This document shows, piece by piece, positions 1 through 64,000 of a stretch of DNA of 64,000 nt; the first letter of the stretch is position 1, and the number at the start of each line of letters is the position of its first letter. The DNA is taken from positions 768,001 through 832,000 of the forward strand of contig CAWEMM010000006.1 of the NCBI GenBank assembly GCA_963810095.1. Direction: 5' to 3'. Source of the stretch: an uncultured Chloroflexia bacterium (lineage in GTDB: Bacteria > Chloroflexota > Anaerolineae > CG2-30-64-16). A program made the translations under genes and the position numbers. The notes beneath the pieces are model-generated. The model was given only the letters and a program-made list of their open reading frames with translations, was not told the origin of the DNA and ran no database searches.

Positions 1-402
1 ACGCAGCGCGCCCGCCGCAACCTGAGCAGCCTTTCGTATGCCTGGCTGGTGGCGGCCACCGCCGCCGTCGCTCTCTTCGTGATCAGCTTTCTGCTCGGCC
101 TGCCGCTGACCGGCTACGGGCCGCGCGCATGGCTGGCGGTGCTGGCACTCGGCATTTTCTCGCAGGCAGGCGGGTGGCTGCTGATCAGCTACGCGCTGGG
201 CTACCTGCCCGCCTCCGCCGCGGTCATCGTCCTGCTGGCCCAGCCGGTCCTGACCGGGCTGTTGGCGATTCCGCTTCTCGGCGAAGCCCTCACCCCGGCG
301 CAGATCGTCGGCGGCGCGCTTGCGCTGGCGGGCATCTACCTCTGCCTGCGCAGTACGGGTGGGACCGAAGCAGTCGCCGCCAGCGAGGGTGTGACGCCGT
401 GA
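1..402 (+). CDS. DMT/EamA family transporter (5'-truncated by window)
   Basis: Hydrophobic helices; EamA-like C-terminus LLAQPVLTGLLAIPLLGEALTPAQIVGGALAL. Confidence 0.85.
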   Translation, partial: TQRARRNLSSLSYAWLVAATAAVALFVISFLLGLPLTGYGPRAWLAVLALGIFSQAGGWLLISYALGYLPASAAVIVLLAQPVLTGLLAIPLLGEALTPAQIVGGALALAGIYLCLRSTGGTEAVAASEGVTP

Positions 403-914
403 CCGCGGGCGCCGGCGCACCAGCAGCAGCCGAATCGACGAGAGCGCGCATGCGCGCCTTTCTGGCCGAGCACACGACCCTGACCCTCGCCACGGTCGAC
501 GAGCGCGGCGAACCCGCGGCTGCGGCGGTCTTTTACGCGGCCGACGATGCGCTCAATCTCTATTTCCTCTCGGAAGAGCGGACGGAGCACGGCCAGAACC
601 TGCTGCGACAAGGTGCCGCGGCCGGCACGATCCACGCCGACGGACAGGATTGGCGCGCGATACGAGGACTGCAGGTGCGCGGACACGCGCGCCTCGTCAA
701 GGGCAGCGAGCTGGTGCACGCGACGACGGTCTACGGGCGCCGCTTCGCTTTTGTCGCGACGCTCCTGGCCGGGCAGGGCGGGCCGGGCGTGCTGAGCGGC
801 CCGCTGGCGCGCGCGCGCTTCTGGGTACTTCAGCCGGCGTGGCTGCGCCTTACCGACAACACCGTCCGCTTTGGCCACAAGGAAGAACTGCGGCTGGATC
901 GCTCTGAATCGTAG
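399..914 (+). CDS. Pyridoxamine 5'-phosphate oxidase-like FMN-binding protein
   Basis: FLAEHTTLTLATVD..P.AAAVFYA, IRGLQVRG, DNTVRFGHKEE; GTG start overlaps upstream stop (alternative ATG at 450). Confidence 0.8.
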   Translation: MTAGAGAPAAAESTRARMRAFLAEHTTLTLATVDERGEPAAAAVFYAADDALNLYFLSEERTEHGQNLLRQGAAAGTIHADGQDWRAIRGLQVRGHARLVKGSELVHATTVYGRRFAFVATLLAGQGGPGVLSGPLARARFWVLQPAWLRLTDNTVRFGHKEELRLDRSES

Positions 915-981
915 CGGCTCCCGTCACGGAGCCAAGCGGCCGGCGCAAGCGTTAAGCCTCCAGAAGGGAGGTGCTTGTACC

Positions 982-1389
982 ATGCCGGCAAAGAACCAGG
1001 ACGAAACCGAGATTCCGTCGACGATCATGCGGTCGGAAGAACATGCGCAGCACCTGTGGAAGGCAGCGCACGACAGCGCAGTCGAAACGTATGGCGAAGG
1101 CGGCCGCGCACACCGCGTAGCCTACGCGGCGTTGAAGCACGAATACGAAAAGAAGGGCGACAAGTGGGTGCGGAAGGCCGAGAACGGCCCGTCTGATCCG
1201 CAGGCCGCCCGCGGACCCACAACCCGGAAGAAGTCGACCGACGCGCCGGCCGCGCCGACCGCCGGCGGCAAAGTGGCACACGGCGACAAAGACGCGCGTG
1301 CCAAGGCCAAGGACGCGCGCGCAGAAGACGCCAAAGCCCGCCGCGCGCGCGAAAAACAAGACGACGAAAAGAAGAACGACAAGAAGTAG
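982..1389 (+). CDS. ChaB family protein
   Basis: PSTIMRS..HAQHLWKAAHDSAVETYGEGGRAHRVAYAALKHEYEKKGDKW; GGGAGG RBS. Confidence 0.8.
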   Translation: MPAKNQDETEIPSTIMRSEEHAQHLWKAAHDSAVETYGEGGRAHRVAYAALKHEYEKKGDKWVRKAENGPSDPQAARGPTTRKKSTDAPAAPTAGGKVAHGDKDARAKAKDARAEDAKARRAREKQDDEKKNDKK

Positions 1390-1410
1390 CAGTGTCCAGA
1401 GGAGCGCCCC

Positions 1411-2170
1411 GTGACCGACACCCCCCCGGAGCAGTTTCATCGCACAGATGAGGAGGCCGCCCGCCGCGGTCACCCGTCCTACGTTTGGCGCGCTGGTCAG
1501 GAACGCCGGCTCGCCCTGGTCCGGCAGTGGGCGAACCTGGACCGCGCCCGCATCCTGGACAACGGTTGCGGCGTCGGGATCTACACCGCGAGGTTCTGCG
1601 CGTACTCGGCGCGTGTCGCCGGGGTGGAAATCGACCCGGCGGCGGCGGCCGAGGCACGCGCCCGGACGGGGGCCGAGATCACGGTCGCTCGCGGCGAAGA
1701 TTTGCCGTTTGACGACGGCAGCTTCGACGTGGTCTTCTCGCACGAGGTCATCGAACATGTAGACGACGACCGGCAGGCGGCGCCGCGAGATGGTGCGCGT
1801 TCTGGCGCCCCGCGGCCGAATCGTCATCTTCTGCCCGAACCGGCTCTACCCCTTTGAGACGCACGGCCACTACTGGCGGGGCCAATATCATTTCGGCAAC
1901 ACCCCGCTGATCAACTACCTGCCAAACCCGCTGCGCGACCGGCTTGCGCCACACGTCAACGTCTACACGAGCCAGGGACTCCGCAACCTGTTCGCCGGCC
2001 TGCCCGTCCGCGTCGTGCATCACCAGGTCATCTATCCCGGCTTCGATAATGTCGTCGCCCGGCGGCCTTTGATCGGGCGCTGGCTGAAGCGCGGTTTGTA
2101 CGCAGCCGAGCACACACCGCTGCAGGCGTTCGGGCTGAGTCACTTCCTGGTACTCGAAAGGGCAGCCTGA
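1411..2170 (+). CDS. Class I SAM-dependent methyltransferase (apparent frameshift ~1780)
   Basis: ILDNGCGVG motif I and LPFDDGSFDVVFSHEVIEHV in ORF 1411-1857; continues EMVRVLAPRG in ORF 1790-2170. Confidence 0.85.
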
Positions 2171-2256
2171 GCGGAAGAGCTGGGTGCGCCGGCAGCATCT
2201 GATGGAACGGCTCGGTTTGGTACGCAGTCAGTTTGCTGCTATACTTATGTATCGTA

Positions 2257-2289
2257 CGGGGGGTGGAAGGACTACCCCCCGCTGTTTTT
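2257..2289 (+). terminator. Intrinsic terminator-like hairpin
   Basis: CGGGGGGTGG-AAGGA-CTACCCCCCG followed by CTGTTTTT. Confidence 0.55.
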
Positions 2290-2377
2290 GTCACCCAGCC
2301 AGGGGAACGAACTTACGAGCGCGGCGTCCTATGACTATCACCGTTGGATGCTACGCCCTGGAGATTTCCGCTCGACC

Positions 2378-5300
2378 ATGCACCGAACCCAACAGATCCA
2401 GCACAGGCGGCGTTACCGCCGCGCACACAGCCGGCCCGCCTACGGCAAATGGTTCCTCGTCGTCGCAGGCAGCCTGCTTGCGGTCTTCATCTTCCTGAGT
2501 TTCTCGTCCGTCATGTGGGCAGCCGTCTCGGCCGCCAGCGTCTACACGCTTTTCGCGCAGAACCTGCCCGATCCCTCGTCCATTCAGACCGAGCAGGAGA
2601 CTTACGAAACGGTCAAGATCTTCGACCGGACGGGCACCCACCTGCTGTACGAGTCGATCGACCCGCGGCCCTTCCGCGGCGACCGCACTTATCTCCCGGC
2701 TAATCAGATTCCCGAGCTCGTCAGGGACGCAACGATTGCGCTGGAAGACCGCGACTTCTACACGAACATCGGCGTAAACCTCCGCGGTTTGTCGCGTGCG
2801 CTCGTGTCCAACCTCCGCGGCAACCAGGTGCAGGGCGCAAGCTCGATCACCCAGCAGCTTGTGAAGAACGTCCTGATTGACCCGAAGGAGCGCTACGAGC
2901 AGTCGTACGCACGCAAGCTCAAGGAAGCGATCCTGGCGATCGAGATCACTCGCAAGTATCCCGGCCGCGAGGGCAAAGAGAAGATCCTCGAGTGGTATCT
3001 CAACTACAACTTCTACGGCAACGCCGCGTACGGGATTGAGGCAGCCGCCCAGGTTTACTACAACAAGCACGTACGCGACCTGACCACCGACGAAGTCGCC
3101 GTGCTGGCCGCCATCCCGCAGTATCCCGGCCTCAACCCCTTCCAGGCGCCTGCCGACGCCTACCGGCGCCAGCGCAAGGTGCTCAATTCGATGGTCGAGG
3201 CGAGCTACCTGACCCCGGAGCAGGCCGCGGCCGCCACACGCTACTTCAACACGCCGCTGCTGAACGACCTGGTGGAAAAAGGTTTCCTTGCGGAGAGCGA
3301 CCTGCCGCTGGTCGCGACCGGCGACCGGCCGGCCACCGCCCGCGCGCTCAATGCGCTCGTCAAGGCTGAGCTGCTTTCCAAGGAAGAGGCCGATGCGGCC
3401 AAGAAGCTGGCCGGCCCGCTGTGGCAGTACACCCGCGAGTCGGCACAGGAACGGTTCGAGGTGCCGCCCGACGCACCGCACTTCGCGCTCTACGTGCTCG
3501 ATCAAATCCAGCAGCAGTACAACACGCCCGAAGACCCGTATTACATCTGGCAGAACGGCCTGCGAGTCTACACCACGCTTGACTGGGACCTGCAGGCGTA
3601 TGCCGAGTGCGTGGCCCGCAGCCACATCGGTTCGATGAAGGGTTCCAAGGGCGCCGCGCCGAAGCCCTGCCGCAATGATCTGCCCACCATTCCGGCCGTC
3701 CCCGAAGCGAAGAAACAGGACTTCGACCACGAAGTCGGCAATGCGGCCGTGGTGGTCATGCGCCCGCCAACGGGCGAAGTGCTGGCGATGGTCGGCAGCC
3801 TGGACTACTTTGACGATTCGATCGACGGCCAGGTCAACATGGCCGTCTCCCCCCGTCAGCCCGGCTCATCCTTCAAGCCATACACGTACCTGACCGCATT
3901 CGAGTCCGGCGCGTTCGCGCCGTCTTCGATGGCGATGGACGTCCGCACCGTGTTCCCCGACCCGGGCAACCCACCCTACGTACCCGAGAATTACGACCGC
4001 AAGTATCACGGGCCGCAGTCGCTCCGCCAATCGCTGCAACGCTCGTACAACATCCCGGCCGTCTGGCTCATGGACCAGGTTGGCGTCGCGAACGTAATCA
4101 AGACCGCCCGCCGGGTGGGCGTGAGCAGCCTTAACTGGGAACTCAACCGCTACGGCTTGAGCCTGACGCTCGGCGGCGGCCAGGTCTCGCTGCTCGACCA
4201 CACATATGCGTTCAGCGTGTTTGCGAATGGCGGCATCATGGCTGGCAAGCCGGTGGCCGAGGACCTGCAGCGCCCCGGCTACCGCAAGCTGGACCCGGTC
4301 ACGATCCTGAAGGTGGAGACGAAGGACGGCAAGGTCGTCGACGAGTACACACAGGCGTCGACCGAACGGGTGGTGGACCCGGCCCCAATGTACCTGCTCA
4401 ACAACGTGCTCAGCGACCCCACGCCGCGCCCTGTTCGCGTTTGGCTCCTATGCCAACTACCTGACCCTGCCCGGGCGGCCCGTGGCAGCCAAAACCGGCA
4501 CGACCAACGAATGGCGCGATGCCTGGACAATGGGCTACACGCCGCAGATCGCGGTGGGCGTTTGGACGGGCAACAGCGACAACAAGGCGATGAAGCTGGC
4601 CGACGGCTCCATCACCGCCGCGCCCATCCTGAACAAGGTGCTGGCGAAGGCGGTCGACGGGCTGCCCGTGCAGGGCTGGGCCCAGCCGGAAGGTGTCGTG
4701 AAGGTGCGGGTCTGCGTGCCATCGGGCTTGCTGCCCTCGCCCGACTGCCCCTCGACGACGGCGGACCTCTTCGTGCGCGGCAAAGAGCCCAAACAGCAGG
4801 ACAACATGTACCAGGCGGTCGAGATTAACGCGTCAAACGGCAAGCTCGCGTCGGCCTGCACGCCGCCCGACCAGATCAAGCGCGTTAGCTTCCAGGTGTA
4901 TCCGTCCAACGCGGCCGATTGGGTGCGGGCGCAGGGCATCGCTCAGCCCCCCACGGAGGTCGATGGGCCGTGCGGCGGCGGCGAGCTGGCCGGCGACGTG
5001 CAGATCGGCTATCCCGCCATCGGCGCGCGCGTCAAGGGCGGGGTGCAGCTCACCGGCAACGCCCGCGCGGCCGACTTCCGCGCGTATCGGGTCGAGGTTG
5101 GCAAGAACGGTCAGTGGCAGCCCATCGGCGGCGAGCACGGCGAGCAGATCAGCAACGGCCCGCTGGAATTCTGGGACACGACCGGGTTCGACGGCATGTA
5201 CACGCTGCGCCTGCTGGTCATGGAAAACAGCGGCAACGTCCTGACCTATGAGATGCCGGTGGTAGTCGACAACCAGCCGCCCACGGTCCAGATCGCACAT

Positions 5301-5778
5301 CCATCGCCCGACGACATCTACGAGATGGAGACGGACGAGCTGATCTCCATCACGGCCGATGCGCAGGACGATTGGGAGATGGACCGCGTCGAGTTCTTCC
5401 TTGACGGCCAGAAGCTGGGCGACGCGACGGTGGCTCCCTACAGTGTGCGCTGGACGATCAAGATGACCGACATCGTGCCCAAGGCGCAGCCGACCATCAA
5501 TGCCACCGAAGTGATCACGAATCCGGACGGCACTGTGACGACGCAGCAGGTGCCCGACAGGTATACAAAGACCGAGAAGTACAAGAAAAAGGACGGCACG
5601 ACCGGCTCGCCGCGTCATCATTATGACGGGCGGCGGCGCGGGCGCGACCGTGATGGAAGGCAAGCTGCACGAGATCCACACGATCTGGGTGGTCGCGTAT
5701 GATAAGGCCGGCAACAAGGTCAAGAGCTCGCCCGTGCGGATCTTTGTGAAGCACAAGGACAAGGAGCCGAAGAAGTAA
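2378..5778 (+). CDS. Class A penicillin-binding protein (transglycosylase/transpeptidase) with C-terminal Ig-like domains; apparent frameshifts ~4435 and ~5605
   Basis: EDRDFY, GASSITQQLVKN, RKLKE (transglycosylase); SSFK, SYN, KTGT (transpeptidase); spread over three frames; start could be 2348. Confidence 0.9.
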
Positions 5779-5795
5779 CGGCGAGGCCGAACAGG

Positions 5796-6593
5796 ATGCC
5801 CCACATTCTCGTCACAAACGATGACGGCTACCAGTCCCCCGGGCTGATGGTCCTTGCCCGCTCGCTCCGGCGCGCGGGCAAGGTAACGGTGTTTGCGCCC
5901 GACCATAACTGGTCTGCCGCGGGCCACACCAAGACGATGCACAAGCCGCTGCGTATCACGCAGGCCCCGGCCCTCGACGGCGACATCCCCCTCTTCATCA
6001 CGACCGGCACGCCGTCGGACTGCGTTGCCCTGGCCCTGCTCGGCGTGGTCAAAGACCCCGTCGACCTGGTGGTCTCAGGGATCAACATGGGCGCCAACCT
6101 GGGGCACGATATCACCTATTCGGGGACCGTCGCGGGTGCGATGGAGGGCGCGGTGTTCGGTCGCCCGGCCATCGCGGCCTCGATGGAGTACACGGGCAAC
6201 TCTCCTGTCGAGGGCAAAACCGGCGACCTGGAATTCGCGGCCGAATTCATCGCCACGCTGAGCCTGCAGGTGCTCGCACAGGGGTTGCCGCGCTACGGCC
6301 TGCTCAACGTGAACTTCCCGGCAGTGCCGCGCACAGAGGTCACGGGCGTGCGGACGACGCGCTTGGGCATCCGGGTCTATCACGATGTCCTGGTCGAGCG
6401 GCTGGACCCGAAAGGCCGGCCGTATTACTGGATCGGCGGCGAGCCGCCGACCGGCGAACCCGAGGAGGGGACGGACGTCGGCGCCCTGGCGTGCGGCGCA
6501 ATCTCGATCACCCCCCTCAACCTGGACATGACCGACCGCAGCCAATTAGCGCAGTTGAACCAATGGCCGTTACAATGGAACCCTCATCCGTGA
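5796..6593 (+). CDS. surE: 5'/3'-nucleotidase SurE
   Basis: ILVTNDDG, GTPSDCV, SGINMGANLG, YSGTV motifs. Confidence 0.95.
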   Translation: MPHILVTNDDGYQSPGLMVLARSLRRAGKVTVFAPDHNWSAAGHTKTMHKPLRITQAPALDGDIPLFITTGTPSDCVALALLGVVKDPVDLVVSGINMGANLGHDITYSGTVAGAMEGAVFGRPAIAASMEYTGNSPVEGKTGDLEFAAEFIATLSLQVLAQGLPRYGLLNVNFPAVPRTEVTGVRTTRLGIRVYHDVLVERLDPKGRPYYWIGGEPPTGEPEEGTDVGALACGAISITPLNLDMTDRSQLAQLNQWPLQWNPHP

Positions 6594-6660
6594 TGAGGGC
6601 CATAATCCTGGGGGACACGATCATCCCCCCGTCAACCCTGGGTGCTGAAGGCATTCCCTC

Positions 6661-7557
6661 GTGAGCTTCAAACCGATCCCCTACGCCGGGCGCTGGTACG
6701 GACCACTCGCCATGCTGGCTCTCATCCTGCTGGACGTGATCTTGCTGCGCACGCTTCTGAACCGCGAGATCGACGGCGTGAGCTTTATTCTCGCGCTGCT
6801 CGTTCTGGCCAGTGCGTTGGTCATCCTGTACATCGGGTACCGTACCGTTTGTGCGTTCACGCTGGAATACTGGATAGACCGGGACGGCGTGACCGTGATC
6901 TGGGGCCCGACCCGGCAGAGCGTACCCATGGGGGAGATCGAGCGGGTGGTTAATGAGCCCCAACTGACCGCAAGAGGTGGGCCGGCGCCGTGGCATTGGC
7001 CCTGCCCGAACCGCCGCCGCATGCTGACGCAGGCCCTGGGCCCTGTAAATGCGTACAGCACCCGCCCGCTTCCCGAACAAATCGTGCTCGTTACCCGCGG
7101 GGAAAGCTACGGCCTGTCGCCAGCCGATCGCCGCGGCTTTGTCCAGGCCCTGCAAGAACGGTATGCCCTGGGTACAAACCGCGTCCTGGAGCCTGAACTG
7201 AAGCGGCCGCCACTGTGGACCTGGCCGCTGTGGAGCGACCGGATCGCGCTGTTCCTGATCGGCGCGGGCCTGGCCGGCGTGTTGATCATGTTCGGCGCAC
7301 TCTGTTTTCGTTTCCCCGACCTCTCGTCGGACCTGCCGGTGCATTTCGACGTGAGCGGCCTGCCCGACCGGATTGCAGCCAAGTCCGAGCTATTCACGCT
7401 GCCCCTTATCGGGCTGGCCGTTTGGCTTTTCAACACAATCGCCGGCATCTGGCTGTACCGTCACGTGCAGCGTGGCGCGGCTTATCTGCTGTGGTTCGGC
7501 GCGCTGGCCGTGCAGGGCATTGCCGGTCTTGCACTGTTCAACCTCATGCGTTGGTGA
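6661..7557 (+). CDS. Membrane protein with bacterial PH domain and DUF1648-like C-terminus
   Basis: TM pair, soluble PH-like region, then TM-LPVHFDVSGLPDR-TM. Confidence 0.65.
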   Translation: MSFKPIPYAGRWYGPLAMLALILLDVILLRTLLNREIDGVSFILALLVLASALVILYIGYRTVCAFTLEYWIDRDGVTVIWGPTRQSVPMGEIERVVNEPQLTARGGPAPWHWPCPNRRRMLTQALGPVNAYSTRPLPEQIVLVTRGESYGLSPADRRGFVQALQERYALGTNRVLEPELKRPPLWTWPLWSDRIALFLIGAGLAGVLIMFGALCFRFPDLSSDLPVHFDVSGLPDRIAAKSELFTLPLIGLAVWLFNTIAGIWLYRHVQRGAAYLLWFGALAVQGIAGLALFNLMRW

Positions 7558-7559
7558 GC

Positions 7560-8349
7560 ATGAGGCTCCCTGCCTATGAGATACCCATGGATCAGCAACC
7601 TCTCCTGAGCATCATCATTCCGGCGTACAACGAGGAGCATCGCCTCCCGAAGTCGCTCGACAGCATCATCGCGTTCGTCGACGAACAGTGTGCCAAGGGC
7701 GCCTTTACCACAGAAGTGCTTGTCGTCGAGAACGGCAGCCGCGACCGCACGACGGAGATTGCGGAATCGTACGCGGTCAAGCGCCCGTACATCCAGGTGC
7801 TTCACAGTTCGAAAGGCAAGGGCGCGGCGGTGCGGGCAGGCATGATGGCAGGCCAAGGGCGCTACCTGTTCATGTGCGATTCTGACCTGTCCATGCCGAT
7901 CCGCGAAGTGCTCAAATTCTTGCCCCCCGCTCTGGATGGGTACGACGTGGCCATCGCTTCGCGCGAGGGACCCGGCGCTCGCCGCTACGATGAGCCACAC
8001 TTCCGCCACGTCATGGGCCGCGTCTTCAACCTGATTGTCCGGGTCATCGCGATCCCGCGTTTCCAGGATACCCAGTGCGGCTTCAAGAGCTTCCGGCGCG
8101 AGGTGGCGCGGGAGGTCTTCACGGACGGGACCATGGATGGCTGGGCCTTCGACGTGGAGGCGCTGTTTATAGCGCTGCACCGGGGCTACAAGGTCGTGGC
8201 CGTGCCGATCGACTGGTACCACGATGCGGACAGCCGCGGTTAATCCGGTGCACGACACGATTCGCATGGTCCGGGATGTGCTGAAGATCCGCATCAACGG
8301 CTTGAAGGGCGTCTACAAAAGAAAAGCCGCGGGGCAGCCCGCGGCTTGA
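7560..8349 (+). CDS. GT2 glycosyltransferase, dolichyl-phosphate glucosyltransferase-like (apparent frameshift ~8240)
   Basis: LSIIIPAYNEE, ENGSRDRT, GKGAAVR, DSD, DTQCGFK; C-terminus VNPVHDTIRMVRDVLKIR in a shifted frame. Confidence 0.88.
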
Positions 8350-8352
8350 CGC

Positions 8353-8384
8353 AGACCCCCGAGGTTGGACAAACCGCGGAGGTC
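8353..8384. repeat. Palindromic repeat, AGACC-C--AGGTT family, copy 1
   Basis: AGACCCCCGAGGTT...AACCGCGGAGGTC between convergent genes. Confidence 0.6.
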
Positions 8385-8395
8385 GCTTGCCGGCG

Positions 8396-9130
8396 CTATC
8401 TTAACAAGAACAACCAGACCAGGAAGCCCGCCTGCGCAGCGACGATCAGCCAGAAGACGACCTGGTACTCGCGCTTCTTGTTCTTGTGATGCAAGACGCG
8501 CATCGCGACAAACGCACCGGGCGAGCCGCCGAGCGCCTCGAGCAGGTGCAGCACAGCTTCGGGCACCCGCAGCCCTTGCGCCTGGGCCTGCGCCTTGTCG
8601 TAGGCGTACACGCCGTAGGTTGCAATGCTGAACGATACCACCCACAGCGCCATCCACAAGGGCAGCGAACCGGGCTGATCGAATACGATGACCAACCCCC
8701 CCAGCAGCAGCAGCGCCGAGACCACGCCGATCAGAAGAAACTTGAGATAGGGGATGCTGAAGACGGAGCCCGGATGAACCTTGATCGCGGTCACGCCCTT
8801 CTCCGTGCGGGTGAGGTAGTAGCTGACCGCTTGCCCTGCGCGCACCTTTTTGTGCCCGTCGACCTGGCGTAGTCCGAAATGGACGTCGCGGCCTGCCTCG
8901 CGGCCTGCCTCCGCGGGGCGAATGAAGCCGTACCCTTCCTTGGGGTTGATCATCACCACGTAGCCGTGCTGGACCCCGGTGGGCAGCTTCTCCTGGGGCG
9001 GCGGCGCTTTGGGCGCCTGTGCGGGTGGCACCTTGTTTTGGCCCGCCGGTGCTGCCTTGGCGGCAGGCGCGTTCTGGGTTGAAGCGGGCTTAGCCGTTGG
9101 CGACGGCTTCGTCTCGGGTGGCTTGGCCAT
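8396..9130 (-). CDS. Cold-shock domain plus DUF1294 membrane protein
   Basis: KEGYGFI..DVHF cold-shock motif; YAYDKAQAQ..RVPEAVLHLLEALGGSPGA..HHKNKK DUF1294 signature. Confidence 0.85.
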   Translation of the reverse strand: MAKPPETKPSPTAKPASTQNAPAAKAAPAGQNKVPPAQAPKAPPPQEKLPTGVQHGYVVMINPKEGYGFIRPAEAGREAGRDVHFGLRQVDGHKKVRAGQAVSYYLTRTEKGVTAIKVHPGSVFSIPYLKFLLIGVVSALLLLGGLVIVFDQPGSLPLWMALWVVSFSIATYGVYAYDKAQAQAQGLRVPEAVLHLLEALGGSPGAFVAMRVLHHKNKKREYQVVFWLIVAAQAGFLVWLFLLR

Positions 9131-9306
9131 GGACTTTGCTCCTGGTGGGGAATCTGCGGAACTGCCGCCATCATACCCCAACGCACCGTCCTCGCCAAGC
9201 ACGTACGACAGCCCGGGATGCCAGCGTCCCCGGATTAGCCAATTGAGACGGTTTTGGTATAATATCTCTCAAATTCAGTCTAATAATCGTTCCTCAGGAC
9301 TACACT

Positions 9307-10725
9307 ATGGCACTTTCCTGGCCTTGGGCTCAGCAGACGCTGAAACGTAAGGCGAAAATCGTATGGATCGACTTGGGTGATCTGGGCGACCTCGTCCACC
9401 CCGAAGGCGCGCACGAGCAGTGGCAGGACCACGGCCTCGGCCTCCTGCGCACGATCCTCCACCAGAACGGAATTCTGACCGACGTCGTCTCGACGCGGGC
9501 AGTGACCAGCTGGGATCAGCTGGCCAAGCAGCTGGTGGGCTATGACATGGCGCTGATGAACGTCCGCAGCTACACGTACCCGTCGGGGCGCAAAGCGGCG
9601 CAAGTGTTCAAGCAGGTGAACCCGAACGGGCTGGTGCTGGCGGGCGGGATGCACGCGACGGTGGCGTGGGAGGAGATGCTCGAGGTCCCCGAGTTCGACA
9701 AGATCTGCCAGGGCGCAGGCGAGAAGGTCATCGTCGACCTGGTCAAGGACCCGGCCGCGTTTCCGCGGCTGTTTGCGGGCCAGAGCGCCGGGAGCATGGC
9801 CGACTGGCCCATGATCGACCGGACGCTGTGGCCGAAGCCCGCCAGCCCCAAGCTCGCCCGCCATTTCAACTGGCCGCTCGAGCCAGAATGCGGCTGGGGC
9901 CCGGCGCCCGTTGCCACCATCCTCACGAGCCGGGTCTGCCCCTGGCAGTGCGTCTTCTGCAACGAGAGCTCGTATGTGCCGAACATGGGGCGCAAGCCGG
10001 TCGACCAGGTCATCGACGAGCTCAACTACCTCGACAACCACTGGGGTTTGGGTTCGTTCGTGATCCACGACTCGATGTTCTTCCAGAACCCGAGCTGGCT
10101 GAAGGAATGGATCGAGAAGTATCCGCGCAAGGCCAACCGGCGCTGGACCTATTGGGCTGCTGCCCGCGCCGACACCGTGCGCCAATGGCCGGACCTGTTC
10201 GAGGCGTTGATCAAGGAGACGAACTGGAACCTGGTTTCGATCGGGTTCGAGTCGGGCAGCGACCGGATTTTGCGGCTGCTTAACAAAGAATGCACCGAAG
10301 AGGACAACAACTTCGCGATCGACCTGCTAAATCGCCTGGGGGACGAACTCGAAGCGCAAGGCAAGCAGGCCCCGAAGTTCTGGTCCAACATCATGCTGGG
10401 CATCCCGGGCGAGCACCCCGAGGACGCTTTCAAAACCATGCGCATGATCAAGCGCATGAAGCGCGTGTTCCCTTCGATCTCGTACTACGCGCCCTACCCC
10501 GGCTCAGCGCTCGGCTTCCAACTCATCGCAGAAGGCAAGAGCCTGATGTCGAAGGACAACTACCACCGCTTCCCCGACGACGAGAAGGTGATGGGCGTGG
10601 ACTACAAGTTCTATCACGAGTTGCTCGCCGGCCGGTACGAGGACGAGGTCAACAAGGAGCTGACGCCGGAAGAGCGGGCCCGCAGTTATTCCGGCCTATA
10701 CGCCCACGCGTTGACGAAGGCATAG
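9307..10725 (+). CDS. Cobalamin-binding radical SAM protein
   Basis: N-terminal B12-domain motif LAGGMHAT; CPWQCVFC; IGFESGSDRIL; extended -10 TGGTATAAT upstream. Confidence 0.9.
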   Translation: MALSWPWAQQTLKRKAKIVWIDLGDLGDLVHPEGAHEQWQDHGLGLLRTILHQNGILTDVVSTRAVTSWDQLAKQLVGYDMALMNVRSYTYPSGRKAAQVFKQVNPNGLVLAGGMHATVAWEEMLEVPEFDKICQGAGEKVIVDLVKDPAAFPRLFAGQSAGSMADWPMIDRTLWPKPASPKLARHFNWPLEPECGWGPAPVATILTSRVCPWQCVFCNESSYVPNMGRKPVDQVIDELNYLDNHWGLGSFVIHDSMFFQNPSWLKEWIEKYPRKANRRWTYWAAARADTVRQWPDLFEALIKETNWNLVSIGFESGSDRILRLLNKECTEEDNNFAIDLLNRLGDELEAQGKQAPKFWSNIMLGIPGEHPEDAFKTMRMIKRMKRVFPSISYYAPYPGSALGFQLIAEGKSLMSKDNYHRFPDDEKVMGVDYKFYHELLAGRYEDEVNKELTPEERARSYSGLYAHALTKA

Positions 10726-10731
10726 CGACTT

Positions 10732-10802
10732 ACCACAAAGACACGAAGTCACAAAGCTTCACAAAATCTTTGTCTAACTTCGTGTCGTGGTGTCTTTGTG
10801 GT
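10732..10802. repeat. Palindromic element with 8-nt periodic arms (CACAAAG family), copy 1
   Basis: Perfect 13-bp terminal inverted repeat ACCACAAAGACAC/GTGTCTTTGTGGT; arms built from 8-nt units. Confidence 0.75.
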
Positions 10803-10817
10803 GAAAGAACAATCGAC

Positions 10818-11024
10818 ATGAGCAGTTTTTCCAGTCCGCACTACATGTACCTGTTCACGCTGAAGAACGGGAAGAAAAAGCTGGCGTACGGCGCATCGCC
10901 CGAGGATGCGCTCGACATCCTGCGCATCCGGCTCGGCGAGGCCGAAATGGACGAAATTCTGCCGGACGAGTGGCAGAAGATCAACCAGCGCCAGCTCCAG
11001 CAGTACGTGAAGGACCTGGGATAG
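10818..11024 (+). CDS. Small hypothetical protein (68 aa) downstream of radical SAM
   Basis: Protein-like composition YMYLFTLKNGKKKLAYGASPEDALDILRIRL; host-like codon usage. Confidence 0.7.
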   Translation: MSSFSSPHYMYLFTLKNGKKKLAYGASPEDALDILRIRLGEAEMDEILPDEWQKINQRQLQQYVKDLG

Positions 11025-11117
11025 AATGGAACGCTGATTGAACTGATGTAGCTGATTGCCCTGATTTTCGGATAAGATCATGCGAATCAGTTCAATCAGG
11101 ACAATCTGCGTTCTATT
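11025..11117. repeat. Palindromic element with 9-nt periodic arms (CTGAT family), copy 1
   Basis: CTGAT at 11034/43/52/61; ATCAG-like at 11077/86/95/104; termini AATGGAACGC/GCGTTCTATT. Confidence 0.75.
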
Positions 11118-11124
11118 GCAGTCC

Positions 11125-11376
11125 ATGTCACACCTGGCTCCCGCCCAACTCACTCTCCTTCGCGCGATGCGCGACGGCGCGACGCTCAAGGCCCACCGCG
11201 ACCTGGACGGCGCCAAAGCGCACCTGCTGCACCCTCTCCATGGCGAACCCGTGCCCGTTCCCGCCCCACTGGTCGAATCGCTGCGCGACCTCGGCCTGAT
11301 CCAAAGCAACCACAAGTTCCCTGCGGCCACTTACGTCCTTACGGATCGCGCGGTCGAAGTGTTATCATCCTCCTGA
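11125..11376 (+). CDS. Small hypothetical protein (possible winged-helix-like fold)
   Basis: QLTLLRAMRDGATLK...VESLRDLGLIQSNHKFPAATYVLT. Confidence 0.6.
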   Translation: MSHLAPAQLTLLRAMRDGATLKAHRDLDGAKAHLLHPLHGEPVPVPAPLVESLRDLGLIQSNHKFPAATYVLTDRAVEVLSSS

Positions 11377-11405
11377 CGCACCGAAGGCTTGAAGGAGAGA
11401 ATCTT

Positions 11406-11900
11406 ATGAGCGAAGAGGCCGTGCCTGTCACCCCGGAGTCTCCGGTAACGCTGCGCGAGATCACGCGCGAGACGCTGCGCCCCGTTCTGCAGCTGAGCAA
11501 AACCCTCAGCGAGCTGCAACGAACGCATGTTGCCGACAACGCCGTCTCCATCGCGGAGGCCCACTTCGAGCCGCACGCCTGGTTCCGCGGCGTCTATGCC
11601 GGCGAGACGCCGGTGGGGTTCGTCATGCTTTATATCGGTCCCGACGACGAGCAGGAGGGAAACCCGACGGTGTGGTTCCTCTGGCGCTTTATGATCGGGG
11701 GCGCATACCAGAAGATGGGCTTCGGGCGCAAGGCGCTGGAGCCCGTCTTCGAGCTGGTGCGCGAGCAGGGCGGGCAAGAGCTCATCGTGAGCTGCCACCC
11801 GGGGCCGGACGGTCCCGAAGGGTTCTACCGGACCCTTGGCTTCGTGCCGAACGCGAAGTGGTACGACGGGGAGTTGGGGATGGTGCTCCGGCTCGAATAA
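11406..11900 (+). CDS. GNAT N-acetyltransferase (spermidine acetyltransferase-like)
   Basis: VADNAVSIAEAHF, LWRFMIGGAYQKMGFGRKAL, FYRTLGF. Confidence 0.88.
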   Translation: MSEEAVPVTPESPVTLREITRETLRPVLQLSKTLSELQRTHVADNAVSIAEAHFEPHAWFRGVYAGETPVGFVMLYIGPDDEQEGNPTVWFLWRFMIGGAYQKMGFGRKALEPVFELVREQGGQELIVSCHPGPDGPEGFYRTLGFVPNAKWYDGELGMVLRLE

Positions 11901-11977
11901 ACCCCACGCTAAGTGCCCGACGCCCCCAAGACGCCGGGCACGTTCGGCAGAACCCTGTTACAATTGCTCTAGTCCTT

Positions 11978-12031
11978 CTCACACTTCGCTAACACCGCGC
12001 CAACACCCCGCTAACACGCTCGTCCTATACT
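11978..12031 (+). promoter_or_regulatory. clpB promoter: four heptamer direct repeats at 11-bp period plus -10 TATACT
   Basis: CTCACAC 11978, CTAACAC 11989, CCAACAC 12000, CTAACAC 12011; TATACT 12026-12031. Confidence 0.65.
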
Positions 12032-12067
12032 GATCCTGTAACCGAACGAGGACGCGGAGGCACGAGC

Positions 12068-14675
12068 ATGAATTTGAACCGGTATACCCAGCGCGCCCAA
12101 GAGGTCATCATGGCCTCGCAGGAGCTCGCGCAATCTAATAACCATTCCCAGATCGAACCGGAGCACCTGCTGCTGGCCCTCCTGCAGCAGGAAGACGGCG
12201 TCGCGGGCGAGATCTTGCGCCAGGTGGGCGCGGACCCGGCGACCGTCGCAGGACAGTTGGAGGGCGAACTGGCGCGCCGGCCGAAGGCGTACGGCTCGAA
12301 CGTGCAGCCCGGGCTGAGCGGCCAGGCTTCGCGCGTGCTGCAGGACGCGTACGCCGAAGCCAGCCAGATGAAAGACGACTACGTCAGCACCGAGCACATC
12401 CTGCTGGCGCTTGCAGGTTCGAACGGCGGCAACGTCGCCAAGCTGCTCGGCCGCCTGGGCATCACCCGCGACCGCATTCTCGCGGCGCTGACCGCGATTC
12501 GCGGCAACCAGCGGGTGACGAGCCAGAACCCGGAGGCGACGTACAAGGCGCTGGAGAAGTACGGCCGCGACCTGACCCAGGAGGCGCGGCAAGGGCAAGC
12601 TCGACCCGGTCATCGGCCGCGACGAGGAAATCCGCCGGACGATCCAGATCCTGAGCCGGCGCACGAAGAACAACCCCGTGCTCATCGGCGAGCCGGGCGT
12701 GGGCAAGACGGCCATCGTCGAAGGGCTGGCCCAGCGCATCGTGCGGGGTGACGTGCCGGAAGGGCTGAAGGATAAACGCGTCATTGCGCTTGACATGGGT
12801 GCGCTCGTGGCGGGTGCGAAGTACCGCGGCGAGTTCGAGGAGCGGCTCAAGGCCGTGCTGAAGGAAGTGACCGACAGCGCGGGGCAAACCATCCTGTTTA
12901 TCGACGAGCTCCACACGGTAGTCGGCGCGGGCGCGGCCGAGGGCGCGATGGACGCCAGCAACATGCTCAAGCCCATGCTGGCCCGCGGCGAGCTGCACGC
13001 GATCGGCGCGACGACGCTGGACGAGTACCGTAAGCACATCGAGAAGGACCCCGCGCTCGAGCGCCGCTTCCAGCCGGTGCTGGTTGAGGAACCCACCGTC
13101 GAGGATACGATTTCGATCCTGCGCGGGCTGAAGGAACGCTACGAGGTCCATCACAACGTGCGCATCACGGACGGCGCGGTGATCGCGGCCGCGACCCTGT
13201 CGCACCGCTACATCGCGGACCGCTTCTTGCCCGACAAGGCCATCGACCTGATCGACGAGGCCGCGAGCCGGCTGCGGATGGAGATCACGTCGGACCCGGC
13301 CGAGCTGGACGAGATCAAGCGCCGCGCAATGCAACTCGAGATCGAGCGCGAGGCGCTAAAGAAAGAATCGGACGCCGCGTCGAAGAGTCGACTGGAGACG
13401 ATCGAGCGCGAGTTGGCCGACCTGAACGAAGAGCGCAACACGCTCGACGCCCGGCTGAAGGGCGAGCGCGCGGTGATCGAACGGGTGGCGGCCCTCAAGC
13501 AGCAAATGGACGAGACCAAAACCGCAGTGGAGCAGGCGCAGCGGCAGGCGGATTACGGTAAGGCATCCGAGCTCCAGTACGGCAAGCTGGTCGAGCTGGA
13601 GCGGCAGAAGCAGGCCGTCGAAGCGGAACTGGCCCAGATGCAGGGCCGCGGCATGCTACTCAAGGAAGAGGTGGGCGCGGAAGAGGTGGCCGAGGTGGTA
13701 GCCACCTGGACGCACATTCCCGTGTCCAAGCTGCTGGAAGGCGAAATCGAAAAACTGATCAAGATGGAGGACCGGCTGCACGAGCGTGTGATCGGCCAGG
13801 AAGCGGCGCTGAAGGCCGTTGCTGCGGCGGTGCGCCGGGCGCGCGCCGGCCTGCAAGACCCGAACCGGCCCATCGGCTCGTTCATCTTCCTGGGCCCGAC
13901 GGGCGTCGGCAAGACCGAGCTCGCCCGTGCGCTGGCCGAGTTCCTGTTCGACGACGAGAGCGCGATGATCCGCATCGACATGTCGGAGTACCAGGAACGG
14001 CACACGGTCAGCCGGCTGATCGGCGCGCCGCCCGGCTACGTGGGCTACGACGAGGGCGGGCAGCTCACCGAGGCGGTCCGGCGCAAGCCATACAGCGTCG
14101 TGCTGTTCGATGAGATCGAGAAGGCGCACCGGGAGGTGTTCAACACACTGCTGCAGATGCTGGACGACGGCCGGCTGACGGACGGCCACGGCCGAACCGT
14201 AGACTTTACGAACACGGTCGTCATCATGACGTCGAACATCGGCAGCCAGTACATCAACGATCCGAAGCTGACCGACGAGCAGCGGCGGGACCGGGCGATG
14301 GACGCCCTGCGGCAGGCGTTCCCGCCCGAGTTCCTGAACCGGGTGGACGACATCATAGTGTTCCACAGCCTGTCACGCGCCGACCTGGCACAGATCATCC
14401 AGGTGCAGTTGAAGCGGCTGCGCAAGATTCTGGTGGGTCAGGGACTGAACCTGGAGCTGAGCGACGCGGCTGTAGTCTTCCTGGCCGAGAAGGGCTACGA
14501 CCCGACATACGGCGCACGCCCGCTCAAGCGGGCGATCCAGCAGTACGTGCAGGACCCGCTGGCGCTCGCGCTGCTGCAGGGGCAGTTCAAGCGGGGCGAC
14601 ACGATCTTTGCGGACGTGGAGAACGGGCAGATCATCTTCCTGAAGGAGATGGCGAGGGAAAGGGCGGTCGCGTAA
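12068..14675 (+). CDS. clpB: ATP-dependent chaperone ClpB (apparent +1 frameshift ~12593)
   Basis: Clp N-domain, [21 protein letters not shown], coiled-coil M-domain, [18 protein letters not shown]. Confidence 0.95.
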
Positions 14676-14684
14676 TGGGGCAAG

Positions 14685-14729
14685 GCGAGGAGGGACCTGG
14701 TATCCCGCGGGAACCAGGTCCCTCCTCGC
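14685..14729. terminator. Perfect 17-bp hairpin after clpB
   Basis: GCGAGGAGGGACCTGGT / ACCAGGTCCCTCCTCGC; no U-tract. Confidence 0.6.
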
Positions 14730-14879
14730 ATAGTTCCGCAGTTCAGGCCCAACTGCGGGCGTCTTTAACGGTGCCCGTACGATTCTTGAACGCTCCTGTC
14801 GTACAGTGGGGTTGCACCGAGCGGAAGGTGAGCAAGCGAACGACATGCCGCCCGGCGACTCTGCCGAGGAGTTGTCAAG

Positions 14880-15203
14880 ATGAAAAAGGCAAGCAGGCTG
14901 ATACTCTTGTGGGTGGTCGTGGCCGGCGTACTGGCGACATCGTTTGTGGCAGCGGGCGCCGCAGGCGGGGCCGGCGGCCAGTTCTTCTTCGACAGCGGCG
15001 CACACCGCCCGTTGTCAAAGACTACACACGCGACCACCGTGTTCTTCGGCGACAGTGGGGCCTACCGGCCGGTCACGGCGGGAACGCAGGCGGCCGCCGT
15101 GTTTTTCTCGGACAGCGGAGCGCACCGCCCCCTGCCCGGGGCTGCGAGAGCGCCGCTCGCCTTCTATAGCGACAGCGGCGCTTACCGCCTGCACCGTGGA
15201 TAG
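14880..15203 (+). CDS. Small secreted protein with four 20-aa repeats, core F-[FY]-x-D-S-G-A-[HY]-R-[PL]
   Basis: GAGGAG RBS; Sec-type signal MKKASRLILLWVVVAGVLATSFVAAGA; exact 60-nt periodicity with synonymous variation. Confidence 0.8.
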   Translation: MKKASRLILLWVVVAGVLATSFVAAGAAGGAGGQFFFDSGAHRPLSKTTHATTVFFGDSGAYRPVTAGTQAAAVFFSDSGAHRPLPGAARAPLAFYSDSGAYRLHRG

Positions 15204-15218
15204 ACGCCTTCGCCTCAG

Positions 15219-15256
15219 AAAAAAGGGCCTCACCCGCAAATTGGGTGAGGCCCTGT
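15219..15256. terminator. Probable bidirectional terminator
   Basis: AGGGCCTCACCC/GGGTGAGGCCCT stem; A-tract on left gives a U-tract for ilvE. Confidence 0.75.
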
Positions 15257-15286
15257 TGCTATCTGCGTGCCGGATAACAGATCGTG

Positions 15287-16363
15287 CTACGCCCGCGGCT
15301 CAACGCAGTACGTCCACCCGTACGGATCGGGCGCGCGGCCGTACTGGATATCGGTCAGCGCCCCGTACAAGTGCTTGGCCACCGGCCCGCTCTCGTTGTT
15401 GTTGATGATTACCGCATCCTTCTCGTCGCCCAGCTTGCCCACGGGTGCGATGACGGCTGCCGTGCCGATGCCGAACACCTCGGTGATGCGACCCCCGCGG
15501 ATGTCTCGCAGCACCTCGCTGATGTCCAGCTTCTCCTCGCTCACCGTGTAGCCCAGGTCGGGCGCAAGGCGCAGCACGGAGTCCCGCGTGATGCCGGGCA
15601 GGATGCTGCCCGAGAGCGCGGGCGTGGCGATGTGCTTGCCCTCGTAGACGAAGCCGATGTTCATCGCGCCGACCTCCTCCACGTAGCGGTGCTCCACCGC
15701 GTCGAGCCAGCATACCTGCTGGAACCCGAGCGCCCGCACCTGCTCCGCGACATAGAGGCTGGCCGCGTAGTTGCCGCCCGTCTTCGCTTCCCCCGTGCCG
15801 CCCAGCACGGCCCGCACCTTCTCGCGTGACACGTACACCGCCACCGGGTTAAAGCCCGTCGCGAAGTACGGCCCGGTGGGGCCGGCAATGACGAAGTGCA
15901 GATAGCTTTTGCTGGCGTGCACCCCGAGGCCGACGTCGTTGGCGATCATCGTCGGACGGATGTAGAGCGAGGACTCCGGTCCTGCGGGCACGGCTTCGTG
16001 CACCACGCTGACCAGTTCGGCGATGGCTTCCAAGTGGTCTTCCTCGTCGGTGACGGCCATCGCCATCCGCTGCGCCGAGCGATTGAAACGCGCGCAGTTC
16101 TCCCACGGCCGGAACAGGTTGATCTTGCCGTCAGGCCGCCGGTAGGCCTTAAGCCCCTCGAAGATCTCCTGGCCGTAGTGGAAGACCATCGCCGCGGGGT
16201 CCATCATAAACGGCTCGTACGGGCCGATTCGGGCGTCGTGCCAACCCCTCTCAGGGGTGTACTTCTGGCTGAACATGCGATCCGCGAAGTATTTGCCGAA
16301 CGGCAACTGCGCGGGGAACGGTTTCTGCTCGCCTGCTGCGAGCGCTTGAATCTGGATTTGCAC
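15287..16363 (-). CDS. ilvE: Branched-chain amino acid aminotransferase
   Basis: FHYGQEIFEGLKAYR, LYIRP, AKTGGNYAAS, EEVGAMN, ILPGITRDS, GTAAVIAP; GTG start with strong RBS. Confidence 0.93.
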   Translation of the reverse strand: MQIQIQALAAGEQKPFPAQLPFGKYFADRMFSQKYTPERGWHDARIGPYEPFMMDPAAMVFHYGQEIFEGLKAYRRPDGKINLFRPWENCARFNRSAQRMAMAVTDEEDHLEAIAELVSVVHEAVPAGPESSLYIRPTMIANDVGLGVHASKSYLHFVIAGPTGPYFATGFNPVAVYVSREKVRAVLGGTGEAKTGGNYAASLYVAEQVRALGFQQVCWLDAVEHRYVEEVGAMNIGFVYEGKHIATPALSGSILPGITRDSVLRLAPDLGYTVSEEKLDISEVLRDIRGGRITEVFGIGTAAVIAPVGKLGDEKDAVIINNNESGPVAKHLYGALTDIQYGRAPDPYGWTYCVEPRA

Positions 16364-16510
16364 GCTCTCCTCCCCCTTGATGGTGTGCGAGCATGGGAGC
16401 AACCGCTGCGCGCTTGCGCTCGCATATGTCGCAGGCGCATCATACACCGTCCGCGCCTCCGCAACAATTGCGGGCCGCACGACGTTGGAGTAGACGGCGC
16501 GCTGCCGGCC

Positions 16511-16560
16511 AGACCCCGAAGGTTGCGCCACCTGGATGGCGGCCGAAACCTTCGGGGTCT
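16511..16560. repeat. Palindromic repeat, AGACC-C--AGGTT family, copy 2
   Basis: Perfect 14-bp inverted repeat AGACCCCGAAGGTT / AACCTTCGGGGTCT. Confidence 0.7.
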
Positions 16561-16586
16561 CAGGATGCGCATGAGGAGGAAGCGGA

Positions 16587-17840
16587 GTGAAATTGACGAT
16601 AGCTACGGCAGGCTCGCGCGGCGACGTGCAGCCCTACGTCGCGCTTGGCTTGGGTCTGCAAGCCGCCGGACACGAAGTCAAGATCGCGGCGGACCACCAG
16701 TTCGAAGGCTTTGTGACAGGGCATGGGTTGTCGTTCGCGCCGCTTAGCACGGACAGCCGTTCCGCGTTCTCCGACTGCGTCGAACACCGTGACAATCCCG
16801 CGGGCATGCTGCGCTGGCTCAGGGCCCACTACACGCCCGACCGGACCTACTTCGAGGATCTGCTCGCCGCACTGCGCGGCAGCGACGGGGCCCTCGTCGC
16901 ATTTCTCGCGTTCCCCGCCGTCCACGTGGCCGAAGCACTCGGCATACCCTGGCTCGGCGCGTTCCTGCAGCCCTGGACCCCGTCGCGCTCGTTTAGCTGG
17001 GCCCTGCCCATGCAGCTTCCCGGCTGGATTCCCGAGCAGGTGCGTGGGGACATTCACTGGTGGAGCGGACGCTCGGCGAGCGCGCTAATGCTGCGAGCGA
17101 TGCGCGAAGCGGTGGACGAAGGACGGCGGGACGTGCTCGGCTTGCCGCCGACCCGGTTGGACGACTACGTGGCCTTCGGCTCCGACGACACGCCGGTCAT
17201 CTATGGCTACAGCCACCACCTGGTGCCCGAGCAGCCGGCGTGGACGCCGCGCCAGCGGGTAACCGGCTTCTGGTTTCTCGAGGACAACGGCTGGGAACCG
17301 CCGGCGCGGCTGGAGGGATTTCTCGCGGACGGTGAGCCGCCGGTGGTGATCGGCTTCGGCAGCATGGCCGACTGCAACGCCGAGCACACCCTCTCGATCG
17401 TGCTCGCCGCGCTCGACGGACTGGGGCTGCGCGGCATCCTGCTCGGTGGCTGGGCCGGGCTGGGTGAGGGTCAGAATCTGCCTTCTTCTGTTCTCGCGCT
17501 CGACGAAGCACCCCATGACTGGCTGCTGCCGCGGGTCGCGGCCATCGTGCATCACGGAGGCGCCGGTACGACCGCAGCCGCGCTGCGGGGCGGGATAGCC
17601 TCGGTGACCGTGCCCTATTTTGGGGACCAACCCTTTTGGGGGCGACAGGTGCACGCGCTCGGGGCCGCGGCCGCGCCGGTCAAGCGCAGCCGGCTGACAG
17701 CCGAGCGCCTCGTGCGGGCGCTGGGGGAAACGCTGGCGCCCGAAAAGCGCGCTTGCGCGGCCCGGGTCGGCGCTAAGATCAGGGCGGAAGACGGGGTGGG
17801 CCAGGCGGTAGAAGCGGTGGAGGAACTATTAGGATGGTAA
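16587..17840 (+). CDS. GT1 glycosyltransferase (sterol 3-beta-glucosyltransferase-like)
   Basis: GSRGDVQPYVALGLGL; PHDWLLPR..HHGGAGTT; PYFGDQPFWG. Confidence 0.9.
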   Translation: MKLTIATAGSRGDVQPYVALGLGLQAAGHEVKIAADHQFEGFVTGHGLSFAPLSTDSRSAFSDCVEHRDNPAGMLRWLRAHYTPDRTYFEDLLAALRGSDGALVAFLAFPAVHVAEALGIPWLGAFLQPWTPSRSFSWALPMQLPGWIPEQVRGDIHWWSGRSASALMLRAMREAVDEGRRDVLGLPPTRLDDYVAFGSDDTPVIYGYSHHLVPEQPAWTPRQRVTGFWFLEDNGWEPPARLEGFLADGEPPVVIGFGSMADCNAEHTLSIVLAALDGLGLRGILLGGWAGLGEGQNLPSSVLALDEAPHDWLLPRVAAIVHHGGAGTTAAALRGGIASVTVPYFGDQPFWGRQVHALGAAAAPVKRSRLTAERLVRALGETLAPEKRACAARVGAKIRAEDGVGQAVEAVEELLGW

Positions 17841-17855
17841 ACCTTGCGGACTGGG

Positions 17856-17890
17856 AAAACCTCGGAGGCGTGGCAGACCCCCGAGGCTAA
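17856..17890. repeat. Palindromic repeat, AGACC-C--AGGTT family, copy 3
   Basis: AAAACCTCGGAGGCGT-GGC-AGACCCCCGAGGCTAA. Confidence 0.55.
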
Positions 17891-18006
17891 CCCCGGAATT
17901 CCGGACCTAGCCGCCGCCATGGGCGTCCTTCGACTGCGGCTTGCCAGCTTAGCGGGCGCCTCCGCTCAGGATGCCTCCCGTCCATTGGGAATTCCTGCGC
18001 ATCATC

Positions 18007-18498
18007 CTACATTTCCAGTGCGCGCTTCACCTGCTCGACCGCAGCCATCTCCAGGGGATCGACGCGCGTGCCGCCAAATCCGAACGTGGAGCCCTCTTTT
18101 GCGCGTTGGGCAACATACTCGCACATGGCGACAATCGCCAGCTTCACCTCGGCCGCCTGATCGGGCGCGGCCTTCTGCTGCAGCAACTCGGCGGCCTGGC
18201 CGCAGCGGTTGAGCGCTGCCAGCTTGAAGTCGTCGTACGTCTTCTGCGTGGGGTCCTGCCTGAACTGCGGGTACAACCCTTCGGCCTCCATGCGCGTCTC
18301 GTCGCTCACGAGCGCCTGCACGAGTGGGTTGGCCGGATAGCGGGTGGCCGCCTCTTTCAGACCCTCGGTGATGGCCTGAAACTCGTCCCGAGTCCCGCCC
18401 GACCCGCTGTACTTCGTGATCGCAACCGTTGCGCCCGCGAGAACGGCCGCGCGGCGCAGCAGGGTCAGATCGTCGCTCGACAATTCAAGTTCTTGCAT
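18007..18498 (-). CDS. Hypothetical helical protein
   Basis: Open 163-aa ORF with good codon usage; C-terminal VAQRAKEGSTFGFGGTRVDPLE. Confidence 0.7.
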   Translation of the reverse strand: MQELELSSDDLTLLRRAAVLAGATVAITKYSGSGGTRDEFQAITEGLKEAATRYPANPLVQALVSDETRMEAEGLYPQFRQDPTQKTYDDFKLAALNRCGQAAELLQQKAAPDQAAEVKLAIVAMCEYVAQRAKEGSTFGFGGTRVDPLEMAAVEQVKRALEM

Positions 18499-18756
18499 CA
18501 AATCCTCACTGGTAATGAGAAGTGCGTGCCCCGATAGTGGCATCGAGGATTGTATCGAAACGGCGCCCGTAAGCAGGCAGCAATGTTACAAAGCGGTTCA
18601 GCAAGGGCGACGCATGCTCCGTCATTCACACAAAAATTAGAATCATCTTCATACTGCTACAAATGGATGTGCGAATACAGGCAGCGGCGGGCGTGTGGGA
18701 GTATCCTAAGGGCACTGCCGGCAGTAAGATTAACAAGTCGGGGAGGTGCACAGCCT

Positions 18757-19326
18757 ATGATGCAGAATCTGCAAGGCAAGCGCGTTGCGATTCTTGTCGA
18801 GAACGGCTTCGAGCAGGTTGAGATGACCGAACCCCGTAAAGCACTAGAACAGGCAGGCGCACGGACCGAACTGGTCTCGCCGTCTGCGGGCAAAGTCAAG
18901 GGCTGGAATCACACCGAGTGGGGTGACGAGTTCCAGGTAGATGTTCCCCTGGATCGGGCGAACGCCAAGCAGTATGATGCCCTTCTCTTGCCTGGCGGGG
19001 TCATGAATCCCGACAAACTTCGCATGAACGCAACGGCCGTGCAGTTTATCAGGTCGTTTGTTCAGGAGGGGAAGCCGATCGCGGCGATTTGCCACGGCCC
19101 GTGGACCCTCATCGAGGCCGGAGCGGTGCGAGGACGCAAAATGACCTCGTATCCGTCCATTCAGACCGACTTGAAGAATGCAGGCGCCGACTGGGTCGAC
19201 CAGGAAGTCGTCGTCGACCAGGGCTTGGTAACGAGCCGGAACCCGAACGACATTCCGGCGTTCAACCGAAAGATGATCGAGGAATTCGCCGAGGGCATCC
19301 ACCAGAAGCAAGCAGCTTTCCGGTAA
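18757..19326 (+). CDS. PfpI/DJ-1 family protease/glyoxalase
   Basis: VAILVENGFEQVEM, LLLPGGVMNPDKLR, AAICHGPW, VTSRNPND. Confidence 0.93.
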   Translation: MMQNLQGKRVAILVENGFEQVEMTEPRKALEQAGARTELVSPSAGKVKGWNHTEWGDEFQVDVPLDRANAKQYDALLLPGGVMNPDKLRMNATAVQFIRSFVQEGKPIAAICHGPWTLIEAGAVRGRKMTSYPSIQTDLKNAGADWVDQEVVVDQGLVTSRNPNDIPAFNRKMIEEFAEGIHQKQAAFR

Positions 19327-19485
19327 ACAGGAAATCTCTCCGGTAAGAGGATGTCTGCGTTAGTGATGCACGATGCGTCAGTACGAGCGGAGTGCAAGGT
19401 GTGAGCCCGAAGGCTGATGCGGCGATCGTTCCAGCCGGGAGCAGTGTCCAGGCCGGAACGGGGAGCGTATGAAAGACAACACGGT

Positions 19486-19528
19486 GACCTCCTGAGAGGG
19501 CTGCTCAACGGCAGCTTCTCAGGAGGTC
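19486..19528. terminator. Long hairpin between convergent genes
   Basis: GACCTCCTGAGAGGGCTGC / GCAGCTTCTCAGGAGGTC. Confidence 0.6.
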
Positions 19529-19544
19529 TTGCGTTTAAGAGCCG

Positions 19545-20877
19545 TCAGGGCACGTTCACGACGGCGGTCATGTTCCACAGCAGCCGCGGGTCGGGGTTCT
19601 GCAGCTTGACGATCGCCGTGTAGGTCATATCGCCCAACTTCTTCTCGCCCTTTGGCTGCACCCGCTCCACAGTGCCCTTCAGTTCGAGGCCCGGCACGGC
19701 GTCGAACGTGATCCGCACGTCCTGGCCCGGCTGCACTCGGACGACATCCAGCTCGCTCAGGTCGTCGGTTTCCACCTGGAACCCGCTCAGGTCGCCCACC
19801 TCGGCCACCGGCGCACCGGGCGTCACCTGTTCTCCCTGCCGCACGTTCAAGACGGCAAGAGTGCCGCCAAAAGGCGCTCGCAGCTCAGTGTCGTTCAGCG
19901 CCGCCTGTGCCTGGCGCAGGCCGGCTTCGGCCTGGGTCACCGCGGCGTCCGCGGCCGCGATTTCCTGCCGGCGTGCGCCGGCCTTCAGCAGGTCCACTTG
20001 TGCCTGGGCCTGGCGAACGGCGGCTTGCGCACCAGCCAGCTCGGCCGCGGTCGCCGGATCCATCGCCTTATCCGAGCCCTGCCTGCGCCTGCTTGACGGC
20101 AGCGCTTGCCTGGGCCACCTGGTCCGGCTTGGGGGGCGCATTCACCTCGTCCCAGCGCGCCTTGGCGGCGTTGTATGCGTTGGTGGCTTGCTCCAACTGA
20201 AGGCTCTGCGGCAGCATGGCTACGGTGGGCTGATCCTTGACCCTGTCGTACGCGGCCTGGGCATTCCGGAGCGCAGCCTCGGCATTCGCCAGGTCGGCCT
20301 GCACCGAGATCTTGGTGTTCTCGTCCGCACCCTTATAGACCCGGGCGTATGCTGCCTGCGCCGCCTGGAGGCTGGCACGAGCCGCCGCCAGGTCGCCCTG
20401 CCGGCTGCCTTCCTGCAGCCGCGCTACGCCGGCCTTAGCCGCATCCAGCCCCGCCTCCGCGGCCGCGATCTGCTCGGCCCGCGCGCCGGCCTTAAGCGTA
20501 TCCAGCTGCGCCCGCGCGGCCGCCACCGCGCCCTCGGCCTCTGCGACCGCGGCCTGCTGCCGCTCGTTGCGCAGCCGCAAGATGACCTGGCCCGCGCTGA
20601 CCGGCTGGCCCTCCTGCACCAGGATCTCAGAGACGATCCCGCCTGCCGCCATGCTTAAGGCCGCATGCTGAACGGGCGCCAGGATGCCCTTGGCCACGAT
20701 CGCGCGGCTTTCTGCCGCTGCCGCGGCCTGCGCCTCCGGCGCAGTGGTGGCGGCTGCCGCGGGGGCCGGCGCTTGAGCCGCGCGGTCCTGAGCCAGGACG
20801 GCCACGGCGCCCAAGGTCAAGCCGGCGATCACCAGAACGGCCACGACGGCCACGGCTATCTTGCGATGCTTCTTCAT
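19545..20877 (-). CDS. HlyD/RND-type adaptor subunit (apparent frameshift ~20075)
   Basis: Signal/TM, lipoyl halves GGIVSEILVQEGQPV and LRAPFGGT, long Ala/Gln coiled coil. Confidence 0.88.
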
Positions 20878-20918
20878 AACGTACTCCTTAGCGCGCGGGA
20901 GAGCAACAGGACCCAACC

Positions 20919-21641
20919 CTACCCGCGGCGCACGATTTCATCCACAATCAGGCCATCGGCCAGCACCACCGTGCGTGATGCACGTTCAGCCAATTCGTCG
21001 TCATGGGTGACCATGACGATCGTCTTGCCGGCAGCGGCCAGGCTCTCGAACAGCGTGAAGACCGTCTCCGCCGACTGCGTGTCGAGGTTGCCGGTGGGCT
21101 CGTCTGCCACGACAATTGCCGGGTCGTTTGCCAGCGCCCGTGCGATGGCCGCACGCTGCTGCTGCCCGCCCGAAACCGTTGCCGGGAACTTGTGCCCGTC
21201 TTGGGCCAGCCCCACTTGCTCGAGCAGGTGGAACGCCCGGTCGTAGCGCTCGCTGGGGCGGTACAGCCGGGCCAGGTCCATGGGCAGCATAACGTTCTCG
21301 GCGATGGTCAGGGTTGGCAGCAGCTGGAAGAACTGGAACACGATGCCCATCGTTCGCCCGCGCCACTCGGCCATCTGCCCTTCGTTAAGCTGGCGCACGC
21401 GGCAGCCCGCCACCACGATTTCGCCGTCAGTCGGGTGATCGATCCCGGTGAACATGTTGATCAGGGTCGACTTGCCGCTGCCCGACTTGCCCACCACCGC
21501 AATGAACTCGCCCGGGGCCACTTGCAGATCGATGCCCTTGAGCGCCGGGAAGGGACCCACCGGGGTCTGGTAGACCTTCGTCAGGCCGCGCAGGTCGATC
21601 ATGGGGGTCGACGAATCACGGGCTGGCCCACGGTCGATCAT
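20919..21641 (-). CDS. ABC transporter ATP-binding protein (MacB/LolD type)
   Basis: [27 protein letters not shown]. Confidence 0.93.
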
Positions 21642-22405
21642 CGGGCCTCCCCCACGGCGTGCTTGAAACCTTCGACGTCTGCCAGACCTCGCAGGTTTTC
21701 GTCCACGATCTTCCCGTCCGCGATGCGGATTCGCCGGTTTGCCCGGGCCGCCAGGTCGCGGTCATGCGTCACCAGCAACACCGTCTTGCCCTCGTCCACC
21801 AGGCTCGTGAACAACTCGAACATTTCTGCGGTGGTCTTCGAATCGAGATTGCCCGTCGGCTCGTCGGCCACGAGCAGGGCCGGGTCGTTGGCCAGGGCCC
21901 GCGCGATGGCCACGCGCTGGCGCTGGCCACCCGACACGGCCGACGGCAGCTTGTCCGCGTGTTCCACGATGCCCACCCGATCGAGCAGGTGCAGCGCACG
22001 CTCGCGGCGCTGGCGCGGGCCGCCGAACAAACCCGCGAAGTCCATCGGCATCATGACGTTTTGCGCGCATGACAGCATCGGCAGCAGCTGGAAGAACTGG
22101 AATACCACGCCCACCGTCCGCCCGCGCCACGCGGTGACCTGGTCCTCATTCATCGCCTGGACGGCCTTATCGCCCACCCAGATCTCGCCGGCGGTCGGCC
22201 GGTCGATGCCGGTAATCATGTTTACCAGGGTCGATTTGCCCGCGCCGGATTTGCCCACGATCGCCAGGAATTCGCCCGCTCCGACGTTCAGCTCGACGCC
22301 CTTAAGCGCGTAGAAATCGCCGGCCGGAGTCCGGTAGGCCTTCCGCAGATCTTTCACCCGGATCAGCGGCGACGTCAGCGCACCCTTCACAATCGTGTCA
22401 TTCAT
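21638..22405 (-). CDS. ABC transporter ATP-binding protein (MacB/LolD type)
   Basis: [27 protein letters not shown]. Confidence 0.93.
21665..21699. repeat. AGACC-C--AGGTT family repeat, copy 4, inside the 3' end of an ABC ATPase gene
   Basis: GAAACCTTCGACGTCT-GCC-AGACCTCGCAGGTTTT. Confidence 0.6.
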
Positions 22406-24795
22406 ATGCCAATACTTCCCGCACCGTCAGGCGCACGGCATTGCGGGCGGGCGCCAGGCTCGCCACTGCTGCAATCGCCAGCAAGACGACGAACCAGACG
22501 AACGCGCCCAGGATCGAGTAGTGGTACTGGAGCGGGATCTTGATCAGGGCCAGGCCCAACTGGGCGCTGAAGAGCGGCGCGAGGCCCAGCGAGATCAGCG
22601 CGCCAATCAGCCAACTGATGACGGCCATCGCGATGCCCTCGGCCAGCACGATCTGCCGCACCGAGGCGTTGGACGCGCCGATCGCCCGCAGCACGCCTAC
22701 CTCACGCACGCGCTCCATCATGTTGATGCTCATGGTCGTCGTCAGGCCCAGCCCGCCGACGGCCGCCAGCAGCAGCGCCATCAGGATCAGAAATGCGACC
22801 ACGATCGTGAACAGCAGGTTATTCTGCGTCTGCGTCACGGCCGCAGTCTGCGTGTCATTCACCTTCAGGCCGCGGCTGTCGAAGTACGAGCGGAGGCGAA
22901 CCGCCATCTCGTGCTGGCTCAGCCGAGACGCCGGGCGCCATGCTCACCTGCACCCGATTGCCCTGGCCCGCAGCGCGGGTCGCATACGCGTAGTCGTCAC
23001 GGGTCACGTAGACCGCGGGCCCGCGCGACTCCGTGCTCACGATCCCGGCAATGTGCCAGGTGGCCTTGCGGTCGTTGATGTCGAGCACCACGTCGCCGCC
23101 GACCCGCAGGTCTTTCTGGTCGTCGGCCAGGTCCGAGTTGATGACGACCGAGTTGGGCGTGCCCGCAGCCGCGGACAACCACTGCCCCGAAATCACCTCG
23201 GGCTCCATCATGCGGGTGTCGGGCGGCACGGCAACCACCCGGAAGGGATTGCTCTTCGTGTCGTCCGCACGAACGCGGGTTGCGCCGCCCATCGACCACA
23301 CTTCCACGGTCCCGACATCGGGCACCTCGCGGGCCGCACTTTCGAGGCGGGTAACGAGGTCGGGGTGTTCCATTTCCACGGAAACGTCGTAGCGGTGGAA
23401 GCGCATGAACGAGTCGAGCGTCGCATTCACCGACGCGCGCACGCTGATCACGGAGATGAACAGGGCCGTGCCGAACACGAGCACGATCAGCGTCTGCACG
23501 AGGCGGCCCTTGTGGCGCAGCGTGTTCCGGGTGGCCAGAAGCACCGGCCGCTGAATCCGCCACACCCGCTGGACACGGTCGAGCACCCGCTCGACGATGC
23601 TGCGCCCGTACGCCTCGCCGCCGATGCCGACGTCGTTCAATGCCTGGTGCGTGGTAATGCGGGTGCCGCGCAGCACGGGTGCCAGGCCCGCCACCAGCGG
23701 CAGCAGCAGCCCGATCGCGGCCTGTGCGGCCAGCAGCGGCAGGGGGATCGCGTAGTTCAGGACGCGCACGTTAAGTAACGGCTCGACCAACTGGCTCATC
23801 AACAGGCGGGCGGTCAACGCCGCGAGCGGCAGCGAGATCACGACCGCCAGGAGACCGTAAATCAGCACGGTCGCGAGGTAGAGCACCATGATCTGGCCCC
23901 GCCGCGCGCCGATCAGCTTCATCACGCCGATCTGGGGCACCTGCTGCGTGATCAGGGCCGACATGGCGTTGACGACGAGAAAACTCGACAGCAGCAGAAT
24001 GACCAGGCCAAACGCAGTGAGGATCAGCACGACGCTGCCGATAAAGGGGTCGGCCCGGCTCTCGGTGATCACTTCGCGGCTGTAGACCTCTCGCCCAGAA
24101 TCCTTGAGCTGCGCCTCCACCTGGTCGAGCGCCGCGCCGATGTGCGCCTTGTCGTGGCTGGGCTCCGTGGCCCGGATAAGCATCTCCGTGTGTGTCGCCG
24201 GGTAGCCGAGGCCCTGGAGGGTTTCCGGCGTGACGTACAGCGTCGCCGCGCCGGCGAGGGTGGGGCTGAAGCGCTGGCCGTCATGCACGGCGCCGACGAG
24301 GCGGAGCGTGCGGGTGGCGTCGTTGTTCAGCTCGACCGTGAGCTCGTCGCCGAGCCTCGCTTGCAGGCTGGCGAACGACGCGCCCTCGACCAGGGTCTCA
24401 CGGCGCTGCGGCGGGTATGCGCCGCTCAGTGGGACAAATGCGTCGACGGTCAGCTTCTCAAAATCGGGGATCGCGACGATTTCGACTTCTTGCGGGGTCC
24501 CGTCTGGGCGCAGAACGCGCCCGGAAACCGTGGAGCGGGCCTCGGCGCCCGCAACCAGGGGCAGCCGCGCGATGCTGTCCGCCAGGTCCTTTTCAAACGG
24601 GGCGGTGTGGACGACGGCAGACGCCATGAGCGCGCCGACCTGGTCCTGGCGGTACTCGCGCACCAGGATCTCTCGGGTGTTCAGCACCACGCCCACCGCG
24701 TACACGCCCACTGCAATCGCCAGCGCTACAACCAGCGTCCGCCCACGGTGTTCCCAAAGATCAAGCAGGACTTTCGTCCATGGTGTCGTCAGCAC
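22398..24795 (-). CDS. FtsX/MacB-type ABC permease, two-repeat (apparent frameshift ~22915)
   Basis: [55 protein letters not shown]. Confidence 0.9.
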
Positions 24796-24857
24796 GATAC
24801 GAAGCTAGCCGGTAACATGAAACGCGAAATAAGCGACGCCAAGGCGCCGCACGATGT

Positions 24858-24911
24858 ACTATAGGCCCGAGAGTGTCATGCGCGGAAGTGACACCTGTCA
24901 TGCCTGTGTCA
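24858..24911 (-). promoter_or_regulatory. ABC operon promoter with TGACA-N2-TGTCA palindrome and extra TGTCA half-sites
   Basis: TGACA-CC-TGTCA 24889-24900; TGTCA at 24874 and 24907; minus-strand -10 TATAGT 24863-24858. Confidence 0.5.
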
Positions 24912-25067
24912 GGCGGGGGTGCTGGCACCGCAAGATGCGCGGCCGGCAATTGGATACCCGTGCGGCCACTCGAGCGCAGTTTTGCGGCGAGCAGCCCGGG
25001 GCGGGACAGGCCCGGTGCCGCCCCGGGCGTTTACGCCGCCACATGCCCGCCGTGCTATACTCCCCCC

Positions 25068-26375
25068 ATGCAGACCACCGCGCCCGAGCCCGGCTTCGTC
25101 CCGGCTTACCGGTTCTTTGTCGTGATCCGCATCCTGTTCTGGATGGCGGTGGGCCCGGTGCTGCTCCTGCTCCAGCTTGCCGGCGACCCGACGCTGACGG
25201 CCGACCCGGTCCAGGGCGAACGGCTGATCCGGGCGCTCTCGCTGCCGAACGTATTGCCGCTCGTCGCCCTCGACTTCATCCTGCTCGCCCTCCTGATTTG
25301 GCCAAAGGCGCAGGAACTGGGGCGCTGGTTCGTCCCGCTCACGCTGGCACTCGGCCTCATCCCCCTGCTCGTCGGCTACTACCTCTGGCCGGCTATCAAC
25401 CCGCTGCAGTCGCCGTTCGTGATGTTCTTCTTCGTCACCGCCGTGCTGGTGGCGTGGGAGTACAAATACCGCTACCTGTACGTGTACGTATTTGCCATCA
25501 CGCTGTACCAGACCCTCGTTTCGCCGTGGTACGGCAATGTGCCGTGGACGGTGCCGGGGGGCTTCCTCGTGCTGCAAGCGGTGATGATGCTGCTCGTCGG
25601 GTCAGTCGTCGCCACGATGGTCACGGTGCAGGCCGCCCAGCGGGCCGAGCTCGCCGACGCGTACTGGCGCCAGGCCGCCGACAACGAACGGCTGCAGCAG
25701 TACGCGGCAACCCTTGAAGAGCTGTCGATCACCCGTGAGCGCAACCGCCTCTCCCGCGAACTGCACGACACGCTGGCCCATTCTCTGAGCGCCGTGACCG
25801 TCCAAATCGAAGCAGTGCGCTCGCTGTGGGATAAGCAGCCGCAAAAAGCGCACGACATGCTGGAGAAGGCGGATGCGACCGCCCGTACCGGCCTGGCCGA
25901 AGCCCGCCGCGCGCTCCAGGCGCTGCGCGCGTCGCCGCTGGAAGACCTCGGCCTCGCCTTGGCGCTCCAGGAGCTCGCCCAGAGCGCGGCCGACCGCAGC
26001 GGGGCCCGCCTCGAGCTGCGCGTGCCCGACGCCTTGCAAGGCTGCTATCCGAACAGCGTCGAACAGAGCGTCTACCGTATCGCTCAGGAAACCCTCGAAA
26101 ACGCGGTGCGCCACGCGGCCGCGTCGACGATCGGGGTGGAACTGCGCGAGGCGGAGAACGAACTAACCCTTTGCGTGCAGGATGACGGCGAGGGGATGGA
26201 CGCCGGCTCGCTGGACGAGGCGTCGGAGGGTGGGCTGGGCATACGCGGGATGCAGGAGCGGGCGGCCCTCATTGGCGGCAGGCTGGAGATCGACAGCGCG
26301 GCGGGTTCGGGCACGCGGGTCACCCTGGCCGTGCCGGTAGAAAGAACAACGGATGATCCGTGTCTTGATTTGTGA
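25068..26375 (+). CDS. Membrane sensor histidine kinase (HisKA_3 type), probably leaderless
   Basis: ERNRLSRELHDTLAHSLS, QETLENAVRHA, DDGEG, GLGIRGMQERA; TGCTATACT ends 6 nt before the ATG. Confidence 0.9.
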   Translation: MQTTAPEPGFVPAYRFFVVIRILFWMAVGPVLLLLQLAGDPTLTADPVQGERLIRALSLPNVLPLVALDFILLALLIWPKAQELGRWFVPLTLALGLIPLLVGYYLWPAINPLQSPFVMFFFVTAVLVAWEYKYRYLYVYVFAITLYQTLVSPWYGNVPWTVPGGFLVLQAVMMLLVGSVVATMVTVQAAQRAELADAYWRQAADNERLQQYAATLEELSITRERNRLSRELHDTLAHSLSAVTVQIEAVRSLWDKQPQKAHDMLEKADATARTGLAEARRALQALRASPLEDLGLALALQELAQSAADRSGARLELRVPDALQGCYPNSVEQSVYRIAQETLENAVRHAAASTIGVELREAENELTLCVQDDGEGMDAGSLDEASEGGLGIRGMQERAALIGGRLEIDSAAGSGTRVTLAVPVERTTDDPCLDL

Positions 26376-27009
26376 CGATCAGACCGTCGTACGCGACGGC
26401 CTGGAAGCGATCCTGAGCACCGACGACGAGATCGAAGTCGTCGGGGTGGCGCGGCACGGCCAGGAAGCGCTCGACCTCGCGGCCCAGCGGCAGCCCGACG
26501 TGGTGCTGATGGACCTCAAGATGCCCGTGCTGAACGGGGTGCAGGCAACCGAGCGACTGCGCAAAAATTGGCCGGGGGTCCGGGTGCTTGTGCTGACCAC
26601 CTACGCGGATGATGCTTGGGTGCTCGACGCCGTGCGAGCGGGGGCCTCGGGCTACCTGCTGAAGGACACCCGCCGAGAGGATTTGCTGGTTGCCATCAAA
26701 GGGACGGCGGCAGGCAAGACGTACCTCGACCCGTCCGTGGCCGGGAAGGTCGTGCGCCAGGTGGCTGCGCCGCCCGAGCCGCCAGGGCAGCTGGGCGAGC
26801 CGCTGACGGAGCGGGAGCTTAGCATCTTAGGGCTGATCTGCCGGGGCTACAGCAACCCTGAGATCGCCCAACAGCTCCACCTGGCCGCCGGCACTGTCCG
26901 CAACTACGTGAGCAGCATCCTGCAGAAGCTGGAGGTCGAAGATCGGACGCAGGCCGCCGCCGTCGCCTACCAGCGCGGCCTCATCGACCCTCCTGGAAAA
27001 CGACCCTAA
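26353..27009 (+). CDS. NarL/LuxR family response regulator
   Basis: CDDQ, DVVLMDLKMP, LTERELSIL..GYSNPEIAQQL HTH. Confidence 0.95.
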   Translation: MIRVLICDDQTVVRDGLEAILSTDDEIEVVGVARHGQEALDLAAQRQPDVVLMDLKMPVLNGVQATERLRKNWPGVRVLVLTTYADDAWVLDAVRAGASGYLLKDTRREDLLVAIKGTAAGKTYLDPSVAGKVVRQVAAPPEPPGQLGEPLTERELSILGLICRGYSNPEIAQQLHLAAGTVRNYVSSILQKLEVEDRTQAAAVAYQRGLIDPPGKRP

Positions 27010-27082
27010 CCCCAAACCCACCGGGGCGCGCAGGCCGGCAGAGCGTCATCAGCGGAGCGTCGTGTCAAGGTGGCGCTATACT

Positions 27083-27104
27083 TGCGAGCTAAAGCTCGCA
27101 CTAC
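27083..27104 (-). repeat. REP-like GTAG-hairpin
   Basis: Minus strand GTAG-TGCGAGCT-TT-AGCTCGCA. Confidence 0.5.
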
Positions 27105-27164
27105 ATGCACATCCGCCGGTTGGGATTAGACCTTCACCCCGCGCGGCTGGACAACGAGGGATGA

Positions 27165-27260
27165 AACAGGACACTGATTGAACGGATTTGACTGATTATC
27201 ACGATCTTGTTAGCGAAAGACAATGCGGATCAGTTCAATCAGTTAAGTCAGCGTCCTATT
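27165..27260. repeat. 9-nt periodic palindromic element (CTGAT family), copy 2
   Basis: Shares CTGATTGAAC and ATCAGTTCAATCAG..GCGT.CTATT with 11025-11117. Confidence 0.75.
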
Positions 27261-27270
27261 TCAGATCAGG

Positions 27271-29071
27271 TTAGGGCAGCACCCCTTCCCGATACACCTG
27301 CAGCGCCTGGCGCAGGAAGCCTTCATCCAGCGTGCCCATGGGCGTCGGGGTCTCGAGGATGCGGCGAGGGATGCGGACACCCGCGAGGTCAAAACCGCAC
27401 GCGCGCTTGAAGTCGTGCTTCAGCCGCAAGGTTTCCTGGCCGATGCGCGCCAGGTCCTCGGCCGACGCTTCCACGCCCGACACCTCGAGCGCGGCGCTGG
27501 ACCAGCTCGGGGGTGTACAGGTTGCGGGCGAACAGGCAGATGACCAGGCTGTTCAGCACCTGGCGCCAGCGCTCCTCAGTCACCAGCTCCCGGCCAATAT
27601 TGTCGGGCGTCAGGCTGCCGTTTGCGCCCGCCACTCGGGCGGAGGCCGCCTTCTGGTCGAGCGCATAGCCCGCGTTGTCGAGGTGGCTGTGGCGCGCGCC
27701 GGCCAGGTAGCCAACGTAGCAGGCGGGGCCGGTGTGGTAGCCTGCCATCTCGTTGCCGCCCATCGCCAGCGCATAGTCGGCGCCCCCGTAGTGCTGGCTC
27801 GCATACTCCGCGCCCCTCGCGAGGGCCGCATAGAAGTCGTTCGGCTGGCTGACGATCCGCTCCGCCGCCTTCACAAATGTCGTGTAGTCGCCCCAACCCA
27901 GCGCCAGGCCGTCCGTCTCCCGCGTGCTGATCGCGCCCCGCTCCAGCGCTTCGGTCGCCCAGGCCAGCGAGCAGCCCATGCTCATCACGTCCAGGCCGAG
28001 CGCGTCGGCCGTGTCGAGCAGGCGGAACATCTCGCGGGTGTCGTGGCTGCCATCCTTGCCCCCCAGCATCGACCCCACTGCAAAGACCGGCTCGTGGTCG
28101 TAGGCGATCATGTTGGTTTTGTAGAAGTACGGCTCGTCTGGGTAGGGGAAGCGCACCGCGGCCAGGTGGATGCAGGCCACCGGGCAGTGCGTGCAGGCAA
28201 GGCGGCGGCCCAGGTACTCTTCTGCCAGCCGCTCGGCCGAGATGGCGGCCGCGGCCTCGTAATGACCGGACTGGAGGTTGCGGGTGGGCAGCCCGCCCAT
28301 CGCATCCAGCGGCAAGACGTTGACCGCCGTGCCGAGTTCGTGGTACTTCTTGAACAGGGCGCTCTCCGTGGTCGCCTTGTAGATCTCGTCGTAGGTCTTG
28401 CGATACAGCCGCGGGTCCGATACGGGCAGCGAGCGGACGCCCGAAACCACGATGCCCTTAAGCCGCTTACTGCCGAAAACTGCCCCCAGCCCCAGCCGGC
28501 CAAAGTGCCGGTAAGTCTCGGTGATCACCGAAGCGTAGCTGACACACTTCTCGCCAGCGGGTCCGATGCGCATGATGGTACGCATCCCCGCGCCCGCCTC
28601 GCGCTCGCGTATAATCGATCCCGCAGCGTACGCGCTGTGCATGCCCCACAGGGCCCGGGCATCCCTGAAATGCACCTTGTCGCCTTCGATGACGAGGTAG
28701 ACGGGCGACGAGCTGGCGCCGCGGACCACGATGGCGCCGTAACCGGCCATGCGAATCGCCACCGCGCTGCGGCCGCCCGCGTGGCTTTCCCCGAGGTTTC
28801 CCGTGTGCGGCGACTTGAACATCGCGATGGTTTTGCTCGCCATGGGGAACAAGCCCGACAGCGGACCCACGGCCAGGATAATCGGGTTCTCGGGCCCTAG
28901 GGGGTCTGCCCCGTCTGGGCACTCTTCTTGCAGCAGCCGGCTAGCTACCCCCACCCCGCCCAGGGCGCCGCCTGCGGCCGGGTCAAACAGGTCGGGCCGG
29001 CGCACAACGCTGGCGCGGCGCTTAGTCAGGTCGATGATCAAGACCCGGTCGAGCGAATCACTGGCCAACAT
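27271..29071 (-). CDS. Aldehyde:ferredoxin oxidoreductase family (W/Mo) enzyme (apparent frameshift ~27495)
   Basis: KSPHTGNLGESHAGG, IGPAGE, GRLGLGAVFGSKRLK, CTHCPVAC, DALGLD. Confidence 0.9.
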
Positions 29072-29495
29072 AAACCACCTCTTCCTTCTGCGGTGCCAGT
29101 TCCTTCAATTCCAGCACCCCGTAGGGGCAGTAGTCGACGCAGTAGCCGCAGCCGGTGCAAATCGCCGGCTTCTCGTGGCTGCTGTCCCAGATCGGTGCCC
29201 CAAACGGGCACGCGCCCACGCAGTTGTGGCAGCCGATGCACAGCTCCGTGTGCAGCCGGACCCCGCCTTCGGGACGCACTTCCAGCGCGTCCACGGGACA
29301 CACCCGGGCGCACGACGGATCTGCGCACGCCCGGCACGCAATGACGACGAAGCCCTTGCGGATGCCGCCCGCGGAGCGGACCCAAATCCCGGTGCCCAGC
29401 ACGCCACCCACGCCCGGCCGCCGCGCGCAGGCGAACATGCACAGCTGGCACCCCACACACCGGTCCGCATCGTTAACATACAAACGTTTGGGCAT
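29058..29495 (-). CDS. 4Fe-4S dicluster electron-transfer subunit
   Basis: CVGCQLCMFAC, CRACADPSCARVCP, CIGCHNCVGACP, CTGCGYCVDYCP. Confidence 0.92.
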   Translation of the reverse strand: MPKRLYVNDADRCVGCQLCMFACARRPGVGGVLGTGIWVRSAGGIRKGFVVIACRACADPSCARVCPVDALEVRPEGGVRLHTELCIGCHNCVGACPFGAPIWDSSHEKPAICTGCGYCVDYCPYGVLELKELAPQKEEVVYVGQ

Positions 29496-29541
29496 TTTCG
29501 AACCCCTTCCCGCGCACCTGGCTATCCTTCGTTTGCATATT

Positions 29542-29599
29542 AAGTGAAATCCTTCACGTAGTCTATGATGCAGATCAGACTTCGTGTCTTTTTACACGA
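29542..29599. promoter_or_regulatory. Two Rex-like operators (GTG-N8-CAC) upstream of the AOR operon
   Basis: AAGTGAAATCCTTCACGT 29542-29559; TCGTGTCTTTTTACACGA 29582-29599. Confidence 0.5.
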
Positions 29600-29612
29600 T
29601 TGGAAGCTAAAG

Positions 29613-29647
29613 AAAGAGCCTGGCAGACTGCTCCGCCAGGCTCTTTT
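29613..29647. terminator. Terminator after CBS gene
   Basis: AAAGAGCCTGGC / GCCAGGCTCTTT. Confidence 0.7.
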
Positions 29648-29663
29648 CCGGTGACAGCGGGCG

Positions 29664-30062
29664 CTAGAGCGCGGCCCAGCCCATCTCTTCGATGGCGGCG
29701 AAGATGTCGTTCGCCGAAATCATGCCCACGATCATGCCCCGCTCGTCTGACACGGGCAAGTGATGCACGCCCTTCTCTTTCATGAGGAGCGAGCAATCCT
29801 TGAGCGACATGTCGGGCTGGGCGCAGATGACCGGCGCGGTCATGATCTCGCTGACCAGCGTGGTTTTCGGGTCGCGTTCCACGCCCGCGATCTTGTCTCG
29901 AATGTCGGTTGCGGTCACGATGCCGAAGTCGCTGCCGGAAAGAGCGACCATGAGGCTGTGGATGTTGCGGCGGCGCATCAACGTGAGCGCCTGCGCGACG
30001 GTCGAATCGGCGTCGATGAAGATCACCGGACTGCTCATCCATTCGCGTACGATCTGGCCCAT
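29664..30062 (-). CDS. CBS domain pair protein
   Basis: VREWMSSPV, GIVTATDI, VSEIMTAPV, VHHLPV. Confidence 0.9.
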   Translation of the reverse strand: MGQIVREWMSSPVIFIDADSTVAQALTLMRRRNIHSLMVALSGSDFGIVTATDIRDKIAGVERDPKTTLVSEIMTAPVICAQPDMSLKDCSLLMKEKGVHHLPVSDERGMIVGMISANDIFAAIEEMGWAAL

Positions 30063-30206
30063 CTCATCCTCCGCTAAACCGCATTGTGAAACTAGTCATT
30101 AGCCCTGAGACTATCATATTCGCCCACGAAAAGCAACGCCCACCCCTCTAATCGGACCAAGGGCGGCGGCACTTCTTCATTGCGCCCCAACTCCCCTGGC
30201 CCCGCG

Positions 30207-30608
30207 CTAACGGAACACGGGCTCCCGCACCTCGGCCGGCCAGATGCGGACAAGATAATGCGGGTAACCCGGCGGCTCCAGCGCGTAACACGGATGCCGC
30301 CAGGCCTCGGCAAACAGCGCGATGTGCTTGTCGTCGCCGGGCTGGCTGATGAGCGTGTCCGCCCGGGTCAAGTTTGTCGTGACCAGGACGATCTCACCAT
30401 CGCTCAGGCGGAAGCGACTCATCACGTGACCCTCCTCCGTCAGCGCGCGGAACTCGTTCTTGCGCCGCTCGCGCGCCGGCAGATCGCCCCAATCGCCGCT
30501 GACATGCCGGCCAAGCAGGGACTGGGGCGTGACCTCGTTGAACTCCATCGCACGCAACGCATCCGCAGTAGCAAGGACGTCGCCCGGGTGGAATAGAATC
30601 TTTGGCAT
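30207..30608 (-). CDS. Hypothetical protein of the RHxxGDWG family often found on plasmids/ICEs
   Basis: LF.PGDVLATADAL...LLGRHVSGDWGDL..RKNE..L..G.VMSRF. Confidence 0.6.
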   Translation of the reverse strand: MPKILFHPGDVLATADALRAMEFNEVTPQSLLGRHVSGDWGDLPARERRKNEFRALTEEGHVMSRFRLSDGEIVLVTTNLTRADTLISQPGDDKHIALFAEAWRHPCYALEPPGYPHYLVRIWPAEVREPVFR

Positions 30609-30702
30609 CGACTCCCTTTTCCCGTGTGCGCACCTGCGCACTGATTAAAATATGCGCCGTCAAGGGGCGCAAAGAACTTTATTATACAGGAGGTTGTCAA
30701 GA

Positions 30703-30754
30703 GTAGGGGCGGGGCATTGAACGCGGATGGTCCACGTCCAACGCCTCGCCCCTA
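30703..30754. repeat. REP-like GTAGGGGCG inverted repeat
   Basis: GTAGGGGCGGGGC ... GCCTCGCCCCTA. Confidence 0.5.
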
Positions 30755-30778
30755 AAAACCGGCCTTGCGCCGCGGTAG

Positions 30779-33271
30779 TTACGCGTGCAGCACGGCCCCT
30801 ACTTCCCGCTCCAGCCGTGCGACGATTTTCTGCCGCGCCTTTGCCGTGTCCTCGGCCGTCAGCGTGCGGTCAGGCGCCTGGAACGTCAACGAGTAGGCCA
30901 GGCTCTTCTTGCCGGCCGGCACTTGACCCCCGCGATAGACGTCGAACAGCCGCACATCGACCAACAGCTTCCCGCCCGACTGGCGGATGAGCGCCGCGAC
31001 CTGCCCGGCCGGGACCGCCTCGTCGACAATGAGCGCCAGGTCCTCGAACACCGCAGGCTGAGAAGAGAACGCGTCCATCTCCTGCTTCGCGCCCCATCCT
31101 GCCACCAGTGCCTCCAGGTCGAGTTCCATCACCGTCACGGGCAGGTTCGGGATATCGAAACTGGCCCGCACCTGGGGGTGCAGCTCGCCGATGATCCCGA
31201 CCTCCGTCCCGTGGACCAGCACCCGCGCTGTCCGGCCCGGATGGAGTGCGGGGTGGCTTCCGCGTTCCCACACGACATCCTCCACGCCCAGCCGGGCGAT
31301 CAGTGTCTCGAGCACGCCCTTCAGGTCGAAGAACCCCATTGTGTCGGCGTCGTGCTTGAGCCACGTGCCGCCCTCTCGGGGGCCGGCGAGGAGCGCGGCA
31401 ACGCGCCTCGGCTCAGCAGGTAGCTCTTCGTCGGGCCGCGGCAGGTAGACCCGGCCCACCTCGAAGATGCCCACCCGCTCGACGAAGCGCAGATTTTCCT
31501 GCGCCGTCTCGAGCAGCGACGGCAGCAGGGTCACGCGCAACTGCCCGCGCTCGACCGTCAGCGGGTTGAGCACGGTTACATGTGGCGCTTGGGGCAGGCC
31601 GAGCTTGGCCTCGTCACGCACGTCGATCATCGAATAGGTGATCACCTCGTCCAGCCCGCAGCCGACCAGGACGTCGCGCACCTTCTCTTCAGCTTCCAGC
31701 CGCACGTTGCGCTGCGTCTGGGGTAATTCGTCCTGCAGCAGCGTGGCCGGCAGCCGGTCGTAGCCGTAGATGCGCCCGATCTCTTCCACCAGGTCGGCCG
31801 GGATGTTGACGTCCTGGCGGTGCGTCGGGACGCCCACGCTCAGGCACGCGCCAGACCGGTCAACCGTGAACTCGAGCGCCTCGAGGATGCGGACCATGTC
31901 GGCCGCGGCGAGGTCGATGCCTAGCAGGCGGTTTGTGTAGACCGGATCCAGCTCGATCTGCTTCGGCTCCGGCTGGCCGGGATAGCCGTCGCCATACACC
32001 GGCCGGGTCTTGCCGCCTGCCAGCTGTTCGAGCAGCTCGCACGCCCGCGCCAGCGCCTTCACGGTGAGCTCCGGGTCGACGCGCTTGCCGAACCGGCTCG
32101 CCGCCTCGCTCCGCAAGCCGAGCATCTGGCTCGTACGCCGGATGCTCAGGAAGTTGAAGTTGGCCGACTCGAGCAGGATGCTGCTCGTGGTGGCGGTGAC
32201 CTCGGTCTCCGCGCCGCCCATCACGCCGGCCACGGCGATTGAACCGGCGGTGTCGGTGATCATCAGCATCTCGGGGTCGAGGGCACGATCCACGCCGTCC
32301 AGCGTCTTCATCCGCTCGCCGGGGCGCGCACGGCGCATGATAATGCTGGGCTTAGCGTCGCCAGACGCACTACCGCCCGCGCGCTGCCGCAGCAGATCGT
32401 AGTCGAATGCGTGCAGCGGCTGGCCCAGCTCAAGCATGACGTAGTTCGTGATGTCCACGACGTTATTGATCGGCCGCATGCCCGCCCGCTGCAGGCGCTG
32501 CTGCATCCACAGCGGCGACGGCCCGATCGTCACGTTTTCGATCAACGCCGCGGAGTAGCGCAGGCAGAGGTCCGGCGCATCGATCACGATGCCAACAAAG
32601 TCCGCGTCGGGCGTGATGGCGACCGGTTGGCGCTCGAGGATCGTCATCACCTCGCGCCGGAGCGGCCGTCCCGTCAGCGCGGCGACTTCGCGGGCGGCGC
32701 CATAGATGCACTGCAGGTGGCCGAATGCGCCCTTCACGTCGTAGTCGAGCACCACGTCGCCCATGTAGTCGACGAGCGGCATGCCGACCGGGGCATCGTC
32801 GGGCAGCACGAGATTGCCCTCGTGGCTGTCGCTCAGGTCGAGTTCCTTCTCAGAACAAACCATGCCCTCAGAAACAACCCCGCGAATCTTGCTCGGCTTC
32901 AGCTTGACGATCCGCCGCTCGTCGCTGTGCCCGTCGATGAGCCGCGCGCCGGACATCGCATAGGCCACCTTCGGGCCCTTGCCGCCCGAAAGGTCCTGCC
33001 CGATATAGGGCAGCATGTTGGGCGCGCCCGTGACCACGGTCATGGGCTCTTTGGCGCCGAAGTCCACCCGCACCAGGGTGAGCCGCTCGGCGTCCGGGTG
33101 CCGCACGACGTCCAGGATCTGCCCGACATAGATCTTGTCGCGGTCCCACAGCTCGCCAATACGCGTGATCGACTCGACCTCCAGGCCCGCCAGCGTCATG
33201 CGTTCGGCCAGTTGCTCGACGGGCAGGTCGACGTCGACGAAATCCCTAAGCCAGGAAAGAGGCACTTTCAT
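30779..33271 (-). CDS. pheT: Phenylalanyl-tRNA synthetase beta subunit
   Basis: MKVPLSWL, tRNA-binding OB domain, RPINNVVDITNYVMLELGQPLHAFD, DLVEEIGRIYGY, FDX-ACB C-terminus. Confidence 0.97.
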   Translation of the reverse strand: MKVPLSWLRDFVDVDLPVEQLAERMTLAGLEVESITRIGELWDRDKIYVGQILDVVRHPDAERLTLVRVDFGAKEPMTVVTGAPNMLPYIGQDLSGGKGPKVAYAMSGARLIDGHSDERRIVKLKPSKIRGVVSEGMVCSEKELDLSDSHEGNLVLPDDAPVGMPLVDYMGDVVLDYDVKGAFGHLQCIYGAAREVAALTGRPLRREVMTILERQPVAITPDADFVGIVIDAPDLCLRYSAALIENVTIGPSPLWMQQRLQRAGMRPINNVVDITNYVMLELGQPLHAFDYDLLRQRAGGSASGDAKPSIIMRRARPGERMKTLDGVDRALDPEMLMITDTAGSIAVAGVMGGAETEVTATTSSILLESANFNFLSIRRTSQMLGLRSEAASRFGKRVDPELTVKALARACELLEQLAGGKTRPVYGDGYPGQPEPKQIELDPVYTNRLLGIDLAAADMVRILEALEFTVDRSGACLSVGVPTHRQDVNIPADLVEEIGRIYGYDRLPATLLQDELPQTQRNVRLEAEEKVRDVLVGCGLDEVITYSMIDVRDEAKLGLPQAPHVTVLNPLTVERGQLRVTLLPSLLETAQENLRFVERVGIFEVGRVYLPRPDEELPAEPRRVAALLAGPREGGTWLKHDADTMGFFDLKGVLETLIARLGVEDVVWERGSHPALHPGRTARVLVHGTEVGIIGELHPQVRASFDIPNLPVTVMELDLEALVAGWGAKQEMDAFSSQPAVFEDLALIVDEAVPAGQVAALIRQSGGKLLVDVRLFDVYRGGQVPAGKKSLAYSLTFQAPDRTLTAEDTAKARQKIVARLEREVGAVLHA

Positions 33272-33344
33272 CTCATCAACTCCATATCTCGCCTTCGTGG
33301 TTCGGCCCTGGCTGCAGCCTGCGACCAGAACCACGAAGAAACCC

Positions 33345-34397
33345 TTAGCTGAACTGCCCGAGGAAACGCAGGTCGTTCGAGTAGAAATACCGGATATCGG
33401 TGATGCGATGGCGCAGCATCGCCGGCCGCTCCACGCCCATGCCGAACGCGAACCCGGTGAAGACGTCGGGGTCGTAGCCGCCGTTCTTGAGCACGACCGG
33501 GTGCACCATGCCCGCGCCGGCGATCTCCAGCCAGCCCGTGTACTTGCACACGCCGCACCCCTTGCCCCCGCACAGCACGCAGTTCATGTCGGCCTCGATG
33601 CTGGGCTCGGTGAAGGGGAAGTAGCTTCCCCGCACTCGTAGCTGCCCCGCGCCGTACATCTTCAGCGCAAACTGCTTCAGCGTCCCGATCAGGTCGGTCA
33701 TGCGGATGCCCTTGCCCACCGCCAGCCCTTCGATCTGGTAGAACTGGTGCTCCGAGCGCGCGGTGATTTGCTCATACCGGTAGCACTTGCCGGGCAGGAT
33801 CACGCGGATGGGCTGCGGGCAGCGCTCGCGCATCGCCCGGATCTGCCCGGGGCTCGTGTGCGTCCGCATGACCAGCTTGCGCTGCGCCGGGTCGAGATCG
33901 TCCGTCTGGCTGACCCAGAACGTGTCCCACATGTCTCGGGCGGGATGGTAGGGCGGCATGTTGAGCAGGCCGAAGTTGTGCTCGTCTGTCTCCACGTCCG
34001 GCCCGTCATAGACCTCGAACCCCATCTCGGCGAACACGGCCCGGTACTCGCGCAGGTTCTGCGTGGTGATGTGCAGGTGCCCTATGCTTGGGGGCCTGCC
34101 CGGCAGCGTGATGTCGACCGTGCCGCCTACCAGCTCCGCCTGCAGCGCCTCCTGCTTCAAAGCCTCCTGGCGCTCTGCAAACGCCGTTTCGAGGCTCGTC
34201 TTCACCTCGTTCGCGGCCTGCCCGTACGCGGGCCGTTCTTCCCGCGCCAGCTTGCCGATCACGTCCATTGCCGCGGAAAGCGCCCCGCCCTTGCGGCTCA
34301 GGTAGCGAACGCGCCACCCTTCGAGCGCGTCCGCATCCTCCGCGGCCGCCAGCCCGTCCAGTGCCTCTTTTCGCAGATTCTCCAGATTCTCGTGCAT
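33345..34397 (-). CDS. pheS: Phenylalanyl-tRNA synthetase alpha subunit
   Basis: HPARDMWDTF, RTHTSPGQIR, FPFTEPS, GFAFGMGVER. Confidence 0.97.
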   Translation of the reverse strand: MHENLENLRKEALDGLAAAEDADALEGWRVRYLSRKGGALSAAMDVIGKLAREERPAYGQAANEVKTSLETAFAERQEALKQEALQAELVGGTVDITLPGRPPSIGHLHITTQNLREYRAVFAEMGFEVYDGPDVETDEHNFGLLNMPPYHPARDMWDTFWVSQTDDLDPAQRKLVMRTHTSPGQIRAMRERCPQPIRVILPGKCYRYEQITARSEHQFYQIEGLAVGKGIRMTDLIGTLKQFALKMYGAGQLRVRGSYFPFTEPSIEADMNCVLCGGKGCGVCKYTGWLEIAGAGMVHPVVLKNGGYDPDVFTGFAFGMGVERPAMLRHRITDIRYFYSNDLRFLGQFS

Positions 34398-34468
34398 ACT
34401 CGCCCCTCCCCCACACGCCGGCCGCAGCCTTCGTGCCATCGTGTCCTTGTGGTGACTCCCGTTAACGC

Positions 34469-34850
34469 AAAACGCGCCCTTCGTCTCAGGGACGAAGTGC
34501 GCGCCGGTCGACGTGCTAACTCCGCGGTGCCACCCTGGTTCGCCCTCTCCTTTCCTGCGGAAAGGACGCTCTTCGCTCCGGCGGCCCGGCTTGGACGCTC
34601 TCCGTGTCCATACGGGCTTACCGGCGGCCGGATAACGGTCGGCAGCCGGAACCGACTACTTTGCGCCGGGCAGGGGCGGGATAACCCGCCCTGTGATAGC
34701 CTGCGCTTTCACCGGTTCGCTCGGGAGGGAACTTCGTCGGGGTTGGGGCCGGCCGGGCTTACAGCCCCTCACGGGACCCGGCCTCTCTGGGGTCATCCCC
34801 CCGGCTACTTTCCTCCGTCATCGCTTTCGGATGAACCTGTCATTCGATTG
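34469..34850 (-). ncRNA. T-box riboswitch (Phe) leader of pheST
   Basis: T-box AACCAGGGTGGCACCGCG (34540-34523); Stem I GCGATGA, AGTA, AGAGAG; specifier UUC at 34731-34729; terminator CGCGCACTTCGTC/GACGAAGGGCGCG-TTTT. Confidence 0.92.
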
Positions 34851-34857
34851 TGCCGGA

Positions 34858-34886
34858 ATTATGCTACAGGGGTGGAGCATTGTCAA
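34858..34886 (-). promoter_or_regulatory. Sigma70 promoter for T-box/pheST
   Basis: TTGACA-17-CATAAT on the minus strand. Confidence 0.75.
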
Positions 34887-34953
34887 GGACTCCGCCGTAC
34901 TTGCCCGTGGGCGCCCCAGCGGCCCGTACTGCGCACGCGAGCCCGCCCTGCGA

Positions 34954-35798
34954 TTACTCCAAGTACACCTTGACCCCCTGAAGGGTGTAGAGCGGTACCC
35001 AGGGAAACAGAACGGGTACGCTCTGCGCATACTGTTGGTACTCCTCCAGATGCCCGTAGCGCTCGCCCTGCGTCCGTTCCAGGCGCTTGGTCGAGCCCAT
35101 CATGATCAGGATGATGCAAATCAGTCCGACGAGTGCGACGACGGCGCGCAGCACGCTGGTCAGGAACGGCAAGCCCAGCAGAAAGCTCCCACTCCAAACG
35201 AGGATCTCGCCGAGGTAGTTTGGACACCGCACCCAGGCATAGAGTCCTGACGCCACGAACCGTTTGGCGTCGCGCTGCTTGGCAGCCGACTTCTGCCGGT
35301 CGGCCAGCGTCTCGACAACGAGTCCGGCGCCCATGATCAGGAGCCCGGCCCCTCGCACGACCTCAGGGAGGCCGCGCGCGGGGAGGGCGCGGCGGCGGCA
35401 AACAATGCCGGCGAGAACATGGCCACGTAGAGCAGCGCGACCGCGATCCAGATCGGAATCCGTTTCAACCGCGAGACCCGGCGGTCGTACGCCTGGTTGC
35501 CCTCCAGTTGATTCCGATAGGCAGGCCGTGCCTCGCGTTGGAGAATGTAGAGTCCGAGCCGCAGCCCCCATACCGCCAGGAGCAGCAGTTGCAGTGCGCT
35601 CAAGACGTCGAGATTCGCCCGCAGAGCGACCGCCGTCACCGCCGCCATTGCGACGATGGAGAAGGTGTAGCCGATGCTGACGAAATAGACGACTCGAACG
35701 AAACCTAGTGCCGAAGCCGCCAGGGAGACGAGCAGCAGTGTCGACATCAGGCCGGGCAGGGTGTGCAGTTGCAGCGAAAGCCAACCGCCGAGGTTCAT
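34954..35798 (-). CDS. DUF1295 / steroid 5-alpha-reductase family membrane protein (apparent frameshift ~35390)
   Basis: FVSIGY, WGLRLG, ETLADRQK, GLYAWVRCPNYLGEILVW. Confidence 0.85.
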
Positions 35799-35923
35799 AA
35801 GCAACTTCCATCCTCTGAGTGCGTTGATGATGCGCCGGATAGCCGCCGGGTCCTTCTCCATGCTGTGGGCTGCGGTCGAACGCCTGGAGCGCACGCCAAG
35901 TATCGAGATGGATCCCGGATAGT

Positions 35924-35952
35924 TTGACAGGGACTTGCCAGCACCGTACTAT
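35924..35952 (+). promoter_or_regulatory. Sigma70 promoter for KimA-like gene
   Basis: TTGACA-17-TACTAT. Confidence 0.65.
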
Positions 35953-36059
35953 ATGTGTCAGTTCTCTGCTGTGACCCACGTTGCGGGTAAGAACCGGAGC
36001 TTGAGTCAGGGAGTGTTTTAGTCCGAACCAATGTCACAACGCTGTAACACTGAGTCCCA

Positions 36060-38002
36060 ATGAAGCACAACTTCACGGAAGAACCGACAGGCGCCGTCCG
36101 CCACCTGGAAGGCGAGAAGCCTCGCCGCTCTTGGGTTTCGCTGCTCATCGGCGACCCGCTGGCGACGGCCGAAGCGCCCCATCAAGCGATTCGCAAGATC
36201 GTCGGGTTGGCCGTGTTCGCCTCCGACGCGCTCTCGTCGACGGCCTACGCCACTCAGGAAATGCTGGCGGTGTTGGCCGCCGTGGGCATAGTGGCATTTC
36301 CGATCGCAATCCCCATGTCTTTCGCGATCGTCGCGCTGCTGGCTATCGTCGTGGCGTCGTACGAGCAGACGATACACGCCTACCCGAACGGCGGAGGGGC
36401 TTACATCGTTGCGCGCGACAATCTGGGCGAGACTCCCGCAGCGATTGCCGGCTCTGCGCTTATGATCGACTATATCCTGACCGTAGCCGTCTCCATCTCG
36501 TCGGGTGTGGCCCAGATTGTTTCTGCGTTTCCTGGCTTACTCGACTACCGTGTCGAACTCGCAGTTGTCCTCACCCTGCTAATCATGCTGATCAACCTGC
36601 GAGGGGTGCGTGAATCGGGCTCAATCTTTGCCATCCCGACGTACTTCTTCGTGGCCATGATGTTCATTACGGTCATCCTGGGCTTGTACCAGTACCTGAC
36701 CGGAAACCTCGGCGTTGTCACCAATCCGCCTCCGATCGAAGCGCTTGGGGGACCCTCGGCGTTGACGCTCTTCCTCATCTTGCGCGCGTTTCATCAGGGA
36801 CGACCGCACTGACCGGCGTCGAGGCAATCGCGAACGGGGTTCCGGCATTCAAGGAGCCCCGCAGCCGTAACGCTGGAATCACCTTGCTCTGGATGGCTGG
36901 GATCCTTGGCGTCTTGCTCGTGATAATCACATTCCTCGCCGTCCAGGTGGGTGCCGTTCCGTCAGAAGCAGAGACCGTGATCTCGCAGATCGCCCGTACT
37001 GTCGATGGCGAGCGAGGGCTGATCTACCTTTTGACCATTGCGGCAACCACCGTCATCCTGATCATGGCTGCCAACACCTCATACAACGGTTTCCCCAGGC
37101 TCGGCGCATTGTTAGCAATTGATGGATTCTTGCCACGTCAGCTTTCGTTCCAGGGCAGCCGGCTGGTCTACTCTCGCGGCATCGTCGTCCTGGCGCTGCT
37201 GGCTTGCGGCTTCATCGTCGTGTTCGATGCTAGTGTGACGCAACTCATACCGTTGTACGCAATTGGCGTGTTCCTGTCATTCAGCCTATCGCAAGCAGGC
37301 ATGGCGCGGCGATGGAGGAAATCCGGCGACCTGAAGCCCGGAGAAACGTACACTCAGCGAGGAACCATCCTGCGACATGAATCAGGTTGGCAAGGCAAGA
37401 TGGTACTCAACGCCATTGGTGCGCTCATCACCGGGATGGTCATGGTTATCTTTGCCGTTACGAAGTTCAGCCAAGGCGCCTGGATTGTCCTGATCCTGAT
37501 GCCTCTGCTCGTCCTACTCTTCTTCCGAATCCACCGGCACTACCAGCACTTGGCCGCGAGTCTTACGCTTGAAGGCTTCGATCCGCCGCCGCCGCCACAA
37601 CGACACCGGATCATCATCCCCATCAGCGGCGTTCACCAAGGCACTATGGCGGCCCTACAATACGCGCAGTTGCTTTCGAGCGACATCACCGCTGTGCATG
37701 TCTCGATCGATCCCATCGTCGCGGAGCGGGTCGAGCAGCGTTGGGAAACCTGGGGCGAAGGCGTGCGTTTGATCGTGCTCGAATCGCCCTACCGGCTCAT
37801 GCATGAGCCGCTTTTGCGCTACATCCGGCAGCTCGCGCTGTCTCGCCAACCGAACGAGATCATCACCGTCGTCGTGCCCCAGTTTGTGCCAAAGAGCTGG
37901 TTTGACAACCTGCTCCACACCCAGACCGCGACATTTCTCCGCCTCGCGCTCCTCTTCATACCGGGCGTGATCGTGACGGACGTGCCCTACCAGGTGGACT
38001 GA
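36060..38002 (+). CDS. APC-superfamily KimA/YdaO-like potassium transporter (apparent frameshift ~36790)
   Basis: FASDALSSTAYA, YPNGGGAY, NLRGVRESG, ALTGVEAIANGV, LIPLYAIGVF, ESPYR, LLHTQTA. Confidence 0.88.
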
Positions 38003-38059
38003 ATCGCGACGGCGCACGCGAATAGACGAAGCGCAAGACGTCGGCTGTCACGTGCTCAT

Positions 38060-38130
38060 TCGGGGGCGGCGGGGGCAAGAGCGCCCCCGCCACGCACTTA
38101 CCAGGCATCAACCGATGCTTCCCGTGTGTT
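38060..38130 (+). repeat. GC-hairpin dispersed element, copy A
   Basis: 33 nt identical to 39905-39937, followed by GCATCAACCGATGCTTCCC. Confidence 0.75.
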
Positions 38131-38151
38131 CAAACTTAGCCGTACAAACGC

Positions 38152-39522
38152 TCAATCTTGCGCTAGCACAGGCGCGGCCTGCCCGTAATCGGGTAGCCGC
38201 GTCTCTGCGTTGCGGATTGCCGAGATGAAGTAGCCGGTCACGCCGACCATCGAGGCGAGGAAGCCGCATACGGCGATCAGCAATCCCATTCCCGCGCCGG
38301 GCCCCGTTCCAAAGATTCCCCCAAACGCCTGCGCCAGCCGGCCGCCCGACTGCATGGCCGGTTCGAGCAAGTAGTCTGCCATCGTTCCGGCGATCAACGG
38401 ACTGATGGGATTGCTGAACCATGCGATCAGCCGGCGGGCCGAGAACACGCGGCCCTGTACGTCGGGCGCCACCTTCGACTGCCATATCGCCTGGTTCGAC
38501 CCGTTGATGAGCGCGATCCAGAGGGCCGTGTAGGCCATACCGACGATCCAGGCGGGCAACATTTGCCCGGCGCCGACCACGACCAGCCCCAGCGAAGACA
38601 GCGCCCAGCCCGCCAACACCCCGTGCACGCGCCGCTTGAAGCCACCCCATGCGCTCATGATGATGCCGCCCACCACCGCCGCGATCGCCCCTGCCGACTC
38701 GACGGTCGCCAGCGAGAGTGCGTTGTTGGCCGTACGCGCCAGGATCATGGGCGTCACGAGCGTGTTGGCGATGCCGGAGAACAGGTTGCCGAAGAAGAAG
38801 ACCAGTTGCAGGCCCAGAAGGCTTGGCCGAGCGAAGATGTAGCGGAAGCCGTAAGCCGCCTCTTTCCAGAAGCCCCCCTCCGCCTCCGCGCCCGCGGCCG
38901 TCCTTGGCGGCTGCGGAATGAACACGACCGCCAGTGCCAGCAGGGCGAGGAGGAAAGTCGCGACGTCGATGGTCAGGATGCCGGTGAACGTGATGAGGGG
39001 CAGCAGCACGCCGGCCAGGATCGGTGCAAGCACGCCCGGCCCGGCCTCGAGCAGCGACATCATACCGTTAGCGCGCCCCAGTTGCTCCTTGGGAACCATC
39101 GTCGTGATGGCGGCCGAGTAGGCGGGCCATTGAAACGTATTCCCAATCCCCTGGAAGGCAGCCGCCACGTAAAAGTGCCAGACCTCCAGCCGCCCCAGCG
39201 CGGACAGAATCAGCAGGCCCACCGTGGGCAGGATGGCGACCGCATCGCTGACCATCATCATCATCTTCCGGTTGTACCGGTCGACCATGACGCCCGCAAC
39301 GGGCGATAGGATCAGGAACGGCACGATGAAGCAGACCTGCACCAGCGCCAGCGCGGTGGCGCTGCCGGTCTTCTGAAACACATAGATGGACTGGGCGAAC
39401 GCGGTCATGTTGGTGGCGAGCACCGAGACCAGTTGTCCTGCCCAGACAATGGTGAAGGCGGCCATGCCTCTCGGACGGCCCCCACCTCCCGCGGCCGGTT
39501 CAGGCGCTCCATTAGGCGTCAT
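38152..39522 (-). CDS. MFS transporter (macrolide-efflux/DHA3-like)
   Basis: FTIVWAGQLVS, GVMVDRYNRK, QSKVAPDVQGRVFS; multiple TM helices. Confidence 0.9.
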   Translation of the reverse strand: MTPNGAPEPAAGGGGRPRGMAAFTIVWAGQLVSVLATNMTAFAQSIYVFQKTGSATALALVQVCFIVPFLILSPVAGVMVDRYNRKMMMMVSDAVAILPTVGLLILSALGRLEVWHFYVAAAFQGIGNTFQWPAYSAAITTMVPKEQLGRANGMMSLLEAGPGVLAPILAGVLLPLITFTGILTIDVATFLLALLALAVVFIPQPPRTAAGAEAEGGFWKEAAYGFRYIFARPSLLGLQLVFFFGNLFSGIANTLVTPMILARTANNALSLATVESAGAIAAVVGGIIMSAWGGFKRRVHGVLAGWALSSLGLVVVGAGQMLPAWIVGMAYTALWIALINGSNQAIWQSKVAPDVQGRVFSARRLIAWFSNPISPLIAGTMADYLLEPAMQSGGRLAQAFGGIFGTGPGAGMGLLIAVCGFLASMVGVTGYFISAIRNAETRLPDYGQAAPVLAQD

Positions 39523-39874
39523 CGTTACTCCACTTCCCGGACCCAGCGGTCGTGTCCCTTCAACTGAACAATATTAATCCAATGTTTCGTTTTATTGCTG
39601 TCTATGACAGGAAAAGGGAAGTTCGCCGCTGTGAGGGTGTATTATACCATAGGGGAGTAGTGGGAAAAGTGTGCAGTAGCGCGCCAGCGGGAGTCCGCGA
39701 CGTACACGGCCGCAAGGTGCCCGACATGCGACTGGATTCCTGCAGGCAGAGGGAAGTTGCCGGCTGGCCGTGATCGCTCCTTACACCAGGGGGGTACACA
39801 CACATGGTTCCTGCTGCCCTGCCGCATCCCCCGTACAGTGACTTAGCCGGGCAAGCATGTGCCCACAGCGTTGC

Positions 39875-39978
39875 CTTTGGGATTCCAAGGGGCGCCGCCC
39901 CTGGTCGGGGGCGGCGGGGGCAAGAGCGCCCCCGCCAACAGCCATGATGCATCAGCGGATCATTCCCCTGGGGTTGCG
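39875..39978 (+). repeat. GC-hairpin dispersed element, copy B
   Basis: TTGGGATTCCAAGGGGCGCCGCCCCTGG + GGCGGGGGCAAGAGCGCCCCCGCCA + CAGCCATGATGCATCAGCGGATCATTCCC. Confidence 0.75.
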
Positions 39979-39980
39979 CT

Positions 39981-41510
39981 TTAGTGCCTGAAGTGCCGCT
40001 CTCCCGTAAACACCATCGCCATCCCCCACTGGTCCGCGGCTGCGATCACCTCGTCGTCGCGCACCGAGCCCCCGGGTTGGATGACCGCGGTCACACCCGC
40101 GGCTGCCGCAGCCTCCATGCCGTCGGCAAAGGGGAAAAACGCATCTGAGGCCAGCACGGAAGCGCGCGCCCGTTCGCCGGCCCGCCGCACCGCCAGGTGC
40201 ACCGAATCGACCCGGTTCATCTGCCCCGCACCGACGCCCACGGTCGCCGTCCCCTGGGCCAGCACGATCGCATTCGACTTCGTATGCTTCGCGGCAATCC
40301 ATGCAAACCCAAGCGAAATCCGCTCCGCGTCAGTCGGGCCGCGCCGCGTCACCACCTGCCACGTCGACTCGTCGACGCCGTGCTCATCCGGCGTCTGCGC
40401 CAGCAGCCCGCCGCTCACCGAGCGCAGGGAAAGTCCTGGTTCCGACCGCTGCGTCCCCGCGCGGGCCTGCAGCACCCGGCAGTTCTTCTTATGTTCACTC
40501 AGCCACGCCAGCGCCTCCACGCTGTAGTCCGGTGCCACCAGCACCTCGACAAACAGCGTTCCCACCGCCTGCACGAGCTCCAGGTCGACCGGCCGGTTGC
40601 AAGCGATGATGCCGCCGAATGCAGACACGGGGTCACATTCGTACGCCAACCGGTACGCCTCGAGGGGCGTGCCCGCCATGGCAAGGCCGCTGGGGTTGGT
40701 GTGTTTGACGATCGCGACCGCCGGCCCGGTAAACTCCTGGGGCATGGCCCAGGCTGCCTCGAGGTCCACGATGTTGTTGTAGCTCAGCTCCTTGCCCTGC
40801 AGCTGCTCGAAAGCCGGCGGGGCGCCCGCCCAGCAATACAGTGCGGCGTCCTGGTGCGGGTTTTCGCCGTAGCGCAGCGCCTGCACCCGCCTGGCTGCCA
40901 GCACGAGCGTCTCGGGCAGCGCGGAAGTTCCCGGCTGAGCCAAGCCACGAGCCAGCCAGCCGCCGATGGTGGCATCATAAGCGGCCGTTTGTACGAAGGC
41001 CTTTGCCGCCAGCCGGCGTCGCTCCTCCTGTGGCACCTGTCCGGCAGCCAGCGCATCCAGCACCGACGAGTAGTCAGCCGGATCGCACACGACCAGCACC
41101 GCTTCATAGTTCTTGGCCGCCGCTCGGAGCAGCGTCACCCCGCCGATGTCGATCTCTTCGACCGCCTCGCTCTCCGTCACGCCGGCCCGGCTGACCGTCT
41201 CGGCAAATGGGTAGAGGTTGCAGACGACCAGGTCGACCGGCGTGATGCCGTGAACCGCCAGCTCCTCCAGGTGCTCGGGCGTGCGCCGAGAAAGGATTCC
41301 GGCATGGATTGCCGGATGGAGGGTCTTGACGCGGCCGTCGAGCATCTCGGGGAAGCCCGTCACCGCCTCGACCGGCGTCGCCGCCAGCCCCGCGGCTGCC
41401 AGCGCCCGCGCCGTCCCTCCGGAAGCCACCAACTCGCAGCCCATCCCGGCCAGGCCCACTGCAAGCTCAACCAGGCCCGTCTTGTCATATACGCTCAGAA
41501 TCGCGCGCAC
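39981..41510 (-). CDS. purH: Bifunctional AICAR transformylase/IMP cyclohydrolase
   Basis: RAILSVYDKTG, GRVKTLHP, IDIGG, LRYGENPHQ, SDAFFPF, IQPGGSVRD, RHFRH; GTG start with GGAGG. Confidence 0.97.
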   Translation of the reverse strand: MRAILSVYDKTGLVELAVGLAGMGCELVASGGTARALAAAGLAATPVEAVTGFPEMLDGRVKTLHPAIHAGILSRRTPEHLEELAVHGITPVDLVVCNLYPFAETVSRAGVTESEAVEEIDIGGVTLLRAAAKNYEAVLVVCDPADYSSVLDALAAGQVPQEERRRLAAKAFVQTAAYDATIGGWLARGLAQPGTSALPETLVLAARRVQALRYGENPHQDAALYCWAGAPPAFEQLQGKELSYNNIVDLEAAWAMPQEFTGPAVAIVKHTNPSGLAMAGTPLEAYRLAYECDPVSAFGGIIACNRPVDLELVQAVGTLFVEVLVAPDYSVEALAWLSEHKKNCRVLQARAGTQRSEPGLSLRSVSGGLLAQTPDEHGVDESTWQVVTRRGPTDAERISLGFAWIAAKHTKSNAIVLAQGTATVGVGAGQMNRVDSVHLAVRRAGERARASVLASDAFFPFADGMEAAAAAGVTAVIQPGGSVRDDEVIAAADQWGMAMVFTGERHFRH

Positions 41511-41525
41511 GCTACCTCCAACAAG

Positions 41526-41577
41526 GAAACCAGGTTTCTGCGCCGGCACCGCGGCCGGTTTCAGAACCTGGCTTCTG
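41526..41577. repeat. Palindromic repeat (GAAACCAGGTTTC family)
   Basis: GAAACCAGGTTTCTG ... CAGAACCTGGCTTC. Confidence 0.5.
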
Positions 41578-41589
41578 CCACCGTCGCGT

Positions 41590-43551
41590 CTACTTTGCCG
41601 CCAGCCACATGAACTGGTACGGCGCCAGCACGAGTTCCTCTCGCAGCGCCACATCCTGCCCCGTCACCAGGTCGCCGAATTCATAACTCAGGCCGTTTGC
41701 GCGCACCGTGTTAGCGGCAACGGGCTGCTCGCGCTCGCTGAAGTTGCACAATGCCAGCAGCCGGCCTTGGCCGCTCTGACGGACGTAGGCAAACACGTGA
41801 CCGTTCCCGGGGTCGACGACCTGCATCGCGCCGTCTGCCAGCGCCGGCGTGTCCTTGCGCACCGCGGTCAATCGCTGAAGCGCCGCGTAGATGCGGTTCT
41901 CGATCGTGCCGGGCTCACAGCGTCGTTCGACCCGGTCCCAGTCGGTGAACGGGCGGTGCACCCACCGGCTGTCCGCAGCCTTCGCCGGGTCGAGGCGGTA
42001 GCGGTAGTCGTTCTCGGTGCCCACCTCGTCGCCCAGGTAGATGAGGGGGATACCGCCGATCGAGAGGATCACGCTGTGGATCAGCAGGATGCGCCCGATA
42101 GCAAGCTCGACCTGCCCAGGCTGCTGCTGCTCAGGCTGCCGAAGCAGCCCCCCCTCCTCGCGCAGCGCCTTCTCCAACCCCGAAAGGGACGCGCACGTGC
42201 CCGAAATCCGGGCATCGCCGGTGCGCGGGTTCTCCTGGAACGTCAGCCCTCGGGCAAAGCTGCCGGGGAACTTGCCCGTGTAGAACGCGTTGAGAAAGCG
42301 CCGGTGATCGTAACCGTTGATCCCCAGGCGCCACGCCGCCGCGTCGTCGAAGGTCCAGCCAATGTCGTCGTGCACGCGGACGTAGTTGACCCACGCACAC
42401 CCCGGCGGGATGTGAAACCGCTCGGCCAGCGACTCCTTCAGCAGGCGCACCTCCCGCGTCGCCAGCGACTCCCACAGCAGCGCCATGAGCAGCGGGTTGT
42501 ACGACAGCTGGCATTCGTCGGGCGAAATATAGCGGGCGACTTCGTCCGGGTGGACGATGGCCTCTGACTTGAAGAGCAGCGCTGGGGCCGCGATGCGTGC
42601 CAGCGCGTTGTACGCCTGGATGATCATGTGCGCTTCGGGCAGGTTCTCGCAGTTCGTCCCCATCTGCTTCCAGATGAAAGCGACGGCATCGAGGCGCAGC
42701 ACTTCCACGCCGGCGTTCGCCAGCGACAGCATCTCTTCCAACATCGCCCGAAACACCGCCGGGTTGCCGTAGTTCAGGTCCCACTGGAAGCTGTAGAAGG
42801 TCGTCCATACCCACTTGCCCATGTCGGGCCGGTAGGTGAAGCTGCCGGGCCGGGCATCGGGGAAGATCTCGCGCAGCGTCCGCTCGTACGCGTCGGGCAC
42901 GGTGCGATCGGGGAAAATGTAGTAATAGTCCTCGTACTCCGGGTCGCCTGCCTGTGCGCGGCGCGCCCACTCGTGCTCGTCCGACGTGTGGTTGAACACG
43001 AAGTCCACGGTCAGGCTGATCCCCTGGCCGCGCAGCTCACAGGCGAGGTCGGACAGCTCGGCCATCGACCCCAGCCTGGGATTGACCTCCCGGTAGGAGC
43101 TGACCGCATAACCGCCGTCGTTTTCGCCTTCCGGCGCTTTGAAGAGGGGCATCAGGTGCAGGTACGTCAGGCCCAGTTCCTCGAAATAGGGGAGCCGGGC
43201 ACGCAGGCCGGCCAGGTTGCCGGCAAACAGGTCCACATAACACACACCGCCCAGCATCTTCTGCGACTGGAACCAGGCCGGGTCGGCCTCACGGCGGGCG
43301 TCGAGCACCTTCAAATCCGCCGGCCGGGACAGCGCCAGGCGGCAGGCCGTCTCCAGAATCTGCTCCAGGTGGTAGAAGAAATCGTACCGGCCGCCGTAGA
43401 GATGGTGAAGCAGCCCGAAAAGGCGCTCGAAGTGGATGACGAGACGAGCTTCGACGGCCTGCCATTCGGCGGCGGGAGCATCAGAGAAGGTCGCGCGCAG
43501 CCGCGGCAACACGCGCGTCAGACTGAGATGGGCTTCTTTGCGTAGGTCCAT
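41590..43551 (-). CDS. Amylosucrase / sucrose hydrolase (GH13_4)
   Basis: [56 protein letters not shown]. Confidence 0.92.
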
Positions 43552-43599
43552 GGCTATCGCCGTCCTTGCTAAGGGATCGGGTGTCTGGGCAGCCGGGAA

Positions 43600-43644
43600 G
43601 GAAAAAGGGAAAGCCCGGCGCCGGGTGCCGGCCTTTCCCTTTCC
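43600..43644 (-). terminator. Hairpin between ABC permease and amylosucrase genes
   Basis: GGAAAAAGGGAAAG ... CTTTCCCTTTCC. Confidence 0.5.
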
Positions 43645-43680
43645 ATACCACTCAACGTCTGCGAACAGCCGGCCGGTCGT

Positions 43681-44817
43681 TTACCCCTTCACCGACCCGG
43701 CCATCATGCCGCGCACGAAGAAACGCTGCAAGCTGAAGAACACGATCAGCGGCAGGATCATCGAGACCAGCGCGCCGGCCGTCATCAGGTGCCAATCGTT
43801 GCCGCGGGAACCCACCAGGTTCGCCAGGAACATCGTCATCACCTGGTTGCCCGGCGTTGCGCCGAGGAAGATCAGGGCCACCAGGTAGTCGTTCCAGGTC
43901 CAGAGGAACTGGAAGATGGCAAACGACGCGAGCGCCGGCACCGACAGCGGCAGGATCAGTTTCTGGAAGATGGTGAAATGTGAGGCGCCGTCGATGAACG
44001 CCGACTCGAGGATGTCGCGCGGGATCGTGCTGATGTAGTTGAACAGCAAGTACACGGCGAGGGGCAGGCCGAAGCCCGTATGCGCCAACCATACCCCCAG
44101 GAAGGTGCCGTTTAGCCCGATTTTGGCGTAGTCCTTCAGGATGGGCACAAAGGCGATCTGCAGCGGCACGACGAGCAGCGCGACGACCATGATGAACAGC
44201 GGGCGGCGTCCGGGGAACTTCATCCAGGCGAAGCCGTACGCAGCAAATGCCGCAATCAGGATCGGGATAACCGTGGATGGAATGGCGACAATCAAGCTGT
44301 TGATGAAGGGGTCGAGCATGTTAGCGCCGGGCACGGTTTGTACGGTGCCGTTCGGCTGCCGGATGTCGACCGACTTGCCGCCGATCACCTGTTTGTAATT
44401 GTCGATCGTGAAGTTGGGGTTCGTCATCCAGCCCAGTTTCTGGACCTCGATGGTGCCGGTGCGCCGGTTGCCGATCCAGATGAGCCGGGTGTTGCCGACC
44501 TGGATGCCCTGGCGGAACTGCTCGAAGGTGCCCTGCCCGCCCTCGATCTGCATCACACCGTTGCGATCGACGCCTTCAGGCACGGGGACAGTTCCCGTCG
44601 TCTGCCATTCCCGATGGGGCAGAATCATCCACCAACCGGTGGTCTGGATGTCAAAGCGCGTGCGAAACGACGAAGTCACGAGACCCACGACCGGGACCAG
44701 CCACGCAATCACGATCAGGACCAGGATGCCGTTGACGAGGATATCCGAGAGCACGTGACGCTGTTTCTTCGGCTTGACTTTCGTTGCAGCAGTCGTAGCA
44801 GTGGTGGTTGCGGCCAT
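43681..44817 (-). CDS. Carbohydrate ABC permease (AglG-like)
   Basis: ILESAFIDGAS EAA loop; FQFLWTWND; LQRFFVRGMMAGSVKG. Confidence 0.92.
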   Translation of the reverse strand: MAATTTATTAATKVKPKKQRHVLSDILVNGILVLIVIAWLVPVVGLVTSSFRTRFDIQTTGWWMILPHREWQTTGTVPVPEGVDRNGVMQIEGGQGTFEQFRQGIQVGNTRLIWIGNRRTGTIEVQKLGWMTNPNFTIDNYKQVIGGKSVDIRQPNGTVQTVPGANMLDPFINSLIVAIPSTVIPILIAAFAAYGFAWMKFPGRRPLFIMVVALLVVPLQIAFVPILKDYAKIGLNGTFLGVWLAHTGFGLPLAVYLLFNYISTIPRDILESAFIDGASHFTIFQKLILPLSVPALASFAIFQFLWTWNDYLVALIFLGATPGNQVMTMFLANLVGSRGNDWHLMTAGALVSMILPLIVFFSLQRFFVRGMMAGSVKG

Positions 44818-45968
44818 TAGAACGCCTCCTGGCTGCGGAACTGCCGCAGGTTATAAACCATGACCGGGATGACGGCGATCAACAGGATGATCGCGATGGC
44901 CGACCCATAGCCGGGATTATTGTTCGTGAAGTACTCCCGGTAGAACTGGGTGGCGATCACCTGCGTGTTGAACTGGCCGCCTGTCATGACCCAGACCACG
45001 TCAAAAATCTTCAGGGTGAAGATGATGACCGTGGTGGCGACGGTGATGATGGTGCCCATGATGTACGGGATCGTGATCTTAAAGAACGCCCCGATCTCGG
45101 TCGCGCCGTCTACCCGGGCAGCTTCGAGCAAGTCTGACGGGACGCCCTTGATGGCTGCCGAGAAGAGGGTCATTGCATAGCCGGCCTGCAGCCAAATCAT
45201 GATCACAATGAGAAACAGGTTGTTCCAGGGCTGGAGCTGAGCGGAGGCCGTCCAGGCCACCGGCGGGTTGCCGGTCAGGCTGGTATAGACGTTGTTGAGC
45301 ATGCCGATGTTGGGGTTCACGGCGTAGATCATGTTCCATGCAATCGCGCCGCCGACCATCGAGATCGCCATTGGCATGAAGACCATGGCTTTGGCGAACT
45401 TCTCGAACCGGCTGCGGTCGGCAAGCACCGCGACGAGCAGGCCCAGGACGACCGAACCGGTCGCACCGAAGATGATCCACATGATGTTGTTGCGAAATGC
45501 CACCAACATGGGATTGTTGGCCGTGGGCGCGAAGATAGCGAGGTAGTTCTTCAACCCAACGAACACCTGACCGTCTACAGCGAAGAGGCTCGCATAGAAA
45601 GTGCGTACGGTCGGCAGTGTTAAGTACCAGATCAAGATTGCGATGGCAGGTCCGACAAACACGAAGGGCTGTAAACGGCCGCGCCACGTGTCTCCCAGGC
45701 GTTCCACGAACCAGTTGGAGACCAGGTACAGGAGCGCCACGCCGCCCACGCCCCAGATAATCGCCACAATCGCAACCACCCACTTGGATGCATCAGAATC
45801 CTTCAGGAATATGAACCCGAGGTAGAGGATGATGAACGTCGCGATTGGGACAAACAGCGACAGCAGGATGCCTCCGATGACGGTCCCCACTCGTGCCAGT
45901 CCACTAGGCGGCTCATGGGGTTCCAGCAACGGGCCCGCTGATTTGGTCGATTCTGGCATTCCTTCCAT
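44817..45968 (-). CDS. Carbohydrate ABC permease (AglF-like)
   Basis: FMPMAISMVG, LLEAARVDGA, LKIFDVV.VMTGG. Confidence 0.92.
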   Translation of the reverse strand: MEGMPESTKSAGPLLEPHEPPSGLARVGTVIGGILLSLFVPIATFIILYLGFIFLKDSDASKWVVAIVAIIWGVGGVALLYLVSNWFVERLGDTWRGRLQPFVFVGPAIAILIWYLTLPTVRTFYASLFAVDGQVFVGLKNYLAIFAPTANNPMLVAFRNNIMWIIFGATGSVVLGLLVAVLADRSRFEKFAKAMVFMPMAISMVGGAIAWNMIYAVNPNIGMLNNVYTSLTGNPPVAWTASAQLQPWNNLFLIVIMIWLQAGYAMTLFSAAIKGVPSDLLEAARVDGATEIGAFFKITIPYIMGTIITVATTVIIFTLKIFDVVWVMTGGQFNTQVIATQFYREYFTNNNPGYGSAIAIILLIAVIPVMVYNLRQFRSQEAF

Positions 45969-46233
45969 GGGTATGTCCCTCCCTGTTGCACCGCATGGGT
46001 GCCTTCGGAGATCCTCAGGGCGCTGAGGGCTGTGGGGTGACACGAGCAGAGCGCATTACAGGGCTCTCCGGCAGCACACGGTGAATGCCTTTGCGGCAGT
46101 GCCTGCGCGATGACTCGTCTGCCAGAAGGTGGCCCTCGCTACACACTCCAACGCGTGCGTCAGGCGAGAGCCACCCCTTGCCGGGGGAATTAAGCGCATC
46201 CCCCCGGCGTTCCTTGACCTAGGCGTCTCGCGA

Positions 46234-47739
46234 CTACTTAGGCCACGCGGCGTCGATCTGCTTCAGGACGGTGTCCAGGTCGGCAGCACCGGAGAAGTAG
46301 TCGGTGAAGCCCTTCCACTCGGCGCCCGAGCCGACCGCGCCGGGCATCAAGTCAGATGCGTCGAAGCGGACGGTCGTAGCCTCAGAGGCCAACCCTGCGA
46401 TCGTGCGCTCGAGCGGGATACCGTACATCTCGGGCGTCACGTCGTTCTGCGGGCCGAGCGCGCCGCCGGCCGCCAGCCAGCCTTCCACGCTCGCCGCGGT
46501 CGACATCCACTGCATGACCGCGCAGACCTCAGGCCGGTCCTGGGTCGCCGAGACCAGGTCGCCGGCGATCAGGAACGGCTTGCCGTACGCCGGGTCCACG
46601 GGCGGGAGGTAGAACACGTCGTAGTCCACGCCCGGCTGTGCTTCCTTCGGGAAGAAGGAAGTGATGAAGTTGCCCTGGCGGTGCAGCCAGCACTTCGGCG
46701 GGTTCTGGAACATCGGCGCCGGCGCGTCGCTGAACTGGGTCGTGACGATGGCGGCCTTACCGCCGTAGACCATCTTGTCGTTGTTCCAAATGGGCGCGAA
46801 GGTCTCGATCGCCTTCTTCACCTCGGGCGAGTCGAACTTCAGCTCGCCCTTGACCCACTTGTCATAGTTCTCGGGCGACGTCGTGCGCAGCATCATGTCC
46901 TCGGTCCAGTCGGTCGCGGGCCAGCCGGTGGCTGCGCCCGACCCGATGCCGATGCACCACGGCGTGTCGCCGTCGGCTACGATCTGGTCCTGGAGCTTCA
47001 GCAGTTCGTCCCAAGTCGTCGGTACCTTGTAGCCGGCCGCGTCAAAGGCCTTCTTCGGGTACCACACCAGGCTCTTGCCGTTGAACCGCCACCACAGGCC
47101 CGACATCTGGCTGCTGCCATCCGAGTAGGGCATGTTCGCCATGTCGAGCCAGGACTGCTTGTAGTTTTCCTTCAGCCAGGACTCGGGCACGAACTTCGTG
47201 ACCGGCATTACCTTGCCCTGCTTGAAATAGGTGCCGGCCAAGCCGGGCTGGGGCCAGTCGAGGATGTCCGGCGCGGTGCCGGCCTGCATCTGGGTGCCGA
47301 TTTCGGCCTCGAACTGCTTCGAGCCGACGTACTGGATCGTGATGCCGGTGGCTTCTTCGAACGCCTTGCGGTCCTGCTGGAACTTCACCTCGTCGTCAGA
47401 GGTAAAGGGACCGGTCATGCTGACCTTGGTGCCCTTCATCTTGCCGTTGTAGGCATCGGCGAGACAGGTGAGGCCCTTGGACGCGGCGCCTTCAGCGCTC
47501 GCACCGACCCCCGCGGCTGCAGGCGCAGCGGGTGCAGTTGTCGCGGCCGGTGCTTCAGTTGCAGCCGGCGCTGCAGGAGCTTCAGTTGCAGCCGGTGCTG
47601 CAGGAGCTTCAGTCGCAGCCGGCGCAGTCGTCGCAGCGGGTTGCTGCGCGGGTGCTTGCGTCGGCGCGCTGGTCGGGCCGCACGCGGCCAACACCATGGC
47701 CACGAGGACGAACAGGGTGAGAACGGTCCACTTCTTCAT
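46234..47739 (-). CDS. Alpha-glucoside ABC substrate-binding lipoprotein (AglE-like) with APAATEAP linker repeats
   Basis: Lipobox LAAC; KSLVWYPK, WCIGIGSGAATGWPATDWTED, RFDASDLMPGAVG. Confidence 0.92.
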   Translation of the reverse strand: MKKWTVLTLFVLVAMVLAACGPTSAPTQAPAQQPAATTAPAATEAPAAPAATEAPAAPAATEAPAATTAPAAPAAAGVGASAEGAASKGLTCLADAYNGKMKGTKVSMTGPFTSDDEVKFQQDRKAFEEATGITIQYVGSKQFEAEIGTQMQAGTAPDILDWPQPGLAGTYFKQGKVMPVTKFVPESWLKENYKQSWLDMANMPYSDGSSQMSGLWWRFNGKSLVWYPKKAFDAAGYKVPTTWDELLKLQDQIVADGDTPWCIGIGSGAATGWPATDWTEDMMLRTTSPENYDKWVKGELKFDSPEVKKAIETFAPIWNNDKMVYGGKAAIVTTQFSDAPAPMFQNPPKCWLHRQGNFITSFFPKEAQPGVDYDVFYLPPVDPAYGKPFLIAGDLVSATQDRPEVCAVMQWMSTAASVEGWLAAGGALGPQNDVTPEMYGIPLERTIAGLASEATTVRFDASDLMPGAVGSGAEWKGFTDYFSGAADLDTVLKQIDAAWPK

Positions 47740-47846
47740 GTTCTTCTCCTTCTTACATAGTGGGCAAACGAACTGTACTTGTGGTTGACATCATGAACGC
47801 TATATTCGTGGATTTGTTCCTCCTTCTTTAAGCTTGAAACGTCCAA

Positions 47847-48843
47847 TCACGCCGTCTGTCGCTTGACGAGGGTCAGCGGCAGCCACACATCCTGGGCGGG
47901 CCGCGATGGGTCGGCCAGGCGTGACAGCAAGAGATCGACTGCCACCCGGCCCGACTCTTCGAGCGGCTGCCGGATGGTAGTCAGGCCAATATAGTCGGCG
48001 ACGTCGATATCGTCGAAGCCCATGACGGCAAGCTGCTCGGGCACCTGGATGTTGCGCTTGCGGGCGGCCTTGAGCACGCCCATTGCCTGCGTATCGCTGG
48101 CCGCGAAGATGCCGTCCGGAGGCTCCGCCAGGCTGAGCAGTGCGTGCGCCGAGCGCTCGGCATTTTCCAGGCTGTGGGGGGCACGGGCGATGTACTGCGG
48201 GGGGAGATCGACCCCTAGTTCGGCCAACCGCGCGCGGAATCCCTCGAGCCGGGTGTCGCTGGTTGGCAGGGCATAGTCGGGCACATCGGCATCGCCGACG
48301 AAGGCACAACGCCTGCACCCGAGCGCCAGCAGATGCGCGGCGGCCACGGCGCCCCCGGCCGCGTCGTCGATTCGTACACTGGAAAACCGCGGCCGCGAGA
48401 ACTCGATCAGGACGGTCGGCAGGCTGTGGTCCACCAACCGGTCAGCCGCCTGGTCGTCGAACGGGAGGGCCATCACAATCAGGCCGTCAATCCGGCGCGT
48501 CACTGGCAGGCTGGCCAGCCAGCCGATGCGTCGCGAGGAAGAATCGACGTTGTAAATGGCTAACTCGAAGGGTGAATCGGCCACCGTCGCGGCAACGCCG
48601 CGGAGGCGCGCTACAAACGAAGGGAAGGTGAAGAAGGGGGCGAGTACGCCGATGCGGCCGTGCATCTTGCGGGCCCGGGCGGCCGCTTCGGCCTTTGGCA
48701 CGAAACCAAGCGCATCGATGGCTTGCTGGACCCGGATGCGGGTGCCTTCGTTGACGCGGTCGGGGGTGTTGAGGACAGCGCGAGACAGTGGCAATGCTGA
48801 CGCCCGCCTGCTTTGCGACCTCGTAGACAGTCACCTGCGACAC
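47847..48843 (-). CDS. LacI family regulator (apparent frameshift ~48777)
   Basis: VTVYEVAKQAGVSIATVSR HTH in one frame; sugar-binding domain with GFDDI..GLTTIRQP in the next. Confidence 0.9.
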
Positions 48844-48873
48844 GCCATCTACCTCGCACTTTGTGTGTCTAAA

Positions 48874-48937
48874 GGTAAACAACTTCCATGAAAGCACTTA
48901 CATGAGACAAAATAGCACCGACAGGCGCCGGTGTCAA
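48874..48937 (-). promoter_or_regulatory. Promoter and LacI-type operator
   Basis: TTGACA-17-TATTTT on the minus strand; operator CATGAAAGCACTTACATG 48887-48904. Confidence 0.65.
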
Positions 48938-49013
48938 GAGGGCATGTCAGAAACTGGCGAGAAATTTAAGGTTAAGCGGGGGAAGACGGGAGACGGGGCG
49001 CCAAGACGGCGCA

Positions 49014-49448
49014 CTATCCCTTGCTGGCTTGCTGGTCGTCCAGGCGTGCGCGACGGGTGTCGAAGTCCTCAGCAGGGTCCGAAGACGCCAGCTGCTCGGC
49101 CGGCAGCTTCCGCATGGGGATGGCGTTGTCGGCCCCGGGCGTGCGAGCCGCGACGCGGGCGAACTCGACGGTAACGCCCATCGACGCAGCCAACCGCGCG
49201 GCCAGCGCCTCGAGCTGCTCGACCTCGTCTGCATACTCCGCCAGCCGCACCCCGTCGTTGGTCGCGGTGAGAATGGCCGCGTCGTTGACGAATAGGCGGG
49301 TCTCTTCCCGGCCTTCGACCGTCCGGGCCGTTCGGACCAGCTTGACGGTCGGCGCACTCCCCGAGGACTTGGCAAAGGTTCGGGCCAGGATCACGCCGAG
49401 TCCCACCCCGACAACAAGGACGACGAGATAAGCGATTTCAACAAGCAC
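49014..49448 (-). CDS. Hypothetical protein with N-terminal membrane anchor
   Basis: Hydrophobic N-terminus, GGAGG RBS, host-like codon usage. Confidence 0.6.
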   Translation of the reverse strand: MLVEIAYLVVLVVGVGLGVILARTFAKSSGSAPTVKLVRTARTVEGREETRLFVNDAAILTATNDGVRLAEYADEVEQLEALAARLAASMGVTVEFARVAARTPGADNAIPMRKLPAEQLASSDPAEDFDTRRARLDDQQASKG

Positions 49449-49592
49449 TGAGGGCCTCCACGCGGTGATCTTTCGCTAGTATACAACCCCCACCGCGTTT
49501 CGTCCTACTCCCGGCCGCCCTGCATGGGAGACCAAAAAGAGGGCGCCTCCTTCCGCCCTGCGACCGAAACTCGCGCCCCGACTTCCGCACAC

Positions 49593-49656
49593 TTGACACC
49601 CCAGCAACCCTCTGATACGATACGCAGGTGAAAAATGAAAGTGATTTTCAATTTCA
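49593..49656 (+). promoter_or_regulatory. Promoter and Zur/Fur-type box overlapping the first codons
   Basis: TTGACA-17-TACGAT; TGAAAGTGATTTTCA 49636-49650 within TGAAAAATGAAAGTGATTTTCAATTTCA. Confidence 0.7.
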
Positions 49657-50134
49657 GTCGAACGATACCGGCGCCGGTCTCGTCGATTTGCTGACGCGGG
49701 CCGGCTACTCGAACACCCGGGCACGCCGCGCCGTCCTCGACGCGCTCCTGGCGGCCGACGGCCCCGTGACCCCGGCCGAGTTGCTTGGGGCCGCACGCAC
49801 CCGTCATGAGGCACTCGGGTTGGTGACGGTGTACCGGACCCTTGAAATCCTGGAAGCCCTCGGGCTCGTCCGCAAGCTGCACCTGGCAGAAGGCTGCCAC
49901 AGCTACGTGCTAAGCACGGTGGGGGGCGCGCCTGGCGATCCCCGGGACGCGGCAGGCGCGCAGGGTCACGGCCATCATGTCATTTGCCAGGCGTGCCACC
50001 GGGCGGTCGAGTTCGCCGGCTGTGACATCGAGGCGGCGATCGCCGCGGTGCAAGCGCAGACCGGCTTTGCCGTGCAGAGCCATTGGTTGGAGATGTTCGG
50101 GCTGTGCCCTTCGTGTCAGGAGAAGCAGGCGTGA
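49628..50134 (+). CDS. zur: Fur family regulator, probably Zur
   Basis: GLVTVYRTLEIL, HGHHVICQAC, GLCPSC; first gene of a Zn ABC operon. Confidence 0.8.
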   Translation: MKNESDFQFQSNDTGAGLVDLLTRAGYSNTRARRAVLDALLAADGPVTPAELLGAARTRHEALGLVTVYRTLEILEALGLVRKLHLAEGCHSYVLSTVGGAPGDPRDAAGAQGHGHHVICQACHRAVEFAGCDIEAAIAAVQAQTGFAVQSHWLEMFGLCPSCQEKQA

Positions 50135-51081
50135 AAATCCTCGTGTGGTTGGTGCTGGTTGCCTCATTAGTCATGACCGGCGGGTGTGCCGCGCCCGCCG
50201 CATCCACAGGGGCAGCGGCCGGGCGGTCGCCGGCGGCGCCGCTCAAGGTGCTGGCGGTCGAGACCTTCCTCGCGGACATCGCCCAGAACGTTGCCGGCGA
50301 CCGCCTGGCCATTGGCTCGCTCATCCCGGTCGGCGTCGACCCGCACAGCTTCGAGCCTACGCCTGCCGACGTCAGGAACGTCGCGGGCAGCGCGGCGCTC
50401 ATCATCAACGGCGCCGGGTTCGAAGCTTTTCTCAGCCCCCTGATGGCTTCCATCAAAGGCCCGGTGGTGATCGACGCGTCAACCGGCCTGGCCAGCCGCC
50501 AGCCCCAGCCGGGCGAACACCCCGCCGGTGAGGCCGACGCTGCGCATGCGGAGGGCGACCCCCATTTCTGGCTCGACCCGACGAAGGTTGTGGCCTACGT
50601 GCAAAATATCCGCGACGGGCTGACGGCCATCGATCCGGCGGGCAAGGAAGCCTACGCGGCGAACGCGGCGGCTTACATCGCCAAGTTGAACGAGTTGGAC
50701 GGCTGGATCAAGCAGCAGGTCGCGCAAGTACCGGAAGCCCGCCGCCTTCTCGTGACCAATCACGAGAGCTTCGGCTACTTCGCCGACCGGTACGGGTTCC
50801 GAGTTGTCGGGTCTATCGTGCCGAGCGTAAGTTCGGCCGCGTCGCCCTCCGCACAGGACCTCGCCCGGCTCAGCGACGAGGTGAAGGCTACGGGTGCGCC
50901 CGCGGTGTTCCTCGAGACCGGCTCGAACCCACAGCTTGCCGACCAGTTGTCCGGTGAAACAGGCATCAAGGTTGTTACCGGTTTGCTCACCCACTCGACG
51001 ACGACCAAAGATGGGCCCGCACCCGACTACCTGAGCATGATGCGGTACGACGTCAACGCGATTGTCGATGCCCTGCGGTAA
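50131..51081 (+). CDS. znuA: Zn/Mn ABC substrate-binding lipoprotein
   Basis: DPHSFEP, DPHFWLDP, TNHESFGYFA. Confidence 0.85.
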   Translation: MKILVWLVLVASLVMTGGCAAPAASTGAAAGRSPAAPLKVLAVETFLADIAQNVAGDRLAIGSLIPVGVDPHSFEPTPADVRNVAGSAALIINGAGFEAFLSPLMASIKGPVVIDASTGLASRQPQPGEHPAGEADAAHAEGDPHFWLDPTKVVAYVQNIRDGLTAIDPAGKEAYAANAAAYIAKLNELDGWIKQQVAQVPEARRLLVTNHESFGYFADRYGFRVVGSIVPSVSSAASPSAQDLARLSDEVKATGAPAVFLETGSNPQLADQLSGETGIKVVTGLLTHSTTTKDGPAPDYLSMMRYDVNAIVDALR

Positions 51082-51151
51082 GGATGTGGCCGGTGCCGCC
51101 TGGGCGACCGGCAGACAGACGCCGGGCAACGAAAGACAGAAGTAGGCGAGA

Positions 51152-51979
51152 ATGGCTCTATCCAACCTCCTGCGCAGGCCGGAGACGCACAACGCGAACG
51201 CCCCGGTCGTTTCGTTTGACCACGTCAGCGTCCGCTATGACGGCGCGGCGCCGGCACTGGACGACGTCTCCTTCGACCTTTGGACCGGCGAGCGGGTGGC
51301 CGTCGTCGGACCGAACGGCGCGGGCAAAAGCACGCTGCTGAAAGTGGTCGCGGGCATCCTCGCGCCCTCCAACGGGCGGGCCGACGTCTACGGCTACGGT
51401 GCGGGCGGCCACATCTGCATCGGGTACGTGCCCCAGCGTTCGAACGTAGACTGGACATTCCCGGTGAGCGTGGCAGATGTGGTGATGATGGGACGAGTGG
51501 CCAAGATCGGCATCCTGCGCCAGGCCGGCCGGGGCGATTGGCAGCGAGTGCAGGACGCGCTGGCCCAGGTGGGCATGGAGGGTTATGCCAAGCGCCAGAT
51601 CGGGGAGCTTTCGGGCGGACAGCAGCAGCGCGTCTTCATCGCCCGCGCGCTGGCTCAGGAAGCCGAGCTCCTGCTCATGGACGAGCCGCTGACCGGGCTC
51701 GACATTCCTTCGCAGGAGGCCATTTTCGGCATCCTCGATCAACTCAAGCAGCAGCGGATGACGGTGCTCGTCTCGACGCACGACCTGCAGCTCGCGTCCG
51801 AGAAGTTCGACCGGCTCATGCTCCTAAAGCGTGGCCTGCTGGGTTTCGGTCACCCCGCCGAGGTGCTGACGCCCGAAAACCTGCACCGGGCGTACGGCAG
51901 CCACCTGACCGTCTTGTCGGGGCCCGAGGGCGTGCTGGCGCTGTCTGACACCTGCTGCGAGGGCGAGAGCCATGATTGA
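51152..51979 (+). CDS. znuC: Metal ABC ATP-binding protein
   Basis: GPNGAGKST, GYVPQR, LSGGQQQR; C-terminal DTCCEGESHD. Confidence 0.88.
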   Translation: MALSNLLRRPETHNANAPVVSFDHVSVRYDGAAPALDDVSFDLWTGERVAVVGPNGAGKSTLLKVVAGILAPSNGRADVYGYGAGGHICIGYVPQRSNVDWTFPVSVADVVMMGRVAKIGILRQAGRGDWQRVQDALAQVGMEGYAKRQIGELSGGQQQRVFIARALAQEAELLLMDEPLTGLDIPSQEAIFGILDQLKQQRMTVLVSTHDLQLASEKFDRLMLLKRGLLGFGHPAEVLTPENLHRAYGSHLTVLSGPEGVLALSDTCCEGESHD

Positions 51980-52823
51980 GTTCCTCCTGTCGCCCTTGCG
52001 CTACGAGTTCATGGTGCGGGGCCTGTTGGCGGCGGTCACTGTGGGCATCGTCTGCGCGGTGCTAGGCACCTACGTCGTGCTACGCGGGATGACCTTCTTC
52101 GGCGATGCGCTCGCACACGCCATCCTCCCCGGTGTAGCGGTCGCCTACCTGCTGGGCGGGGGCAGCCAGGGCCCGTTGTTCTGGGGCGGCCTGGTGGCCG
52201 GCGTCGGCACGGCCCTGGGCATCGGCGCGCTGAGCAAGTCGGGCCAGGTGCGCGAGGACACGGCCATTGGGGTCATCTTCGCCGGCATGTTTGCGCTGGG
52301 CATCGCGCTGATCTCCACGGTCCGCAACTTCAGCGTCGACCTGACACACCTGATGTTCGGGAACGTGCTCGGCGTGTCGACCTCGAACCTAGTGCTGACC
52401 GTGGTGTTTGGCGCGCTCGTGCTCGGGCTTGTCGTGGCGTTCTACAAGGAGTTCCTGGTGATCTCCTTCGACCCGGTGCTGGCGCAAATCCTGCGCATCA
52501 ACGACCAGACGTTTCGCTATCTCCTGCTGATCATGCTGGCGGTGACGGTGGTCACGGCGCTGCAGACCGTAGGCGTCGGCCTCATGGTCGCGATGCTCGT
52601 CACGCCCGCAGCGACGGCCTCGCTGCTCACCCGGCGCCTGCCCGTCATGATGGCGGTTGCGGCAACCATCGGCGCACTCTCCGCCGTCATCGGACTTTAC
52701 CTCTCATACTACGTCAGCATCGCGTCGGGCGCGGCGATCGTGCTGGTCTGTACAACTTTCTTCCTGCTGGCACTGGTGTTTGCACCGAAGCGGGGGCTGC
52801 TGGCCCGACGCCGCTTGCACTAA
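51972..52823 (+). CDS. znuB: Metal ABC permease
   Basis: GDALAHAILPGVA, EDTAIG, FDPVLA, MLVTPAATA. Confidence 0.88.
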   Translation: MIEFLLSPLRYEFMVRGLLAAVTVGIVCAVLGTYVVLRGMTFFGDALAHAILPGVAVAYLLGGGSQGPLFWGGLVAGVGTALGIGALSKSGQVREDTAIGVIFAGMFALGIALISTVRNFSVDLTHLMFGNVLGVSTSNLVLTVVFGALVLGLVVAFYKEFLVISFDPVLAQILRINDQTFRYLLLIMLAVTVVTALQTVGVGLMVAMLVTPAATASLLTRRLPVMMAVAATIGALSAVIGLYLSYYVSIASGAAIVLVCTTFFLLALVFAPKRGLLARRRLH

Positions 52824-52994
52824 ACCAAGCGCCAGGCGAAATTGCTCTGGCCGGTCTCCGACCGAGCCAGGGGGCACGGCCAGAGACCGCCCCCAGCGGA
52901 CATTTTCACGCTGCGACTCGTTTAGCGGCGGAGGCTGTGCGAGCTTCAACCGATCGGAAATGGGAAACTCATGCAAAGGGGTTTTCACTCTTGT

Positions 52995-53322
52995 GGCAGG
53001 GGCCGGGCGGCCCCTGCCAACCCCGCCTCGGGGGCCTTGCCCCCGAGACCCCCAATTGCTACGCTCCTGGCAGGGCGCGAGCCGCGATTCGCCCAAGCCT
53101 CCAGGCGTGAGAGGGCTGACAGTTGCGCGCCGCACTCAATGAGGATCTGGGGAATCCGTAACTGGCGGTAACCTGCCAGTTTCGAGCGACATGCGTTCTC
53201 GGCGGAAGCTCTGCGCCCCCTTATGCGTTTGGGGGTCGAGGGGGCGCAGCCCCCCGGCGGGGGCAAGCTGCCCCCGCCAAACAGTCATTAGGCATCAGCT
53301 GATAATCTCCCTGTGGTTGTGC
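52995..53322. repeat. Two inverted GC-hairpin dispersed elements (copy D on minus ~52995-53056; copy C on plus ~53228-53322)
   Basis: Copy C GGCGGGGGCAAGCTGCCCCCGCCAAACAGTCATTAGGCATCAGCTGATAATCTCCC matches copy B; copy D reads TTGGGGGTCTCGGGGGCAAGGCCCCCG on minus. Confidence 0.65.
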
Positions 53323-53350
53323 CTGAGGCACGGTCAGAGACCGGCCCCAG

Positions 53351-53581
53351 CTAATTCTCGGATTGATACCTGGGCTCGGTCGAGCCCGGCGCCCCGGCCC
53401 GCCTGATCCGCTTCCCGTTCGTCACGAACCACAGCTTCCGGTCGCCGTCCGTCCGCACCCAGATGGCGGGGTGCTGGTGACCGGCAACTTCGCCGCTGCG
53501 CCAAACCTCTGCCTCCTCGAGAGCCTGCAGGATTTCGACGTGCTCACCCACCGCGTACAGATCGACCAGCCGCTGCGGCAT
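53351..53581 (-). CDS. Small hypothetical protein (SH3/Tudor-like beta pattern)
   Basis: LYAVGEHVEI..WRSGEV.GHQHPAIWVRT..WFVTNGKRIR; translationally coupled to upstream gene. Confidence 0.6.
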   Translation of the reverse strand: MPQRLVDLYAVGEHVEILQALEEAEVWRSGEVAGHQHPAIWVRTDGDRKLWFVTNGKRIRRAGAPGSTEPRYQSEN

Positions 53582-54366
53582 CAGGCCGGCTCCGCGTAGA
53601 CGAGGGAGAGGCAGGTGACGCCCCCGTCGGCCTTGGTGAACTCGGTCACCGGCACGGGGAGCACCTCGAAGCCTTCGGCGCTCAGCAGAGCGATGGTCTT
53701 GTGGTAGCCCGCCGGCGCGACCACACAGTCGCCTAGGGCCAACACGTTGCACGCGTACGCCTCGTCGTCTGGCACGACGAGCACTTTCATGCCTTGGAAC
53801 TCGGGCCGCCCGGCCATCTCCTTCACGGCCAAAAGTGTTCCTCGACCGAGGTAGGTGACGCCGCTGAGCAGATGCAGCAGGCCGGACACCGGGATCTCGT
53901 CGACGGGCAAGGGCGCAAGCGCCGCTCGCAGCTGCGCAATGCCGGCGGCATTCGTCCGGTCTGAGAGGCCGGCGTAGACGTGATGGGGCAGCACAAGCAC
54001 GTCGCCGCCCTCGAGGGTGGCGGGCGCCTGCAGAGCAGTAGTGGTGGGAAAACGCCCGCGGAGGACCGGCTCGACCAGCGTCTCTTCGCCACGGCGGCTC
54101 AATGCGCCTGGCCGGGCGATGATCGCTTGGCCGGCAATGACAAGCGCCGGGTCCTGCATGAAGCAGCTGTCGGGGTACCGTTCGTCGGGCGCGAGCGCTT
54201 CGACCGTGATCCCCGCCTGCCCGAGCGCCCGGCAGTAGGCTGCGTGCTGTTCCTGCGCCAGCTTCACGTCGATGGCCGCGCCCGTGCTGCTGATCGCGGC
54301 GGCGAAGCTCTGCCCGGGCGCGCGGACGAGCGCGTGCAGGCGCTGGGCGCCGGCGGCCCCGCTCAA
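53581..54366 (-). CDS. Pentein-family amidinohydrolase (dimethylargininase-like)
   Basis: QHAAYCRAL, YPDSCFMQDPA, SRRGE, LEGGDV, RTN, LHLLSG, DGGVTCLS. Confidence 0.88.
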   Translation of the reverse strand: MSGAAGAQRLHALVRAPGQSFAAAISSTGAAIDVKLAQEQHAAYCRALGQAGITVEALAPDERYPDSCFMQDPALVIAGQAIIARPGALSRRGEETLVEPVLRGRFPTTTALQAPATLEGGDVLVLPHHVYAGLSDRTNAAGIAQLRAALAPLPVDEIPVSGLLHLLSGVTYLGRGTLLAVKEMAGRPEFQGMKVLVVPDDEAYACNVLALGDCVVAPAGYHKTIALLSAEGFEVLPVPVTEFTKADGGVTCLSLVYAEPA

Positions 54367-54997
54367 GGCAGCACCTCGCGCACCTTCGCGGCCACCGCGA
54401 CGGCGAGCTTTGGCAACTCCGAAGCGTCGAAATGGATGCCATCCCCGGCAGATGACACGATGTATTGGCCGGCGTCCAGGAACCCACACCCCGTCTCGTC
54501 CGACACCAGCCGGAAGTAATGGCCGAGGCGCTGCGACTTCGCGTCGGCCCCTTCGAACATGTCCGCGAAGGATGTGCCCACCACGCACGTCGGAGGCGGC
54601 GCAACCAGCAGGACTTCCGGTGGCTGGAGGTCGGGCCCCAGCGCGCTCGCCCGGATCATCTCGACCAGCGTCTGCGCGCCCCGCGCAATGTCCCACGCCG
54701 ACAAGCCCCAGCGATGCTTGAGGTCGTTCGTGCCCAACATGAGCACCACCACATCGACGGGATGGTGGGACTCGAGGATGGCGATCAACGTGCTTTTGCC
54801 GCTTTTGTACTCGCCCTCGATCGGATCCGACCATACGGTCGTGCGCCCGTTAAGACCTTCCGGAATGACGAGGTAATCCGCGCCCGAACTCGCGCGCCAG
54901 GAAGCTGGACCCAACGCTGCTCGTAGGGATAGCGCCCCTCGCTCAAGGGATCGTAACCCCACGTGTTCGAATCGCCGTAGCACAAGACCGTCTTCAT
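54363..54997 (-). CDS. SGNH/GDSL hydrolase (arylesterase type; apparent frameshift ~54900)
   Basis: LCYGDSNTWG, EGLNGRTT, MLGTNDLK, DGIH. Confidence 0.9.
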
Positions 54998-55072
54998 ACT
55001 GCCTCCTTTGACGAGGTGGAGATGGGGGAATTGTACGCGGGACCGAGCGAATGATCAAACGGGAATTGGGTA

Positions 55073-55126
55073 TTGACAAGAGGTATTACGTCGTGCTATG
55101 CTAACACGGCAGTCGTGATACCTCTT
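55073..55126 (+). promoter_or_regulatory. Promoter of GntR gene with inverted operator pair
   Basis: TTGACA..TATGCT; AAGAGGTATTACGTC (55078) and GTCGTGATACCTCTT (55112) form a 13/15 inverted repeat flanking the -10. Confidence 0.65.
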
Positions 55127-55152
55127 CTTCCAGTTTCCGCTCTGGAGCACTC

Positions 55153-55905
55153 ATGTTGGAGAACACGCTGGTCCGCACTGATTCTCTCAAGACCCAGCTC
55201 CAGCGCGTCCTTCGCGAGCGGATACTCTCCGGCCATTACGCCCCCGGTTCGCAGTTCCCTTCGGAGGCCGAGTTGGTGGACGAGTACGGCGTCTCCCGCA
55301 CCACCGTCCGCAGCGCCCTTGCTGCGCTCGAAGCCGAAGGGTTCATCCAGCGCCGGTGGGGGGTGGGCACGTTTGTTTCCCGCCAGCACCACATCTCACA
55401 CCAGATCGAAGAAGCCAACGACTTCAGCGTCCTCATCTCTGCCAGCGGCTACACGCCGGGCGTGCGGGTGCTCCGCGCAATTCCTGCGTTTGCAGGCAGC
55501 CTCGAGTGCGAGCGCCTGGACGTAGACGAGGGCAGCCCGCTCTTGCGCGTCGAGAAGGTGTTCACCGCGGACGGCGATCCGGTCATTTACGCCGTCAACT
55601 TCATTCCGCATCGTATCCTGAGAGATGGGCTGTTCACCGAGGTTCAGCGCCGGCCCGAGCTGACCGAACCCATCTACACGTTCCTCGAAGAAACCTGCGG
55701 CCAACGGGTTGACTACCACATTGCGACCCTCGCGGCCATCCTCGCCCGGGATTCTGAGATTACCATCCCGGACATCGATCCCGTCACACCGCTCTTGACA
55801 ATGAGCTCTATCGGCCACGACCGGGAGGGCCGGCCTGTATTCGAGTCCCGGTCCACCTATCCCGACCCGCGGCTTCAGATGAAGCTGCTGCGCCGGAGGT
55901 CATAG
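55153..55905 (+). CDS. GntR (HutC/UTRA) transcriptional regulator
   Basis: FPSEAELVDEYGVSRTTVRSAL..GVGTFV; UTRA-like C-terminus. Confidence 0.92.
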   Translation: MLENTLVRTDSLKTQLQRVLRERILSGHYAPGSQFPSEAELVDEYGVSRTTVRSALAALEAEGFIQRRWGVGTFVSRQHHISHQIEEANDFSVLISASGYTPGVRVLRAIPAFAGSLECERLDVDEGSPLLRVEKVFTADGDPVIYAVNFIPHRILRDGLFTEVQRRPELTEPIYTFLEETCGQRVDYHIATLAAILARDSEITIPDIDPVTPLLTMSSIGHDREGRPVFESRSTYPDPRLQMKLLRRRS

Positions 55906-55912
55906 GTTTTCC

Positions 55913-55992
55913 GCCACGAATTACACAAATTGAACGAATGGCACGAATTGCTTCCGATTCGTTGAATTCGCCACACTCATGTAATTCGTAGC
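55913..55992. repeat. 9-nt periodic palindromic element (ACGAAT family)
   Basis: ACGAAT-like at 55916/25/34/43; ATTCGT-like at 55957/66/75/84. Confidence 0.75.
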
Positions 55993-56010
55993 CGCCTCAT
56001 TGGAGGTTAT

Positions 56011-56868
56011 ATGGCTATCCCGATTATTGATGCTCTCACCCACATCAGCACCGGCCCCGACGACGTGATCGGCTGGGGGCCGTGCTGGACTGCGGAGGAC
56101 ATGCTCCGACTGATGGACACGCCGCGCAAGGTGTGCGGTGCGCCCGCCCGTGTAGATAAGGCGGTCGTCTTCCCGTCGCTCGGCCTCACCGTCCCCACCT
56201 CGACCCTCTCGTTCGAGGACCAGCACGCTTACGTCGTGGACAGCGTGGGGCGCTACCCCGACCGGCTGGTCGGCGGTATCGTCATGCACCCCCGGCTGTG
56301 GAATGACGACGTGGCCGCAACGGTGCGCCGGATGGTCGTCGAGCAGGGCTTCCGGATGCTCTACCTGAACCCCTCGCTCCACAAGTTCTGGCTGCCCATC
56401 AAGACCCCGTCGGAAGGCGCGGGCGCTCGGAAGCTTCTATACCCCATCTTCGAGGCGGCGCGCGAGCTGCACGTCCCCGTAATGATCCACTCGGGCGAGC
56501 AGCCCTATGCGCTCCCGGCGACCATCGACTTCGTAGCCGGTGCGTTCCCCGACGTCAGCATCATCATCGCCCATCTCGGCACGCAGGGCGAGCTCTACAC
56601 GATCGAAGCTCTGCTGGTGGCCGACCGGCACCCCAACGTCTACCTTGAGACCTCCTGGGCCATGCCCCACATGATCATCGAGGCCATCCATGAAGTGGGC
56701 GCGGACCGGCTCATCTTCGGCTCGAACACCCCGCCGCTCGAGATGACGCAGCAGATCATGAACGTGGACGAGGCGATGATGGACGCGCCCCCCATCGGCA
56801 TGGGCGCGAGCGAAGCCGACACGCGGGCGGTGCTGGGCGGAAACCTGGCCCGGCTGTTGGGGATTTAG
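56011..56868 (+). CDS. Amidohydrolase_2 family protein with degenerate metal ligands
   Basis: IIDALTH, MLYLNPSLH, IHSG, IAHLG, IFGSNTP. Confidence 0.85.
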   Translation: MAIPIIDALTHISTGPDDVIGWGPCWTAEDMLRLMDTPRKVCGAPARVDKAVVFPSLGLTVPTSTLSFEDQHAYVVDSVGRYPDRLVGGIVMHPRLWNDDVAATVRRMVVEQGFRMLYLNPSLHKFWLPIKTPSEGAGARKLLYPIFEAARELHVPVMIHSGEQPYALPATIDFVAGAFPDVSIIIAHLGTQGELYTIEALLVADRHPNVYLETSWAMPHMIIEAIHEVGADRLIFGSNTPPLEMTQQIMNVDEAMMDAPPIGMGASEADTRAVLGGNLARLLGI

Positions 56869-56877
56869 GAGTATCTC

Positions 56878-57753
56878 ATGGAATACCGAATCATCGATTC
56901 GCACGCACACATCATCCCCCAGCGCGAGCCGGTGTGGGGTTGGGGCCCGAACTTCACCGTCGATCGCCTCCTCGAAATGATGGACCGCGATTACGAAGTG
57001 CTCGGCGAGATCAAGCATGTGGAAAAAGCCGTCGTTATGACGGGCCTGGGGCTGACGTCGGTCGAGCACCGCTCGATGGAAGAAGCGCACAAGTATGCGT
57101 TGGCGTCGGTCAAGGCTAACAAGGACCGGCTGTATCTGAACCCGGTGATCAATCCTCGTGCCTACGTGCCCGACGAGCTTTACCAGATCCGCGACTGGAA
57201 AGACGAGTACAACGTCCGCATGCTCAAGCTCCATCCAAGCATGCACAACTATTACCTGCCCACCTACAGCCCCTTCCCCGCCGATGTCAGCAAGAAGATG
57301 ATCTACCCGGTCTTCGAGCTGGCGGCCGAACTGGGCATTCCCATCATGCTGCACCAGGGCGAGACGCCCTACTCCATGCCGTGCCAGATTGCGCCCGTCG
57401 CCGAGGCGTTCCCGCACGTCAACATCCTGGTGGCGCACTCCGGTGCAAACAACATCCCAGCCATGGCGAATGATGCGATCCTGCTGGCGCGCACGCACGA
57501 CAACATCTTCCTGGGCACGTCGTGGGTGCAGCCGCCCGAGCTGGTGCAGATGTACTACGCTGTCGGTGCCACCAAGATCGTCTGGGAGTCTGACTGCTCG
57601 CCCCAGTCCATGCCACAGAACCTGCGCATGCTGACCAACCTGGCTCTTCCCGCGCCGCTGGGCGTGGGCGCGAGCAGGGATGAAATCTACCGCATCGTCG
57701 GCAGCAACATCGCGGACCTCTGCAGCCTTCCGGCTTCCAACGGGGCCCTATGA
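56878..57753 (+). CDS. Amidohydrolase_2 family protein (intact motifs)
   Basis: IIDSHAH, MLKLHP, LHQG, VAHSG, WESD. Confidence 0.88.
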   Translation: MEYRIIDSHAHIIPQREPVWGWGPNFTVDRLLEMMDRDYEVLGEIKHVEKAVVMTGLGLTSVEHRSMEEAHKYALASVKANKDRLYLNPVINPRAYVPDELYQIRDWKDEYNVRMLKLHPSMHNYYLPTYSPFPADVSKKMIYPVFELAAELGIPIMLHQGETPYSMPCQIAPVAEAFPHVNILVAHSGANNIPAMANDAILLARTHDNIFLGTSWVQPPELVQMYYAVGATKIVWESDCSPQSMPQNLRMLTNLALPAPLGVGASRDEIYRIVGSNIADLCSLPASNGAL

Positions 57754-59198
57754 GACCGGAGCCCGACCTCCGCTCCTTCATCGACGACCTGGCCGCGAAC
57801 GCGCCGGCGCACCTGTTCGCGGTCGCCGGCGAAGTCCCGCTGGACTACACGTCGACCGCGCTGACGCTCGCGCTCGAAAAGCAGGGGCGTGCGCCGGCCG
57901 TCGTGCTGAACCGGCTGGTGGGACGGGAAGGGCGGCTGGTCGCGAACCTGTTCGGGTCACGAGAACTGATGGCCCGGGGCATCGATGCGACGCCCGGCAC
58001 GTTTCTGACGGTGCTGGGCGACGCGCTCGACCATCTCATACCGGCCGAAATCGTGCCGGACGGTGCACTTGCCGGCGCGCCAGCAGGCGCCAACGCCCCC
58101 GTCCACGAGGTTGTCTGGCAGGGCGCAGACGTGGACTTGCAGCGCCTGCCCATTCCCCGGCACTTTGAGCAAGACGCCGGCCCGTACATCACTGCCGGCA
58201 TGATCGCAGCGCGAGATCCGGACACGGGGGTGAACAACCTGGCGTATGTCCGTCTGCAGGTCCAGGGGCCCCGGCGGCTCGGCGCCAGCCTGCACTCGCG
58301 GCAGCACACGTGGGACTACCTGCGCCGGGCCGAGAAGCGCGGCCAGGACTTGCCCGTGGCCATCGTTATCGGCGCGCACCCGGCCGTCATGCTGGCCGGG
58401 GCAGCCAAGATGGGCATCGGCGAGGACGAATACGACCTCGCCGGCGCGCTGCTGGGGCAGCCGCTTCAGCTGGTGCGAGGGTGCACGGTGGATGTCATGG
58501 TGCCGGCCTCGGCCGAGATTGTCATCGAAGGCAAGCTGCTGGCCAACACGCACGAGACCGAAGGTCCGTTCGGCGAGTACACCGGCTACGTCACCGGCCG
58601 CTCGACCCACAACGTGATCGAGGTCACCGCGATTACCATGCGCCACGACGCCATCTTTGTAGATGTCATCCCGGGCAACTCGGCCGAGCACCTGATCCTT
58701 GGCCGGGCGGCCAAGGAAGCGTGGGTGCACAAGCGGATGGCCGAGGCCTTGCCCTTCTTCGTCGACTTTCACTACCCGTCGTCGGGCACGCACTTCCACT
58801 GCTTCGTCCGCATCGACAAAAGCGCAGAAGGCCAAGCCCAGCAGGCGGCGCAACTGATCGTCGGCCTCGACCACTATATCAAGTTGGTCATTGTCGTCGA
58901 CCGCGACGTCGATCCGGCGGACGAGGCTGCCGTGATGTGGGCCATGGCCACCCGTATGCAGGCCGATCGCGACGTGACGATCCTGGCGCACTGCATGTGC
59001 AACAAGCTGGACCCGTCGAGCGCGGACGGCGTCGGCGCAAAGCTTTTGATCGACGCCACACGCAAGCCCGGTTTTGAAGCCGAGCCCGTCCACCTGCCCG
59101 ACGACGCCCGCGTTCTTGCGGCGCAGTTGGTTGGGGGCGCACACGAAGACGTGGCCGCAAGCCCCAGCTTGCGCGTTGAGCCATCCTACGGGAAGTAA
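57750..59198 (+). CDS. UbiD family prFMN-dependent (de)carboxylase
   Basis: NLFGSR, DAGPYIT, AEIVIEG, EGPFGEYTGY, VVDRDVD, WAMATR, LDPS, KLLIDAT. Confidence 0.93.
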   Translation: MRPEPDLRSFIDDLAANAPAHLFAVAGEVPLDYTSTALTLALEKQGRAPAVVLNRLVGREGRLVANLFGSRELMARGIDATPGTFLTVLGDALDHLIPAEIVPDGALAGAPAGANAPVHEVVWQGADVDLQRLPIPRHFEQDAGPYITAGMIAARDPDTGVNNLAYVRLQVQGPRRLGASLHSRQHTWDYLRRAEKRGQDLPVAIVIGAHPAVMLAGAAKMGIGEDEYDLAGALLGQPLQLVRGCTVDVMVPASAEIVIEGKLLANTHETEGPFGEYTGYVTGRSTHNVIEVTAITMRHDAIFVDVIPGNSAEHLILGRAAKEAWVHKRMAEALPFFVDFHYPSSGTHFHCFVRIDKSAEGQAQQAAQLIVGLDHYIKLVIVVDRDVDPADEAAVMWAMATRMQADRDVTILAHCMCNKLDPSSADGVGAKLLIDATRKPGFEAEPVHLPDDARVLAAQLVGGAHEDVAASPSLRVEPSYGK

Positions 59199-59205
59199 CC
59201 GACCT

Positions 59206-60115
59206 ATGCACCGGTTCGACTACCATACTCCCGCCACCCTCAACGAAGCCGTCGCCCTGCTTGACAGTTTCGGCGAGGATGCGCGGATCCTGGCGGGCGG
59301 CACCGACCTCCTGACCGCGCTTAAAGAACGGTGGGAGACGCCGGCCCACGTGGTCGACCTGCGCCGGGTGCCCGGCCTGGACGAGATCACCTATCGATAG
59401 CGGGCGCGGGCTCACCATCGGTGCGCGGGTGACCGTGCGGGCCGTCGAGACGTCGCCGCTGGTCCGCCAACACTATCCCGCCTTGGCCTACGCCGCCTCC
59501 ACCCTCGCCTCCATCCAAATCCGCAACCTGGCGACGGTTGCCGGCAACATCTGCCGGGCATCGCCCTCGGCAGACACGCCTCCCGTCCTCCTGGCGCTCG
59601 CCGCGTCGGCGACCCTGTGCGGACCCAATGGGTCGCGCACGGTGACTTTGGATGACTTCTTCACCGGTCCGGGGCGCACAGTCCTCAGGCGCAACGAAGT
59701 GCTGACCACGATCCAACTCCCCCCGGCGCCGGCCCAGCCGAGCGCACGGCTGGGCGCGGCGTATATCAAGCACAGCCCGCGCCGGGCGATGGACCTCGCG
59801 ATGGTGGGGGTCGCAGCGGCCCTGACTGTCGAAAGCGGTTGGATGACTGGCGTGCGCGTCGCGCTTGGCGCGGTGGCCCCGACGCCTCGCCGCTCGCACG
59901 GGGCCGAAGCGGTCCTTCTCGGACGTCAGATCGATCCGGACCTGCTCGAGAAGGCGGGCGCAGCAGCGGCGGAGGAATGCACCCCGATCAGCGACGTGCG
60001 CGGCACGGCCGCCCACCGGCGTGAGATGGTTGCCGTGCTGACCCGCCGGGCGCTGGAGCAGGCCATCGCAGCCGCTCAGGGCCGCGAGGCCGGAGCAAGG
60101 GAGGTTCGCCAGTGA
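59206..60115 (+). CDS. Xanthine dehydrogenase family FAD-binding subunit (apparent frameshift ~59395)
   Basis: FDYHTPATL, LAGGTDL, QIRNLATVAGN, ASPSAD, PISDVRG. Confidence 0.92.
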
Positions 60116-60654
60116 AGCAACCCCTCCGCATGACCGTCAACGGCCGGCCGGTCGAACTGCTCGTCGAACCTTATCGCACGCTGCTGGACGTTCTGCGCGA
60201 CGATCTGGAACTGACCGGCGCCAAGAAAGGGTGCGACCGCGGCGACTGCGGCGCGTGCACGGTCCTGGTCGACGGCAAGCCCGTCACTTCGTGCATGATG
60301 CTCGCGGTCCAGGCCGACGGCTGCCGGATTACGACGATCGAGGGATTGCAGACGGATGGCCGGCTGCATCCGCTTCAGCAGGCGTTCGTGGACCACGGCG
60401 CGGTGCAGTGCGGCTTCTGCACCCCCGGCATGGTCCTCGCCGCCGTGGCGGTCCTGGAGGAAAACCCGTGCCCTACCGAGGCACAGGTGCGCGATGGGAT
60501 CGCGGGCAACCTCTGCCGCTGCACCGGGTACGCGAAGATCGTGGATGCCGTCCTCGCGGCGGCCAATGCCCCTGGGCAGCCTGAGCGGAGCGGAGCCCGA
60601 ACGGACGAAGCGGAGTCGAAGGACGCGGCCGGGGTGCAGGAGGCACGCCGATGA
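60112..60654 (+). CDS. Xanthine dehydrogenase family 2Fe-2S subunit
   Basis: GCDRGDCGAC, QCGFCTPG, GNLCRCTGY. Confidence 0.95.
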   Translation: MKQPLRMTVNGRPVELLVEPYRTLLDVLRDDLELTGAKKGCDRGDCGACTVLVDGKPVTSCMMLAVQADGCRITTIEGLQTDGRLHPLQQAFVDHGAVQCGFCTPGMVLAAVAVLEENPCPTEAQVRDGIAGNLCRCTGYAKIVDAVLAAANAPGQPERSGARTDEAESKDAAGVQEARR

Positions 60655-62949
60655 GCGCAGAGCCACTCGTCGTCGGCAAGCGTCTGCCGCGTGTCGATGC
60701 GCTTGACAAAGTGACCGGCGCGGCGAAATATACCGGCGACCACCACGTCCGCGGCATGCTGCACGCGGCCATGCTGCGCAGCCCGCACGCCCATGCCCGC
60801 ATCATCAGCATTGATACGTCGGGAGCCGAACACCTGCCGGGCGTCAAGTGCATCCTCACGTGCCTCAACGTGCCGCGGGTGCGCCACGCCGGCCAGCCCG
60901 AACCGCGCGCCGGCTCGCTCGTCAAGGATCAGTACATCCTCGACCGTACCGTGCGCTTCCACGGCGACGGCGTGGCCGCAGTGGCCGCCACGTCACCCGA
61001 GGCTGCCGAAGAAGCGCTGGCGCTCATCCAGGTTGAATATGAGCCGCTGCCCTCGGTATTCGATGCGTACGAAGCCATGCAAGACGGCGCGCCCCGGATT
61101 CACGACACCGACCGCAACCTGGTCATCCCGCCCGTCGTCATCGAGTGGGGCGAGATAGAGGAGGGGTTCGCGCAGGCCGATTATGTTTTTGAAGGCGTCT
61201 ACGGCACGTCCCGGCACGTGCCTGCGTTCATGGAGCCGTACATCTGCACCGTGATCCCCGATGCGGCCGGCCGCCTGACCGTCTACGCCTCGACCCAGGC
61301 GCCGTTCATGGTCCGCGGCACGCTGTCCGAGGTGCTTGGCATCCCCATGAGCAAGATTCGGGTGATCACCGAGCACATGGGCGGCGGTTTCGGGGCCAAG
61401 CAGGACCTGTACCAACACGAATACCTGGCCGCGCTGCTGGCTCTGCGGACAGGAGAACCGGTGCGCTTCGAGTTCTCCCGTGCCGAGACCTTCATCTCCG
61501 GCCGCTCCCGGCATCCCGTGACCGTGGAACTGAAGCAAGGCGTTACGAAGGACGGCATCCTGACCGCCCGCCAGGCCCGCTACATCGCAAACTCCGGCGC
61601 ATACGGCTCGCACGGACCCGGCATCACCTGGGTCGGCGCCGCGGCCCTCGGGTCGCTGCACCGCTGCGAGAACGTACACATCGAGGGGCTGTGCGTGTAC
61701 ACGAACGCACCCATTGCCGGCGCTTTCCGCGGCTACGGCGCGCCCCAGGCGTACTTCGCCCTCGAGACCCAGATGGACGAGATTGCCGAAGCGCTTGGCA
61801 TCGACCCGCTCGAGCTGCGCAAACGCAACGCCATCCGCCCCGGCGACATCGGACCCGCCGGCACAGCTTTCACGAACAACCAGCTGCCCCTGTGCCTCGA
61901 CCGTGGAGCCGACGAAGATCGGGTGGGAGAATCGCACGCGTCCGGCGCCCGGTGCGTCGGGGAAGTGCGTGCGCGGCATCGGGGTGGCCTGCCAGCTCCA
62001 CTCCGCGACCGCCTACCCGGAGACGCGCGAAATCGCCAATGCCGCGGTGGCAATCAACGAAGATGGCACCGTCCAACTGCGCATCGGCTCGGCCGACCTG
62101 GGCACGGGCGCCAAGACCGTCCTGGCGCAGATTTGTGCCGAAACCCTGGGCGTTTGCTACGAAGACATCTCCGTGCTGGCCGGCGACACCGACCTCGTCC
62201 CATACGACCTGGGCGCATACGCGTCGCGCACGACCTACATCGCGGGCGGCGCGGTGCAGCAGGCGTCTCGGGAAGCCAGGATGCGGCTGCTCGAGCTGGC
62301 CGCCGAGCGGCTGGGCGTGCCCGTCGAGGACCTGTCCGTACAGCAGGGCTTTATCCGGATCGCCGGCCGGCCCGAGGGGGCGATTGCGATCGCCCAGATC
62401 GTCGGCCCGGAACAAGGCGCGCCCGCACAAACCATCACCGGCCAGGCGCGCAACCAGCCGCTCAACGCGTACTCGTTTGCGGCACAGTTTGCCGAGGTCG
62501 AGGTAGACACCGAAACGGGCCAGGTGCGGGTGCTTCGCATGGTGGCGGTTCACGACATCGGCAAGGCGATCAACCCGGCCGCGGCCGAGGGCCAGGTGGA
62601 GGGCGGTCTGCACCAGGGCATCGGCTACGCGCTGCTGGAGGACATGGTCATCGACCCGCGGACGGGGCGCACGCTCAACCCCAACTTCGTCGACTACAAG
62701 CTGCTGACCTCGCTCGATATGCCCGAGCTGGAGGTCGACTTCGTCGAGTCTGGCCTTGGCGACGGGCCGTACGGCGCGAAGGGCGTGGCGGAAGACAGCC
62801 TCTGTCCGACAGCCCCGGCCATCACCAATGCCATTTTCAATGCCACCGGCGTCCGCATCAAGCAGCTGCCGGTCAACCCAGAGCAATTGCTCGCGGGCTT
62901 GAGAGAGACCTCAACACAAAGTCACAAAGACACGGGGTATTCGGCATAA
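60651..62949 (+). CDS. Xanthine dehydrogenase family molybdopterin-binding subunit (apparent frameshift ~61910)
   Basis: LRSPHAHARI, STQAP, GGGFGAK, AFRGYG, ASRTT, GAKGVAE. Confidence 0.93.
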
Positions 62950-62986
62950 CCGGCAAGCCCTTTGTGCCTTGGTGCCTTTGTGGTGA
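62911..62986. repeat. 8-nt periodic palindromic element (CACAAAG family), copy 2, overlapping the Mo-subunit stop
   Basis: ACACAAAG-TCACAAAG-ACAC ... CTTTGTGC-CTTGGTGC-CTTTGTGG. Confidence 0.72.
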
Positions 62987-63022
62987 ACTCTCTCCCGCAT
63001 TCACACATCTCAGGAGGAGCAC

Positions 63023-64000
63023 ATGTCTAGGAAGTTTCTGTTCACCGTCCTCATGGCCATCGTCGTGCTGACCATGATCGCCGGCTGCGCGGCGCCCGCC
63101 GCGCAACCCGCCCCCGCAGCCGCAACCCAAGCCCCAGCCGCTGCGGCTGAACCGACCAAGGCCCCCGCCCCCGCGGCGGCCGCATTCAAGATGGGCCTGC
63201 TGAGCCCCGGCAGCGTCAACGACCAGGGCTGGAACACGATGGCCTTCAATGCGCTGAAGCGGGTCGAGAAGGACCTGGGCGCCGAGGTCTCCTATGTCGA
63301 GCTAAAGCAGGACCCGGCTTCGTATGAGAAGGCCTTCCGTGACTTCGCCGCGCAGGGCTACCAACTGATCCTCGGCCACGGCAACGAGTTCGAGGACGCG
63401 GCGAAGGCGACCGCGAAGGACTATCCCAACGTGCAGTTCTTCATCTCGTCCAGCCGCCTTAAGGAGCCGACGGTTACCGGCCTGAACACCAACTCGGACG
63501 AGCCGCTCTACCTGATGGGCGTCATGGCCGCGAAGATGTGCAAGGCCGCCGGGTTCGTGGGCGGCATGGAAATCCCGCCCATCTCCGAAGCCATGATCGG
63601 CTTCGTGAATGGCGCGAAGAGCGTCGACCCCAACTTCAAGGTCTACACCACCTTCATCGGCAACTTCCAGGATGCTGCGGCAGCCAAGGAAGCGGCGCTT
63701 AGCATGATCGCCCAGGGCGCAGACTGCCTCGTTCCCGATGCGGATGCCGCAGGCCAGGGTGTGTTCCAGGCTGTCGTCGAGAAGAAGGACCAGGGCGCTA
63801 AGACCTTCGGCGTCTTCATGCCGGCCACCGAGGCCGCGCCCGGCCAGGTGCTCGCCAACTACGTGTCCGACTACGGCCAGGGTGTCGTCAACCTGGCAAA
63901 GCAGGTCAAGGAAGGCACGTTTAAGGGCGGCGAAAACCACACGTTCGGCGTTGCGATGCCCGACGTTATGAAGTTCGAGTACGACGCGACTTCGACGACC
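63023..64000 (+). CDS. BMP/PnrA family ABC substrate-binding lipoprotein (3'-truncated by window; absent from the ORF track)
   Basis: AGGAGG RBS, lipobox IAGC, PGSVNDQGWNT, ILGHGNEFED, GFVGGMEIP, MIAQGAD. Confidence 0.9.
   Translation, partial: MSRKFLFTVLMAIVVLTMIAGCAAPAAQPAPAAATQAPAAAAEPTKAPAPAAAAFKMGLLSPGSVNDQGWNTMAFNALKRVEKDLGAEVSYVELKQDPASYEKAFRDFAAQGYQLILGHGNEFEDAAKATAKDYPNVQFFISSSRLKEPTVTGLNTNSDEPLYLMGVMAAKMCKAAGFVGGMEIPPISEAMIGFVNGAKSVDPNFKVYTTFIGNFQDAAAAKEAALSMIAQGADCLVPDADAAGQGVFQAVVEKKDQGAKTFGVFMPATEAAPGQVLANYVSDYGQGVVNLAKQVKEGTFKGGENHTFGVAMPDVMKFEYDATSTT

Follow-up and report, generated by a model that had tools for sequence, protein, structure and literature searches.

A 64,000-nucleotide window (the whole stretch of DNA that was analyzed) from an Anaerolineae-type Chloroflexi metagenome-assembled genome (MAG) contains an operon that probably provides, under GntR control, for the uptake of a pteridine (lumazine or pterin) and its O2-independent conversion to a purine, and whose architecture would follow that of the LuDH-DHLI-XCDC pathway in Cupriavidus sp. 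LA-1. Most likely, it represents a variant of the pterin/lumazine-to-xanthine pathway described in 2025, by which it is largely explained. An earlier note on this DNA had proposed an unassigned catabolic operon for N-heterocycles, acting on a fused pyrimidine heterocycle, with purine, pterin/lumazine, and lumichrome as candidates. Both the catabolic role and the type of substrate are supported by our analysis, with pterin/lumazine now being the best-supported of the three classes, while the term "unassigned" has been overtaken by the characterization of the closest system in 2025 (PMC12391406).

In Cupriavidus sp. LA-1, LuDH, DHLI, and XCDC turn lumazine into xanthine (Doi, Maeda & Takaya 2025, PMC12391406). 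Cluster I encodes the 3-subunit Mo lumazine dehydrogenase (LuDH); DHLI is an Amidohydro_2 isomerase of alpha2beta2 composition, with His6/His8/Asp235 present in the beta subunit and both His residues missing from alpha; and XCDC is a UbiD-type xanthine-8-carboxylate decarboxylase, acting with UbiX (PMC12391406). Two hydroxylations of the pyrazine ring come first, followed by a ring contraction, in which the Amidohydro_2 enzyme is an isomerase and not a hydrolase, and by the decarboxylation, which yields xanthine instead of consuming it. The earlier proposal of pyrimidine-ring hydrolysis, then decarboxylation, then hydroxylation, modeled on clostridial xanthine fermentation, is not supported by this order. 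The proposed independence from O2, on the other hand, agrees with the characterized system, since the hydroxyl oxygen introduced by LuDH is derived from water and NAD+ is the electron acceptor (PMC12391406). The word "Chloroflexi" does not occur in the main text of that paper.

Layout, regulation, and import

All gene families named in the earlier note (GntR regulator, amidohydrolase pair, UbiD, FAD/FeS/Mo subunits, and BMP lipoprotein) were found as ORFs with Pfam and NCBIfam matches on the + strand, at the coordinates given below. The tight coupling that it described is borne out by 4-base overlaps at AH2/UbiD, FAD/FeS, and FeS/Mo as well as by junctions of 7-9 bases at AH1/AH2 and UbiD/FAD. 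The host genome has a completeness of 88.5% and comprises only 16 contigs.

The first gene (55153..55905, +) encodes a GntR-family regulator of the HutC/UTRA type (Pfam GntR 6.5e-22, UTRA 1.1e-17) that scores below the cut-off of every NCBIfam equivalog and is kept in G007, a genome of the same genus (79%), and in G790 (62%). Sequence reading revealed a promoter-like TTGACA...TATGCT 5' of this gene (55073..55126, +), overlapping a 13-nt inverted repeat (AAGAGGTATTACG / CGTGATACCTCTT; 92% complementary) that is a candidate operator. The spacer between gntR and AH1 (55917..55995, +) harbors further candidate operator elements, namely a 12-nt inverted repeat (55928-55968) and approximately 5 ACGAA(T)/(A)TTCGT words; CACGAAG/CTTCGTG words are present in the corresponding spacer of G007, the rest of which is not alignable to that of the window.

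The last gene of the window (63023..64000, continuing to window-equivalent 64090, +) encodes a BMP/PnrA-family lipoprotein (Bmp 8.8e-53) with the lipobox ...IAGC in its translation, the substrate-binding protein (SBP) of an ABC importer. The search for ABC partners downstream, which the earlier note had suggested, was rewarded: genes for two permeases (BPD_transp_2) and for a double ABC ATPase extend to ~67772 (located on L009 at 1180-4772), followed by RadA. The solved chains nearest to the SBP are 7x0r ("Lbp"), 6pi5 ("atrazine periplasmic binding protein"), and 3s99.

The Mo hydroxylase and the UbiD decarboxylase group with the lumazine pathway

As a stand-in for LA-1, we used a C. campinensis locus (L149), which was chosen by gene order alone and limits the weight of the comparison for a lumazine pathway to that extent; its order of alpha, beta, UbiD, permease, FAD, FeS, Mo, UbiX, and CobW mirrors LA-1 0152 to 0143 (PMC12391406). 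The Mo hydroxylase of the window has the same subunit order, FAD, FeS, Mo, with the 2Fe-2S subunit at 60112..60654 (+; Fer2_2 2.3e-34, Fer2 6.3e-08) and the FAD and Mo genes frame-broken as described below. Identities to L149 amount to 59% (N half) and 49% (C half) for Mo, 57% for FeS, and 48-50% for FAD. In a tree of the Mo N half, the window, G007, L149, and three further Chloroflexi genomes (G022, G106, and G305) form a 6-row clade with a support of 99, outside of which 5 paralogues from the same genome are placed. Judged by this tree, the Mo subunit groups with the LuDH type. When the L149 proteins were compared with the whole genome, the operon was the best match for AH, UbiD, and FAD. 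For Mo, the best single match was a paralogue on contig C12 (509 bits), the operon being best only when its two parts are summed (489 + 313 bits), and for FeS, upstream sequence contained in the query frame makes the top-scoring operon match extend into the preceding FAD gene.

The UbiD-family (prFMN) decarboxylase (57750..59198, +; Pfam; TIGR00148 315.8 bits, cut-off 244.85) belongs to the clade that contains XCDC. Its trees place it in a 32-row clade with proteobacterial DHLI-linked UbiDs (support 100 and 100/99), to which it is 39-41% identical (41% to L149), and at least 4 subclades have DHLI-beta neighbors. No alignment column separates its group from the groups adjacent to true DHLI beta (0 with the pattern P=A≠B versus 10 with A=B≠P). 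We therefore propose that it may act as a decarboxylase of xanthine-8-carboxylate or an analogue. The absence of ubiX from the window, as had been noted, was confirmed, with the single UbiX match of the genome (C6:1522260-1522805) lying ~690 kb from the operon. A plasmid collection yielded 108 records for AH2 and 448 for UbiD; the best-listed matches of the two adjoin each other on the same replicons of Cupriavidus, Burkholderia/Caballeronia, Paracoccus, Ensifer, and Shinella, all of which are taxa named in PMC12391406.

AH1 and AH2 form a sister family of DHLI

Directly upstream of UbiD, as in the proteobacterial alpha-beta-UbiD arrangement, a degenerate and a catalytic-type amidohydrolase (HxH/Asp ligands) follow each other: AH1 (56011..56868, +; Pfam 2.6e-31) and AH2 (56878..57753, +; Pfam 1.7e-26), two Amidohydro_2 paralogues that share 36.7% identity. 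Within the AH2 family (38 members), the full set of metal ligands, H9, H11, H159, H187, and D239, is invariant. The metal site of AH1 is degenerate in a conserved manner (38 members): position 9 has the consensus Leu and lies outside the conserved columns, H11 is nearly invariant, and an invariant N239 stands where AH2 has Asp. From these residues, we propose that AH2 may be the catalytic subunit, contracting the pteridine ring or performing a related reaction, and AH1 its putative non-catalytic partner.

However, AH1 is only 31-33% identical to DHLI-type proteins of Cupriavidus, Caballeronia, and Paracoccus (31% to L149) and AH2 25-28% (L149 included), and a PDB sequence search with AH2 gave no match at E<=0.001. 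In the tree, both form families of their own (84/84 support) beside the DHLI clade (97/93). By these comparisons, they are a sister family and not DHLI orthologues (25-33% identity), in which the catalytic/degenerate split arose independently of that in DHLI alpha/beta. This weighs against an explanation by the lumazine pathway as such, as does the finding that several uncharacterized families score nearer to AH2 than the DHLI representative, which was listed 23rd (E 4.1e-20). The earlier note regarded clustering with a fully characterized pathway as speaking against its reading; the Mo enzyme and the UbiD clade do cluster in this way, and the AH pair does not.

Of the 5 genomes that carry an AH1/AH2 pair, 4 yielded no canonical DHLI beta (completeness 77-98%), and the pair is, therefore, the only DHLI-like candidate there. 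Other Chloroflexi do have true DHLI-beta orthologues, which counts against the lumazine reading of the pair, and in G011, one shares a cluster with AH1 and AH2, a co-occurrence that speaks against simple redundancy of the pair with DHLI. In G021, AH1-AH2-UbiD is found beside a YgeY-family hydrolase (350.9 bits, cut-off 321), an OTCase-like protein, and a TRZ/ATZ-type aminohydrolase. Genes of this combination are associated with the anaerobic degradation of purines, and these neighbors would thus fit a purine as the product.

Proposed pathway and comparison with LA-1

In the proposed pathway, a pteridine would be imported by the BMP-type ABC system (step 1) and, as suggested by the orthology of the Mo subunit, hydroxylated with water by the three-subunit Mo hydroxylase at C7 and then at C6 of the pyrazine ring (step 2). 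AH2, with its His/His/His/His/Asp metal site, together with the degenerate AH1 might then open the 7-oxo amide and allow the ring to re-close to an imidazole, resulting in xanthine-8-carboxylate or a close analogue (step 3). Finally, as clade membership suggests, UbiD would strip the carboxyl group to give xanthine, using prFMN from the lone, distant UbiX (step 4). The ring contraction by AH1/AH2 is the weakest of these steps, as it is deduced from a remote homology and a shared gene order.

The operon would share with the LA-1 cluster a dedicated importer and regulator, O2-independent steps throughout, and a common UbiD clade (100/99), its Mo subunit being in one clade with that of the similarly built Cupriavidus cluster L149 (99). 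It differs in host (phylum Chloroflexota), in the type of importer (BMP-type ABC instead of the NCS2 permeases of LA-1), and in its regulator (GntR/UTRA, whereas the proteobacterial loci L149-L151 have a LysR-type gene). Moreover, it is devoid of ubiX, a pterin deaminase, and a CobW-type GTPase, the latter of which is said always to accompany DHLI beta (PMC12391406); these absences also count against an unmodified lumazine pathway.

Alternative substrates and pathways

It is possible, though clearly less probable, that AH1/AH2 and UbiD apply the same enzyme logic to a different hydroxylated fused N-heterocycle, such as 2-amino pterins that are not deaminated beforehand (6,7-dihydroxypterin to guanine-8-carboxylate and on to guanine), 6-substituted pteridines derived from folate or biopterin, or another pyrazine-fused ring. 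The separation of AH1/AH2 from DHLI and their co-occurrence with true DHLI beta in G011 would fit such a role, as would the fact that LA-1 DHLI is inactive on 6,7-dihydroxypterin, although LuDH oxidizes pterins as well as lumazines (PMC12391406). The DHLI-beta clusters of other Chloroflexi (G022, G106, G305, G522, and the metagenome loci L084 and L073) allow for a direct comparison. They likewise combine a GntR/UTRA regulator and a BMP ABC importer with a same-clade UbiD (47-50%) and a same-group Mo hydroxylase (60-69%, N half), but, in place of the AH1/AH2 pair, encode one Amidohydro_2 protein, 58-78% identical to Cupriavidus DHLI beta, without an alpha-like partner. With the SBP of the window, theirs share only 28-33% identity, which favors a different substrate and disfavors the lumazine pathway itself. 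Furthermore, some include a deaminase (an 8-oxoguanine-deaminase family protein in L084, 598 bits, cut-off 532; a CDA-like protein in G305), while none was found in the AH1/AH2 operons of the window, G007, and G790. However, the clusters of G022 and G106 also lack a deaminase, which renders this pattern weak, and neither the Mo N half, at the identities given above, nor the UbiD, without group-specific departures from its counterparts beside true DHLI beta, points away from the pteridine-to-xanthine reading.

A purine fermentation of the clostridial type, in which opening of the xanthine pyrimidine ring and removal of the ureido group would fall to the AHs, UbiD would decarboxylate 4-amino-5-imidazolecarboxylate, and the Mo enzyme would interconvert purines, is very unlikely. 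BMP proteins are purine and nucleoside binders, which was counted in its favor, and the solved chains nearest to the SBP include purine-type binders; in addition, the genome contains 4 YgeY-family hydrolases and several XDH-type clusters, and a YgeY-family hydrolase and an OTCase-like gene accompany AH1-AH2-UbiD in G021. Yet the Mo subunit groups with the LuDH type, which in LA-1 has <0.1 U/mg with xanthine, and not with the XDH paralogues of its own genome; the only characterized member of the UbiD clade makes xanthine and consumes no xanthine product; and the closest characterized relative of the AH pair is an isomerase acting on a pyrazine ring (PMC12391406). Among the papers listed in a literature search, none tied UbiD to aminoimidazole carboxylate.

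Highly improbable, too, is an Hmf-type pathway for furans or another heteroaromatic dicarboxylate, or a lumichrome/riboflavin route. The structure closest to the UbiD is 6h6v (294 bits, residues 49-451), with 6h6x likewise among the nearest; we take these to be HmfF-type 2,5-furandicarboxylate decarboxylases, the entry titles reading only "polyprenyl-hydroxybenzoate decarboxylase and related". Many homologues are also named "2,5-furandicarboxylate decarboxylase 1" by JGI. This likeness is, however, not discriminating, since a Cupriavidus-type UbiD matches the same PDB entries (233 bits). The operon lacks the CoA ligase and hydratase of a furoyl-CoA pathway, and XCDC is inactive on furoate and furandicarboxylate (PMC12391406). 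The Lum pathway for riboflavin/lumichrome, in the parts of its description considered here, resembles the proposed one in its ring hydrolases, heterocycle decarboxylation, and xanthine-oxidase-type hydroxylation of a pyrazine-type ring, but its decarboxylase is the split ThDP enzyme LumK/LumL, and a P450 and a Rieske dioxygenase are also needed, none of which is encoded in the operon (PMC12746152). "UbiD" has 0 occurrences in the main text of that paper.

Frame breaks in the FAD and Mo genes

In the FAD gene (59206..60115, +), FAD_binding_5 is split over two frames and followed by CO_deh_flav_C, ORF 59074-59400 being in frame with the first ~60 profile positions and ORF 59429-60115 containing positions 73-169. 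In the Mo (molybdopterin) gene (60651..62949, +), Ald_Xan_dh_C and MoCoBD_1 share one frame, and MoCoBD_2 lies in the next (61714-62949, E 1.2e-79). The "806-aa" ORF 60651-63071 is matched by Mo-subunit models only up to residue ~420, and its tail by no model in the profile search. The earlier note had read both genes as continuous, passing over the two frameshifts unremarked. The Mo motifs that it listed, AFRGYG (N part) and GAKGVAE (C part), are present, albeit in different frames, and it correctly stated that the CoxL motif is lacking, CSFR being absent from both frames.

Compared with the intact genes of G007, a single extra base is found near 59395 (FAD) and near 61909 (Mo). Logan short-read contigs from freshwater sediment have one letter fewer at each site, namely at 59393 in X1 (a single contig with a depth of 2.1) and at 61909 in X2 (likewise a single contig, with a depth of 2.8), the only two indels listed against these contigs over 3401 bases. 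Since the short-read contigs and G007 are devoid of the extra bases, and since purA and purB, 8-10 kb downstream, are likewise frame-broken, both breaks are, by this comparison, assembly errors and not gene decay. A true pseudogenization of the Mo hydroxylase by two real frameshifts in a decaying operon, which would account for two +1 breaks in the assembled sequence with a long homopolymer at neither, is the least credible reading of all, given that near-identical short-read contigs (one each, depth 2-3, possibly from the source sample) lack exactly both bases, that the G007 genes are intact, that the nearby essential purA and purB are broken alike, and that the genome reaches its completeness in so few contigs. 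The tail of the long Mo ORF (62950-63071) is an artefact.

An eleven-gene operon with a BMP-type importer

The operon lies on the forward strand of an assembly of 16 contigs (6.13 Mb, 88.5% completeness; window C6:768001-832000) and consists of eleven genes, most of which overlap their neighbors or sit a few bases from them. Judging by the names of its homologues, the organism belongs to Chloroflexota/Anaerolineae. ORF, Pfam, and NCBIfam calls bore out the gene content listed in the earlier note: a GntR/UTRA regulator (from 55153) is followed by two adjacent Amidohydro_2 paralogues assigned by Pfam, AH1 (56011-56868) and AH2 (56878-57753; 36.7% identical to AH1), a UbiD-family decarboxylase (57750-59198; Pfam and NCBIfam), and the FAD, 2Fe-2S, and molybdopterin (Mo) subunits of an XOR-family hydroxylase (Pfam). 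The last gene in the window encodes a 355-aa Bmp-family lipoprotein (Pfam Bmp). The earlier note had proposed looking downstream for ABC partners, and past the window end the remainder of the Bmp gene is indeed followed by genes for two BPD_transp_2 permeases and one for a double ABC ATPase, with RadA coming after them.

ABC importers of the BMP type are known for nucleosides, purines, and riboflavin. The Bmp domain and lipoprotein signal of the substrate-binding protein (SBP), together with the BPD_transp_2 permeases and the double ATPase, place this system in the BMP/PnrA type. Among NCBIfam equivalogs, the sole match of the SBP was 'putative B6 ABC transporter SBP', at 92 bits against a cut-off of 400. 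The solved proteins that it matched include PDB 7x0r, 'Lbp'. A C. thermocellum paper names an Lbp whose structure was solved by using PnrA as search model.

No riboswitch was found in positions 54500-64000, where an Rfam search at E<=1 returned 0 matches. Inverted repeats and repeated ACGAA(T) words occur at a promoter-like site of gntR (55073-55126) and in the spacer between gntR and AH1 (55917-55995), both of which are candidate operators; related CACGAAG words are present in the same-genus relative G007. Divergent from the regulator, a gene of the DDAH/arginine deiminase superfamily with an N-terminal extension (53581-54834, reverse strand; dimethylargininase model 189 bits, cut-off 450) is overlapped by a 417-aa ORF in another frame. 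Since it is conserved only in G007 (57% identity) and was not found in the corresponding loci of G790, G021, and G011, three further genomes with this type of operon, we regard it as a mere neighbor rather than a member of the system.

Frame breaks in the hydroxylase genes

The motifs AFRGYG and GAKGVAE, by which the earlier note had typed the Mo subunit, are both real, but they lie in different frames and had been read across a frame break. The true N-terminal half of the '806-aa' Mo ORF extends to approximately residue 420 and gives way to out-of-frame sequence, with MoCoBD_2 located in the next frame and ending at 62949; similarly, part of the FAD subunit lies in the frame of ORF 59074-59400 and the rest in that of ORF 59429-60115. 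Comparison with the collinear, intact operon of G007 predicted that the window carries an extra base at two places, near 59395 and near 61909. Four public short-read runs that contain the stretch were inspected, with evidence drawn from covered parts alone; two of them (X3 and X4) lack useful cover of the frameshift sites, while contigs from the others omit one letter at 59393 (X1) and one at 61909 (X2), coinciding exactly with the two predicted sites and with no other indels over 3401 bases. This support consists of one near-identical short contig per site at a depth of 2-3, and the runs may stem from the source sample. Moreover, a single frame break interrupts purA near residue 385, and two within approximately 100 nt interrupt purB (L009:8427-11315, equivalent to approximately 71427-74315 of the window). 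As both genes are essential, their interruption indicates that single-base indel errors are frequent in this assembly. Taken together, the intact relative, the short-read contigs, and the similarly broken purA and purB lead us to attribute the FAD and Mo frame breaks to errors of the assembly and to regard the hydroxylase as intact. Such breaks should not be taken for pseudogenes here.

Relation to the lumazine pathway of Cupriavidus

Pterins and lumazines are widespread as cofactor breakdown products and as pigments. The first account of what microbes do with them came in 2025 from aerobic Proteobacteria of soil (Doi, Maeda & Takaya, PMC12391406), which makes the earlier description of the operon as unassigned outdated. 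In Cupriavidus sp. LA-1, the three-subunit Mo enzyme lumazine dehydrogenase (LuDH) acts first, placing hydroxyl groups on C7 and subsequently on C6 of lumazine with water-derived oxygen and NAD+; the alpha2beta2 Amidohydro_2 isomerase DHLI converts 6,7-dihydroxylumazine to xanthine-8-carboxylate; and the UbiD enzyme XCDC, together with UbiX, decarboxylates this to xanthine (PMC12391406). The DHLI beta subunit carries His6, His8, and Asp235, while alpha lacks the two His, and the cluster also encodes a CobW-like GTPase that accompanies DHLI beta (LA1_0143), a pterin deaminase, permeases, and regulators (PMC12391406). Among the papers searched, this is the only one on the enzymes of the pathway, and none ties it to Chloroflexi.

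In a plasmid and chromid collection, AH2 matched 108 records and the UbiD 448 (tblastn), and the best-listed matches of both are adjacent in the same replicons of Cupriavidus, Burkholderia/Caballeronia, Paracoccus, Ensifer, and Shinella, the host taxa named in PMC12391406. Annotated examples of these loci contain two amidohydrolases, UbiD, UbiX, a GTP-binding protein, and a nucleobase permease. A Cupriavidus campinensis locus (L149) with the order alpha, beta, UbiD, permease, FAD, FeS, Mo, UbiX, CobW mirrors LA-1 genes 0152-0143 and, chosen solely by that order, served as the proxy for LA-1. The operon described here resembles this arrangement in placing a degenerate amidohydrolase, a catalytic amidohydrolase, and UbiD in the same order as alpha, beta, and UbiD. 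However, it lacks the UbiX gene, the CobW-like GTPase, and the deaminase of LA-1. The absence of ubiX from the window, claimed earlier, also holds for the whole operon, the only UbiX of the genome being encoded elsewhere (C6:1522260-1522805; 240 bits). No cobW domain was found in the operon or in four annotated Chloroflexi clusters with DHLI beta, and the genome-wide search yielded only two weak ones (70.6 and 22.6 bits), neither of them on the contig of the operon.

Identities to the L149 proteins are 59% for the N-terminal and 49% for the C-terminal half of the Mo subunit, 57% for FeS, 48-50% for FAD, 41% for UbiD, 31% for AH1, and 25-28% for AH2. When the L149 proteins were searched against the whole genome, the operon provided the top match for amidohydrolase, UbiD, and FAD; for Mo, its two frame-split pieces sum to 802 bits, with a paralogue on contig C12 being the best single match (509 bits). 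In a 27-row tree of Mo N-terminal halves, which was restricted to stop-free matches covering at least 330 of the 420 residues and thereby dropped the frameshifted copies of G790 and G011, this subunit forms one clade with those of G007, L149, and the Chloroflexi genomes G022, G106, and G305 (support 99), while 5 paralogues from the same genome fall outside. With L149 representing LA-1, the enzyme is thus placed in the LuDH group of three-subunit XOR-family enzymes, a group apart from the COX, XDH, PAO, and IOR groups. All XdhA/XdhB/XdhC and PucC/D/E equivalogs remained below the NCBIfam cut-offs (XdhA 387-391 versus 780-916; XdhC 196.9 versus 217); for the large and FAD subunits, which the frame breaks had cut into fragments, the scores are underestimates.

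The UbiD-family assignment is well supported by PF01977 (3.8e-67), UbiD_C (2.2e-28), and UbiD_N (9.5e-08; Pfam PF01977, PF20695, PF20696), as well as by TIGR00148 (315.8, cut-off 244.85). In two trees, built from the 90 of 130 loci with a match that retained at least 380 residues and no stop, the protein falls into a 32-row clade (support 100 and 100/99) comprising its own group, the proteobacterial UbiDs found beside DHLI alpha/beta, to which it is 39-42% identical, and several Chloroflexi groups. By clade it would therefore be of the XCDC type, an assignment that does not prove the substrate, as the clade has members in other gene contexts. Scanning genome contigs with the UbiD returned 39 loci, of which G007 is the single close relative and the remainder are outgroups at 30-39% identity; a metagenome scan yielded mostly relatives at 44-59%, with the AH1/AH2 type present only in the short locus L082.

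The amidohydrolase pair and its substrate

At the sequence level, the pair reproduces the layout of DHLI, with a subunit carrying HxH and a C-terminal Asp (AH2) beside a ligand-poor one (AH1). H9, H11, H159, H187, and D239 are invariant in the AH2 family (38 sequences picked from 110 matches), while the AH1 family has a consensus Leu at the nonconserved position 9 and an invariant N239 (38 sequences picked from 222 matches). Nevertheless, neither protein is a DHLI-beta orthologue, nor was a true one found in the genome: AH2 is 25-28% and AH1 31-33% identical to DHLI-type proteins, and they form separate families. In a tree of 30 rows, the DHLI clade (97/93) adjoins AH1+AH2 (84/84), with three further Amidohydro_2 proteins of the same genome falling outside the joint grouping (96/95). 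As the proteobacterial alpha/beta split falls inside the DHLI clade, the split between AH1 and AH2 is independent of it.

The two families are well populated in metagenomes, with 222 (AH1) and 110 (AH2) clusters at 90% identity. Searched exhaustively against 1.84 billion representatives, AH2 had 13 matches at E<=1e-30, a number that rises to 75 at E<=1e-10, and a DHLI-beta representative ranks 23rd (E 4.1e-20) among the matches listed. Several of the families listed before it are uncharacterized and, judged from the 29 of 150 listed matches compared with references, about equally near to AH1/AH2 and DHLI. In one of them (P0355), a ligand-complete and a degenerate domain are naturally fused, a weak hint that such catalytic and degenerate pairs may work together. 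Outside its own order, AH2 had no close homologue in a phylum-wide sample of 401 genomes, of which 3, including this one, gave a match at E<=1e-20, the other two at 31-34% identity. PDB searches with AH1, AH2, and the Cupriavidus DHLI beta produced only weak matches, to uncharacterized or LigW-type entries, and we know of no solved DHLI structure. AH1/AH2 represent a well-populated, uncharacterized family that is a close relative of the one pteridine ring-contracting isomerase known so far, and their independently arisen pairing of a catalytic with a degenerate subunit provides a defined, testable enzyme target.

Two types of related clusters can be distinguished in Chloroflexi. Type A (G022, G106, G305, G522, and the metagenome loci L084 and L073) has a single Amidohydro_2 gene, 58-78% identical to the Cupriavidus DHLI beta, along with UbiD, a LuDH-group hydroxylase, a GntR regulator, and a BMP ABC system. 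Type B has the AH1/AH2 pair instead; among 37 genomes of the order, 5 carry it (this genome, G007, G790, G021, and G011). In G790, the operon ends with two tandem BMP genes (L164, G790:C36, 12354-14185), 79-81% identical to the single one here.

Gene order as in Proteobacteria speaks for the same function of AH1/AH2 and DHLI, as does the finding that 4 of the 5 type-B genomes (completeness 77-98%) yielded no true DHLI beta. Likewise, no conserved position sets the type-B UbiD apart from UbiDs beside a true DHLI beta: across the three groups together, 63 columns are invariant, 10 are shared by types A and B and differ in Proteobacteria, and 0 are shared by Proteobacteria and type A and differ in type B. 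On the other hand, G011 carries GntR, a true DHLI beta (89% identical to that of G022 and 67% to that of Cupriavidus), AH1, AH2, UbiD, and FAD/FeS/Mo in one cluster (L024, G011:C409; L165, G011:C408). Both contigs are heavily disrupted by frame breaks and may represent the same locus twice. This co-occurrence, the low identity to DHLI, the missing CobW GTPase, ubiX, and deaminase, and an SBP that is only 28-33% identical to type-A SBPs, compared to 60-69% for the Mo N-terminal halves, leave room for a different pteridine substrate, which is the chief rival reading. The likeliest candidate would then be the 2-amino series (6,7-dihydroxypterin to guanine-8-carboxylate) or a 6-substituted pteridine. 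That AH1/AH2 evolved independently into another two-subunit pteridine-rearranging enzyme, acting on a substrate unlike that of DHLI, seems to us rather improbable; if true, it would explain why G011 keeps both enzymes in one cluster and would allow anaerobe-type Chloroflexi to use pterins without a deaminase. Most likely, the operon is a variant of the pathway already known from Cupriavidus, with AH1/AH2 in place of DHLI. The operon and its relatives would extend the pteridine pathway to uncultured Chloroflexi from sediments and equip it with a BMP-type ABC importer.

Purine catabolism and other heterocycle pathways

In G021 (L021, G021:C77, 681-12074), AH1, AH2, and UbiD are followed by a tungsten-type aldehyde:ferredoxin oxidoreductase (AFOR), with no Mo hydroxylase, and then by an OTCase-like protein, a 2-hydroxyacid dehydrogenase, a PuuR-like regulator, a TRZ/ATZ-type aminohydrolase, and a YgeY-family hydrolase scoring over its cut-off. 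The genome studied here encodes four YgeY-family hydrolases over cut-off, near other XDH-type clusters (C6:1253443-1272903 and C9:337337-345153). A purine as the product of the pathway fits the genes adjoining the G021 trio and these four hydrolases. YgeW-like carbamoyltransferases, under cut-off, also occur near further XDH-type clusters of the genome, which is rich in anaerobic-type purine-catabolic genes and looks specialized in N-heterocycle catabolism. An AFOR-UbiD-BMP ABC arrangement was observed in G038 (L023) as well, and AFOR may stand in for the hydroxylase in both clusters.

The earlier note had proposed an O2-independent route for a fused pyrimidine heterocycle by ring hydrolysis, decarboxylation, and hydroxylation. 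While the substrate class and the independence from O2 are plausible, this mechanism is wrong, and clostridial xanthine fermentation does not fit either, being at odds with a LuDH-group hydroxylase and with the direction of the only characterized enzyme of the UbiD clade. A lumichrome route is rejected on the basis that the one characterized in 2025 relies on a split ThDP decarboxylase plus a P450 and a Rieske oxygenase, with no UbiD mentioned in the main text (PMC12746152). The Hmf furan pathway, which would combine an HmfF-type decarboxylase with furoyl-CoA synthetase, hydratase, and dehydrogenase, is likewise rejected, as the HmfF likeness of the UbiD (6h6v) is equally seen in the DHLI-linked UbiD, XCDC is inactive on furan acids (PMC12391406), and the eleven-gene operon contains no CoA ligase or hydratase. 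Many relatives of this UbiD (P0012, P0013, P0021, and others) are named '2,5-furandicarboxylate decarboxylase 1' by one source; given their gene context, these labels are probably wrong and mis-transferred. The operon is best read as probably degrading pteridines to purines.

Two further gene contexts were observed among the relatives. Same-clade UbiDs at L067 (G305:C2, 11025-14179) and L069 (4658-6388) adjoin a CDA-like deaminase and a split ThDP enzyme (TPP_enzyme_N plus TPP_enzyme_C, or TPP_enzyme_C alone), which recalls LumK/LumL, a split ThDP enzyme that decarboxylates a heterocycle in the lumichrome pathway (PMC12746152). In L084 (13497-17075), three genes are inserted between FAD and FeS/Mo of a DHLI-beta cluster, encoding an 8-oxoguanine-deaminase-family protein (598 bits, cut-off 532), a B12-binding corrinoid protein, and an MtmB-like methyltransferase, which hints at the demethylation of a methylated heterocycle.
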